From the NCBI GenBank assembly GCA_028534125.1, contig CM052837.1, positions 20,956,001-21,020,000 of the forward strand: a stretch of 64,000 bases of DNA, read 5' to 3'. Numbering within the stretch: position 1 is the stretch's first letter; every line of letters begins with the position of its first letter. Shown here piece after piece: positions 1-64,000 of this stretch. The DNA is from Lama glama. Taxonomy: Eukaryota. A program made the translations under genes and the position numbers. A model generated the notes under the pieces. It was not told the origin of the DNA. It was given only the letters and a program-made list of their open reading frames with translations, and did no database searches.

Positions 1-54
1 TCCTTCTTCCCCATCTAGCCCACAGCTTTGCTTAACATCGGAGATACCAATCAG

Positions 55-280
55 ATTAGCGAGGCAGAGTAACTTGGCCAAGCTCACATAGCTGGTAACT
101 GTTGGAACTGAGATTTTAACCTGAATATTTCTAATTTCCAGACATCAGAAAAACTTGTGGTACCTACTGTGTGTTAGGTACTTCCATATTATTTATTTAA
201 TTCTCATAGTAACTCTCCAAAGAAGTTCTTACTTTGTTATTTTCATATTACAGATAAAGAAACTTGAGACCAAGAAATGT
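55..280 (-). mobile_element. Two degenerate MIR SINE fragments
   Basis: gtaacttggccaagctcacatagctggtaa and ttacagataaagaaacttgagac resemble the reverse complement of the MIR core. Confidence 0.55.
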
Positions 281-291
281 TTCTTTGGTCA

Positions 292-372
292 TAGATGAGC
301 ATTCTTTTTTTTTTTTTTTTTTTAAACTACAGTCGATTACAAGGTGTCAATTTCTGGTAGATGACCATTCTT
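292..372 (-). mobile_element. Extremely 5'-truncated L1 3' end with poly(A) and 15-bp TSD
   Basis: Poly-T 305-323, then aactacagtcgattacaaggtgtcaatttctgg; flanked by tagatgagcattctt (292-306) and tagatgaccattctt (358-372). Confidence 0.75.
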
Positions 373-419
373 AATTTATGGTGCCATTAGTGTCTTAGTA
401 ATTTTGTTTTTACAGGGTC

Positions 420-880
420 CTGTGCCAAAAAGGACCTAATAGTCCCATTTAAAGGAATTAGGTCCAAACAGTTTAATACATATTTATGTCCTAACAATTT
501 AGTATCTATTTGAGAAAATAATATACATGAATTAAAAGCATTTTTATTTCATCTTAAATACCACAATTACTTAGCAGTAGATATGTGTACCTTTTTAGTA
601 CTGCACAACTTCTAAAACCTTGGAATCAGAGTAAACACCACCACCTTCATTCCTATTCCACATTGATTTTCACACAGTTCTTTTATCACAGCAACCACCG
701 AAACCCAGCTTCACAAAGCTAGGATGTCATCAAAAGAAGTGTACCTGGAACTAGTGGTTAATGCACTCACTATTCAACAGATATTGGATGTCACTGTGCT
801 TTCCTTGGAAATCCTGTGAATTCCCCTGTGAATTCAGTATGATGTCCCAGGGATCTTGGCACATAGTTTGGGAACTGCAT
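420..880 (-). mobile_element. hAT-Charlie non-autonomous DNA transposon, MER119-like
   Basis: Ends in ggcacatagtttgggaactg (TIR-like); internal aaaccttggaatcaga, ttccacattgattttc and tcacagcaaccaccgaaacccagcttc match my recollection of the MER119 reverse complement. Confidence 0.7.
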
Positions 881-1908
881 ACTTGTGTCACATAGGTAGT
901 GCATGCTCATGAATTAAATCTAGGTGTGTCTGATCCCAGGTTCATGTCCTTATTTTTTAAACATGACTGTATTACTTGATAAAATTGATTTTAATTCAGT
1001 GTAATTTTAAAAAATGCCATGGCAATGGACCATGTTCATTCAAATCGCCTCTGTTTGCTATCACTTCCAATTGTTTTGTCTTAAATATGGCAAATGCCCA
1101 ATAAATATTTGTTGAAAAAAGAGGAAACCTCCCTCCTACTTTGGAGACAGGAGTTTATAAAGTCAAATAAAGGACAAGAGGCATTGGAACCATAGAAAGC
1201 CTATTGCTCTAGTGGCCTAATGTTGTTTGGTTTCTTTCAGTTAAGTGTACCTGTTTCAAACAAGAACCCTGACCCTTGAAAAGCTGTGTATAAGCTGGTA
1301 TGGCTTAAATCATTTAAACTAGCAATATTTGTAACTTAAATGTTTGAGGAAGTAATTTCATTAATAAATCCTTCATTCCAATAGAGATGCTCACCCTTTG
1401 GCTTTAAACTATTGGGTTTTGATTTGCATAAAACTATTTTTCTTAAAGTGAAAAATGCATTTAAACCCTGGCTGTTACCCTGAATTTCTTGAAACAAGGC
1501 CTTAAATTTGCTCAAGGAGTATACCTTGTAGTCAGCACATGTAAGACCTTGTATTTACAGATCTTTCAACCTAAGATGGGTCATACCTGGTCAGCCTTCT
1601 GAAATCCCATGGGGTGCACTTAGGCATGATGAGGAAGACGTGCAAAGAGAACTGAAAAGATGCTGTGTGTTGCTTCATTAAGGGCCACTCTTCCCTCTTA
1701 AGTACAAAATCAATGTCCAAACAGAACTGTGAACGGTGCTAAGGTGATGAAGGTGTTAGCTCCAGGATAAACACTTTCCCTTTCCAGGTACAGTAATTAT
1801 TTGTCATTTCAAAAACTTGTATAAGTAGCGAGGCTGCTGCTGATTAACAGTCATTGTCTAGGTGTCTGCATTTAAAGGATCAAGGGTACAGTATATAAAA
1901 ACACATCA

Positions 1909-2093
1909 ATGAGGCTTGCTCCTCTCTGTGTACCTTTATCTGAGGGGCATTGTTAATGGAGAGATCCTTGAGTGTCGCTACTGAAACAGCAATGTGGATG
2001 GCCATGAAAGATAGTCTCTGCAGTAGATGTGTCCCCTCTGCAACTCCAAGTAGCAGAGCATGCTGCAGGGGAAGAATTGTGGATAGTAATTTG
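1909..2093 (+). other. Non-coding (frameshifted) counterpart of the alternative first coding exon of human CTNNBL1 isoform 2 (NYD-SP19)
   Basis: Successive frames read ACSSL / LYLRGIVNGEILECRY*NSNVDGH / IVSAVDVSPL / SRACCRGRIVDSNL, collinear with the human isoform-2 N-terminus as I recall it; lies about 630 nt upstream of exon 8. Confidence 0.6.
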
Positions 2094-2726
2094 GGTGTTA
2101 AAATATTAATACATTTCTGCATATTTAATGTGGTTTCCTTTTTAAATAGTAGGCAGATTATGGTCCACGAACAGATAGGCTTATGGTTTCAAATTAAATT
2201 TTCAGCATTAAAAAAATCCAAAAGGAACTACTTTGTTATAAAGACATTCAACTAATCTAAACAAGTACTTGCTTTCTTTTCAGCCTCTCTGATCATCTAT
2301 CTGCTAATTTGTAGCCTAATTTTATGATTGTAGCTTGTGATGAAGTTTCATGGATTTTAGCCTTAAAACTTCAAAACTTCCATTATTCATCTAGTTCACA
2401 TTTGAGTATGTACTATATGCTAGACAACAGTCCTGAACTCAAAATGGGAAATCTGGGAAGGCCTCACAGAGGAGGTGACATTCATACTGGGCAGTAGGAG
2501 TGTGAGAACCATTGTGTACTTCTACCATTTATGGTTTTACTATGTGGTACTTGAGTCTGGTCTCTTGAGAGGAGAGGCAGACGTTGTGTTACCCTTAACC
2601 TGCCTTTTCCCTTTTCTAACGTATGCTTCTCTCTAATTCAGATCTTAGTACTTAAGAGAAATTTGTCCTGGGGAAAGAAGCAAGGCCCCTTAACATTTTT
2701 TTCTCATTTCTCCTATTTCCCCACAG

Positions 2727-2799
2727 GCAAAGATGCCTTTCGATGCCAACAAACTGTATTGTAGTGAAGTGCTGGCCATATTGCTCCAGGACAACGATG
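2727..2799 (+). CDS. CTNNBL1: CTNNBL1 internal coding exon (exon 8 equivalent), 73 nt, phase 0 to 1
   Basis: tttccccacag|GCAAAGATG...GACAACGATG|gtgagg; translates AKMPFDANKLYCSEVLAILLQDND(E). Confidence 0.97.
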
Positions 2800-3035
2800 G
2801 TGAGGCTCCCTCTTGGTATTGATATACTGTTAGGATAGGAGCCAGGCTTGTTTCAGATCATGACAGCAAGCTCTCTTGCCTTTGGCATCCCCTTGCTCTC
2901 CCTCTCACTCTCTGTGCAGCTTTTGTACTCTGTCAGGGTGTATTGATTTTGTTTGCTGATGTATCAGTGTTAGACGGCTGTAAAATCTGACAGTTAGCTT
3001 CATTTTTTTTTCTTCCTATTTTTTCCCCTTTTTAG

Positions 3036-3094
3036 AAAACAGGGAATTGCTTGGGGAGCTGGATGGAATCGATGTGCTTCTTCAGCAGTTATCC
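3036..3094 (+). CDS. CTNNBL1: CTNNBL1 internal coding exon (exon 9 equivalent), 59 nt, phase 1 to 0
   Basis: Long pyrimidine tract ttttag|AAAACAGG...TTATCC|gtgagt; in frame with the previous exon gives ENRELLGELDGIDVLLQQLS. Confidence 0.97.
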
Positions 3095-4392
3095 GTGAGT
3101 AATTCTTATGCTTCCTGCCTGCCATGAAGATACATGGCTTGCTTTATTTAAGTGGGGGGTGGAGCTGGAAATTTCGGGAAGGAATAAGCCATATGGGGTA
3201 TGTTGGCAGGTTTGAGACTACATTGGAGGTACACGGTTTGTCTCCTTTTCTTAGTCATTTGCTTTTTATAACCAGATATCACTGTGTATCTGGTGAGGAC
3301 TTTTGATATTTGTCAGTCTAAAAGAGGTGTACTTCCTGCTTAAGTGTATGTTCTTGGGCCAAGAATACCAAATTGTTTTCAGTTGACCCACTCCAAAGAT
3401 TATTCGTTTTCTTTCCTGTCAATCTGCTGCTAACATGGAGTTAGTTCACTTAGGATCCAGATAAGCTCCAGGAGTACAACTTCCAATACAATGGGATAGA
3501 GGTCACAGAAGAGGGGAGGGAAGGATGTGGCATTGGAGGTTGGAATAAGGAATCAGGAATTGCCATTTGCTCATTGTAATAAATATAAATCCAGTTGAAA
3601 TGATGTTCTGCTGGCGTTCTGAAAATACTGTTAGGATTTTTTCTAACAAATCTCATCCGTACTATTCCCAAACCAGGACTGAAAATAGATCATTTGGATT
3701 AAATCTTGAGAGTGTTGGGAGTGTCTGAGATGTCAGTTTGCATACAGCTTCCATTTTGGTGCCAGCAGCCTGAGTGACTTGGCCTCCATCCTAAAAAAAT
3801 AGAGCTTTGAATTGTGAATCTGTTTACAGTTCTGGGAAAGTGCTTAGTCCTATTCTTGCAAGATTATTGATCATTTTGTAAGAGACTGTATGGATATGCA
3901 TACACTGTTAAAAGGCTTTTTCCTTTTCACATGCCATATATTTCTGGAAAAGACAAAACTTGTGCTTTGAGCTGTTCCCATGACTTAGAGCCACAACTGG
4001 TATACGAGGCAGTTTAGCAGCCCTGATGGTTAGGAGACTCTTCCTTATTATCGAGCCAAGATTTGCCCTTCTGGATTGTGGTTTCTTTTCGAAGGGGAGG
4101 AGATGGGTTGTGGTTGGGTGGGGCTCTGCCTCCTTGCAACTATCAGTCACTCATGGACACAATGGTCAGTTGAGAGTTTTGGTTTTTACATGAACAAGAC
4201 ATTTATTTAATACCTGTGAATCAGAAAACCCAGTTTCTCTAAAATGGAAACTGATGAGAATTTTGTTTGGTAAGCTTCTGTTTCTTCAACTGGGCGTAAT
4301 CAGGACAGACAGGCTTTGGAAATTGTTGAGTGCTGGTTGATGAAAAGACATTCTCTTATGGTTCTGTGCTTTCTGATGTCTTTGTTTTACAG

Positions 4393-4541
4393 GTGTTTAA
4401 AAGACACAATCCTAGCACCGCTGAGGAGCAGGAGATGATGGAGAATCTGTTCGATTCACTCTGCTCCTGCCTAATGCTCAGTTCCAATCGTGAGCGCTTC
4501 CTGAAGGGCGAGGGTCTTCAGCTGATGAATCTCATGCTCAG
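4393..4541 (+). CDS. CTNNBL1: CTNNBL1 internal coding exon (exon 10 equivalent), 149 nt, phase 0 to 2
   Basis: ttttacag|GTGTTTAAAAGA...ATGCTCAG|gtatgc; VFKRHNPSTAEEQEMMENLFDSLCSCLMLSSNRERFLKGEGLQLMNLML(R); lies within ORF-track entry 4330..4602. Confidence 0.98.
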
Positions 4542-6861
4542 GTATGCTTCGTATCTCCTATCTCTCCATCTCTTTTTGAACAGCTCCTCACTGTTAACCT
4601 GAATTTGAGAACGTGTAGCTGTGATATTTTATTCCATTAAGTTTCCTAGATATATAAAACAATAAAGTTTTCAGGTATGTGTGTAGTCTTTTCTAAAGTT
4701 AGATTGGATGAATAAAAAGTATATTTTGGTCTGTTTGTGGCCCTTTATTGTGTCCCATTGAAGGGAAATATTTTTTTGCTTTTTTTTTCTTCTCTTAATG
4801 CATAGGTTTTTGGAGCTGTAGTCATTAGCTTCCAGACATATCCTATATTAATTTCTAAACAACTCAATTTTCTTTATATCCCATGTAGACCTATCTATGC
4901 CATATGTTTGTCTGTATTTTTATTATTAACAGCAGAATGTCATTCATATTTCTCATTTGTACATATTTTCATTATATATTATTTTCAGTAATGAATTGTG
5001 CATGTGATGTGTGCCTGGCATAGGAAACATGAAAGTGTGCAAGATAGTTCTAGAACTTTTCTTTATGGTACTTTCCTTGTGTATCTTATTATTTATGCCT
5101 TGATTCCTTAAAGTATTTAAAGTAGATACCATGTTAGTATATTTCACAGAGTCCTGAAGTTAGAAGTAAATAGGAGGTAACTTGTTACCGATAACTCTTT
5201 TGAGAAATCTAGCTTGGAAGGGAAAGAGAGAAATGAGGTGAAGGTGTTGTAGTGTCAATGGACAGTTTTTTAAATTGAGACATGCAAGAGCATGTTTGCA
5301 TGGTTGGAAGACTAATCATTATGGGATTATTCTTTATGAACTTGAGCCAGAGTCCACGTCTTGAAACTTGTATTCACATACAATGAAACTTCTGTTAAAC
5401 TACTTGTTTGAAAAAAATTATTTATAAATTTGATATATATCTACTAAATATAATTTACAATATAGACATGCAAAACTGCTGTTAGAAACACTGATAAAGT
5501 ACTATGTTAAGTGCTCAGCTTCTACGGAAATAAATAAGACAGAATTCCTGCATCCGGAACCTAAAAATAGCTCTGTTACTGAAACACAACCCAACTTTGG
5601 ATGCATAATCTTTCTGGTCTTTTTTTCTGTAACTTTTCTTGTTTTTAACAGCTTTTTAGGCCTACCACGCATGTAATTTTCTATACTGTTTTTTTTAAAC
5701 TTACATGCTGTTTCCCGTGCTGTGCCATAATCTTCCTGAGAGTTTTCAATAACTGCATAATGGACTCTAAGGGAATATAGCTTACTTCATCATCTTCTGT
5801 TATTGATATTGAGGTTATTTCCAGTGTTTTGTTATTATAACAAATTCCCCAATGACAAATTCTACAATTTTTATACTTAAAACTATTTTTGTTTTTAGGA
5901 TTATAAAGGTTTATGTTTCTAAAATATCTTCTCTTTAAAGATTTGTGTAGAGCTGGGGTGGGGGCACAGTAGACCTCATTTATCTAGTACATACCAGACC
6001 TTGGATTGATGGGAAAATCTTCCTTTTTGGAATTGCTTTAAAAATTTTATTTTAAAGTGCAGAGAGCAGCATTGGAATTATTCAGAGGCCTTCAGTGTTC
6101 AGCTGATTTTTGCTAGCTTTACTCTCTTGAGTCTTTTGTTTGTTTGTCTCATTTACCCTTCTAATTGCCTGTCCTTTTGTTGAAATTACCTACCTTTTCT
6201 CAAGCAAATAGCATATAAAGAAGATGCATTTGGCTTCCTGGGCCTTCTAACCTTAAAACTATACTCTGCAGGGACTTTTCTCTAAGCTTCTTAAAGGTCT
6301 GAACTGCCAGTGTCTTTCGATGGTTGAGAGCAAATACGAGGTGATGTATTCCTGTAGCATATGGCTTGGAAATGTGCAGCAGTGGGGAGCTGAATAAATA
6401 ACCAGAGATATGGATTATTCAAACAGGAATGCTGAGATTGGGAGCCTAATTAAAAAGGAGTTCCAAAAGACTTAGAAACTTCCTCTCTAGGATCTCCTAA
6501 CTTTTCATTTTTGAATGCTGAAGTTAACTGTTAGATTGATTCTTTCTCATTAATTAGGTATATTAGCAGATTCAGCATTTCCTTTTTTCTCTTTCTCATT
6601 TTCTTTGTTCTGTGTTATTTTTCTTCTTCAGACTCCCAAATGGGAAGTTTAATTAGGAGGGAATTTTTTTTTGTACTAGATTCATGCTTCCTGATTTTCT
6701 GGGAAGAGCTGCCAAGTTGCTCCCTGTCTCGAGGGGACTCGTTCAAAGACTATGAAGCTGTAACACTAAAAGTTCAGGAAAATTTCTGTGGTTCCGTTGC
6801 CCCTAAATGCTAATCTTTATTTTGATTCAGGCACTCATCAAACAGTTATGAAATGCTCACC

Positions 6862-7118
6862 TAGAGAGGTGGTATAGTGTGGAAGAAAGGGTGTTGGAGT
6901 TGAGGTCAGTGTGGGTTTGGAACATAGCTCTTTCACTTACTAGTTCTGGATATTTGGTGAGTTACCCTAACCTTTCTGACCTCTGACCCTCAGTTTTTTC
7001 ATCTGAAAACTGAGACTGCCAAATAACAATGCCAAATTTGCAGGGGTTTTGTGGGATTTAGACTGTATATAAAGTGTCTGGGATAATTTTGCATATTAAA
7101 ACATTGATAAGGTGCTGT
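6862..7118 (+). mobile_element. MIR SINE, near full length
   Basis: tRNA-like head, cacttactag, ctcagttttttcatctgaaaa core and tail. Confidence 0.75.
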
Positions 7119-7136
7119 GTTAACTTGCTGTGGCTT

Positions 7137-7230
7137 TTGTTTGCTTACTTGTTTGTTTTTTTTGGTGGGGGGAGGATGGTAATTAGATTTATTTATTTAT
7201 TTATTTACTTTTTTTAGAGGAGGTAGTAGG
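7137..7230 (-). mobile_element. 5'-truncated camelid tRNA-derived SINE (Vic-1-like) tail
   Basis: tttgtttgtt...ggggggagg..gtaattagatttatttatttattt...gaggtag pattern is the reverse complement of the SINE 3' part. Confidence 0.62.
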
Positions 7231-7469
7231 GTTAACTTACTATGTTAAGTTCTAGGCTTATACAGACATGAACAAGACAGTATTCCTAACTTCAAGAAAT
7301 TCAATAGCTAGTGGGAGAGGCCGACATTAAATAACTGTAATATAACTGAGTGTATTAACTATTAAGAGGAACAGTTAATTTTGCATGTCTATACCTTGTG
7401 AATTTTTTTTTACATTTCTGATTATTGATAAGGAAAGGTCAGCAACGAGATAATCATTTATACACACAA

Positions 7470-7616
7470 NNNNNNNNNNNNNNNNNNNNNNNNNNNNNNN
7501 NNNNNNNNNNNNNNNNNNNNNNNNNNNNNNNNNNNNNNNNNNNNNNNNNNNNNNNNNNNNNNNNNNNNNNNNNNNNNNNNNNNNNNNNNNNNNNNNNNNN
7601 NNNNNNNNNNNNNNNN
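7470..7616. other. N-run (147 nt)
   Basis: Direct; lies between a short CA repeat and the 3' end of a minus-strand L1. Confidence 0.99.
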
Positions 7617-9715
7617 TTATCACTTTTATTGAGGCATAGTTTATGTACAATAAATCAGACTCATTTTAAGTGTACAGTTCTCATTTTGGCTGATGCATAC
7701 ACCTTTGTTTTCAGCACAGTGAATGTATAGAACAGCCCTATTCTATAGAAATGTAATGCAAGTGAGATACGTAATTTTATATTTTGTAGTAGACACAGTA
7801 AAATAGTTTAAAAGAAACAAATAAAGTTAATAATGTATTTCACATAGCCCAGTATATTAAGAATCATCATTTCAACATGTAATCAATAAAAAATACTGTT
7901 ATTAAGCCATTTTACATTCTTTTTTCATACTGTCTTTGAAATTCAGTGTCTATTTTACATTTACATCTCAATTCAGTGCTAAATTTTCATTAATTTTTCA
8001 TTGATTTATATTTAGACTTCATAAAATTTACAGTTGAAAAAGTCTATTCCCATACCTGTTTTTCCAGACATCCTTAAATGTTTCCCAATAACTGAATCAA
8101 GTATCAATTTTTAAATTTAAACTTAAATAAATTTAAATTTTAGCTCCTCAATTTAAATCTAAAACTTGGCCACTTTTCAGATGCTCAGTAGCTACACATG
8201 GCTGGTGGCTGCCATATTGGACAGTGCATGTATAGATTATTTTTATCACCTTCCAAAATTCTCTTGCTCCCTTTTGTCATTATTTTCCACCAGTCCACCT
8301 TAGGTCTCAGGCAACTATTTGTCATTCTAGAATTTCATATAAATAGAATTGTACAGTATGTGTTTTGTTTAGCTTATATCATTCAACAAATTGTTTTTGA
8401 AAATCCTTCATCTTGCATATATCAGTTGTTTGTTTCTTTTTTATACTTAGGAGTATTGCATTATATTTCTTCATTCCAGCATGTCATTTTGTTTATTTAT
8501 TCACTTGTTGATGGACATTTGGGTTATTTCCAGTGTTTTGCTATTGTGAATAAAGTCTTTGGGTAAACATGTATTTTCATTTCTCTTGGACAAATGACTG
8601 AGTCATATAAATAAATATAAGTTTACTGTTAGAAGCTATCAAGCTGTTTTCCAAAATGATTGTATCATTTTAGATTTTACCAGCAAGGCATAAGAGCTCC
8701 AGTTGCTCCATATCCTTTGTAACTCTTGGTATTGTCGGACTTTAATTTTAGCCATTTGAGTGAGTTTGTAGTGTGGTTTTAATATGCGTATAACTGATGG
8801 CTAATGATATTGAGCATTTTTTCATGTGCATATCGGCCTTTCTTATGTCTTTTGTTAAAGTCAAATCTTCCTTCAAACCTTTTGTCTGATTTTTATTTGG
8901 GTTGTCATATTGAATTTTAAGTGTTCTTTATTCTGGATACAAGTCTTTATCAGATACATACTTTGGAAATCTTTTCTCCTTGTCTGTGGCTTGCCCTTTC
9001 ATTTTTTAGCAGTGTCTTTTTAAAAGTTTTACTTTGATAAAGTATAATTTATAAACTTTTTTGAGTTGTTCTTTTGGTATGGTATATAAATTGTGTTTGC
9101 CTAACCCAAGGTCTCAAAGCATTTCTTTAATATTTTCTTTTAGAAGTTTTCAGTTTGGGGTTTTACATTTATAGATCTGTGATCCATTTTAAATTAATTT
9201 CTGTTTTTGTGTGAGGTATGAATTGAGGTTCTTGGTGTTATTATTTTTGCACATAGATGTCCAGTTCTGGCAAAGACTATCCATGTCCCATTAAATTGCC
9301 TTTACACCTTTGTCAGAAATCAATTTATCTTATATGTGTAGGTCTATTTCTGTGTTTTCTATTCTGCTCCATTGATCTGTGTGTCTTTTTGCCAGCACCA
9401 CCCTATTTTGGTGATTATAGCTTCATAGTTAAGTCTTGAAATCATGTGCTGTGAATCCACTGACTTAATGTCTTTTTAAGGATTGTTTTAACTGTTCAGG
9501 TTCTTTAGTTTCTTTGTCTCTGTATAAATTTTAGAATCAGCCTGTCAATTTATAGAAAAACCGTGCTGGGATTTGATTGGAATTGCATTGAATCTATAGA
9601 TTATTTGAGGGAGAATGGACATCTTTGTAATAATGAATCTTCCAATCCTTGAACATGGTATATTTCTTCATTTATTTAGGTCTTTGATTTCTGTCAGCAG
9701 TGTTATAGTTTTTCT
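7617..9715 (-). mobile_element. L1M (L1MB/L1MC-type) 3' UTR and ORF2 3' remnant, interrupted by a DNA transposon
   Basis: ttttattgaggcatagtttatgtacaataa start, gatggacatttgggttatttccag, ctggatacaagtcttt, ggaattgcattgaatctataga are standard antisense L1 segments. Confidence 0.85.
7733..8229 (+). mobile_element. hAT-Charlie element with MER33-type ends plus extra internal sequence (Charlie5 derivative), 8-bp TSD
   Basis: Starts cagccctattctatagaaatgtaatgc, ends ggctgccatattggacagtgcat; TSD gtatagaa (7725-7732) / gtatagat (8230-8237). Confidence 0.8.
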
Positions 9716-9879
9716 TAAGACAATTTGATATTTTATACTTTCCTGAAATTCTCAATTTCATAAACTTTCAAGTTTATGAATATAATTTGTCCTTGTATTC
9801 ATACAATTCTTTTCCGTATCCTCCATTTCATTTCCTCTTTTTCACCTTCTGTACTTTATGTCCCTTTTATCATAATTAA

Positions 9880-10520
9880 TGTTATGTATTTAAATTTCCT
9901 TGCTTTCTTTCTCAGTCAGATTTTTTAGAAATGATAGTGATTATTTTTGCTTTTGGTTTGGTATTTTGTTTATTTGGATACTTTTTTTTTTGCCTTCTCA
10001 GGAATTTTTTTTTCTGGCTTTAATTCCTTTTCTACTTTCTTTTCTTTTTGTTTTGTTGCCCTTTTTCTAAATTTCTGAATTAAATGGTTAATGCTTTTTA
10101 AAATATTTCTCTTATTTAAAAACAAAAACATTTCAGGTTAAATTTTTTTCTGTTAAAATTGCTTAGCTTCATCACATTTTCAAGTGGTTAAGTCTTGCTT
10201 TCTTATTATATTAATAGAAAATATAGGCTGAAAATACCTACTTTCTGAATTTGAGATTTCACTTGTTTGTTGCATGTAATGAATTTGTCTTGAATCCTTT
10301 TATAATTTGTGTTTATCTATTATATCCCTTCCTCTCCTTTTATCTTTAACTTTTTGTCATTTTATATTATATGTGACTCTTCATAACAGCATGTAGCTGT
10401 TTTTTAGGGTTTTAGTCCAATATTAGAGTTTGTCTTTAAATAGATGAATTTAATGTATTTATTTCTATTGTAATGACTGTTATGTTTGGTCCTTTTCTTC
10501 CATTTATTTTGTTCTAGTGA
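9880..10520 (-). mobile_element. Old L1 ORF2 remnant
   Basis: T-rich; cttcataacagcatgtagctg, gtctttaaatagatgaatttaatgtattta typical of antisense L1 ORF2 5' part. Confidence 0.5.
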
Positions 10521-10679
10521 CTTCCTCAGTGGTTTTGTTTTGTCTTGTCTTTTTGTTCTTTCATCATTTTCCTTCTTCTGTATAAACATAGAAATTATTC
10601 TGCTCCTTTTCTATTACTGAAGTTTAAGTTTTAAAAAATGAAGCTTTATTTTTTGTCTATGAACGTTTGAAAAGGTATC

Positions 10680-11105
10680 AAGTCCCTTCAGAGTCTGGCC
10701 TCTGCCTGACTCTCCTGTGGCCATCTCTTCTCATTCTCCTTTTCCCACGCTTTTACATTCTACTCTCTAAAGCAAACTATTTTAGATTCCTTAACACATT
10801 TCATTATTTTCTAAGGGTAACTCACCCTTGATATTTAGGATAAGCTTCTTTAAGAAACTTCTGCCCCTATATCACTTCTCCTAGCCATGTCCTTACACCC
10901 ATTCTTCCCCTCCACCCTGAGATTTTGAGATGAGGTTCTGGCATCCCTCGTGCACCTCTGTGGGAGCACTTACCACCCTATGCGGGAAGCATCTGTTTGT
11001 CTCTGACTGTACTGTAAGACTCTCGAGAGCAGAGACAGGCCAACCTCTTCACACCCCCAGAACCGAGGAACACTACTCCCAATAAATATTTTCTAAATGA
11101 ATGAG
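10680..11105 (+). mobile_element. L2 LINE 3' fragment
   Basis: ctgtaagactctcgagagcagagac ... caataaatattttctaaatgaatga 3' end. Confidence 0.6.
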
Positions 11106-13639
11106 AAAAATCTGAGAAACATTTTTGCTGTTTAGAATCCTGGAGTCATAAAACTGCTGGTAGATCCCATAGGTAGACCCAAGGGATGAGGAGTAACTTA
11201 TGAAAAGCCATGTAGCTGAGAATGCAGACTCCTGCCTGGAGATATTTAGTCCTGTTTTCCCATGTGAAATCTTTTAGTGTGTGAAGAACATAAAACATGC
11301 CACAGGGTGGTTGTCAACCTGATCTTCAAGGCTCCAGGGAATCCAGGCGTCAGCTGTTGTCCTGGGCTCACTGTCTTGTTTTGCCTGTGCCCATGCTGGG
11401 CTTCAGAGCAGAAGCCAACACAAGTGTCCACACTTCAGTTTATCCCCCTTTGGAACACTTGAACTTCTCAACTCTCTTCTTCCATCATCCTTCTACGTAT
11501 TTCAGGGTTATGGTTTAGATATTTATTTCTTATAACCTTTCTATTCAGTGTTCAAAGAAATCCTTCACGTAGATTTGTAGTGTCTCAGCTTTTGTTTCTG
11601 GAGACTGTTTAGAGGCTAGTACCTCTTTGCCATCACCTTGCAGGCCTTTCCTCTCTGGTTTACCCTTCCACCCCAGTGTTAGTTTAGTTGGCAGCTGACT
11701 TTTTTTCATTCCTATATTAAAAGAGCACCTGGATTTCATAGTGCTTGACAGAATCAATAAGAAAAAAAAAGGGGACTATTTTTTGTTGTTTTCTCTCTCT
11801 CTGCCAAAGGACAGATGAAGACATTTTGAAAAAGAAGAAAAGATTGCTGAGGTGATATTTAAAAATAGAACTCATGCTGTGAAAAAAGCAGCAGGTAGCC
11901 ATCCTAGAGTATAAGAACTCAAAAAAAAAAAAGTGTCAGGGGGAACTCCTTATTCAGCCCTAGTGTTTTGATAAGGAAAGAGAAAAATGAGGTGAGGGTG
12001 GGAGATGCAGAGCCTCTTGGGCAGTGTGGACCTGTATACTGAAAGGACGAGGGAATCAGAGAGTCCCTGCTGGAGAAAATCCTGCTCCTTGTGTGTCAGG
12101 CAGCTTGGCCTCGTTCTTTTAGTTTGATAGTCAAGAGTTAGGATACAGACAGAATATTTGGATGGTCTTTGGCAGCAAAAGAGTTAAAATAATGAACATG
12201 AACCAAGTGCTATTTTGGTAGTCAGGGATAGTTGAGAGGAAAATAAAATTTAGGAGAATTATAGTTTATTATTCAGTTTAACAGAGTGATGATGAGATTT
12301 AGAGGGCCCAAGTCATCGAAATAAGGCTAAATTACACTTACGAAGGTATAGCCATTTTAGAATTTAGCAGGAAATAAAGGCAGAGCTATTAAAATGCCCT
12401 CATTGCCCCTGGATAGAGACTGGTTTGCTGTTTCCATATTCTTGGTTACAGATGTCTCTCTTCGGTGAGATTTGCTACGAATAGAAGATTTCAATATATT
12501 AGGTTTCATTATAGACTATACTCCAAATCATTTGCCTCTTGCCCCCACCAAGCACTTTATAACAGTATGTGTTTATATCAAATAATTCAGTGTTCTTTAA
12601 GAAACAACAAAACCAGTGGGAGACAGAAGAATTACACTGTCAGTTTCCTTGAAAATGTTGACATGAAGCTTATTACTTGTGTTGTAAAACCCTGTTCCAG
12701 TTAGAAAAAGAAGAGACCACCGTGATCCCAAGGGATGTGTACAAATGCAACTTGGGGTTGTGTAGCTGAAATACAGTGAACCCATCTTGGTTATTAACTG
12801 TATAGTCAAAAAGAAAGAAAGAAAGGAAGCAGAAGGGTATACAGATGCATCCATTTCAGGAACCACCAATTTTTTTTCCTCTGGAATTTTTTCAGTAAGA
12901 TTTTCCTTAATCTAAAAAAATGTGTCTCTGACAAAGAAAACAAATAAAATGGTGATGGTATATCATCTGCAGAGTGAGTCTTTGCAGGTCCAATACGGGG
13001 TTACAAGTTTGTACCAAAGCATATAGGTAGGTATACTAGCCTGGGGAATTGTTTTTAACCTTGAAATTTTATTCCCTTGGTTTTGTTCTTTATTGTTTTT
13101 GTTCCGAATGAACATGTGAGGATCCAAAAACTCTACTGCATTTTTATTCTTATGGTCCTTTACAGAAGATTTTGTTGTCGCTGTTCTTATTATTGTTGTG
13201 GTGTTGCTTTAAGAGCTAGAACCTTTTCTTCTGACCTTCAGTCTCTAGATTCAGCTGCGAAAGCAAAATAATAATGCACATCTTTTAGAAGTCATCTGTG
13301 CTCCTGATGGGGCTGTATCCAGTTTGTGTTCCAAGTTGCACACACAGATCTTCCTTGTTGTTTGTCCAACAAGTATCCCTTTCCCTACTCACTGAATATT
13401 TCCATTCTCACTTGGATGGGATAATAGTAGTTTGCCCCTGTTCTCTACGAACCTGAAAGATGCTTCAAAAACACTAAGTAATCCTTCCAACAGCCCTCCA
13501 GGCTGGTGTTACCTCTTCATAAATGAGAAGGTGCTATGGCTGAGAAGGCAGATTAAACTGAAAAGGGATTACCTGGCAGGAAATGGTACAGGACCTATCT
13601 GAGCCCTTCCATCAGCTTCAGAGCTGTTTATCATTCTAA

Positions 13640-14060
13640 CGTAGTTCAATTGCACATATTTAAAGTATACAATGAATGAGTTTTGTGATATGTGTAGATG
13701 CATCATACCATCTCCACAAGCATGTCATACCCAGATGTTACCTTGTGCCCCTTTGTAATCCATAAATCTTCACCCCAACTTCAGTGTCTCCAGGCAACTA
13801 CTGATTTGCTTTCTGTGCATTATAGGTTAGTTTGCATTTTCTGGAAGTTTATGTAAGTGAAATCATATAGTATGTACTCTTTTTTTTTTTGACCTGCCGA
13901 ATTTAACTCACTATAATTATTTTGAGATTCATCCACATCTATCAGTAGTTTGTTCCTTTTTATTTGCTGAGTAGTGTTCCATTTTATGAATATATCACAG
14001 TTGGTTTATTAACTTGTTGATGGACATTTAGGTTTCTAGTTTTTTACTCTTAAGAACAAA
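13640..14060 (-). mobile_element. L1M 3' UTR remnant
   Basis: ccaggcaactactgatttgctttctgt, gaaatcatatagtatgtactc, gatggacatttaggtt. Confidence 0.72.
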
Positions 14061-14164
14061 CTTTTTTCTTTTTTTTGTGATTTTTGTGCCACTGTTGTCA
14101 TATATTTTACTCCTACATATGTTATAAATCCCATTATATGTTATTGTTCTTTTTGTTTAAGTGG

Positions 14165-14300
14165 TCAGTCATAATCCATGGTTGTTGAATCCATGGATAC
14201 AAAGGAACTGTGTCTGGAGGGCCAACTATGAAATACTCAGATGCACTCAACTGCACCCAGGGTTGGCACCCCAACCCCCATGTTGTTCAAAGGTCAAATA
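14165..14300. mobile_element. Tigger2/MER8-type TcMar-Tigger fragment
   Basis: ttgaatccatggatacaaaggaac...gagggccaact and terminal aacccccatgttgttcaaaggtcaa resembling the Tigger TIR. Confidence 0.55.
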
Positions 14301-14960
14301 TACTTTAACCTGTTTGAAATTGTCCAGCCACAGCTCACTGGTGATCAGTTTTTTTTTTCTTTCTGTGTTTTATTTTAGATTGTTTCTATTGTTACATATT
14401 CAAGTTCATTCTTCTTCTACAGTATGTAATCTCCAGTTAATCTCATCCAGTGTATTTTTCATTAGACATTGTGTTTTTCTTCTCTAGATGTTCACTTTGA
14501 GTCTTTTTAATATCTTCCCTGTTTCTAGGTAACATGCTTAAGCTCTTTGAATGCCTGGATGCTAATTCATTTTTTTTTTAAAGAAATTCAGATGTTGTGG
14601 ATATAACTTGGATTTTTTTTTTTGCATCCTTATAAATATTCTTGAACTTTGTTCTAGATTGTAGTTAAATTACTTGGAAATAGTTTGCTCCTTTTGAAGC
14701 TTATTTTTGAGCTCTATTAGTTGGGTCCAGACTAACATGTAATGTATGGCAAATTTAATTCATTACTAAAGCAGTACCTTTCTAAGTACTCTACCTGCTG
14801 AACTGGGAGTTCACAACATTTTTCCATTGCAACTGGTGGGAACAATGACTACTTCTGGTCCTTGGTGAGCTCTAGGGATTGTTTTCCCCTTCTTCTTTCA
14901 GGTGGTTCCTTTCTACTGTTTTGGTTAGTTTCCTCACATGCATGTTCTAACCAGTGCTCA
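14300..14960 (-). mobile_element. Old L1 5'/ORF1-region remnant
   Basis: ttgtttctattgttacatattcaagttca, taatctcatccagtgtattt, tagttaaattacttggaaatagtttg. Confidence 0.52.
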
Positions 14961-14974
14961 ACTGTTTCATGCTT

Positions 14975-15290
14975 ACTGATGCCTTTGCATGTGCTGTTGT
15001 TTCCTTCTGCTTGAAATACCCTTTCCCTTTTTGCCTATCTGGGAAAGACATCCAGTGAAGCTTGGTCAGGTATCATCTCTTGTGAGGCCTCCCTGACTCA
15101 GACGTAGTCAGCCCTCCTTCCTGCATTTGTGTACACCTCCACTGCAGTACTTGGCTCTTCTCAGTGTACCATTGTCTGCACATCTGTCTCCCCCGTGGAC
15201 TGAGCTCCTCAGAAGCATAAGCTTTGCCTCTCTCTACATCTTCAGCTTAATACCTGGCACCTGTTAGGGACCTCATAAATATTTGAAGAA
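14975..15290 (+). mobile_element. L2 3' fragment
   Basis: gcctttgcatgtgctgtt...tgagctcctcagaagca...cctggcacctgttagggacctcataaatatttgaagaa. Confidence 0.68.
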
Positions 15291-16239
15291 AGAACAAAAA
15301 AAAAACTATACTCAGAATGCATGTTAATTACAAGGTGTTTCCGTATAATAAAAAAGAACAAGCTAATTAAAACAACAGAAACTTCCCTCTCCCCACCTCT
15401 CCTCCTCAGAAGGTTCACCTTCGCAGAGGAGGGAGCAGTAGATGACTCTCAGTCATTTCCCACAACCACCCATTGTCTAGAGGCTAGCATTCACATTGGT
15501 CCTGGCATGATCGACAGCCTGATGAACCCAGCCAAGACTAAGATAAACTACTTGTCTTCAAGTAGAATAAATATTTCAAATAAAGTCAACCCTAGAAAGT
15601 CAGGCCAAACAGCTATTGATTGCTAAAAGCCTGAACTTGAGCCCAATGAATATTCCAAAGTTCACCTCCATGCAGCTTGCCTAAATGGTGATCAATATGC
15701 AATTACTGCCCCCTTTAAACGTGTCTTACACTGCCTACCTGAAGAAGGGTTTTGCTTTTAAAATCTTTTGTTTGTTGAATTTGCTTAGGCAGGGAAAAAA
15801 GAGAGACTTGGCTAAACTAGAGTCCTTTACCTTTAGTACTTCGAACAATTCTGTGTTATATGTGAAATGGTTTGAGTGTATGCCGAATGGTAACTGAAGG
15901 TGCCCTGTTACATGACCGTCATTCATTTCAAGAGGACTTTTTCTGAGTGACTAAACAATAAGGATATTGTATCTCAGTTTCCTAATTTCTTTTCACATGA
16001 TTATCTGCCCTAGTCATAACCTTTGTAAATTTAAGCTTATAGAGTAGGATGCTAAAGTCTAGCTGCAATGAAAATAGATATATTATTTGCCTAGCTTCCT
16101 TTTAGAATTTCTTCTTGGTGCCAAAAACCCCCTTCCTATTGAATTTAGAAATGAGTTTATTCTGCTCCTGATATTTAAGATTTCATGTCTCACAAATATG
16201 CCTTGTTCATACCACTACCACTCCTTGTCATTTTCACTT

Positions 16240-16830
16240 GCACTCTTGTCGTATTCTCTTAACTGTGCTCCCCGACCCCAATCTCTGTTGCTCCAGTCTC
16301 TTTGTCACACTTCTGCCAGATTAAGCTTTCTGAAATCTATCCATGTAGTGCTCTCCTTTTCTTAAACAGTTCATGGTTTCTCAACACCTATGGCATAGAC
16401 TCCCGGGTTCCCTGGCAGCACATCTAGGGCCTGTTGTGACCTGTTCCTGCCCACCTTCCCTCAGTCATCTTCCACCCCGGTCATTCATACCTACTTCCAG
16501 TTCCCCCAAGTGACATGTTCTTACAGACCTCCTGCACCTTTGCACATGCAGCTTACCCACCACCACCACCCATGTCAACACTCTCCCTTCTCTACCTGGC
16601 AAATGCTCATTCTTCAGACTTAGTTCAGATGTCAACCTTCCATTTGATACCTTCGCAGATTTCTCCTGGATAAAGTCAGTTATCTCTACCTCTCGCCTCC
16701 TTGGATTTAATTTCCATTGCTTCGGGCTTTTGAAATTATTTTTGTTTACCTGTTCTTAAATTGGTTAAAGACAGAGAGCTTATAATTCCTAACAGCTAGT
16801 GCCGTACCTGCTGCATGGAGCCTGCATGCT
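16240..16830 (+). mobile_element. L2 fragment
   Basis: ctgccagattaagctttctgaaat, cctttgcacatgc, ctcattcttcagacttagttcagatgtca. Confidence 0.58.
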
Positions 16831-16983
16831 TAGTGGTAACCTTTTTTTTTTTCTTTTAAACTCAGTAGTTGGGTTGAATGTCATTTGTGAGTATCTGTGG
16901 ATTATTCTGATTAGTCTCACAGCAAAGGAATAAAGGCAGAAATATTCACAATACATCCCTGATCCTTTGAAGTTGGCACCAGG

Positions 16984-17090
16984 TAGGATGACCCAACTAT
17001 CTTGGTTTGCCCAGGACTGAGGGGTTCCCCAGGATGTTGTACTTTCAGTGCTGAAAATGGAACGGTCTCAGGTAAACCGGGAAGATCTAG
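16984..17090. mobile_element. MER81-like hAT-Blackjack MITE
   Basis: taggatgacccaactatcttggtttgcccaggactgaggggttcccaggatg...actttcagtgctgaaaatggaacggtctcaggtaaaccggga. Confidence 0.7.
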
Positions 17091-17829
17091 CACCAAAAGG
17101 TGCCTTCAGCAAGCTTTTTGTCTACTTGCCTTTCCTGCACTCATTAGGACCCAGTCCTGGCTGGCTCTTCTGACCCAGGATAGCATGCTTTGCATCATTA
17201 ACACTTTAATAGTACAATGTTTTAATAGTGTTTCCTATACAAAAGAGGGATATCATTTCTGATTCCTCTTCTTTGGCTTTCAGGTAACAATTGAACAAAG
17301 GGCTTTGGGTTATGTTATTACCACCTTTTTGATTAGGCTTGTTTCTCCTTGCCTGATCAACCACCTTGCTCCCTCTATTAATTCTCCCCTCTATTATCTT
17401 TAGTTTCCTGATCACCATTGGCTTCTTGACGCCTTAAAATATGTTTAAATTATCCATATTCTTAAAAATAATAATTAAAAGAAAATCTTACCCTGACTTT
17501 CCTCTTAAGCTGATGAACTCTCTTCTCTAGGCTTTACTTTAGCCCACACTCCCCCCTCTTACTTTCTCACCTTTCAAGTATTACAGTGTATCTGTCTTTT
17601 CCCATACTCCCCCAAATACATGTAATGTCTCTCTCTCATGCTAAAATAACTAACACATAATAGTCTCAGAACAAACGTGTTGGACTGTGTCTTCATAACT
17701 CCTAGAATCAGTTTTTTACTTGGAGGCCTTATTGTATCTCACAAGACTAGGTGGCATGACCTTTGATATAGGCCATGCTTCCCTCTCTGATCTAAGCTGG
17801 GAACACTGATCCTTGGTAGGCTTTAAACA

Positions 17830-18380
17830 TGTTAGCCTTCTGTTCTTTGACCATGCCCGCTCATTTCCTTTGTACTTGCTGTTCCTTCTGCCCCTAAAAT
17901 GTGCGTGCTCATTTCCTTTGTACTTGCTGTTCCTTCTGCCCCTAAAATGTGCGTGACCAACTCATTTCATCTCTCAGCTCTCGATACAAATGTTACTACT
18001 AAAGAGGCCTTCCTTAATAACCTAACCTAAAATATCGTCTTCAGTCATTATTTCACGTTGCTTTGTTTCCATGACATTTACCACTGTCAGGTATCTTGAT
18101 TTCCCATTTGTCTCCTGCAGTTAGAATAGAAGCCCCATGAGAACTGGGACTTGATCTGTCCTGTTCACATAAGAGGTATCCAGTAAAGATTTGTGGATTG
18201 AGTAATACATGGGGGAAAATTATATGCTGACTTTTACTTTTCCTTGCTTATTCCATATTGGTCTCCTTAAATAGATTTAACTGTTTTTGAAAGCAGAAAC
18301 CATGTCTTTAATTTTTGTTTTTCTCTTTTGTCTGCCACAATACTAAGTGCTCAGTAAATATTGAAAATTGGCTTGGTTGG
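17830..18380 (+). mobile_element. L2 3' fragments
   Basis: agaggccttccttaataacc, tagaatagaagccccatgagaactgggac, gtgctcagtaaatattg. Confidence 0.6.
17859..17955 (+). repeat. Perfect 48-bp tandem duplication (2 copies) inside an L2 fragment
   Basis: gctcatttcctttgtacttgctgttccttctgcccctaaaatgtgcgt at 17859-17906 and 17907-17954. Confidence 0.97.
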
Positions 18381-18647
18381 TTGATTTACCAGTTATACTA
18401 AGATATGAAATGACTGACTTGTTCCTCTCTACCTCATGAAGTGTCAAAGAAAACAATGTAAGGTTATAGAAAATTATACTCCTTAGAGAAGAGTAGTAGC
18501 CCGTGCAGGATTATTCTATGACCTTTAGACTTGAGGGGGAAATCACCTTTATTTTTTTAATAGTTTATCTTTTCTAATTCTAAAAAGTACCCTATATTCA
18601 TTATGGAAAAATGAAAGACACTGAAAAGTAGCAAAAGGAGTAGTAAG

Positions 18648-20805
18648 ATACAAAAAAAGCATTTGACAAAATCCAACACCTTTTCATGATAAAAAGACTT
18701 AAACTAGGAATAGAAGGGAACTTTTTCAACCTTTGAGATAGTCTCTGTAAAAAATCCACAGTTAACATTACATTTCATTGTGAAAGACTGGGTCCTTTCC
18801 CCTAAGATCAGCAATAAGACAAGGATACTCACCTTCATCACTTCTATTCAGCATTGTACTAGAGGTGTGCCGGAGCAATTAGGCAATGAAATGAAGTAAA
18901 AGGCATCCAGATTGGGAGGGAAGAAGTAAAACTATCTCTGTTTGCAAATGACATGATGTTGTATTTATAAAATCCTAAGGAATCCACCAAAATCTATTAG
19001 AAGTAACAAATGAGTTCAACAAGGTTGCAGGATATAAGATTCATACACAAAATCAATTGTACGTCTATACACTTGGAATGAANNNNNNNNNNNNNNNNNN
19101 NNNNNNNNNNNNNNNNNNNNNNNNNNNNNNNNNNNNNNNNNNNNNNNNNNNNNNNNNNNNNNNNNNNNNNNNNNNNNNNNNNNNNNNNNNNNNNNNNNNN
19201 NNNNNNNNNNNNNAAAGAAGATCTAATAAAATAGAAAAATATTCCACATTCATGGGACAGAAAATTTAATATTGTTAAAAACGGCAGTACTCCCCAAAGT
19301 AATCTACAGATTCAGCACAATGTCTATGAGAATTCTAGCTGACTTCATTGTAGAAATTGACAAGCTGGTCCAAAAATTCATGTGGAGTTGCAAGGGACTT
19401 AGAATAGCTAAATAGTCTTAAAAAGAACAATGTAGGGTTCCCACTTTTAAAACTTACTACAAGGCAGTGGTAATCTAGACAGTGTGGCCCTGGCATACTT
19501 TAATGAAATACAATTGAGAATCCAGAACCATGTGTCTATGATCAGTTGATTTTCAACAAGATTACCAAGACCGTTAAATGGGGAAAGAATAGTTTCTTCA
19601 TCAAATGGTACTGGGACAGTTGGATATCCACATGCAAATGAATGTAGCTGGACCCTTACCTCATACCACATACAAAAAATAACTCAAAATGAATCAAAGA
19701 TCTAAATGTTAGAACTAAGACTATGAAACTCTTAGAAGAAAACTGGTGTAAATCTTCATGATACTGGGTTTGGCAATGGTTTCTTAGTTGTGACACCAAA
19801 AAAGCAAACAACAGAAGAAAAAATAGGTAAGTTTTATGCTTCGAAGGGCATTATCAAGAAAGTGGGAAGTTATCACCTAGAATGGAAGAAAATATTTGCA
19901 AATCATTTATTTGTTAAAGGACTTGTATCCAGAATAAAGAAGTCTTACAACTCAGTAATAAAGATAGTTAAACTAATTTAAAAATGGGCAAAGGATCTGA
20001 ATAGACATCTCTTCAGATAGCATACACAAATAGCCATCATGATTTATCAGGGAAATGCAGATCAAAAGCAGAATGAAATCCCATTTCATACCCAACAGGA
20101 CAGCTGGAACCAAAAAGTCAGATGATGAGTGTGTTGGTAACGATGTGGAGAAATCAGAACGCTTACATGCTGCTGGTGGGAATTTAAAATGGTGCAGCCT
20201 CTTTGAAAAAGCCTGACGGTTCCTCAAAAGGTTTAAACATAGAGTTACCCGGTACCCCAGCAATTTCACTCCTAGGTATACATATACTGAAGAGAAATGA
20301 AAACATTTTTCTACACAAAAATGTGTATGTGAATGTTTGTAGTAGCATTATTCATAATTACTGTTCATACTAGCCAAAAGGTAAAACACCCCAAATGTCC
20401 ATCAGTGGATTAATGGATAGACAAATTGTGACATCTCCATACAATTGTTATTTAAGGATAGAAAAAGTGAACTTCTGCTACGTGCTCCAACATGAACCTT
20501 GAAAGTATTATGCCAGGTGAAAGAAGCCAGTCACGAAAGGCTGTATATTGTATGGTGCTGTTTACTTGAAATGCCTCACGTAGGCAAATCCATAGAGACA
20601 GAAAGTAAATCAATGGTTGTTTAGGGCTAGGATGGGGTAATAGCTTAAGGGAAGGTGAGTTCTTGCTAGGGTGATGAAAATGTTCTATAATTGACTGTGG
20701 TGATGGTTTCACATTATCTGTGAATATTCTAAAATCCTTTGAACTGTACATTGTAAATGGGTGAATTGTTTGCTGTGTGAATTCTATCTTGGTAGAGCTG
20801 TTAAA
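18648..20805 (+). mobile_element. 5'-truncated L1MB (L1MB7/8-like): ORF2 3' half and 3' UTR, inserted into an older antisense L1
   Basis: aaaagcatttgacaaaatccaaca, cttctattcagcattgtactagagg, ggcaaatccatagagacagaaagta, gggtgatgaaaatgttcta; degenerate TSD aaaaggagtagtaag / aaaaggaataatagg; many stops. Confidence 0.92.
19083..19213. other. N-run (131 nt) inside L1 ORF2 remnant
   Basis: Direct; both flanks are collinear L1 ORF2 sequence. Confidence 0.99.
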
Positions 20806-20819
20806 GAGAAAGGAAAAGG

Positions 20820-21130
20820 AATAATAGGTGATCCATAATCCCTCTACCCTGAAATAACCTGTTAGTATTTTGATCTTTTTCTTCCCGGTCTCTCTTAATG
20901 CATATTTTTCACATAATTGAGGTAATGCCTCATGTAGAATTTTTAATATTATCTTTTGTGCTTAGCATTCTGACCATAAGAATTTGTTCATTCTATTACA
21001 GACTCTCCTTATTGTTAACGAATGTATAATATTTCATGTAGATATACTATAATGTAGTAATTTTCTCACTGGTGGACATTTAATTGTTTTGTTTTTCTTT
21101 TTCCATTATTATGAGAACTTCAGTAAATAC
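20820..21130 (-). mobile_element. Old L1M 3' remnant (continues 18550-18645 on the other side of the L1MB)
   Basis: ccataatccctctaccctgaaataac, ctggtggacatttaattgtttt. Confidence 0.55.
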
Positions 21131-21202
21131 ACCTTAAAACCAAATGAAAAAGGCTAGAATATACCCATGAAATGCCTCACATGAAACCTCTGTTGTTCCC
21201 AG

Positions 21203-21384
21203 AGAGAAGAAGATCTCCCGGAGCAGTGCCCTGAAAGTGCTGGACCATGCCATGATTGGACCCGAGGGCACAGACAATTGCCACAAGTTTGTTGACATTC
21301 TTGGCTTACGAACCATCTTTCCCCTTTTTATGAAGTCTCCCAGGAAGATCAAGAAAGTGGGAACCACTGAGAAGGAGCATGAAG
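21203..21384 (+). CDS. CTNNBL1: CTNNBL1 internal coding exon (exon 11 equivalent), 182 nt, phase 2 to 1
   Basis: ttcccag|AGAGAAGAAGATC...CATGAAG|gtaggg; (R)EKKISRSSALKVLDHAMIGPEGTDNCHKFVDILGLRTIFPLFMKSPRKIKKVGTTEKEHE(E). Confidence 0.98.
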
Positions 21385-23783
21385 GTAGGGTTCACTGAAG
21401 AAAATCAGCCCAATTTAAGTGCATTAGGAAAAATGAGGAAATGAGAAGCTACTATGAAAGTTCTGTTGTGCAGCTGAGGAGACGACTCTTAGATGGAAGA
21501 GTGCTACCTTTTTCTTTTTCATCTTCTTTTCTCTGTATGGAAAAGCAACCCAGAGACCTGAGGTCACTGATGGCCTTTGTTGCACTGGTTCTCTGTTTGT
21601 TTGACTCCTAGTGGTTCCATTTCCTTCTGGCCTGTGAATAAGTCTATGCGTGAAGGTTTTGTTTTCTTCACTATAATTTGTAGCCAGGTGTCTCTCTGAT
21701 GGAAGACCCTTTTGAAAAGAGTAATGAGGTGGCAACACATGTCACCTCCGGAGGAGTGCTTTCGTGTATTTCTGTATTAAAGTATGATTCAGCCAACATC
21801 AGGAATTGCCGAAATAAACTATTTACAGCCCAGCTTCCCCCTTTTATGTTTCTCCTCCCTGATGGTACACACTCCCAGCAAAATGCCGTGAATTGCGGTG
21901 CTGTAACCAGAGTAGTTACTGCTAGGCCAGTCTCCTCCTATTGTCCGGTGGCCTGCCGCATCCCTCCCCCCAGTAAATTGCCGCAGTGCAGTCTGGAAGG
22001 CCCGGGATTTATGAGCATTGACAGTTCTGCTGGAGCCTAACAGACACTTGCACCAGGGAATTTACATGGTTGGATGGTTATTTGATAGTGTGGTGGGGGG
22101 ATGGCAAAGAGGGGAGTGAGGAGGAGGCGTGTTTGAAAGAGGAGGGAAAACCTGAACTGCTAGCTGGCTAATTTGGTTGTCTTGTCAGAAGTGGACATTT
22201 GTCCCGTGGTTTGGGTAATTTTTCTCATCGGTGATTGGTAGGACGGCATCAGTCTCTGCAGGATCTTTTGCATTCCTTACCGTCCTAGATAAAAGTTTGA
22301 GAGTTTCTGTCTGTCTCTCCTCAAATTGACTTGGCTTAGTCTCTTCCTCCTTGAAGTGGCTAAAAGGAAGGTGATGTGACATGCTTTCCGTGATCACCTC
22401 CAGTGATACCCTCTCTGACCAAATCAGCTCTCCAGACGCAGCAGGCCTGGCATGCGCTGTAGATTGGAGCTGTGAGGACACGGAGAGAGTTCAATTCACC
22501 TCAAATCAGATACTAACCAAACACCCACTATGAACATGTTAACCCTATTGCTGGTCTTTTTTCTTTCCTCAATGGAAATTCAGCAAAGTGAGACTAGGGG
22601 AGAGGGAATGGGTGGTCTTGGAGATCTAAGAGGTAAGATTTTGGAGAGAGTCGCTATTCATAGAAAACCTGCTACATTCCTTGTGCTGCTGCATTGTGTG
22701 CTGTCTTATTTAGGACTCCCGACCCGTAAAGTAGATGGTGGTAGCCTTGTTTTTTTAGATAAGGAAATCAGCTGAGAAAGGAAGCAAGCTATAGTTCTCC
22801 AGCTAACTAGCTGTGTGACTTTAGACCCTTTGCTTAACTTCTCTGAACTGCATTTTCCTTCCTGGTCTATACAATGTAGAAACTAGACAAGTGAACTAGA
22901 AGCTCTGATACCTGAACTTTAAGATCCCAAGGCACAGGCCCTAGTTGTCAAGGCTTTTTCCTGTAATCCAGGAGACTCCTCAAGGACTGTGTGTGGCTGA
23001 CCTGCTAGATTCGGTTGAGAGACTTAATGCTGCATCTTCAGTATGCTTGAAGAAAGTGAAGGAAAACAGCCCTTACCAGGCTCTTGCTCTGTGTGCATGT
23101 TGCTGAGAAGTGACAGATTCAGTGAGCAGCTGTTTTCCTTCTGAAAAATGTGCCCGGTGGCGTGCTGGTAACAATACATTTGCTTTAGAGTACCTGCATT
23201 AGGAATTTCATAACATTATATTAGTGAGGGCAATGGCTTGGTAAGACAGCTCCTGGAAGGCATGTTTGGACTGTAATGGCTGGTGAGGATGAGCTCTGCG
23301 TCCTGAATACACCGGCACTCAGAGAGAAATGAACCCCAAGGAGATAACACAGCCCTGGCCACCTCCCACTGCTGCTAGCTGCTCCTGCTCCTGACCATGA
23401 ATGGTAGAGTGAGAATGGAAGCAGGGCAGAGCAGGGGTGCATTGTGCGAGGTTTCTTTGTCCTATCTTCTGGATTACTCTTCATGTGCTGACCCTTCTGA
23501 TGCAAGTGGACCAAGTTTGTGTGGTAAGCTAGAGCACAGGAGCATTTGCAAACATGCCTCATTCATTCCGCCCCCGGGTTTCCACCATGCTCTTGCCTCC
23601 GTCTGCAACAATTTTCTCTGACCTGCCTGCCTAGCTAGCTTTTAATCATCTTCCAAGTCCTTAATTTTGATGTCACTTTCTCAGGGAAGCATAATGTGAT
23701 TCCTAGGCTGGAATAGAGCCTCTTGTTAAATGGACTCTTGGCCCCAGGACTTTTGACTTCATAGCCCTTAAGATTATGGAACC

Positions 23784-23913
23784 TTCACAGCAAAAGAGAA
23801 TGTGACAATGAATGTATGTATGCTCATGTATAACTGAAAAATTGTACTCTACACTGGAATTTGACACAACATTGTAAAATGACTATAACTCAATTAAAAC
23901 AGTGTTGAAAAAA
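23784..23913 (+). mobile_element. Young camelid-type L1 3' end with poly(A) and 14-bp TSD, inserted in an L2 fragment
   Basis: tacactggaatttgacacaacattgtaaaatgactataactcaattaaaa; TSD aagattatggaacc (23770-23783) / aagattatgaaacc (23914-23927) after TT (L1 endonuclease TT/AAGA site). Confidence 0.88.
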
Positions 23914-24524
23914 AAGATTATGAAACCAGTGGCCTTGTCACCACTGGGTCCCAGAGCCTAGCCTGGCGCTTGACATGTGGAGGATGCACAGTAAATACTC
24001 GTTGACCACATGAATGATCAACCTCCTCCCTAAAAGACTGCTCGTTGAAGACAAAATGGACTGGGGGCTCTCCCAGAACCTTGCAAGTTTGAGACAATAC
24101 AGTTGACAGTTGTTGGTCATACATCTGGGGTGAGTGGTCTTGGACCCAGCTTGTTTAGAAGCAGAAACAAGTAGATTGCTGGCCTTAAGTTTTTCTTTGT
24201 CTCATGGGCTTAGAAATTATGGCAGAACACCCCCCCACCCCCACACCTCCTTTAGAGCCATGCCCTTAAGAGCCATGTTATGGATAGAACTTCCTTATAG
24301 GTGAAGCCACCCTATGACAAGCTTTTGGTAATCCAACAACTCCTAATAAAGCACTGTGGGCTGGGAATCAGCTTGGCAGTCCAGCCCTCTGGAGGGCTGC
24401 CCGGCACTCTTCCTTTTCTTGTCAAACTCAGGGGCTTGTCACGTATCAGCGTTGAGTTCATCCTGGTCCAGTCTCAGCCCTTGTCACCTCTCAGGACCGT
24501 CCTCAGATTCCTACAGTAGCAGTA

Positions 24525-24725
24525 TAGCCTGGTGTGGTACACATGGGGCCACTGCTTATCAGCCATGTGGTCTTGGGTTAATTCCTAAGCTCTCTGAGCC
24601 TTAGTTGCCCCATCTGTGAAATGCCAGGTCTGCCACACAAGGTGGATGTGAGGGTCAGGTGAGGTGACACGTGTAAACTTAGCACAGACCCCGAAATAGA
24701 GTAGGCACTTCAAGAAGTATTAAGA
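24525..24725 (+). mobile_element. MIR SINE
   Basis: ctctctgagccttagttgccccatctgtgaaatg core and tail. Confidence 0.7.
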
Positions 24726-26220
24726 TCTCTCCTGCACTAAATCTGTCTCCAGTTCTGCCTACCCTCGCCTTAGACAGACATACCTATTCTTCTAAGAGGC
24801 CACTGGGAAGCCAGGCAAAGAGACTGGCTGCGGGAGAACTGGGAGTGTGGGTTTTATTGGCCTGCGGTCTGATTGCTATGTGACAGCTGCATGAGAATGG
24901 CAAACTCATTCTTGCTGGGATGTCAGGACTCGTGACATGCTAAATAGGGGGGTGGCCTAAAAACATCTTTGTTCCCAAAGCCAACAAAAGAGGCTGAGAG
25001 AGGTGAATCTCTAGATTGAGCAGACTCTAGAGAGGAGAGGAGAAGCAAACACCATCCCTAAAACCCAGAATTCCTGGTAATTTAGTTCTCCTTTTGTAAG
25101 TTGGGGTGGAGACGGAAAAGGATTATTGCCATTGAAATCCTTTCGGGTTTGTATAATAAAACCTTCAGAAATAGATCAGGGGAGGTGCTTAGCTTGGGGG
25201 ATGAGTTGGAAAGAAAAAAATGTGCCCTTGGGTGCAATAGCATGATTGGCAACCTCCTTGGTTTTTTGAAGAATAGCGCAGTGTATGTTGTCTCCTTGGT
25301 ATCAGCTGCTTCAGACAAGGAGGGAAGGAGAAAAGAGGTGGGATCCAGAAATGGCATTTGACCTTTACTTCTTGTCTCTTTTAAAAATTCTTATTAAAAC
25401 AGGTCCAATTTTCCTTGTATTGCTTCATTAGGTAGGTGAGTTATTGAGTTTATAGCAGTTCTAGTTAATTGCGCTGTTTTAACATGGCTCCCTGGAGGCT
25501 ATTATGAGCTTTAAGGGGGTGAGCTACCAAGCAAGCAGTGTGTGGGTGTGTGGTGTGCATATGAGGCATAGGCACACATTTTACCTCATCAACAATGACA
25601 GCCGTTGATAACAGGTCACTGCTCGAAAGAATACTTTTCTGTCATCTGCAAAGAAATGTAAGTGAATCTGGCGGGCTCCTCAAGTCAGGAGGTATGCAGT
25701 TGCCAGGTGCTTCTCGGGCTTCTAACAGTGAGGAATTGCAGACCAGAGCTCCCACCACCTACCAGGGTTAGAAGAGGGAAATAGCAAAATTTGTCCTGCA
25801 GTCGGAACAGAAGGGCGTTTAGCCAACTTAGGCAAAAAAAAACCTTTTTAACGTGTTCATGGTGGGCTGTGGCAATGGTATGGCATCATTTGGTTCCAGC
25901 TTTTATTGGGGCTCCTGCTATGTTCAAAATTTAAGACCTAATATACGATAGGAACAAAATAGAATGCCTGCCCTGGTGGGGTAGGGGGAAGCTGCTCTTT
26001 CCCAGTGTTCCATCTCCAGATTCTTTTCCTTGTCCTGCCCCTCAGGTGTTCATTTTTTGCATAGCTTGGTGGTGTCTTCCGCCATTTCTTTTTCTTTTTT
26101 TTAAATTCCACTTACTCTTCTTGGTTTCATCTACTACCTGCAGCTTTAACTTCTGTGTCTTTGCCACTGATTGTCAAATCTTCAGCCTTGTCTCCACCCC
26201 AAGTTCTAACCAGTGCAGCT

Positions 26221-26500
26221 ATTTTTTTTATATAAACTTTTTTTATTGAGTTATAGTCATTTTACAATGTTGTGTCAAATTCCAGTGTATAGCAGTTTTT
26301 CAGCCATACATGAACATACATACATCCATTGTTAACATTCTCTTCCGCTGTGAGCCACCACAAGATCCTATATACATTTCCCTGTGCTATACAATACAAT
26401 CTTGTTTATCTATTCTACATTGTGAAATCCCAGTCCCTTCCCACCCCCTGTCCCCCTGGCAACCACAAGTTTGTATTCTATGTCTTGAGTCTGTTTCTGT
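26221..26500 (-). mobile_element. Young camelid-type L1 3' end (about 280 nt)
   Basis: ttttattgagttatagtcattttacaatgttgtgtcaaattccagtgta ... ccctggcaaccacaagtttgtattctatgtc; same family as 23784-23913. Confidence 0.88.
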
Positions 26501-26689
26501 TACTAACCAGAAGACAACTCCGCTAGATACTCAAACTCAGCTCATTGGAAATCATACTCATTCCTTCATTGCCCAGGTCTCTTCTGCTTTTCCTGTCTTG
26601 GTAAATGGCACCATCCTCTACTCTGCCACACAAGGCAGAAATCAATACACCGTGCTTAACTCTAGTATTCCCCACATGTACAGGACAAG

Positions 26690-26880
26690 ACTTGGGTTGC
26701 TGTCTTGGTCCTTTCATTTACTAGCTGTTTGACTTTGGGCTTAACCTCTCTGAGCCTGTATCTCCTTCATTGTAAAATTAGTATAATGTTGGAATCTATC
26801 TCACAAGGTTGCTATCCGAGGATTAAATGAAATAATACAGATGAAGTGCTTAGCACAGTGCCTGCTTCATTAATATTAGT
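26690..26880 (+). mobile_element. MIR SINE
   Basis: ttactagctgttttgactttgggcttaacctctctgagcc...gaggattaaatgaaataata...gcttagcacagtgcctg. Confidence 0.8.
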
Positions 26881-27659
26881 GGCTCAGATGAGGTTAGGTT
26901 TCCCATTTGTGCTGCTCTTCCTTCTGCTCTTTTGGTAGTTTTGAAAGTACCTACCTGGAGAAATCCTTTTCCTCCCTGAACCTGACATTCTATAGGGGTA
27001 GACTGTAAACATGCAGGTCCTGTGTGAAATGTAAGACAAAAACTCCCCAAGAGAGGACGTACCAGGGAGCCCCAGGTCCTCACTTTTCTATATAACGTAA
27101 ACAGAGAATTCAAAGATTCCCCCCCAACCCCGCTTTTTTGTGTTCCCCAAGCTTGAAAATCACAGAGTTGGTTTTAGTGCTCAAGACAACGAGCAAGTGA
27201 ATAGTAAATGGTGTTTAATTTTAAGAGTAGCACTAAGCCGTGTACTAACAGGCACTTGATGCTAAACAAGGATGGAAATATCTGGCTGTTGTTTTTTGTT
27301 GCTATTTGAAAACCTGATAACTGAGTAGTTTCTGGATCAGTTTCTTTTCTCTTTCTCTCCAGCTGCTTGTCTCATTCCTGACCTCGGATGACAGAATGTA
27401 AGGATGCTGAAATAAGCAATGTGTTTGGACTTAGGGTTCCTCTCGTCAGGCCCGAGGGGATGATTTTAAGTGTTGCACATCTGGCTTGCTAACTGGTTCC
27501 AGTCATATTAAGGATTAACCCACAGGCCTTTCTCAAGGAGAGCACAGCATAGTTGTTTGCTACTGAGGAAGACAATGAAACGGGATGTACCTGCCATCTT
27601 GGAAGAAACTGGTTTTCTCTTTTGTTGGAGGAGGGGGAAATGGGTTAATGGCCTGCTCA

Positions 27660-28125
27660 CATTTTTATTGGGCATCTACTAATATACTCAGGGCTTTACA
27701 GGCGTACATACTTTATGAATTAGGCTTTCCTATCATCTTTTTACAGATAAGTCTCAGAGGGTTTGTTGATTACCAAATGTCTTTCAGCAAGTGAGTGACA
27801 AAAGCAGGATCTGAACTGAGGTCTGCTTCTATAAAGCTTCTTACAACACCAGGGTGGCTCCACTGGTCTTCCGGTTGGTATCCAGAGGCAGCACAGAGTA
27901 GGGGAAGGAGGATTGTCTTTGTAGGAAACAGACCTGGCTTCAAATCCCAGCTCTACCGCCAAACTAGCTGGTGGCCTTAGGCAGTTTATTCTTTCTAGAC
28001 CTTGAATACCTCTTCAGTCCACAAGCCTGATAAAACCTTTCTCAAATTCTTGTGCGAAGAATAATGATCATGAGCATCCTGCATAATCTCTAGCATGTGG
28101 ACATTTAATAAATGGTAATACAGTT
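27660..28125. mobile_element. Two adjacent MIR fragments in opposite orientation (- at about 27660-27845, + at about 27885-28125)
   Basis: ttttacagataagtctcagagg; agacctggcttcaaatcccagctctaccgcc. Confidence 0.6.
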
Positions 28126-28529
28126 ACTGCATATCAGCCTCCTTTCAAAAATAGTCATCCTTACCTCTTTCAGTTTCCATGTTTACATGTAGGTTGCAAA
28201 TTCCTTGGCTTTTGTGGGTGTGAAGCCCAGCTGTGGACCAGAACTCCATGTGTAGACAAGCTAGGTCATAATTAGAGCTACCAAGAGATAAGACAGCCAC
28301 TGTTTATCATGGTCTGTTAATCTGGACCCTCAGTTATAATCTTGGTTTTGCTGATCCTGTCAAAATTCATCCCGTCTTGAATGAGGTACCAGACCTTCTA
28401 TTTCAGTTGATGCTTGTGCAGAGGATCTGTTTCTATGAATAAAAGTCCTAAAGGTAGGTCACTGAGACTTCATTCATTCTTGTTTAATAAAAGAGCAAGG
28501 TTTAAGGCTCACTGTAGTCTGTCCCTCCT

Positions 28530-28832
28530 ATCTTTTATTAAACAAACCGTTTGCTCCTTCTCTGTGCCAGGTTTGGTGCTATTAATGGAAGGTGAACAAG
28601 CTCACAGTCCAGCTATGGAGACACAGAAACCTGTGTTTATAGTACAAGGGAAAATGTAAAGGAGAGTGTGAGGCAGGGTGGCAGCATGGAGCAGGGGCTC
28701 CTAATCTAGCCTGGGCAGTGAGAGAACAGGTGGAGATTAGAAACAGTCCCACTTTAGAAATGTGGCTCTTGGGGGTAGATCACATGCTTAGCATGCACGA
28801 GGTCTTGGGTTCAATCCCCAGTACCTCCACTG

Positions 28833-28867
<35 letters not shown>

Positions 28868-29000
28868 TGGAAGAAGGAAAGGAAAGAAGGAAGGAAGAAG
28901 GAAAGGAAGGTGATTCTTGAGCCAAATCTTAGGTATGAGTTAGCCAGATGGAGCAATGTCAACTGAAAAAAGCAGCGTGTATAAAATAAAAGATAGGAGG
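28530..29000 (-). mobile_element. L2 fragment interrupted by a SINE
   Basis: ctccttctctgtgccagg, ctcctaatctagcctgggcagtgagagaa, ttcttgagccaaatctta. Confidence 0.5.
28771..28909 (+). mobile_element. Camelid tRNA-Ala-derived SINE (Vic-1-like), 5' clipped, with purine microsatellite tail
   Basis: gtagatcacatgcttagcatgcacgaggtcttgggttcaatccccagtacctcca with Pol III B box at 28808-28818, then a (GAAA)n(GA)n(GGAA)n tail. Confidence 0.85.
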
Positions 29001-29009
29001 GACAGACTA

Positions 29010-29115
29010 CAGTGAGCCTTAAACCTTGCTGCCCATCAGAATCGTCTGGAATCTTGTTTAAAATGTAGCCTTTTATTAAGCTTCCCAGGAGTACCCTCTG
29101 AGGCCAGTTTGGCAC
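29010..29115. mobile_element. MER5-family hAT MITE fragment
   Basis: cagtgagccttaaaccttgctgcccatcagaatc...aagcttcccagg...ccagtttggcacca. Confidence 0.55.
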
Positions 29116-29944
29116 CAGCCGTTGGTGAAAAGAGCATGGAGCAAAAGATTAGATTAGTTAAGCAGAAACCAGACCCTGAAGAACTCTGCAGAGCCATTGT
29201 GAGGATTGACGGAGTTAATATATTTAGGGCAGAACCTGGCACATAGCAAACATTCATTAATGTTAATAGTTATTGCTGTTCTTGCAGTTATTTTATTGTG
29301 TTACACCAAAAGGACTCCCTCAAATTTTTACAGGTCATAGGTATAGTACTAATTTTAGATATTTTGAGTACTTCAGCTAATTTAGCACAAACCCAATTTT
29401 GATATTGAGGGCCTGGGTGGAAAGGATGAAGGAGAAACATTTATCATTCCTGTTTTTCTTACACGTTTTTCATTTTGCCAGGTAGAAACTGAGTTCTTCA
29501 GTGGCCACATTAGCTGAATTCTTATTTTGGATATAGAATTTTCCACTGGTACATTTATTATTTTGTCAATATGACTCTGTTAGTTTTCATTTATAATCTT
29601 GATTAAATTTTATAGAAATAGTTTAGTATGCAGCATATCCCCTTTATAGAAGTAAAACAAATAGGAGAAATATAGAAGCAGGAGAGAAATAGCCAAACCT
29701 CTTTAGGTTATTTCTTTAGCATTAGGTGGTGCCAAAATGAGGAAATGACCGAGGGGCTAGGCAGTAATTAACTGGCTTATTAAACTTGGTTTATAATAAC
29801 CTGGTTTATTAAAATTCAACACATAGCCTTTACTGGGTTGTGCCTCCTAATGTTACCATTTGGGGGCTTTTTTCGTTGAGTCCTCTGATAGGCAAAAGCC
29901 TATCATCAGATAAAAACCTATCAGGTAAAAACATTCTATCGTTA

Positions 29945-30075
29945 CACCTAATCCTCACAGGAACCCTGTGAGCCGTGTATTATTACCTGTGTTTTACAGG
30001 TGAGAACGCTGAGGCATAGAGAAGTTGTCATTTTCCAAAGACACATCTAGTACATGGCCCCACTAGGATTTTAAG
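29945..30075 (-). mobile_element. MIR SINE fragment
   Basis: taatcctcacaggaaccctgtgag...ttttacaggtgagaacgctgaggcatagagaagtt. Confidence 0.75.
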
Positions 30076-30529
30076 CTAATTTTTTTCCTGTGGTTTCTGA
30101 AAAGTGAATCATATGCACTGCTCTTCTTACTCTTCTTCTTTTAATCATAAATCAAAGTTGCTCAGTAGCAGTGGGACTAATTTAAACCGCTTGGTGTCTT
30201 TTCCTATGCAATTTCTTTTAAGTTATCAGTAGTCCTGCCCCTAGTACTGCATAAACTCTGTCTCTCAATTGCAAACATTTTGCCCTGCCATACTTTGTTC
30301 ACCTCTTCTTGCCTTCCAACTTTAGGGTGTATCTGCCCACGATGGCCTCCTCTCTTCTCAGTGGCCTTTCATATCTGAAGCTCAGTGGTGCTTCAGCCTT
30401 CAATTTCTGTTCCTAAACATTCCTGAATACTCCCATCTGCTTACTTTGAATTGCCCGCCTTTAAACACCTCACGCAGCACTCGGGCCTTTTTTCTCCCTG
30501 TGTTGGTCCCCTTGAGAATGAGCTGTAAG

Positions 30530-30692
30530 TCAGTAGTTTTCGACCCTCGCTGATCAGTATCACTCGAAGGGCTTTGACAGAATACACATGCCAGGGCCCC
30601 ACCTCCAGAAAATTTGAGGATCAGAACTCCAGACATCTATATTTTTTAGATGCTCTGGAGTCCATCGCTCAGCTAGTGCTGAGACCCACTGG
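30530..30692. mobile_element. MER5A-like MITE
   Basis: cagtagttttcgaccc...tgccagggccccacctccaga...gctgagacccactg. Confidence 0.65.
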
Positions 30693-30799
30693 CCAGAATG
30701 CTCAGAGCATAAGCCTTGGTAAGCATACTTTTTACTTTTCTCTGTGCCAAGAGAAGCTTCCTGACATGGTGGATCTTTAGAGGAAGGCTTATTAAAAAT

Positions 30800-31060
30800 A
30801 TCTTTATTGCTTTTTCTGAGTTTGAATAAAATAACCTAATGTAGAAAATTCAAACATTGTGGAAAAGAAGGGAGAAAAAGTAAAAATCACCCCCAGTCTC
30901 ACCACCCACAGCTAATTACTGGAAGCATCATTGACACCATCCATTCAAACATCTGTTAGGGGTGGGGGTTGTACATATGTGCATATAATTGTGTAAATGG
31001 AGCCATGGTGTATATGCTATTTTGTAACCTGCTGTTTTTACTCTGTGTGTCATGTGCATG
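30800..31060 (-). mobile_element. Old L1M 3' remnant
   Basis: tgtagaaaattcaaaca...aaaatcaccccc...tatatgctattttgtaacctgctgtttttact. Confidence 0.58.
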
Positions 31061-31929
31061 TTGACAAGGGTGAGTCTTTTAATATAATTAGGAAACTGGA
31101 CTGTATATTTTTAGAAGGCAGGATAGATTTCAGGTTAAATGATTAGCTTGTGGAGGTGATGGCAGTTTGGAAAGGTAAGCTGTGCTTGGATGATGATGTT
31201 GGCTCTTCCAAGCACTGTGAATGTGCTGGGACTTCAGGATGGTAAGGAGACGAGGCGTGGACTGAAGGCTAAAGCATCTGTGTTCATCTGGTTATAATAT
31301 AAGGGGAAGTGAAGATGCCTTTCAAAATTTTTTTAATGTGTGACTGTTTTAATGTGTTAGACATGTTGGCATCTAACAGATGATGTGGAAGAGGATAAAC
31401 TGAAAATAAACCTGTATACATTTCACTGCTCATGAAGAATACAGTTACAGGTGTGAGATGTTTGTTAGTGTCCACCTTCCTGGACTCTGGTGATATTAGA
31501 TGTGATTTATATATGCAGCAGCTTGCAGGTTGCTGGAGAAATGCTCTGTGTACTTAATCATGTTGCAGTCTTTTTTTTTTTTAATGGTAAGAAAAAGTCT
31601 TGGCTGGCTTTTATAGTCAGATTGATTTTGCTTGTGGGTGTCCAGATGCTGATGAACTGTAATTAGCATAAGAAGGAGGTTGGAAAGATGTTGAACATTG
31701 TTTTCTGGTAGCCAAACAAAGGCTCTCCAAACAAATTATTCTCAGGTATCAGGTTAAAGAGAAGCAGCTCTTACCTCTTTAAGATGCTGGTCTATTAAAG
31801 GATATAGTGTTGGGTTGGGCTGGGGAGGTCACCACTGGGGATGGGGTTGGAGAACCTTGCTATGAACCATCATGGGGGTGATTTTCTGCAGCTGAGACCT
31901 CTGTTTGAGAGTAGTAACTTTAAATCCCT

Positions 31930-32130
31930 TAGGTAGCCTATTAGAAAGGAGCTTTGTGCTGGGTTCAGATTTGAAGTTGTGTTTCCACCACAGGCTCTGT
32001 GACTTTGGCGAGTCTGCCCTCTCTGAACCTGTTTCCCCACCTTTAAAGAGGAAGGTAATAGTATTTCAGTGTGTGAGAATTGGATAATATATAGGGAAGT
32101 GCTTTGTATACTATAAACTTATGCACATGC
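31930..32130 (+). mobile_element. MIR SINE
   Basis: ctgtgactttggcgagtc...ctctctgaacctgtttccccacctttaaaa. Confidence 0.62.
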
Positions 32131-33044
32131 ACAATATGGTGGTGATGTGTATTACACTCAATGTTTTTCCTTTGTCTCTTCTACAGTCCTTACATTTTTT
32201 CCCTTGTAACACTTTTCCTCCTTGTTTCTAGCTCTAAAGTAGAAAGAAAATGATGGTTAATGTGTTCCATATTTGCTGCAGGGTTACCATAAAATAAATT
32301 AAGCGTATCATTTTGCTAATCACTAAAAAATATGCCTACAACTTTCTTAAATGTATTGATTACTAATAAATCATGTCTCTGTTGAGTGTGCCTGCTGGCT
32401 GGCAAACTTGTAGAATAACAATGTTTGCTTGCCTCGTTAACAGGCTGATTTTCATGATGTGCCAGCCAGGCTGAGGTTCCTATTGGTGATGATAGCAGTG
32501 ATGGTGTCTCACATTTATTATTTGCTGTGTTCCAGTATATCCATGATGTCATTATCCCTAACATCAGCTCTGTGTGGGGTATCATTAGCCTGTTTTATTA
32601 CCGAGGAAACAGCCCCCAAGAAGTTAAGTGCTTTCTCAAATTGTGCACACAGTTTAAATTAATGTCTGCTAGAACCTAAAGCCTATGTTCTTAATCCTGT
32701 GCTTTAGTTATTTCTAGAAATAAAATAGGAAAATTTATAATATTGGCAGGACAGGGCAGAAAAGCTCTATTACCAAGTTTTTTGGTATATGTGGGATGTG
32801 GATTTTTTTTTTTTTTTTGGTATTTTTGTAATGTGGGATGTGAAAATTTCTTATCACTTCAAAGCAAATTTTTGAGATAATGAGGCTTGTTATAATGAAG
32901 TTTTTTGTATATACTTTATATTAAGTTAGATGTGTTTTTCTAAGCTGTAAGCTTGGCATGATTCTTCAAAGCAGTGTAGAGGAAAAAGCACTCATCGAAC
33001 ATGCAGACTTGAGTTCAAATCCCAGCTTATACCGGTTGTGTAAC

Positions 33045-33834
33045 TAAATTAGGTGTTCTAAGACTCAGTATCCAACGTGGAGGTGGGGGTGGTTTCCACA
33101 TATCAACAACAGGTAATTCTTGGACACCAGCAGGGTGTCTTAGAATTCAATACAATTCTAACACTGTATATCTGGAGATAGCATCAGATTTCCACAGGTT
33201 AAGGGCTCAGTCCCACAAGATTGTCCCCCCCCCACCCTCTTCAGACAGAATTGGCAAGTCCAGGTTATTACTGGTACTTCTGACCAACTGGTTATAAATC
33301 AGAGGTTTCCAAGACCCTCTCCTCGGGTTCAGTTAATTTGCTAGGGCGGCTCACAGAACTCAGAGAAACATTTTACTTACTGATTATGAAAGAATATAAC
33401 TCAGGCACAGCGAAATGGAAGCTATGGGTAGGGCAGGACATGGGGAGAGGGCGCAGCGCTTCCGGGCCCTCCTCCTCGAACGCCACTCTCCCAGGACCTT
33501 GAAAGCTCTCCAAACCTCAACCTGCTGGGGTTTTTTGGAGCCTTCATTACATCGGCATGATTGATTAAATCTTTGTCCTTTAATGGTTGATTCGATCTCC
33601 AGCCCCTCTCCCCTCCCAGGTCTGGGGGTGGGACTGGAAAATTGCTACTCTAATCACTCTAATCACTTGGTTGGCTCTCCTAGCAACCAATCCCTATCCT
33701 TCAAAAGTCACCTCATTAACATAACAAGAGACACCTTTATGGCTCTAATCAGGAAATTTCAAGGGTTTTAGGCATTCTCTGCCAGAAAGGGGACAAAGAC
33801 CAAATATATATTTCTGTTACAAATCAGTGTCACA
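33045..33834 (-). mobile_element. Solo LTR, MER21 family (ERVL), 5-bp TSD
   Basis: Reverse complement begins tgtgacac...aaatatatatttggtctttgtcccc; internal gggctcagtcccacaaga and ctcacagaactcag; TSD gtaac at 33040-33044 and 33835-33839. Confidence 0.85.
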
Positions 33835-33889
33835 GTAACCTTAGGCACGTTAATTAACTTCATTGATCCCAGATATACCATGTCTACAA

Positions 33890-34052
33890 CAGTGCTTCTC
33901 AATATTTATGTTGCAGATAAATCACCTGGGTATCTTTTAAAATGCAGAGTTTGCTTCAGTAGGTCTGGGTGAGGCCTGAAATTGTGTATTTATGACCAGT
34001 TCCCAGGTGGTACTGCTGTGGCTGGTCCTCTGACCACACTGTGAGTAGCAGG
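33890..34052. mobile_element. MER5A/B hAT MITE
   Basis: cagtgcttctcaa...aatcacctggg...cagtaggtctgggtgaggcctga...gaccacactgtgagtagcagg. Confidence 0.85.
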
Positions 34053-34419
34053 GCTACATTAAAGTAGACATTGATATCTGCCTCTCAGATTTATTGTGGC
34101 ATATAGTAGGTGCTTAACAAATGTTAGCCCTCTTCCCGTCTCCTCCTAACATGGTCTTTATTTAAGAAGTATATCTGGAAATGTGTATTCCCAGTATGTC
34201 TTATCTCTATCAAAAGTCCCAGGCTACAGAATGCATTTCGCAAGTAATAAGCTCAGGAGTAAGCTTTAAAATGAGAGATACCCACGTCTGAACACATAGC
34301 TTGATGACATAGGAGGCTCATTGTAAGTTGTTCATCCAGAACTAGGAGTCATTTAGGAAGCCTATGAAACCCTTTGTCTGTAAGGGGGCTCAGAGGAAAC
34401 CTCAGCTGACCCCTTCCTT

Positions 34420-34830
34420 GAGTTTATTCATTCTAGAGTTCTTCAGCCAGTACTGAATACCTAATGATGCCTGACAGGTGTTAGATCCTGGCAGACACAC
34501 CTGAACCACCTCAGGCCTCTGCCCCGGGGGCACTCACCTTCCAGTGGGGAGATAGCATGCAAATAATAATTACAATACAATACTATAAAGGTTATAAAGG
34601 AGTGGGTGTAAGTTGCAAATGGAAGCACTGAAGGAAGAAATAGGCTTCCAGTCTACTTGAAAATCTTCCATGAGGGGATTAGAAAGATTGAAAGCGAGTA
34701 GGAATGTCCTAAGCGGACAAGAAAGGGAAGAGCTTTTAGACAGAGGAAATGGCATGTAGACGGCACCGAGAATGTGATGGAACTCTGGAAAAGGCAGATT
34801 CCAGTGTTGTGGTCTTAGGGTTAGGGTCTA
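34420..34830 (-). mobile_element. L2 fragment
   Basis: tttattcattc...tactgaataccta...ctcaccttccagtggggaga...tagacagaggaaatggcatgtag. Confidence 0.6.
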
Positions 34831-35774
34831 AGCTCAGTGGGCCAGACTGCTGACTGTATCTGTCAAGGCCAGTAGAGGGTGACCAGGACAGCCGGACCAA
34901 GACAGTCTTATAATCCAGCCCAGCAGACACTCCCTAGACACAGGATCATAGCTCTTGTATGTGCCTAAATCTTCAAAAACTGAGAGAGGAAGGAGCTGCA
35001 GCCCGCATGTTGTTGTCTTCCTTGGCTGTCATTCATAAATCTACTAAGTTTATTTTATTTTTCAAAACCTTTTGTAGATTCTTCTCTGTTAATCCCAATT
35101 TTGGTCTTCCTAAGGCAAACTTCTCCTTTAGTCTCTACTTTGGAGTTCATTTGATGACGTCAGTTATAATCATAAATACCTCAAATTTAATCTTGTAATT
35201 CCTATCATCCCTACTAACTCTCATTTCCTTTAGTTCCTTTCTCAGATGGTTGCAACATTTTTTCTTCTCTAACTGGCTCACTATTGGAATTGTCTCCTCT
35301 CCCCAGTCCATCTTGGCTTCTTCCACAGTCCTAGAATGCGCAGATGAACTGCCTCGCTACTGCAAGAAGCTGATCACGTGACTCTGCTGCTTAATCAACT
35401 TTGAGGGCTTCTTTAATACAGGGTGAGGATGGAGTCTACACTCTGTAGCATGACGGTTCTGGAATGCCACTACCAGCAAGGGCACATCTGCTAAGGCTGC
35501 TCACATTCCCCTTTACCAGATATTTATGATGAAGCAGGCTAGGGAATTCTTTCCTTGGGAATACATCTTGGGTTCCAGAGCGGTAAACCAGTAGGATTTG
35601 TTTCACAGAAATTACTTTGAAGTCAGTTTTTTCCAGAAACCATCTGCTTTGTATAAAGCAAAGGGACACTGTGTTCAGCTATAGCTTTGTTCAAAATGGG
35701 CATATTTTTCACAACTCAGTTTGCTAACCAGTATCCTGGGAATTTGGGTCCTATAAGTTTAGTTCACCCCTAGA

Positions 35775-36000
35775 AAGGCAGACTTGGGGTAGAGGAAAGA
35801 AAGCCAGCCAGATCAGTCTCTAGCTCTTACTAGCTCTGAGGACTTGGATAAGACACACAACCTCTCTGGGCCTTTTTTCCCCTCATCTGTAAATGGGGAG
35901 AATAATTCACTCCAAGGGTGGTCATGAACATGAAGTGAGAAAGAGTATGTGAAGCACGTAGCACAATAACCTGACACATAACACTGATAAATGTTTCTTT
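35775..36000 (+). mobile_element. MIR SINE
   Basis: cttactagctctgaggacttggataag...cctcatctgtaaatgggg. Confidence 0.78.
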
Positions 36001-37732
36001 CCTGTTAAGAAAGACCCGTTGGGAAAGGCACATACATCTCTCAGGCCCTTAGTTCTTTATTTGTACAACTGTAAAATGGTTGCATTGGGTGTGTGGAAAG
36101 ATTAGCTTGTGGGAAAATGACGATGGCAAAATGCTCCATATACTTGCCAGTTGTTGATTATATCTTGTTAGTAGAACAGAACATGGAATCGGTCTTCACA
36201 AATGCAGAGTGTTTTTTAGGATTAACCAGGTTCCTGTATCTCCTCCCTGTTGTGAGTCTAATACCGGTTAGAATATGATCCTGAAGCATTTTCACAGAGA
36301 TGACTGCACGTGTTCCCAGTAGCTTTTGTGTGTGCAAGATTATAGAATGGTTTAGTTCGTTACTCTCACACTGGAAATGAGAGAACTAAGTTAGTGCAGT
36401 GCTGAAATTCCTTCTGTCCTTTCACTCTGCTATATTACTGGCTGATGGAAGGAAAGGTTAAGAAGTCACACTTCAAAAAAATGAACATAAAGCCGCCTTG
36501 GGGCTGTGAGCAGGTTTTTCTGGTTTCTGTGGAAATCAGCTGAAGCCCTGGAATCTGGAGGAAGAGTGTGTGGAGCCCAGCAGCTGGTGAGGCTGCAGGA
36601 GCCCAAAGGAGGACTTCGCTGCTAACTGTGGGAAGAATAGGAGGAGGAGCCTGCGGCTGTCGGAAGAGAGCAAAGACGGGACTGGTGAACAAGGTGAAAG
36701 TAGTGAAGAGGCTGGTGTAGACCATTCCCTGAAGGCCCTGGAAACGGGGGTGGGGGGGGGGTTAGTTTTGTTTTGTTTTCTAAACTGAATTTCTGATCTA
36801 AAGCAGGCATCCAGGGATGGCTTTTCAGAGTGTGAAAACACCTCCCTTGCTTTGGGGCTGTGATTATTAACTCTCCTGCTCCAAGGCAGGTTGATACTTG
36901 GAAAGTGGGAAATTGGAATAGCGAACAAGTCACTGATGAGGGGAGAATGCAGGAGAATTCTGGCACTTGTACTTAACCCCGTGTGTGCTGGATCCGTGCT
37001 GTGCCAGGGTTCTGCTGTGCTTCCCTAACCCTTTAGGCTTGTTTGAGAATACAGTAAACTAACCAGTGAAAAGGACTCTTTTATTATGGTTTTTGTAGGG
37101 TGGGTAGGGAGAGGAGTGGTAACTATGTAATTTTTTAACCCTGAAAGGTCTTCTAGGCCACAGAGTCAGTTTAAAATAATTTAGATGAAATACTCCTAAG
37201 TGATGTGTTAAAGGAAAGTAAATGGTAACCAGCCACGCCTGACATTCAGACGGCTTCATCTAGGGGGCTCACTAAAGGACTCCGTGTGGTGAGTCAGAAG
37301 CCACGTGTTTGAGCCATCTCATACCAGTTCCTCAGAGTACTGCCGGCTGTGGGTGCTGCTAACGTGAGTACTGGTGGGAATGCAGAGAGAAAACAGAAGT
37401 GCCGAAACTCCAGGCATTTATTTTCTACCATTACAAGAATGAGGGTTAATTAAAAAAAAGAAAAAAAATTTTTAAGCTGTATCAGTCCTCCCAGCCAGGT
37501 TCTCTAGAATATAATGGAAAGTGTTCTAAAGAGATCCTTCAAGACAGATGAAAAGAAAGGAATGTACCTTTTCACCAGCAGTTACTCCTGGTTCTAGGAC
37601 TTTACCCACCGGGATGTGTGGCTGGTTCCAAAAATGAGTGAGACTGTACACTCAGCTTTCTTAGGGTAAATACCTCAACTCTCAGGATACAGTTTCTCTT
37701 TGGACTTCCTGGAAAAGAACTAACTAGATAAG

Positions 37733-38290
37733 TGTATCAGGAATTGCAGTTGGTTGCTAGTAACAGAGACTGGAAATCACAGTGGTTTAAACAGAGTAGA
37801 ACACAGAGGTTTAATTCTCTCCCGTGTAAAACAAGGCCAGAGGTCAGCAGGACTGGACTGGCACCTTCAAAATGTCATCTGGGGCCCAGGTTCCTTCTGT
37901 CATTCTATTCCTTATCATGGGGCCAAGGATGTTTGCTTGCTTGTTAATGGGTCCCAGGCACCTGTAAAAGTGGCTTCTGTTTTCGAGATGGTCCCAGATG
38001 GTTACTAGAGTTTCAGTTATTATGTCTATATTCCAAACCATAGGAGAGCAAAATGGGGAGGGGACAGGGCGGAAGGGGACATGTACCCTCCTGAAATTCC
38101 CAAACACCAGTTCATCTTAAGTCTTGACTCAAAGTTAGACACACAATCATACCTAGCTATAAGGGAAGCTGCAGTTTTGTTGTTGTTGTTGTTGTTTTTG
38201 TTTGTGTTTTTTAAGCTGAGCATATAAATACGGGTTCTATTAATAAGAAACAAGAGGAGAAATTAGGTAGGCAGCTGGCAGTCTCAGCCA
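37733..38290 (-). mobile_element. MaLR solo LTR (MLT1J/K-like) containing a (TTG)n tract
   Basis: tgtatcagga...ttgctagtaacagag...cagtggtttaaaca, ggcccaggttccttctgtc, cctagctataagggaagctg, ends taggcagctggcagtctcagcca. Confidence 0.72.
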
Positions 38291-39164
38291 GTCAGGATGC
38301 TGCCACTTGGTATAGAACATCTCCCTTGAGCAGAGTTTGTCCAGGCCTTCTCAGAGGTCCTGAAGTCATGAGTGCCCAGCTCACTCTTCATGGTGCCCCC
38401 CAGAACCAGCATTCCCAAATCCACACTGCACTGCTGGAGTGATACTGTTGTTTCACTGACAAAGCACATTGTAGGAGCCATAGAAAACTACAGATCAGAG
38501 TAATTTTCCACAGGGGACAGTTGCATAGGCACGTGGCAAGTACTTAAAGCTTCATGGACCTCTCCTTCAACCCACCTGAGATATGGGCCTTCCCTGGTCT
38601 ATGAACACTAGACTGAGGGAACTTCTTGCTCTCAGCTCAGGCCCTGAGAGGGAGTGTTAGATACCACATCACTCCAGTTTTTTTCACTCTGAGTCCTTGG
38701 AGAAGAGTTGTGTAGCAAAAAGAAGCATTTCTTGGGCATACATATCCCCTTCTTGCTGGAAGGCCCATTTTCCCACAGTTTCAAGGCTGTAAATTAGTCA
38801 AGCTAGCACTTAAAAAACACTTTCCTAAATTCCTGGTGTTACTGGAACTCTGAAAGGAAGGAAAGAAATCCCATGGGGAAGTGAAAATAAATCAACAAAA
38901 AGTAGCACCTATCATATTGTTTTGCACCCAGTAGGTACTTAGACACTTTGTATAATCTCACTGCTGCAAGTGAAAAATGAGAATACTGAATTAATTTTGG
39001 CTGTATTTCAGGTTAAATGGGTTTCAGTGGGCCTTTTTCAATAGAAAACGCATTCAAGATTTCAAGCAACACACATATTAAAAACTACTTTTTAGAAAAA
39101 CGGCCTTTAAGAATCTCATCGTTTATATTCCAAGTTCACATCTCTCACTTTTTTCTTGCCTTCT

Positions 39165-39865
39165 TTCTCCCAACATTTTTCAAAGAAAATTTTCAAACAT
39201 ACAGAAAAGTTGAGAGAACTGTACAGCAAATGCTCATGTCCCTACCTCCTAGGTTCTAGAGGATTCTTAATATTTTGCTGTATTCACTTTGTCATTTATC
39301 TATCCATCTATCATCTATCCATTTTATTTTTTGATGCATGAAGTAAGTTGCAGACATCAGTACACTTCACCCTTAAGCACTTCAGCATGAATATCATTAA
39401 CTTAGAGTTCAATTTTTAAAAATAAAGTTGCATAGAGTGAAATGCACAGATCTTGAATGCCAACATTTGATGGATTTGCACAAATACATACTCTGTCAAG
39501 GTACAGAACATTACCACCACCCCAAAAAGTTCCCTCATGCCCTTTCCTAATCAGATCTGTCCGCCCAGCCTCACAAAGGTCCACTGTTCTGAAATTTTCA
39601 CCATAGGTTAGCCTCACCTGGAACCTCCTGTCAGTGGACTGAGGCAGGTAAAGCTTTCACTCAGCAGACTGTTTCTGAGTTTCATCCATGTTGTGGTATT
39701 CCATTGGGCGGATATATTTCTCCATTCTTCCTGTTGACAAACTGTTTCAAGTTTTTGGCCATTATGAATAGAGCTGCTGTGAACATTCTTGTACAAGTCT
39801 TTTTCTAGTCATGTTTTCATTATGCCTTGAGTAAATACCAAGGAGTGGAATTGCCGGGTCATTTG
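39165..39865 (-). mobile_element. L1M 3' UTR remnants
   Basis: aaattttcaaacatacagaaaagttg, gtgaaatgcacagatctt, gctgctgtgaacattcttgtacaagtc, ggagtggaattgccgggtcat. Confidence 0.78.
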
Positions 39866-40623
39866 GTAATTGTTCACATCTTTTTTTGATAACTAGAATT
39901 TTGTCATTGAATTGACAATATTGTCCAAGCCACTTCTTTCCTTTTGCAATCAAGAATATTGAGGCCAGAGAGTAGGTGGAAAAGAGACCTATGTAGAGTC
40001 ACATAGAAGATTTTTCTCAGTCTTTGAACTGGAAGCCCACGTCTCTTTACTGTGATATTCTTTATGTCACACTACCCTTCTTCTCCCAGAAAGTGGGCAA
40101 GGAAATTGGGCTTCTTTCTGAAAGATCATTAACCATTTCAGGTTTTGCTTAGGGAGAATTAACTGTTAGATATACCCAGATGTCCAAATGTAATATATTG
40201 TGTTTGTTTGTTTTGTACGTATGTTTCTGTAACTGTCTGGGTCTGGTCCTGCTTCTCCTCCAGTGTACACTCCTGTAAATCTTCCAGGATGATCTTGCTG
40301 GAACAGAAATCTGATCATGCTGCCTGTTCTCCATCAACTATTCTATAGGTCCTGTAGGAAAAAGTCCAGAGGTTCTTGCCCACTTCTCTTGCCTCATGCC
40401 ATCCCATCACTCACCCCTGCAGCCTATCCTGTGTTGTGCTCCTTCATATTCCCATGTTTTTAAACCTCTCATGTTTTACCTAGAATGCCGTTTTTTCCCC
40501 CTTTGTCTCTCTGATAAATTCCTCCTTATTCCTCAGAGTTTGTCTCATCCAGACCATCTCAGGGAGTCAGTTACTCCTTTTTTATGCAAATGTACCTCTT
40601 ATAGCTAACTTTTGCAATGCTGG

Positions 40624-40695
40624 TTTTTTTTTTTAATTGTAGTTGATTTACAATGTTATGTTTGTTTCTGGTGTACAGCATAGTGATCAAGTTTT
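40624..40695 (-). mobile_element. Short artiodactyl-type L1 3' end
   Basis: Poly-T then gtagttgatttacaatgttatgtttgtttctggtgtacagcatagtgat. Confidence 0.72.
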
Positions 40696-40714
40696 ATTAC
40701 AGTGGAACTAATTA

Positions 40715-40900
40715 GGTCACTTCCTAGCTGTGAAACCCTGGGAGGCAAATTTCTTTTCCTGGCTGAGTCTCTAGTTTCTGATCTATAAAATGGAAATGGG
40801 GAGAATAATAAATACGTTTCATAGGATTGTTGTGAAAATTAAATGAAGTAATGCGTGCAAAGCACACTTAGGGACATAGTAGGTTTACAATAAATGTTGC
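40715..40900 (+). mobile_element. MIR SINE
   Basis: cacttcctagctgtga...ataggattgttgtgaaaattaaatga...acatagtaggtttacaataaatgttg. Confidence 0.78.
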
Positions 40901-41153
40901 CTCTTTAAATCCTCAGTTTCTAGCCCAGTGCCTGCCAGGATTCAGTAAATGTTTTTGAAGAATAGAAATACATATATTTTGTGTATGTGTTAAAAGGGGC
41001 TATATATAGATGGTAACACAGATCCATCTGTCTTGAGAAGAGTGTTTGATTTGACTTGCATCAATATTCAACTGGAGTGGCTGAGCACATATGCGTGACT
41101 TTTCTTGGGTTACCACATCCCCTGCTAAGCAGATGTCCATTATAATGAAATAT

Positions 41154-41285
41154 NNNNNNNNNNNNNNNNNNNNNNNNNNNNNNNNNNNNNNNNNNNNNNN
41201 NNNNNNNNNNNNNNNNNNNNNNNNNNNNNNNNNNNNNNNNNNNNNNNNNNNNNNNNNNNNNNNNNNNNNNNNNNNNNNNNNNNNN
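41154..41285. other. N-run (132 nt) in apparently unique intronic sequence
   Basis: Direct. Confidence 0.99.
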
Positions 41286-41819
41286 AAGTCAAGATCGATC
41301 TAATTAGGGTATTTTAAACATCCTGTTTGCATTTAGAGTCTTACCAGAAAGCAGGATGTCTCTCCATCTGGGGGAGCTCAGGGGGAGGTGGGCAGCAAGG
41401 TTCAGCAATAAAACGGAGATGGTTTTAATTTTAGAAATGAGAGATCACTTCCATATGATAGCCTTAAAACAAAAGAGCTAATGGCCTTAAATGTTCCATG
41501 GAAACAAAGGCAGCTCTGCAGCATGGCCTTGAATTTTAAAGTGGCCCTGCAAGATCTGGCCATAACATGGGCCTGATGGTTGAAGTACATGGACCATTTC
41601 CATCCTAAGAATAGAACTCTGACTGACCCAAATCTTTCTTAACCATTTGGGCTGCTGGAAGGCAGGTGCAGACTCTGAAACTGGGTGGGCAGAACAGTCC
41701 TGAATTCTTTCCCCAGCCAGCCAGGCTGGGCCAGTATTTAAATGCCAGGCCATCAGGATGTTGGTTGGGTCCACTTTCCATAGTCCAGCATGTATATTTG
41801 TCTGTGATCTGCACTCCAC

Positions 41820-42236
41820 CTCCACTTTTCCAATCTAATTACCTATCATCCCCCCTCCCCTCCTGCCACACTCATCTCTTCCCAGTTCTTTGTCCATACC
41901 CTGTGCATTCCAACTTCACGCCTTTACTTCATGCTTGTCTGTCTGCTTGGAGCACCATTGTTCCCATTGTCCGTTCTCCTATCAAGGCTTCTCTCCTCCC
42001 TGCTTCTCTTCAAGGGTCAGCTCAGGTGCCACTTTGCCTACCAGTCGCCCCAGTATCATCACTGGGAGAGTATTTGCCTCATTAGTAGGTTCTGCCCCTT
42101 TCCCATTCACTATCACTTTCTGTCAAGTAATTTTAGATGTAAGTACCCAGAGGGCAGGATCATTGTTTGATTGTCTCTGTCCCAAAACACTGTATCTTAC
42201 ATGTTGTAGGAGTCTGTTCATGAATAAATGAATGGA
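41820..42236 (+). mobile_element. L2 3' fragment
   Basis: cttcaagggtcagctcaggtgccac, tagatgtaagtacccagagggcagga, ends tgaataaatgaatgga. Confidence 0.68.
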
Positions 42237-43624
42237 TCAGTGTCAGTCCCTGTGCCAAAGATCCCTGGAGGCCTCCCACTGTGGCCCAGCTCAGCTTGTT
42301 AGTACCTCTTCTTCCTTTCTGGTGAGTGTCATCTTCCCCTGCCTCATGGGGCCTAAATTCCTGCAGAAATGCAAGCAGGACACCTCTGAAATCTGGGGGC
42401 ACTTCTCTTGGCACAGAAGGATGAGGAGGTCACATTTGGGGATTGCTACTGTGCACCTCGTCACCTTCTTCCTCTTCCCCACCTCCCACCCCAATCCTCA
42501 CCTGGGGAGATTTGTTAATATGAATAGTTCATTTGTCCCTGGATTCGAGAATATGGTCCAGATCTGTGCTTCAAGAATTAAATGTGCCCTAGAACCCAAA
42601 ATCCCAGCTCCTGTCTACCAACTTTACCACAGAAAACTTGGAGCTGTGAGCTCACGGATACTTACTTGCTGTGTGATGTCCAGCTCTGCATCACTCCCAA
42701 AAGTCTCTGAGAAAAATGTTTCCTGTTGTCTCAGTTCCAACTCCCTAACTTCCAATCTGCACAGCACCCCTTCCCCTTTACCTGCTTTTCCGCGCCGCAT
42801 CCCCAGCTGAGCTAGGGGTCCTTCACATATGTGCTCTGCGTAATCCTTGTGTGCCAGTCAGCTGTGAGCTCGATTGTGGCTGTATTTCTTAGCCTTGCTC
42901 AGAAGACGATGCAGATGGGCTCCTCTAGGTGGGTACCTCCTTTCATCTCGGCAGTCCCAGGACTGAGTACATTGCGTGGCACATAGTAGGTTCTCAGAAG
43001 TTTGAGTAAAGGGATGGCTGGTGTCTGGAACACTTTGTGCCCTGAAATTAGTTGCTCTGTGGTTATAAAACTCAAAAAGGAGAAGATCTTTTTCATTTCC
43101 TCTGCAGATCATGTGTTGTGTTTTCAGTTCTTGCAGCAAGATCAAAAGGCAAATGATTACCATGGCAAAGAACATTTATTTTTATTAAAAGGAAGGACCA
43201 TCTCTGCTTAGATGCACTGTGTCCTTCAGCTTACTAGTAAATAGCCACTACCCACCTCAGGGCTGTCTGCAGGTCTCCCAGAATCTTGTATTATTTGGCT
43301 TTATAGGCAGCCACACATAAGCTCTTTATTTTAATTTATTGTGGGATTAAAGAGTCTGAGTGAAGTTGGCCTTGCTCCATTTTAGGGTTAGAACAAATCT
43401 TGAGTTGTAGAAAACAGCACTGCCAGCTGAAGAAGTCAAGTGATCTAAGTTCCTACTTTTCTCAGCAGCAGCTATTTAGAATAACCTAGGCTGACCGGAG
43501 CACGTCCAGTGGGTCAGTGGCGGCCATGTGATCAGGATGCAATATGAAGGAGTGAGATGGTAACCTCTGACAGGTGCATGAGTGAGAGAATCTCTTGTGA
43601 TGCTCTTTTTCAGTCCAGCGAATC

Positions 43625-43830
43625 TCAAACTAATGTCTGTTGAGTGCCTACTGTGCACATACCTCATTTGACACAGTGGATTTTATAGATGGAAGGACAG
43701 CCCCATTTTACAAATAAGAGACCTGAGATTCGGAGATTAAACAGTATGCCCATGGTTTAGTTTAACCAGGTAGTGAGTGCCTAAGGCAAAATTTGAATAC
43801 AAGCCTGTCTGTTCCTAAAGCCCCACATAA
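43625..43830 (-). mobile_element. MIR SINE
   Basis: ttgagtgcctactgtg...ccccattttacaaataagagacctgaga. Confidence 0.68.
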
Positions 43831-45889
43831 TAAATTCACAATAAATTAACTAACTCACTTGTTGGCATTTCTGGAGCAGGTTAGCCCGGGAGTTAGTCCT
43901 TTCGGTGTATCTCTTAGCAGTAGAGCACTGATAGGCCTAGTTGTTTACAGGCCTGGCTGTGGATAAATAGCTCTCCTTACAGAGAGAAGTGATGTTAACC
44001 TATTGGGTTTGGACCGTACTTTTTTAAGAATGAGGATGGAAAATGCTATTCCATCTCATTCTTAACAAAAGTGGCACACACACTGTAAGAAAACTAGTTA
44101 GAGTGACTGCCACAGTCTGGTTGTGCCATTCTGGAAAGACCTCTGGCTTAGGTATACGAGACCATGGGTCTGAACCCAAGGAGCCATCCCTAAGAGATGG
44201 GAACACTCTGTAACTCCATGGATATGTGACATTTGTGTGTATATTTCAGAGGGGATAACATGTATATAAGGGGTCATCCAATTCTAAAAAGTATTTGTCA
44301 TGATTGAAAAAAAAAAGAAGACAAATTGCAGATCTAGATTTCAGGAGCCTAGAGAGATACTTTTGACCAGAAGTGAAATCACATCCTTTGTCAGGACTGT
44401 TGTTTCTGTACTTGAAATCCCAGAGAAATTGAACCAAACATTTCTAATTCTCCTTCTAGCTCTGAAATTACAGAACTCTGACCCTAGAGAATCGTACTTT
44501 TAGCCCCCTTGCGTATACACAGGACTCTAACCCATTGCTAATTGCTCTTGAGAAAGGAGAGATTTGAGCTGAGGGAAGAATGGGCCAGAACCACCCTTCT
44601 AGGCAGTTTCACTGACTAGTGTCTGAGGCAGCTAGTTGTCTGACTGTTAAACAAGACATCCAGCAGGCAGGGACTCACACGGGCACACAGTTTTCATACT
44701 GGCTCTTTAGTACTCTGTCGAGACCCCAGCCTCCTCACCTAGTGACTTCAAAGTGTAGATTTGCTTATTAGCCTTCCCTTCTCTGGAGCCTTATGGATTC
44801 CTTTCTTGTGTGTGCACTCATTTGTTCTGCTCTTCCTGGGCCCTGCCTTAGAGGTTATTCTCTGCAGTGGGAGCTACCGCATCCACCCCGTCTGTGTTGA
44901 CAGCTCCATAGCCATCCTTCACCTCCATTTTATCCTGTCGAAATGACAGAGCAGCTGAGCAGTGCTGGCCAGCAGATAAACCTGTTATCTCCCCTGCTCT
45001 CTGTGCCAGCAGCTCTCCCCATCTCCTTGGTGCATGAAAAATTGACACCACCTTGGGCTGAAATCTGTTCCTGGGGAAGCTACATTTATTAGTGGCTAAT
45101 GAAACCGTGTTTGTGTGTAAAACTTGGGGTGGGTGAAGTGTTTTCCTATCTGACAGGCACCAGTGACCCACAGCTATCCGTACCACCCAGAGAGAGAGAG
45201 AGAGAGAGATGAAAGGAACACAGGGAGATTCGAGTCTCCTGAAGTAGACCACCTGTCCTTTACCTAAAATCCCAAACAATTGGTATATGTCATCTATTCT
45301 TAGTATACTGCTGCAGTTGATCAAGTTATCTTCTGCTCCAGGCTGGGATGAACTATGGAAATGCATGCTAATGTGATCTACTTCCCCCCACCCAAAAATG
45401 ATTCTTCTGTATATTATATTTTCCTCTTTGAAAACTACAGCTCCTGATACCCTCTCTCTGCCACTAGGACCCCATACACCATCTTGTTCAGGTATATAAA
45501 GAACATTCTCTTGCAACTCCTTCTCATCCATCTTAACCACCAAGAATAAACAGGAAAATTATTGGGTTCTGGTTCAGTATTTGTGGAACTGCCTAAAACA
45601 CAGTCTCTTCTTTATTTGGACTCTGCTAGAAATTGTTTTTGGAAAGATAAATTCAGTAAAAGAGAGAAGAGGGGTTGTTATTCATGTCTTACCTCCATAT
45701 GGTCTTTTGCTTCATTTTCCTCTCATTAAAACTATTGAATTTTTTGTTAATCCACATTTACCTTGTGTCTTACACAGTAAGCCTCCACACGAAGCACATT
45801 TTCAGGTTTTGCGTGGTTTAGTTTCTGATCTCTTTTATTTTCCTTCTTTAAAAGCTTTGATGATTATGTTCTATATGTGGGAAGCATGT

Positions 45890-46142
45890 AACTTAGTAGG
45901 AAAAGCTTACATGTTGGACTGAGACAACGTGGGTTCAAATCTTAGCTCCCATCACTTACTCAAGGGCATGACCTTAAATAAGTATATTAACCTCTCTGAC
46001 ACTTGGATTCTGCATTAGAAAACAGAAATGAGAGTAGTACCTTTCTCATTGCTTAGTAGTGAGGATTCAATGCAAAAATTGTGTACAGAGTCAAAGAAGC
46101 CTACTGTCATCGATAGACAATAAAGTGGTGACAGTTATTATT
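45890..46142 (+). mobile_element. MIR SINE
   Basis: gggttcaaatcttagctcccatcacttact...tgaccttaaataagtatattaacctctctg. Confidence 0.75.
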
Positions 46143-46234
46143 GTACCCTGCTTACTTTCAAATAGGAATTTGGAGCAACTTACAGCAAAACAGTGTGGGG
46201 ATACTAAATCTTAGCTCTGAATAAGAATTCGTCA

Positions 46235-47235
46235 AAAGCCAAATGTCAAATTGGGGAAAATATTTGCAAAGTATAAGACAAAAAAGTAATATTCTTCATT
46301 TACAAAGAGCTCATAGAAATGAAATTGGCAAAGGAGTAAAGCCAGGCAGTTCACACAGAAGGCAATATAAATGGTCAGTAAACATTAGAAAACATGTCTA
46401 ACCTTATTCATAACAAGAAGAAAACCATGCTAATCAAAACAAGATCCAATTTTTCACCTACCAGTTCATCGTAATTTCTAAATTGAGTGATATCCAACCT
46501 GGGTGAGGATATGGGATAACAGATACTCTTTTACAATATGTATATAAAATTATACTTCCACTCTCAGTATGTGTGTGTGTATATATGTGTGATGTATGTG
46601 TGTGTACATATGTGTGTGTTATGTACATACATAACTTGCACAGACACATACTGAGAGTGGAAGTATAATTGATACAGCCCTCTTGGAAGACAGTTTGTCA
46701 GTGTTTCAGTATTTTATATGTTGATAGCTTTGACTCACCAATTCTGCTGCTAGGAATTTGCCATAAGACTGTGCATGCAGAAGTGTAGCCAGGCCAGAAA
46801 TAAAGGTATACATGCCAGAATACGTGTAGGTGGATATTCATTGCAGCATTGTTTCTAATAGCAAAAACCAAACAACCAAAAACTGAAAACCACCTAAAAT
46901 ACCCATGATTGGAACATTAGTTAAATTATAATAAATGAGTTCAATGAAATTCTAGATAGCCACTTTAAAAAGAAGAAGAAGAAGAACTGTGTGCTGATAT
47001 AGAAAGGTATAGTAGAGAATATTTGTGTATGTGTATGTATGTGTGTGTGTATATATATATTTCTTCCCCTCATCTGTAAATATACACAAGATACTTAGTA
47101 GATTTTTTTGCCCCTTTGAAGAGATGAAAAGGGTAGTGAGAAGACTATGGGAAATCAAAAACATTAGTGCATGCTTAATAAATATTTGTCGAGGACATTT
47201 ATACCTTTTTGTATTCTTTGGTTTTTACCACATGC
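46235..47235 (+). mobile_element. Old L1M ORF2-end/3' UTR remnant carrying microsatellites and an internal inverted duplication
   Basis: ttggggaaaatatttgcaa, ggaagacagtttgtcagt, attctgctgctaggaattt, gatattcattgcagcattgtttctaatagcaaaa. Confidence 0.75.
46548..46670. repeat. Perfect 27-bp inverted repeat with a 69-nt TG/CA/TA spacer
   Basis: aattatacttccactctcagtatgtgt (46548-46574) is the exact reverse complement of acacatactgagagtggaagtataatt (46644-46670). Confidence 0.97.
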
Positions 47236-47559
47236 ATCCATTGCTTTTATTTTAAAATCTTTGGTGGAGGATAGAGAGAATCAGTAATAAAACAGTGAAA
47301 GAAATTGCTTCCTCTGGTTGAGCGTAAACTCATCTTTGAGCTTCCTTGTAGCCAAGGCAAAGAAGGAACCCAGATAAAAAGCACAAAAAATTCATCAAGA
47401 AAGAGAAGCATTTTCCTGATACCGATCTCTAAAGAAATTCAGCTGCCAAGGATTGGTCTAAACTCATGTCTAATCTTGTCCCTCTCAAGCTTAAAATTCA
47501 TCGATAGATCCTTGTCAACTTTTCTCTATGATGCAGCCTTTCCACACCCGACTGACCTC

Positions 47560-47912
47560 TCCTCCCCCATGTATATGTGACACTCCATCCAACTGGCCTT
47601 TACATGTATTGTTCCTTCTGCCTGGAGTGCTCTCTCTTCTCTACCTAATTGTCAGCTATGACTGTTACATTTTGTTTTAAGATTTTCAATTGTTTGTTAC
47701 CACCAGTGGGTATTCTTATAGGTCCTCTGTGCTCCCCAGACCCCCTCTGCCTACCTCAGTGATGGAACTTGTCACACTGCACTGTGATGATTGTTTTGTT
47801 GTCCCCACTAAACAAGGAGCTCCTTAAGGTTAGGGATACTATGTTGTTTGGGGGCCCTGATCACCAAGTGCTTGCCAGGCACAGAGATAAATAGTCAGTA
47901 AATGACTGAGTG
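47560..47912 (+). mobile_element. L2 3' fragment
   Basis: ttgttccttctgcctggagtgct, gagctccttaaggttagggat, ccaggcacagagataaatagtcagtaaatg. Confidence 0.65.
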
Positions 47913-48934
47913 AGTAATCTGAAGTTTGAGTTCTACTTCTTTCACTAATTAGCTGTGTGGACAAGACATTTTCTGGGCCTTGATTTTTCCATCTATACAA
48001 TAAGAGATTTGGCCCAGATAATCTATGAAAACTCTCTGGCTGATTTTTTTTTTCTTCCTCTGTGGTTGTCAGATTGTCATATATATACATGGAGGCTGTT
48101 GCCAGTTGTCATGCAGAGTAATTTCAAAGTTTCAGAACTAAGCTTGTTAAAATTCACTGCATTTATTATGGCCTGTCCCACATTGTTCACCACCTGAAGA
48201 GGTCAGAGCCACATCCAGTGGCTTGGCCCGAGATTGCAGAACTGATTATGTCTCCCGCTCTTCCTTCCTCTGATCTTCTCTCCTGGACATACACAGAGGT
48301 CACAGGACTTTGCCTGACATGAGCCTCCAAAGACGTCCCTTGCTTACTCTACTTTCTCACCCTGAGCTAAGCTGTCTTGATTCACTGCCCTTACCCTGGG
48401 TTCATGATGTGTTTTGCCTTCCTGTGAAGATAGGTCTTGTTCTGGGCACTCTCCAGTTTGTACCTTCATCTCATCCTGCTCCTGCTCCCTGCCCTTTCCT
48501 TTTGTTCAGAATGGAGGTTATACCACCTCAATCCCAGCTTCACAACAAAAGTTAAAAGAAGGATATTGAGGTGAACCTGGGGTCTTGAGAGGGTAAATAA
48601 TATCTCTGTCCATAGCATATTTTAAGAAAAACTTTGTACTTAAAAAATTGTATCTACTGATTAGAGATATTTTATTGAAACTGATGGCTCCCTAAGAAAA
48701 AGCCATCTCCTTACTCCCAAATGCAAAATATCTTTAAGGACCATTTGGTAACTGATAGTTGGAGAGCATACTACCAATGCAAAGATGCTGAACCTAGGAT
48801 ATGCATTATATACTAAAAGGTGAAAGCTATTCAGAGGTATTTGAAAAATACCTAGAATTCAAGAGTGGTTTGTTTGTCCTGCCCCACCCCATGCCCCACC
48901 ACCCAAAAGTTGTATTGAGAGCCTGTTTTCTTCC

Positions 48935-49955
48935 CATTCATTCATCAAGTATTTCCAAAACACCGACTATATGCCAGGCATCATGGGACCAGGGATATAC
49001 CAATGAACAAAGCAGAGTAAAATTCCTGCCTTCAAGAAGCTTTTTTCTAATTGAAGGGAGGCAGTGAACAAAACAAATAAGTAAATTATACAGTATTTGA
49101 GAAGATAATGCATGCTGAAGAGTAAAATAAAGCAGATAAGACTTGGTGGTGTTGGGGCATTGCATTTTTAAACAGGGTGGTTGAGGAAAATCCTTACTGA
49201 GAAGATGACAGTTGAGTAAAACTAGACTTGAAGACTGAGCCATGCATATACTCTGGTGAGGGGCATTTCAGGCAGGGGAAAGAGCGAGTACAGAGGCTCC
49301 AGCGCAGGAGCCTGCCTGACGTTAGAAACAGCACTTAGTCTGAGTGAGTTGAGGAGTCATTGGAGGGTTTTACCCAGGGGAATGACAGGACCTGACTTAG
49401 GTTTTCTGGCTGCTCTATGGAGATTAGGCCAGAGGAGGCAAGGGTGAAAATGGAGAGACCCACAGTAGGCTGTTGAATATTCCAAGCAAGAGATGATGGT
49501 GATGTGGACCAGAGTAATGGCAGTGGGGACAGTAGTAAGAGGAGATAGAATTCTGAATGTAATTTAAAGCTGAGAGGTCTTCTGTGGGACATGTGAGAAA
49601 GATGAGAATCAAGGATATCGCCACTGTTTTTGGCTTGAGAATCTGGAAAACCTGGTTGCCATTAACTCAGTGGAAAAGATGGTGGGGAACAGGTTTGAGA
49701 AGGAAGGTTAGGAGCTTGGTTTTGGACTTGTGGAGTTTAAAGGACCTGTTAGACAACCAAGTGGAGAGAGCAGATAGACAGATGAATGCATGAATCCATG
49801 TTCAGAGAATAGAACTGGCCTATAGACACACGTTTGAGAGCTGTCAGCATGTGTAAGTGGTTTTTAAAGCTGTGGGACTAGGGAGGTGACGGAAGATAGA
49901 AAATAGAAGTCTAAGGGCGGAATAGCTCTAGCATTAAGAGATTAGAGAAATGAAG
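48935..49955 (-). mobile_element. L2 (L2a-like) about 1 kb
   Basis: Starts cattcattcatcaagtattt...ctatatgccaggca; gagtcattggagggtttt; ccaagcaagagatgatggtg; tagacaaccaagtggaga. Confidence 0.88.
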
Positions 49956-50900
49956 TGGGGGGAAATGCTTCTGATATAAGTGAGGAGAAAAACAAATACA
50001 AAATTATATCTGTGCTACCATAAGAATGCTTACTTGTGGCTTTAACAGTCAAGTGACTTTTTTGAGACTTCAAGGGAACTTTGGCATATGGCGATGTTCT
50101 TCAGTCAGTTTTCAAATAGAATATTTGTTGCCCATGCTCTGGGCATCTTATTTCAAAATAAACTTTACTCTGCCATTTCTCCTTGGCTAGACTTCTGCCA
50201 TCTCCTTTTCAAGGTCATTATTCTTGATTTTTAAAAATTCTTTTTAAAGAAAAGAATCTCTTTACAGCTGAAACCTGTAGTAAACCCTTCAATTACTCTC
50301 TTCTTTTCTGGGTAGAAAAAATAGTATCTCATAATAGAAGCCCACAGGTTATGTGAACTTAAAAAACATTGTTACCATTTTGAAGTACTTACTGATCAGC
50401 TGCTTTTAAACTTGAAGGGGTTCTAGCTGCACCAGAATGTAAATGCTAGCACTGGGACCTCATCATATTTCTTACTTAATTCTGGGATACTTACTTGGGA
50501 AGGTTATAAGGTAATTTGAAAGTATGATAGAACATGTCTTATTTGTTCATTATGCATGTGTATGGCTAGTATTCATACTCTATTCACAGGTTATTTCTGT
50601 AAATGGGGGGATTCGTTTGCGGTGCTCTTGTGGACAATGAAAATCAATTAATTCTAGGCAGAATAGAAATTCTATCTTTCAATTCACTTGCTCAAGTTGT
50701 CCTTGAGGATATCGTCCCTTTTGAATATGTTTCTTGTGCCCGATGTGAACGTCAGTTCAGTGTTCCATTGACAGTTTAGGTTCTTGTCTTATTAATCAAT
50801 AGCAGCAGTCAGGGAAGGCCTGCTTATTCCTCCTTCAATAGAACCAGACCAGGCTTGAAGAGAGGTAATAATTACTGCTCTGATCACAGCGTGTTCTCTT

Positions 50901-51032
50901 NNNNNNNNNNNNNNNNNNNNNNNNNNNNNNNNNNNNNNNNNNNNNNNNNNNNNNNNNNNNNNNNNNNNNNNNNNNNNNNNNNNNNNNNNNNNNNNNNNNN
51001 NNNNNNNNNNNNNNNNNNNNNNNNNNNNNNNN
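50901..51032 (+). CDS. CTNNBL1: Inferred CTNNBL1 exon 12 (about 98 nt) hidden in an N-run; coordinates are those of the N-run, not the exon
   Basis: Exon 11 ends in phase 1 and exon 13 starts in phase 0, so a 3n+2 exon is required. The expected EHVCSILASLLRNL...ENDSEK coding sequence was not found in the called bases. The N-run is immediately preceded by a branch-point-like ctctgat and the pyrimidine tract gtgttctctt. Confidence 0.72.
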
Positions 51033-51329
51033 CTGTAAAGATGGGACCAGGACCAGCGAGGATAAAAGGACTCTATCTAATGCGATCTGAGGGGTGCTGG
51101 GTTGAGAGTTCCTGTCCTAAAATATCTCCTCCAGCATCTGGGCCCCGTTGCTGTGGCTCTCAGAGGTTTCTCTGGTTATTCTGTCTCTCGTCTTCAAATG
51201 CATTCCCCTGGAAGTAGTAAAACCTCAGGTCGGTATCAACTAGCACTTTAGGGGGATTTTTAGACCCAATGAGAGTGGATTATGATAGGATTTTGGTTGG
51301 GGGAGAGGGAGCTTGCACAGCCTAACAAA

Positions 51330-51490
51330 TGAATGAGAGCATAGGCTTTGGATTCACATGTCTGGATTTGAACCTGGTTTTGCTACTTTCAAGATGTGTG
51401 CCACTCCGAGCCTTACTTTCCCTGGCTTTAAAATGGAGATGTTAATACCCATTTTGAAGAGTCAATGAGAGGAAGATTAAGTGAAGTCTT
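51330..51490 (+). mobile_element. MIR SINE fragment
   Basis: agagcataggctttgga...tctggatttgaacctgg...taaaatggagatgttaatacc. Confidence 0.68.
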
Positions 51491-51699
51491 ATTAGGTGGT
51501 GTTGATGGTAGTGATGATGAAAATGACATGATGATAGAAAATGGTAGAGCCTGCCCTAGATGGGCTACAGAACATGCAAATGATCGTGTAAACGAGATTA
51601 GATATTTTGCGTTGTTTTCTACAGTACCAAACCATAAGTTTTTTTTTCACTTTTCAGTTTTATTAGGTAGAATTGCCAAACCATAGGATTTTTTAACAG

Positions 51700-51885
51700 T
51701 AATAAGAACTATGATTTATTGAGTGACTACTGTGGATTGGGTACTACAGTATTATTCACATTTACGGATAAGGAAATTGAAGCTAAGAGACATTCTGTGA
51801 CTTGCCCAAGGTCATACCAGTAACAAGAAGCAGAGCTAGGATTTGAACCCAGGCTGCCTGAGTCCAGAAAACCCATGTATTTTAT
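51700..51885 (-). mobile_element. MIR SINE
   Basis: tttacggataaggaaattgaagc...gtgacttgcccaaggtcata...gcagagctaggatttgaacccaggc. Confidence 0.85.
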
Positions 51886-52083
51886 CACACTAAACATAAG
51901 TAGATAGTTCAGATGAATAAAATTAAGAACCAAAGCCCTCTTTTTAACTTAAAATAATTTCTTTCCTTCCCTTGTCCAAGGTGAGGCTGAAATGTTTTCC
52001 TACTTTGGAGAGACATTTAAGACTATCTCTTTGAGCCTACCTGTAACCATTTTTTCTACCCTCACTATAATATAGCATGGTGA

Positions 52084-52523
52084 AGAGGCCATCAGGTTAG
52101 AGTTTGAAAGGAGTGTGAGCAGATAGACCTCTATCTTAAAAGCCAAAGAATCTCGTCCTGAGTTCCATGTGCTGATGTTAGGTGTCCATAAAGAACCTAA
52201 AATATTATATATTTTGTCTATGTGTATGTACTTTTATGAGGGGAGGAGACAAGGGTACAAAACTGTGATGAGCTTTTCAAAGACATTCTTTTTGTTTGTT
52301 TTTTGGTTTTTGTTTTTGTTTTATTTTTATTTTTTTCATTTCGAAGACATTCTTGACCCCAAATATTTTGAATCCATCTCTGTAGGATCATTAAGATGAG
52401 GAGGAAAAGACCAAGTCAGTGCTTTAGAAATTCTTAACATGCAGTGAAATCAATTGCTCCCATGTGATTAACATGAATAAATTCAGTTGTTTAAAAAAAG
52501 TGAGAGAGAGGCCATCAGGTTAG
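52084..52523 (+). repeat. Exact 17-bp direct repeat flanking about 406 nt (probable TSD-flanked insertion in a MIR)
   Basis: agaggccatcaggttag at 52084-52100 and 52507-52523; AATAAA 52476-52481 and A7 52493-52499 just inside the right copy. Confidence 0.6.
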
Positions 52524-53523
52524 GAGGCAGAACATCTTAGCAATCATGTCACCCTGGTGACATCATCTAATGTCTGTTCTTCAGTTTCCTCATCTTTAAA
52601 ATTAGGATTGCTGTCTGTCTTCCCTGCCTACCTTACCAAGTTTTTCTAAAGTTTAAAAAAAATGATGGATATGAGAATACTTTGTAAACTGAAGTATATA
52701 AGTAAGATCTTAGGGTCATCATTGTTACCCAGGGAAGATTTGGGCACAGCCTTCCTGGACTGTCTGATGCCAGGTTGAAGCAACATCTGCTGTTAATCAG
52801 CATCAGCTCCTGGGGAAATACCAGGGTTGCCAAGTTCCATGGTGGTGCCAGCCTGGTAAAAAAGATAGTGTTCTTTCAATCTTTTGGAAATCTTGGGGGG
52901 GAATAAATGGAACTTTTTCAAACCTGCTGAGTTGTTCCTCAGGCCACGTTTGAAGTTTAAAACTGATTTTTAGGTTATTGCTAAGCAAAAGTCAGGGCCT
53001 TTTTTTACTTGCTGAAGGAGTTTTTCTTGCACTCTCTTCTGACTCAAAAGCAACGAAAGAGATTTTACTCAGACGTTTTTAAAAAAAGATCAGCTCTGGG
53101 GCAGAATCTGAACATGAAAGGTTTCAGTTTAAAAAAAGAAATTTCTGTAAAGTTCTAAGTGAATATCAAGTATGTAACTTCAGGCTCCTTCTCTTTGTAA
53201 GAAGGGACTTGAATTTTTATTTATTTGTTTGTTTGTAACAACTTGAATTCATGGGAATCCTTGAAGGGCTGGGAATGCGTAGTGTCCTTTGGAAATGGGT
53301 CTGTGTTCAAACTGCCTCCATGCCAAGTGTTTGCTTTGTTCTGCCCCAGCCCTTTGATCCCTTCCTGCGTGGTCCTAAGCAAAGCTCAGATCCAGGGCAA
53401 GAAGTGGTAGAGCGGCTCTTGCTTTGTCAGGGGTGACAGGGAGATGAATAGGAGCTCTGCTCTTCTCTTGCCTTGATATTCTCTTTCCTTTTCACTCACG
53501 CCGGTGAAATCTCTCTCTTTCAG

Positions 53524-53604
53524 GTCGACAGATTGATGGAATTGCATTTTAAATATCTGGATGCAATGCAGGTGGCCGACAAGAAGATTGAAGGAGAGAA
53601 ACAT
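53524..53604 (+). CDS. CTNNBL1: CTNNBL1 internal coding exon (exon 13 equivalent), 81 nt, phase 0 to 0
   Basis: ctctctctttcag|GTCGACAGA...GAGAAACAT|gtatgt; VDRLMELHFKYLDAMQVADKKIEGEKH. Confidence 0.97.
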
Positions 53605-55459
53605 GTATGTATCCCTGCCTATCTTTTGCCAACTATTGCTTCGCGCTCCATTTTGGTCCCTTGTGCACCTTCTGTCTCCCCACAGGACAGACAGGGGCAG
53701 GGGTGCCATCCACCTTCATGTGCCACCTAACATACTGTAAGAGCAGAACAGTTGACAGTCCGCCAGTGGTTATAACTGCTCTTCTAATGGGTGTGAAGTC
53801 CCTTAGGAGGATGGATTGTACGATTGATCCAGGTCTCACCGGGAGACTGAGTGATAGCACAAGTACCCTTGACGAGAGCTTCTCTTCGAAAATCTGACCA
53901 CAGTACAGTGCTGTGACTTGGTAGTGTGTTGGCAGAGTGTGTCTTGCTGGCTTCTGTAGTCCTGGGGAAGCACTGGCAGGAACAGTGGTTACGGGGATAA
54001 GAGCTACAAGGGCACTGGGAGTCACTGAATCCAGGTGACACTTGGAGACCTAGAGAAGAGATGCTGAGTGCATTGTGGCAAAGCCTGCACACCAGTTTCA
54101 AAGTGACTGACCCGCATTGTCTTGTGCTGATCGTTGCTGAGGGAAATGAAACCTGCTAGATGTTTTTTCTTGCGGGGCCGTACTTACCTAGGGGGTTATC
54201 CTTCCTCCTGTATTTTTCACCTGCTTCTGTTTTGCCCTCTACCATCTCTGGCCTGTGCAGCTTTCTCATCTGTCTCTTTAATCAGGGCAGGTTTTTGTGT
54301 CTGTTGGTTAATGTCCGATATGTATTCTCTTCCCTACAAGACATTCCTCAGTCTTTGGTCACACTGCAAAATGATCCTTTTCTTGCTTTTTTCAAAGACT
54401 GTAGTAGGCTCATTTTCCTTGTGATCTTGATTTGCTGTATCACCTTCTTTTTGCTTTTGAACCTCACTGGTGGGAGAGCCCATTCCAGCACCCCCTCCCA
54501 TCTGTGATGGGGCAGTCCAGCCATGCAGAAGAGCTGTGTGTATGGGCATTACCCTAGCATCTTGCCTCAGGCCTCAGGCCAGGGTGAAAAACTAGAGCCT
54601 AGGGGAAAGACAGTGATCTTGTTGTCTTTGCCCTGTTTCTCTTCATCCCGTCTCATCCATCCATCCCCTTTCCCAAAATAAACCTCCATTTATGAATACC
54701 AGTAGAGGGGTGACCGTGTTTATCACTCTTGTGATTTCCCTTTGCTCCCTAAACCTAGTGAGTCCTCAGATGTTTGTTGATTGATTGAATTGATTGACTG
54801 GGACTTTCTTGTTTTATATGGTGATACTACAAGGTAAATGGCAGACTCTAAATTCTGAGGCTGGACTTAAGATACTAGCATGTTCCACACACAGTCCTTT
54901 CATTCCACACACTTCACCCTCTTTATTTTATTGTTTGATTAAACTTTCCTTTTTCATCTTTTCTTCTCTTTATGGTAACTTGTACATGGTGGACACTTAG
55001 TGATTGTTAAAATGCCAGAGTAATATATTCTTTCTCTTTGTCTGAATGATAGTTAGAAACAAATTGAACTTTCCCTAGACTTTCATAGGGAAACAGCCAT
55101 GAGACAATTAGAACTCCAGCTCTAACAGAATCCCCCATGTTACCTGCTGAAGGAGCTTTTCAGGGGTGGTAGAGGAAGCATCTGGAGTCAGAGAAACTAG
55201 AATTGTAATGCAGGCACCACCTCTAAATCACTGCCCAGCCATACCTTGTCACCGTGCCTCAGGTAGCTCCAGTCTCTTAGCTATAACGTGGTTATCAGTA
55301 AAGTCCAAAGTCAATTTCTCAAATCTCCTCAGCTTGACATTTTCCCTGAGGTTCGGATGAACGCACTTTGGTAACTCTGCCATTTTTTGAAAATGGAATG
55401 GATTAAAAGCGCAGTGAGAGGTTGGTCAGCAACTGTCTTTTGTGGAGAGCAGCAGCAGC

Positions 55460-55675
55460 CAGGTAGAAAAGGTGCGCGGGAGGTAGGGGTCGGATAAGCC
55501 TGGATTTGAATTTGAACTCTGCCATTTCCTAGCTCTGAGACCTTGGATAAATGAGTTGACCTCTCTGAGCTTTGGTAAAATGGAAATGACACCTCTCTTT
55601 CAGTGCTGTTAGAAGACTGAGCTCTAAGTATGTGAAGTACCTTGCTCAGTAAGTAAAAGCTGCTGCTGTAGCTAG
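55460..55675 (+). mobile_element. MIR SINE
   Basis: cctggatttgaatttgaactctgccatttcctagctctgagaccttggataa...cctctctgagc. Confidence 0.78.
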
Positions 55676-57259
55676 CTCTTCCTAGCTTCCTTAGGAATTC
55701 TGTAACTTTTAAGCCAGGCAGTCCTTTTCCTGAGAGCATCCTCCTTGCCAGATATCCCAGGAGTTGTCTTAGCAGACCAGGGCATTGGCACCATCAGGTA
55801 CTTCTTTTGAGGTGAAGCTGAAATAGGCTTTGTTTTGGGGGGTTGCTTTGTTTTGTTTGAGGGAGACCAGAATAAGCTGTTGGGGGTCAGGAAGCAGCTT
55901 TCGTGTAGCCGTTAGGAAACCTGGCCTGCTTCCCACAATATTATCTATTATCAGCATTGAAGAGGGTGTGAAACTGATTAGGAATGACGAGAGAGATCTC
56001 TGCAGCCACTCTCCCCAGCTTTCACGGTGCCTCCGTGTGCCACAGGCACAGGGCCCCTGCCGTGCCCTGACAAACATCTGTCTCCTTGATGCCAAGGCCG
56101 TTTTGCTGGGCACTGGCAAACATTCAGGGCCATTAGTGCTCAGCAGCCTCAGTGTTGCTCAGAGAGTCAGGGCGGGGTGGGAGTGAGGGATGCATTTGTG
56201 AGCGGTGCTCCATGCCAGCATGCAGGCTCCGCCCTGCCAGATGAAGCCGCCTCACAGGCCTGAAGTGACTTGGAACAAAACCACCTCTTTTTTGTCTCTC
56301 CTTTATGCAGTCTTCTCTCCTAAGTCATAAACAATTTGTCACCTCACCCTATCCGACCTCCATTAAACTTGGATGTCCAACACCCATTGGGAACCTCAGC
56401 AAATATTTGTTGACTTGAATTGAATGCTTATTTCTCAGGCATTTGATGACATTGACTATCAGATCAGTAATGACTAAATATCTCATATACTTTGCCAAGT
56501 CTGCAACAACAAAACCTTAAATAACAGGGTCAGGTATTGACGTTTTTAGTGTCTCACAGCCACCATCTTCCCTACAAACTTCAGACTTCCGTGGGCACAG
56601 TACAGGTGTCCGTGGTTTGCAGTTGACCAAGATTCACTGGAGAAAGTCCAGTCATTTGGCAGATGTCTCTCATAGGCACCTGCTCCGTGCAGGACATAGC
56701 GTGGGGTGAGCATGGGTGGAAGTGCCAGCAGAAGCGTGGGCCCCAGGCGCTCCTGCTGCCGCTGCTGCTGCTGCGGGGGCCGGAGGAGTCCGAGGGGCGG
56801 GGGAAGCCGTCTGCTCCTCGAGTCTCCTGTAACAGTTTTGTGGATGAGACAGGATTTGAGCTGAACCTTAAAAGGAAAAGACTTTTAGGACATTTCAAAC
56901 TAGAGAGGAGCGAGAGCAAAGGAGGGGCAGTGGGGAGCCAAGCTGAGTTTTGGGACGAGTGATGTTACATTTCAGGAGCAGAGGGTGTGAGGGGGGACAT
57001 GGGCTTTAGAGCCAGGCTTCTTCTGGTTCTCCAGCTGTGGACAAACAGCCTAACTACTCCAGCTGTTTTCTTCCTTCCTTGTGTTTTGTTTTTAAGGTGT
57101 GTGTCCCAACCTGTGGGTGTGTGAGGAATTACATATTTAGGCATTTGGTGGTATAGATATAACACACATGAAAGCTGCTTTCACAGGTCCTGAGGTGTAG
57201 AGGTGGCCAGAGAAGCTTTTCTCTGTAAAGACCATTTATACCACCACCCTCTGCATATG

Positions 57260-57612
57260 CTCGCAGTCTCTTACTTCCCTGGTAGCGCAAGATAATGTGT
57301 GACCTGAGCCCTCCCTGCTTGCCCCCTTCCTCCCCTGCCACTGTGCACTGACTTCCCGCCTTATGTCCTGTGCTTTTCCCTCCGTCCTGCCTCTTCTCAC
57401 TCTGGTGCCTCCTTCCACCTTCAGGTCTCAGCCTAAATGTCACCCCCTCAGAGAGGTTTTCATTGGTCGCCGTCTGTAAAGTGGTGCCCCCATTGCCAGT
57501 GCTTTTTCATAACCTGTAATTATTTTGTTTGTTTATTCTATCTCTGGGGCTGTAATCTTTCTTGTTCATCATATTCTTAGGACTTACATAGTGATTAACA
57601 TGCAGTAAATGG
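57260..57612 (+). mobile_element. L2 3' fragment
   Basis: ccttcaggtctcagcctaaatgtcaccccctcagagagg. Confidence 0.65.
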
Positions 57613-59224
57613 AGGAGCACTACTCATGAGATAAAGTTAATATTTGTCCACGGGTATTAAGGAAGGCAGAGGGTCCTGGGTTTTCATTATGTCAGAACTG
57701 TCATTTTTAACCCTAATTTTTGTTTTCTCTGTTATTAGCCTAATCATCAAAAATATTTAAGTATAGCTCTGTAGATGCTGTGGCATAACTATAGCTATAT
57801 TCAACACAGAAAAATACTCCTATTTAGAACAATCTCAAGATTTACTGATAATTTTATACACACCCAGTTCGGATCACATTACTGCAATACTTGGTAACTA
57901 GCAAAGCCTTCCACGTCTTGGCAGTTGCCTACTGCATTCACATTATATTCAGTGTCCACACGATTCCAGGGCCACATCGTATCTGAACATACCCTTGGGG
58001 TTCCTGGTTAACAAGATGTGACCTGAAGTTTTAAAGGGCATGTAATTCTTAAGACTCTTCTAGTGAGCAGCAGTTCTCTGTGATCTGTAAATACCCAGGG
58101 TGCTTGTCTCAGCAGATTTCGCCTGATTCCCCAAGCAACACGAAGCCCAGAAAACACCAAGGTCCCTGTTATTGAGAAGCTATCCTGACTTCTCGTGGGT
58201 TCCTTCTGGTTTCTGTTAGTTGCATGTAGAGATGCCAGGCTTCTGAGTGTCAGAAGTAAGGCATAATTACATAGGTATTGGTAGGGATTTTAAAAGTGGG
58301 AGGAGAGCCTTGGAGAGAGGTTTTCCTTTTTCAGTTCCTGGGAAAATTATTCTCAGCAGGTTTATTTAATAAAGTGTTCTCGCCACATACTTTGCACCAT
58401 AATGACTTACAAATTGCATGCTAATTTTGCCACAGTTAAATCATCCCAGGCTTTATCCTGGAAAGAGAAAGATGGACTCCTTGTAATGAAACAGTATCCA
58501 CAGGACTAGATGTCGGAAACAGACTTTGACTATTTCCTTCGTGTTTGAAACTCACTTAAAGACCTGTATAAAGGATGGAAGGCCCAGGAATGGATGTGTG
58601 GGATGTGTGGTGGTAAAGCATTGGGAGATGTGGAGGCAGTGGACGTGTGAGGCTGCCGTTGACTGTTCCAGGGACAGTGTGGAAAGTTCCTGGGGCAAGC
58701 TTCAAAACAGGGAATCCTGCTGAGAGTTCCTCTCAGCTGTTCTTTAAGCCGGTGGTTCCCACACGTCTCAGTCCATGAATTTGGCAGAACGCAGGTAACA
58801 GACAGTAGAAGCCACAGATGGTGGGGGAGGGGATGCTGGTGCTTCTCCCTGTCTATTGTGTCCTTCTTTCTGAGACAGATTTAGCCATCTGCTCGTTCAC
58901 CCTTCTCTACTGCCCCCTCCCTGTCCCCTTTCCAGTCACAATCATCCTTTCTACCATTGCAGAAGTTGCGGGGCCTGAGTCCGGGTCCCACATCTCTGCC
59001 ACTTACCCTGCAGTGTGGCCTAAGCACTCCGTTTTGCTTTTTTCATCCTCTCTGTCCTTTCTCAGTGGGGTCCACAGTGTCTCCCATACTGACTTCACAG
59101 AAGCCCTGGTTCTCTCAAGGCTGGCTTATATGTTGTCAGAATTCAGGTGGGCAATCTAGTTGTTTTATTTATTTGTTTGTTTTTAGTAAAATTAGAAATT
59201 GAAGGCATGCTTGTGATGAAGGCA

Positions 59225-59475
59225 TCATGGCATCATAAAAGGAACATGCACCCTGGGATCTTACAGCCCAAGGTTAAATCCCAGTTCTGCCACACATGAA
59301 CTCTGTTCTTTGGGGAAATGCTTTGCTCTGTGTGTGTATGCATGTGTGTATGTGTGTGTGTGTGTGTTATTTTTCATTGTAGCTTTATTAGAGGGTCATT
59401 TTGAAGATTAATGAGATTGTTTATAAAAACCAGGGACATACTCATGTGTTAAGGCTGGCCTAACACATAGTCAGT
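59225..59475 (+). mobile_element. MIR SINE with an internal (TG)n microsatellite (about 59329-59367)
   Basis: ggttaaatcccagttctgccac...gaagattaatgaga...gcctaacacatagt. Confidence 0.62.
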
Positions 59476-60594
59476 TTCTCCTTTGAGAGCAAACTCTGGT
59501 GTGATATCCTTGGGTTCTTATCAGAGCTTCAGAGCTGCTATCAGTTAGCTGAGTAGTCTCAAAAAAAAAATCCCTTTTATTAATTCTACAGCCTCTGTTT
59601 CCCCCACTGAAAATGACCAGCAGTCCCTAGGATTCCTCTCTAACAGACTGCTCTATTTTCGAAGCTCTTGAAGGAAGATTTTGTTTTGCTGGTATTTGTG
59701 CCTCTCCCTTCTCAACTTACCTGTCACTCCCATGGTTTAAATTCTCCCCTTGCTTCAGAAGTAAAAAGGAAATTGTCCTTTTCTAAACGGTGGGACAGTT
59801 CCTGCCCATGACTACAGACTGTAACTGTGACCCCTTCTGGGCCTCTGAGTCATGTCCCTTCTTATTAAGAAAAGAGGGATTCCTCTTGGCTTCACAGCAG
59901 TTTCTTTTATGACTGTCTCCTCCCATCAGCGAGGGGCAGCTCACCACCTGTCTGTCAGGGGCAGATTAGAAATGGCATCCACAGGCTCATTTGGAGGCTT
60001 GCGACTTGCCTGCAGAGAGAGATGGAGGCACCTGAAAGGTAGCGATTTAGTAGTGCTCCAGAAGACAGATTAACATTTAAAGTGAGGATGTGGCTGGGGG
60101 AGGGGCTGAACACACACAGCCCTGCAGAAATGGCACCTTGATGCCACACGTGCTACCTCCTTGTGTATCTTTGGAGATGGATCTGTTTATTTTAGCAGCC
60201 CCCAAACAGGCCCGTGCTGCTGTGAATTGCAATCTGTTCCACTTAATGCGCTGTTCACTGAATTACCATCTAGGTTTTTATTCTAGCCCTCTCTTATGGA
60301 ATGAACAAAATAAAACTCTTCAGAGTGTCTTTTTTTTTTTTTAAACTCTCCCAAATCGCCTGTGGAGTTTGCTGGTCTAGCTATCGATTCTCTTCCTTCC
60401 TCTTTCTTAAGTTTCTTCGTTTTATAAAGAAAAGACAGACCTGGAAGCTAGATGACCTTACATTTAATGCTGCTAGTTTACAGTAGTTCCCAGAAATAGC
60501 ATAAAGAAAAAATCCCATCTATTCGCTCATATGCTAATACCAGAAAAGGTCTATAAAGCAAAGATTTTTTTCTACTTTGAACTGTGGAAGTGAT

Positions 60595-60812
60595 CACAGA
60601 CTTGGAGCCAGATCTGCGTGGATTTTTATCCTGTCTCCAACACTTACTCGACTATGAGCTTTGTTACCTTAGCAGAGGTTTCCCCTCTGTAAGCCTCAGT
60701 TTCTATTTTGAAAGTGGAAATAGTAATGGTTCTTATCTCTTGGGGTTTAGGGGAAAATGACAAATCCATCAAAGTGCTTAGCAGAATGCCTGGCACACAG
60801 TGAGGACCCAGG
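60595..60812 (+). mobile_element. MIR SINE
   Basis: ttggagccagatctg...gcctcagtttc...aaagtgcttagcagaatgcctggcacacagtgag. Confidence 0.78.
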
Positions 60813-62409
60813 AAATTTTGCTGTTGTTTTTATTCCATTTTTGCCACCCATCTCTTGTTAAAGCGAAAGAACTGACAGAAAAAGGGTCTTGGACTAGGAA
60901 ATCATATTCTACTCAAGTCTCTATCCAAAATTCAGTGACATCTGTCTCAATTTTTCCATCTGTGAAATCTGAAAATGATACTGCTGTACATACTCAACCC
61001 AGGGCATGTACAGCAAGTGAGGTTAGTGCAGATCCTCTGCTCTGAACTGGAAAAAGTGCTGTATGTGGATGTTGAGTTGTCATTGCTTCACAAAGAGACA
61101 GTCACCTTCACTCTTCTTAAAGGCGAATTCATTGGTGGGACACATCCTTTAAATCTTAACCCTCATGTCTTATTTCAAATGCAATTCAATGTATACATAG
61201 ATTTTTACTTCGAAATTTTGTAGCGTACAGTATCTTTACAATACTCAAGAGGTTACTCAAGTTTTTTGGAATTTCTCCTTAATCAAATTAATCATATTCC
61301 CATTTTAAGAGTCATTACAGTGGATTAGAGGTGGCACTCATGAACCCTATTTCCCTTCCTTTATCCAGCTCAGGCTTCTTATTTCCAAGCAAAGAAGCTG
61401 AGGCCAAGAAAAGTTAAATGACTTGCCGGCAGACACTAGTAAGTTAGCATTAGAGCTGGGATCTTACCTCATTTGCTTCGTTCTTTCAGATTTCTGGTTC
61501 TTCTTCCTCACACAGGGATATCCAGAGAACCATATCCCATCCTTATCTCAAGATCAAAATTTTATCTGGTGTCTTAGAAACCCAGAAAAGGAGCCAAACA
61601 TGCATTAATCCATTTAAAAGAAGTTTATACTCTGTTTAGTAAGACAGGTGGTTAATAAAAGTGACGTCCTACCTCTTTTTAAAACAGACCAAAACTTGAG
61701 AAGATGTGCCTAAAGGAACTGTACTCAAACTTCCTTATTTTCCATCAGAATAAAAATCACCCTGCTTCTCTTATTTCCCTTTCAACATGGAGTATACCTT
61801 TGTGCTCGACTTCCCTGAATGCGCTCAGCAGTAAATATTCCATGCCACAGAGTTGTAACAGGCTAGATAAGGTGCTATCCTGACAGCAGTCACCTTCTCT
61901 GCATCCTGGTTTCTATGATGCTTCTAAAACTGTCAGGGCAGAAACTTCATCTTAGCAGCCAATCTCTGTTTCATCTTTGTGCATGTTCAATGCAGTGATG
62001 GTGATGCCTTTCTTGGAGATGAGCTATAGTCATATCTCAGATCTACATTTGAAAATTTCACTTTCAAATCATGTGGCCGTGTGTCTAAAAGTAGAATGTC
62101 GAATTGAATGTTGTCAGAATCTTGAAGTTCTGAGGAAAGAATTAAAAATAGAGTTTGGCAATGCTCTCTTGGGTCTGGTCTTCCTACATGACAATATTTA
62201 GAGAAACTGGAAGGTGCAGTGTGTTTGGTTAAAAGGAGATCATATTGTGGAAAGAGTGCAGAAAAGGGAGGATCACCAGGAGCACTTCTGACCTAAGCGG
62301 AAAAAGTTAATTTTGCTAAACTCCATTCTTAAGTGTTTCTACCACTCTTACTATCTTCCTTTGTTCTTCAGACAGCTCTGAAATCTGTACCCACACTAAC
62401 ACTGTAATA

Positions 62410-62612
62410 TGAAAAGAGCAGACTTGGATTTAAATCTCAGTTCTGCTACCCACTAGCCTTGGGGAGGTTGCTCTGCCTGAGTCAGTTTCCTCCTCTGAAA
62501 TGGGGGTAATAACCCCTACTTTGCAATATTTATGAGACGTAAAGGAGTCAGTTTAGGGAAAGCACTTGCCACTGTACCTGACACATAATAAGCCCTCAGT
62601 CAACGTTAGCTG
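62410..62612 (+). mobile_element. MIR SINE
   Basis: cagacttggatttaaatctcagttctgctac...cagtttcctcctctgaaatgggg...cctgacacataataagccctcagt. Confidence 0.78.
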
Positions 62613-62759
62613 CTCCTCCGAGCTGGATAGATGGTGGTAGCAATGGTTCTTATTCAGACTGCCTCACACAATGCCTAGTATGTAGTAATCCATCAAACAC
62701 TATGAGCTGCCAATAGCTAGGATCTAAGAAGCAAAGAAATAGTCCCTTCTTTCTGTCCT

Positions 62760-63178
62760 CTCTCTCTCGGTGACAGTGATGTGCGCTCTTGTTCTCTCCC
62801 ACCCGGGCCAAGGCGACTGTTCTGTGCTTTTACCTGTGCTGCTCTTCCCTCTGCTTAGAATGTTCCTTCCAGCTTGTCAGGCTCCTTCAGAATCCAGCTC
62901 AGATGTTGTATTTCCCTTGAACTCTCCTGACTCCCCAAAACAGACTCAGTCTGTCCTTCTTCTGGAGGCCCATGGCACTCAGTATGAGAGGTCCTTCATA
63001 ATAGCCATTGCTACATTAAAGTGAAATTTGTTTGTTCATATTTATTAACCTTATTAGACTTAAATGTCCTTGATTATGTAGACTGTCCTGTTTCTCTTTA
63101 CTACCCCCAGCACATCATATAACACCTGGCTCATAGTTAGATGTTCAGGAAATCTTCACCAGGTGCGTGAATGAATGT
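62760..63178 (+). mobile_element. L2 3' fragment
   Basis: gctcttccctctgcttagaatgttcc...cctggctcatagttagatgttcagg...tgaatgaatg. Confidence 0.68.
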
Positions 63179-63559
63179 GTTTCACTCCAAGTTCCCATGT
63201 TTGCAAACCTCTAAGGCTTTCGTCTCTCCACCCCGCTCTTCTCCTGTCTTCCCCATCTGATCTGCTTCTCACAAAGGCTAATACTGTGGCCTCCTAGCTG
63301 TATACCCTGCCTACTTCTCAACACTTGAAGCCAGTGTGTCCATCGTACAGGTATTTGCATATTCTCATCATGACATTTTCCTGCACGGTGTAGTCTGCAG
63401 CCCCTCGTATCTCACTCCTCTGTTGAGCATTGAGGCCTCCCACCAGCTAGCCCTCCAAGGCACTGACTGAGCCTCCCCACCACAGCATATTAATAGTGCT
63501 GAACTTCTACCTGCATTTTTCCAATCCTGTTTCACAAATGCTTTTCAAGGGTCTACTAT

Positions 63560-64000
63560 GCAAAAAGTACCCTGCAAGGTGCTTTCTAGGGTACAAAGAT
63601 GAGTAAAACACAACTCTTTCAAAGAACCTACACAGGAAAGAGGCATACATCTGAATAACTCTTACAGAGCAGACCATGGAAGGTGCCATAAAAGAGGTAC
63701 AAATCCAAGGTTGGGGATTTTAAGGAATGAAAAAAATCATGTCAAGTTGGAAAACTCTGAGAAGTTTTTAAAGATCTCAGGAAAAGTTTTATAAGGAATA
63801 TCACATTTTAGACTTTATTATGATAGAGATTGAGTGTGGGGAGAGCACCAACATTACAAGCAAAGGTGAGAAGGCCAGAAAGGGAGGGCAGGCCTGTTTG
63901 TGCTGTGTGTATGAGGGGTGGTGGAGGGGAGGGTGTTGAGCAGAAAGTATGCAGGGCATAAGGCCTCAGACCACAGGAATGCCTTCATTCTTAAGGCATT
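63560..64000 (-). mobile_element. L2 fragment running off the window end
   Basis: gtgctttctagggtacaaagatgagtaaaac, gtgccataaaagaggtaca, gcaaaggtgagaaggcc. Confidence 0.55.

What the first reader, a model, noticed from the sequence alone, without database searches (positions are those of the whole stretch)
50860..51032. An essential CTNNBL1 exon is missing from the called sequence and maps to the N-run
Seen: exon 11 ends GAA G| (phase 1) and exon 13 begins |GTC GAC (phase 0), so joining them directly frameshifts. I found no sequence encoding the intervening peptide in the 32 kb between them. The 132-nt N-run begins right after ctctgatcacagcgtgttctctt (branch point plus pyrimidine tract) and lies 2.5 kb before exon 13. 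Recalled: human exon 12 is 98 nt (EHVCSILASLLRNLRGQQRTRLLNKFTENDSEK) and lies about 2 kb before exon 13. Inference: the exon starts a few bases into the Ns. An apparent exon loss or pseudogenisation here would be an artefact. If the fill lacked the exon, it would be a remarkable lesion in a highly conserved splicing gene.
Basis: partly seen in the sequence, partly recalled or inferred. Interest (0 to 1): 0.75.

Follow-up and report, generated by a model that had tools for sequence, protein, structure and literature searches.

The report
Masked, intact CTNNBL1 exon 12
The seemingly missing exon of the splicing gene CTNNBL1 is not lost: a search of the source genome finds its coding match, free of stop codons, exactly under a stretch that was blanked with N in this window, so this is likely an ordinary, intact mammalian gene.

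Summary
The window holds exons 8-13 of a mammalian, camelid-like CTNNBL1 gene. In detail: exon 11 (21203-21384) ends in phase 1, exon 13 (53524-53604) starts in phase 0, exactly 98 nt are missing, and nothing in the visible sequence encodes them. But this is neither a lesion nor an assembly gap. A Pfam PF08216 search of the window's own genome hits window 50918-51019, wholly inside the N-run, over exactly the missing profile positions 347-382, above the family cut-off and with no stop inside. The genome therefore has letters where the window reads N, so the N-run is a mask. All three N-runs in 130 kb of flanking sequence are 500 N, unlike the window's four runs of 131-147 N. Coordinate arithmetic puts exon 12 at 50919-51016 (inferred; the letters were not read). 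The other 15 exons are open and in register for a 563-codon protein, and exons 1-11 and 13-15 match a dromedary RefSeq protein at 495 of 496 codons. Verdict: masking artefact over an ordinary conserved exon.

The parts
2727..2799 (+). CTNNBL1 exon 8 (73 nt, phases 0/1)
   Evidence: 24/24 whole codons identical to dromedary P0132; AG/GT borders
3036..3094 (+). CTNNBL1 exon 9 (59 nt, phases 1/0)
   Evidence: 19/19
4393..4541 (+). CTNNBL1 exon 10 (149 nt, phases 0/2)
   Evidence: 49/49
21203..21384 (+). CTNNBL1 exon 11 (182 nt, phases 2/1), residues 345-404
   Evidence: 60/60 to the human PDB chains and to P0132
50880..50900 (+). Visible part of the likely 3' splice region of intron 11: branch-point-like CTGAT (A at 50883, 36 nt before the inferred exon start) and start of the pyrimidine tract
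   Evidence: only yTnAy motif in 50840-50899; its role as branch point is inferred
50901..51032 (.). 132-nt N-run: a mask over genome letters, not an assembly gap
50919..51016 (+). CTNNBL1 exon 12 (98 nt, phases 1/0), residues 405-437; borders inferred, letters not read
   Evidence: match at 50918-51019, profile 347-382, no stop; profile positions of flanking exons; 145-codon open frame; 98 nt needed; register of a bat read-through model
53524..53604 (+). CTNNBL1 exon 13 (81 nt, phases 0/0), residues 438-464
   Evidence: 27/27 to P0132, 26/27 to human

Best explanation
The source genome carries a stop-free CTNNBL1 coding match under the N-run at 50901-51032, which is likely the normal 98-nt exon 12 (predicted borders 50919-51016), hidden only because this copy of the window was masked there. 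The gene would be spliced as in other mammals: exon 11 (phase 1), a 29.5-kb intron, exon 12, a 2.5-kb intron, then exon 13 (phase 0). That gives the full 563-aa armadillo-repeat protein of the CDC5L/Prp19 spliceosome complex. Shown: position, frame and absence of stops of the match; integrity of the other 15 exons. Inferred: exact borders, AG/GT dinucleotides, residue identity and actual splicing.
For:: PF08216 match at G000:C22:21006918-21007019 = window 50918-51019 (102 of 102 bases are N in the window), 33 bits against a cut-off of 27, E 2.2e-5, no stop inside, profile 347-382; the exon-11 peptide matches profile 288-345 over residues 1-59 and exon 13 starts at 382, so the match fills exactly the hole; the open frame between visible stops (50780-51214) is 145 codons, equal to the 145 aa reported. 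The 34 codons fit 1 intron base + 98 exon bases + 3 donor bases; 98 nt are needed, the total is 1689 nt = 563 codons, and 495 of 496 visible codons match dromedary P0132. P0132 has 33 residues between the two peptides; 76 of 120 homologs have exactly 33; 27 of 31 listed cluster members have 33; 3 of 3 N-runs in 130 kb of neighbours are 500 N; a bat model that reads through the exon-12 donor has its best ungapped placement at 51119, the place predicted from a donor at 51017.
Against: The letters under the N were not read, so splice dinucleotides and identity are unverified; one search gives no identity value. No RNA evidence was obtained. One older dromedary model (P0046, KAB1262367.1) ends after exon 11 in an intronic piece and lacks exons 12-16. 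A pig model (P0035) has nothing between the two peptides and a stork model (P0075) has 21 unrelated residues. The bat read-through match is weak on its own (E 0.023, second-best hit in the window by tblastn), and its 16-residue block was chosen after seeing that alignment.
Confidence: 0.97

Rival explanations
1. The exon is physically present but damaged at a splice dinucleotide or by a small change near its edge, so that it is skipped and the gene is frameshifted.
For: The letters were not read, and one search reports only a protein-level match. One dromedary model lacks exons 12-16 (P0046).
Against: No stop in a 145-codon frame and exact register with both flanking exons. The other 15 exons are free of lesions, with 495/496 identity to P0132, which argues for purifying selection. 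The RefSeq dromedary protein has the 33 residues. Germline loss of the gene kills mouse embryos (PMC3610721, abstract).
Confidence: 0.02
2. The N-run is a true assembly gap and exon 12 is simply uncalled.
For: In the window alone, a gap and a mask look the same.
Against: A search of the same assembly scores a 34-codon match inside the run, which cannot come from N. N-runs in the neighbouring 130 kb are all 500 N.
Confidence: 0.005
3. Exon 12 is truly lost, or lies elsewhere (for example in the 41154-41285 run).
For: No trace in the visible sequence.
Against: One search places profile 347-382 at 50918-51019 and lists no match at 41154-41285. That search is not exhaustive: it scored 11 candidates and missed exons 1, 2, 9, 13, 15 and 16. 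The positive hit nevertheless accounts for the whole missing segment.
Confidence: 0.005

Closest known systems
CTNNBL1 (beta-catenin-like protein 1; Pfam PF08216 CTNNBL), human chains 7abi_S, 4hm9, 4cb8
   Same: Exon-11 peptide 60/60 and exon-13 peptide 26/27 identical; same 563-codon length once 98 nt are allowed for exon 12.
   Different: Nothing structural found; only scattered substitutions.
Dromedary CTNNBL1 isoform X1, XP_064331769.1 (P0132)
   Same: 495 of 496 whole codons of exons 1-11 and 13-15 identical; carries the 33 residues of exon 12.
   Different: This RefSeq isoform has another C-terminal tail after exon 15, which maps to L012 about 2928-3110. The canonical exon 16 was scored against mouse P0055 (24/28).

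Membership tests
CTNNBL1 orthologue (PF08216) | Match to Pfam PF08216 above the curated cut-off | tested here: met
   exon-11 peptide 64.1 bits against 27 (the 27-aa exon-13 peptide alone scores 14, under the cut-off); 6 of 10 genomic matches over the cut-off, all 10 at this locus.
CTNNBL1 orthologue (PF08216) | Full-length, colinear, open coding sequence of about 563 aa | tested here: met
   15 visible exons chain in register with no stop, 1689 nt including a 98-nt exon 12; one search shows no stop in the exon-12 match.
CTNNBL1 orthologue (PF08216) | Canonical splice sites at exon 12 | not tested
   The dinucleotides lie under the N and were not read; they are inferred from register only.
CTNNBL1 orthologue (PF08216) | Expression of an exon 11-12-13 mRNA, and binding to CDC5L/Prp19 | not tested
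   No RNA reads were laid. The complex membership comes from abstracts (PMC3610721; start of the abstract of PMC4585563).
Pseudogene or exon-loss allele | Absence or disruption of a coding exon in the genome | tested here: not met
   the exon-12 segment is present and stop-free; no lesion in the other 15 exons.
Assembly gap | No called bases in the assembly at the N-run | tested here: not met
   scores a 102-nt coding match inside the run; neighbouring N-runs are 500 N (3 of 3).

The most novel reading that the evidence does not exclude
Exon 12 is present but its splice sites are crippled in this lineage, so that CTNNBL1 transcripts end instead at the in-phase, stop-carrying piece in intron 11 (36540-36625) used by one dromedary model, giving a C-terminally truncated spliceosomal protein in a living mammal.
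Probability: 0.015. Interest if true: 0.6.

Novelty: not a real feature. Interest (0 to 1): 0.03.

Why it matters
Biologically it does not matter: the apparent exon loss is made by the masking of the window, and the gene is a well-known conserved one. A real loss would have mattered, because germline ablation of CTNNBL1 is embryonic-lethal in mice (PMC3610721, abstract). For the scan itself there is a practical lesson: an N-run of about 130-150 nt in such a window can hide a whole coding exon, so 'missing exon at an N-run' findings should be checked by a family search of the own genome before being scored.

Tried and rejected
(1) Ab initio AG..GT exon scan of the + strand: 22 candidates, none resembling the missing peptide. 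It found only exon 8 of the five visible exons, so it is too insensitive to count. (2) Profile of the intervening 33-mers against six frames of the visible window: best E 0.8. (3) tblastn of four full-length homologs on the window: no hit covering the exon-12 segment, beyond up to 3 residues of overhang at exon 11 and 1 at exon 13 in the three that carry it. (4) The 41154-41285 run as the site of exon 12: no match listed there (search not exhaustive). (5) A second or processed copy elsewhere in the genome: searches list matches at this locus only; these counts are lower bounds. (6) The bat read-through model P0058 as positional proof: weak by E-value (0.023 in the window), kept only as supporting register evidence. 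(7) Exon-chaining scripts stalled at exon 5 because only GT/GC-AG introns were allowed; intron 4 is AT-AC, and completed with that allowed. (8) Earlier findings near this place: none.

Full report
Observation. The window has four N-runs: 7470-7616 (147 nt), 19083-19213 (131), 41154-41285 (132) and 50901-51032 (132). The exon at 21203-21384 encodes a peptide identical to residues 345-404 of human CTNNBL1 (563-aa chain 7abi_S), and the exon at 53524-53604 encodes residues 438-464 (26 of 27 identical). Thirty-three codons lie between them. Exon 11 supplies one base, so 98 nt are missing. A direct join shifts the frame and stops after 9 residues. A profile of the intervening peptides of homologs finds nothing in the visible six frames (best E 0.8).

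The segment is conserved. Of the 120 homologs listed (the best 120 of 710), 76 have exactly 33 residues between the two peptides, and 53 of these 76 are identical. Thirty-seven had no exon-13 peptide by my score threshold; many are short ORF fragments that read from exon 11 into the intron. Seven had other spacings: five hold the 33-mer plus extra residues, a pig model (P0035) has nothing between, and a stork model (P0075) has 21 unrelated residues. Of 31 further cluster members listed, 27 have 33 residues, and 4 could not be scored by exact motif. The dromedary RefSeq protein P0132 has the 33 residues and contains both window peptides as exact substrings. An older dromedary model, P0046, ends after exon 11 in an intronic piece and lacks exons 12-16. 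I read it as an annotation artefact; that is an inference.

The decisive result. The window is G000:C22:20956001-21020000. A search of G000 with PF08216 gave 10 matches from 11 candidates, all at this locus. One lies at 21006918-21007019, window 50918-51019, where all 102 bases read N in the window. It scores 33 bits (cut-off 27, E 2.2e-5), has no stop inside, and covers profile positions 347-382. Residues 1-59 of the exon-11 peptide match profile 288-345 and exon 13 starts at 382, so the match fills exactly the hole. The search reports an open frame of 145 aa; the nearest visible stops in that frame enclose 50780-51214, which is 145 codons. The assembly therefore has called, stop-free letters under the N. 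In line with this, the 130 kb of flanking sequence fetched (13 stretches) holds three N-runs, all of 500 N, and none of 131-147.

Exon borders (inferred). The match is 34 codons. The simplest reading is one base of the acceptor AG completing the split codon 405, 98 exon bases, and three donor bases (GTN) aligned to the Val that opens exon 13. This puts exon 12 at 50919-51016, intron 11 at 29,534 nt and intron 12 at 2,507 nt. The only yTnAy motif in the 60 visible bases upstream is CTGAT at 50880; its A would be at -36, within the usual branch-point range (recalled). A weak independent check: a bat model (P0058) reads through the exon-12 donor into the intron, and a 16-residue block of it scores best at window 51119, the place predicted from a donor at 51017 (score 46, next best 39). 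The block was chosen, where the tblastn match had E 0.023 and ranked second, so this is support only. The letters, the AG and GT, and the residue identity were not read.

The rest of the gene. Chaining exons over the window and the fetched loci gives 15 visible exons, all open and in register, with exactly 98 nt missing and a total of 1689 nt = 563 codons up to a TAG. Identity is 498 of 524 whole codons to mouse P0055, and 495 of 496 to dromedary P0132 (exons 1-11 and 13-15). All visible introns are GT-AG except intron 4, which is AT-AC with a U12-type 5' site and branch sequence. CTNNBL1 is listed among genes with a U12/U2 twintron in PMC3564746 (one table passage seen) and PMC8329584 (one passage seen); those passages do not name the intron. 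There is no sign of pseudogenisation.

Mechanism and comparison. This is an ordinary CTNNBL1 orthologue. The protein is an armadillo-repeat factor associated with the CDC5L/Prp19 complex, inessential in cell lines but needed for mouse embryonic development (PMC3610721, abstract only). Splicing of exon 12 here is inferred, not shown. I ran two paper searches and make no claim about what is absent from print. No supplements were opened. No earlier scan findings lay near this place.

Verdict. Not a real feature; interest 0.03. The only unusual reading left, an exon with crippled splice sites, gets about 1.5%.

Noticed in passing
G000:C22:20931579-20940740 (L008/L009; upstream of the window): Intron 4 of the gene is an AT-AC intron with a U12-type 5' site and branch sequence. 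CTNNBL1 is already listed as a U12/U2 twintron gene (PMC3564746, PMC8329584; single passages seen). The 376-aa U2 variant in that table has the same length as homologs P0018, P0019 and P0150.
   Followed up: partly
window 36540-36625 (+): An AG-preceded piece in intron 11, in phase with exon 11 and ending in TAA, matches the last 28 residues of dromedary model P0046 (26 of 28). It is either a prediction artefact or a rare alternative last exon; no RNA evidence was sought.
   Followed up: partly
window 53524-53604: Exon 13 is a phase 0/0 exon of 81 nt; horse (P0022) and razorbill (P0067) models join exon 12 directly to exon 14, an in-frame skip.
   Followed up: no
L012 about 2928-3110 (G000:C22 about 21032930-21033110): The C-terminal tail of dromedary RefSeq isoform X1 (P0132) maps about 0.4 kb before the canonical exon 16, suggesting an alternative last acceptor.
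   Followed up: no
window 7470-7616, 19083-19213, 41154-41285: Three more N-runs of 131-147 nt, likely masks as well by their length. The 19083 run sits in LINE-1-like sequence (recognised from memory, not tested); the other two are intronic with no CTNNBL1 match listed.
   Followed up: partly
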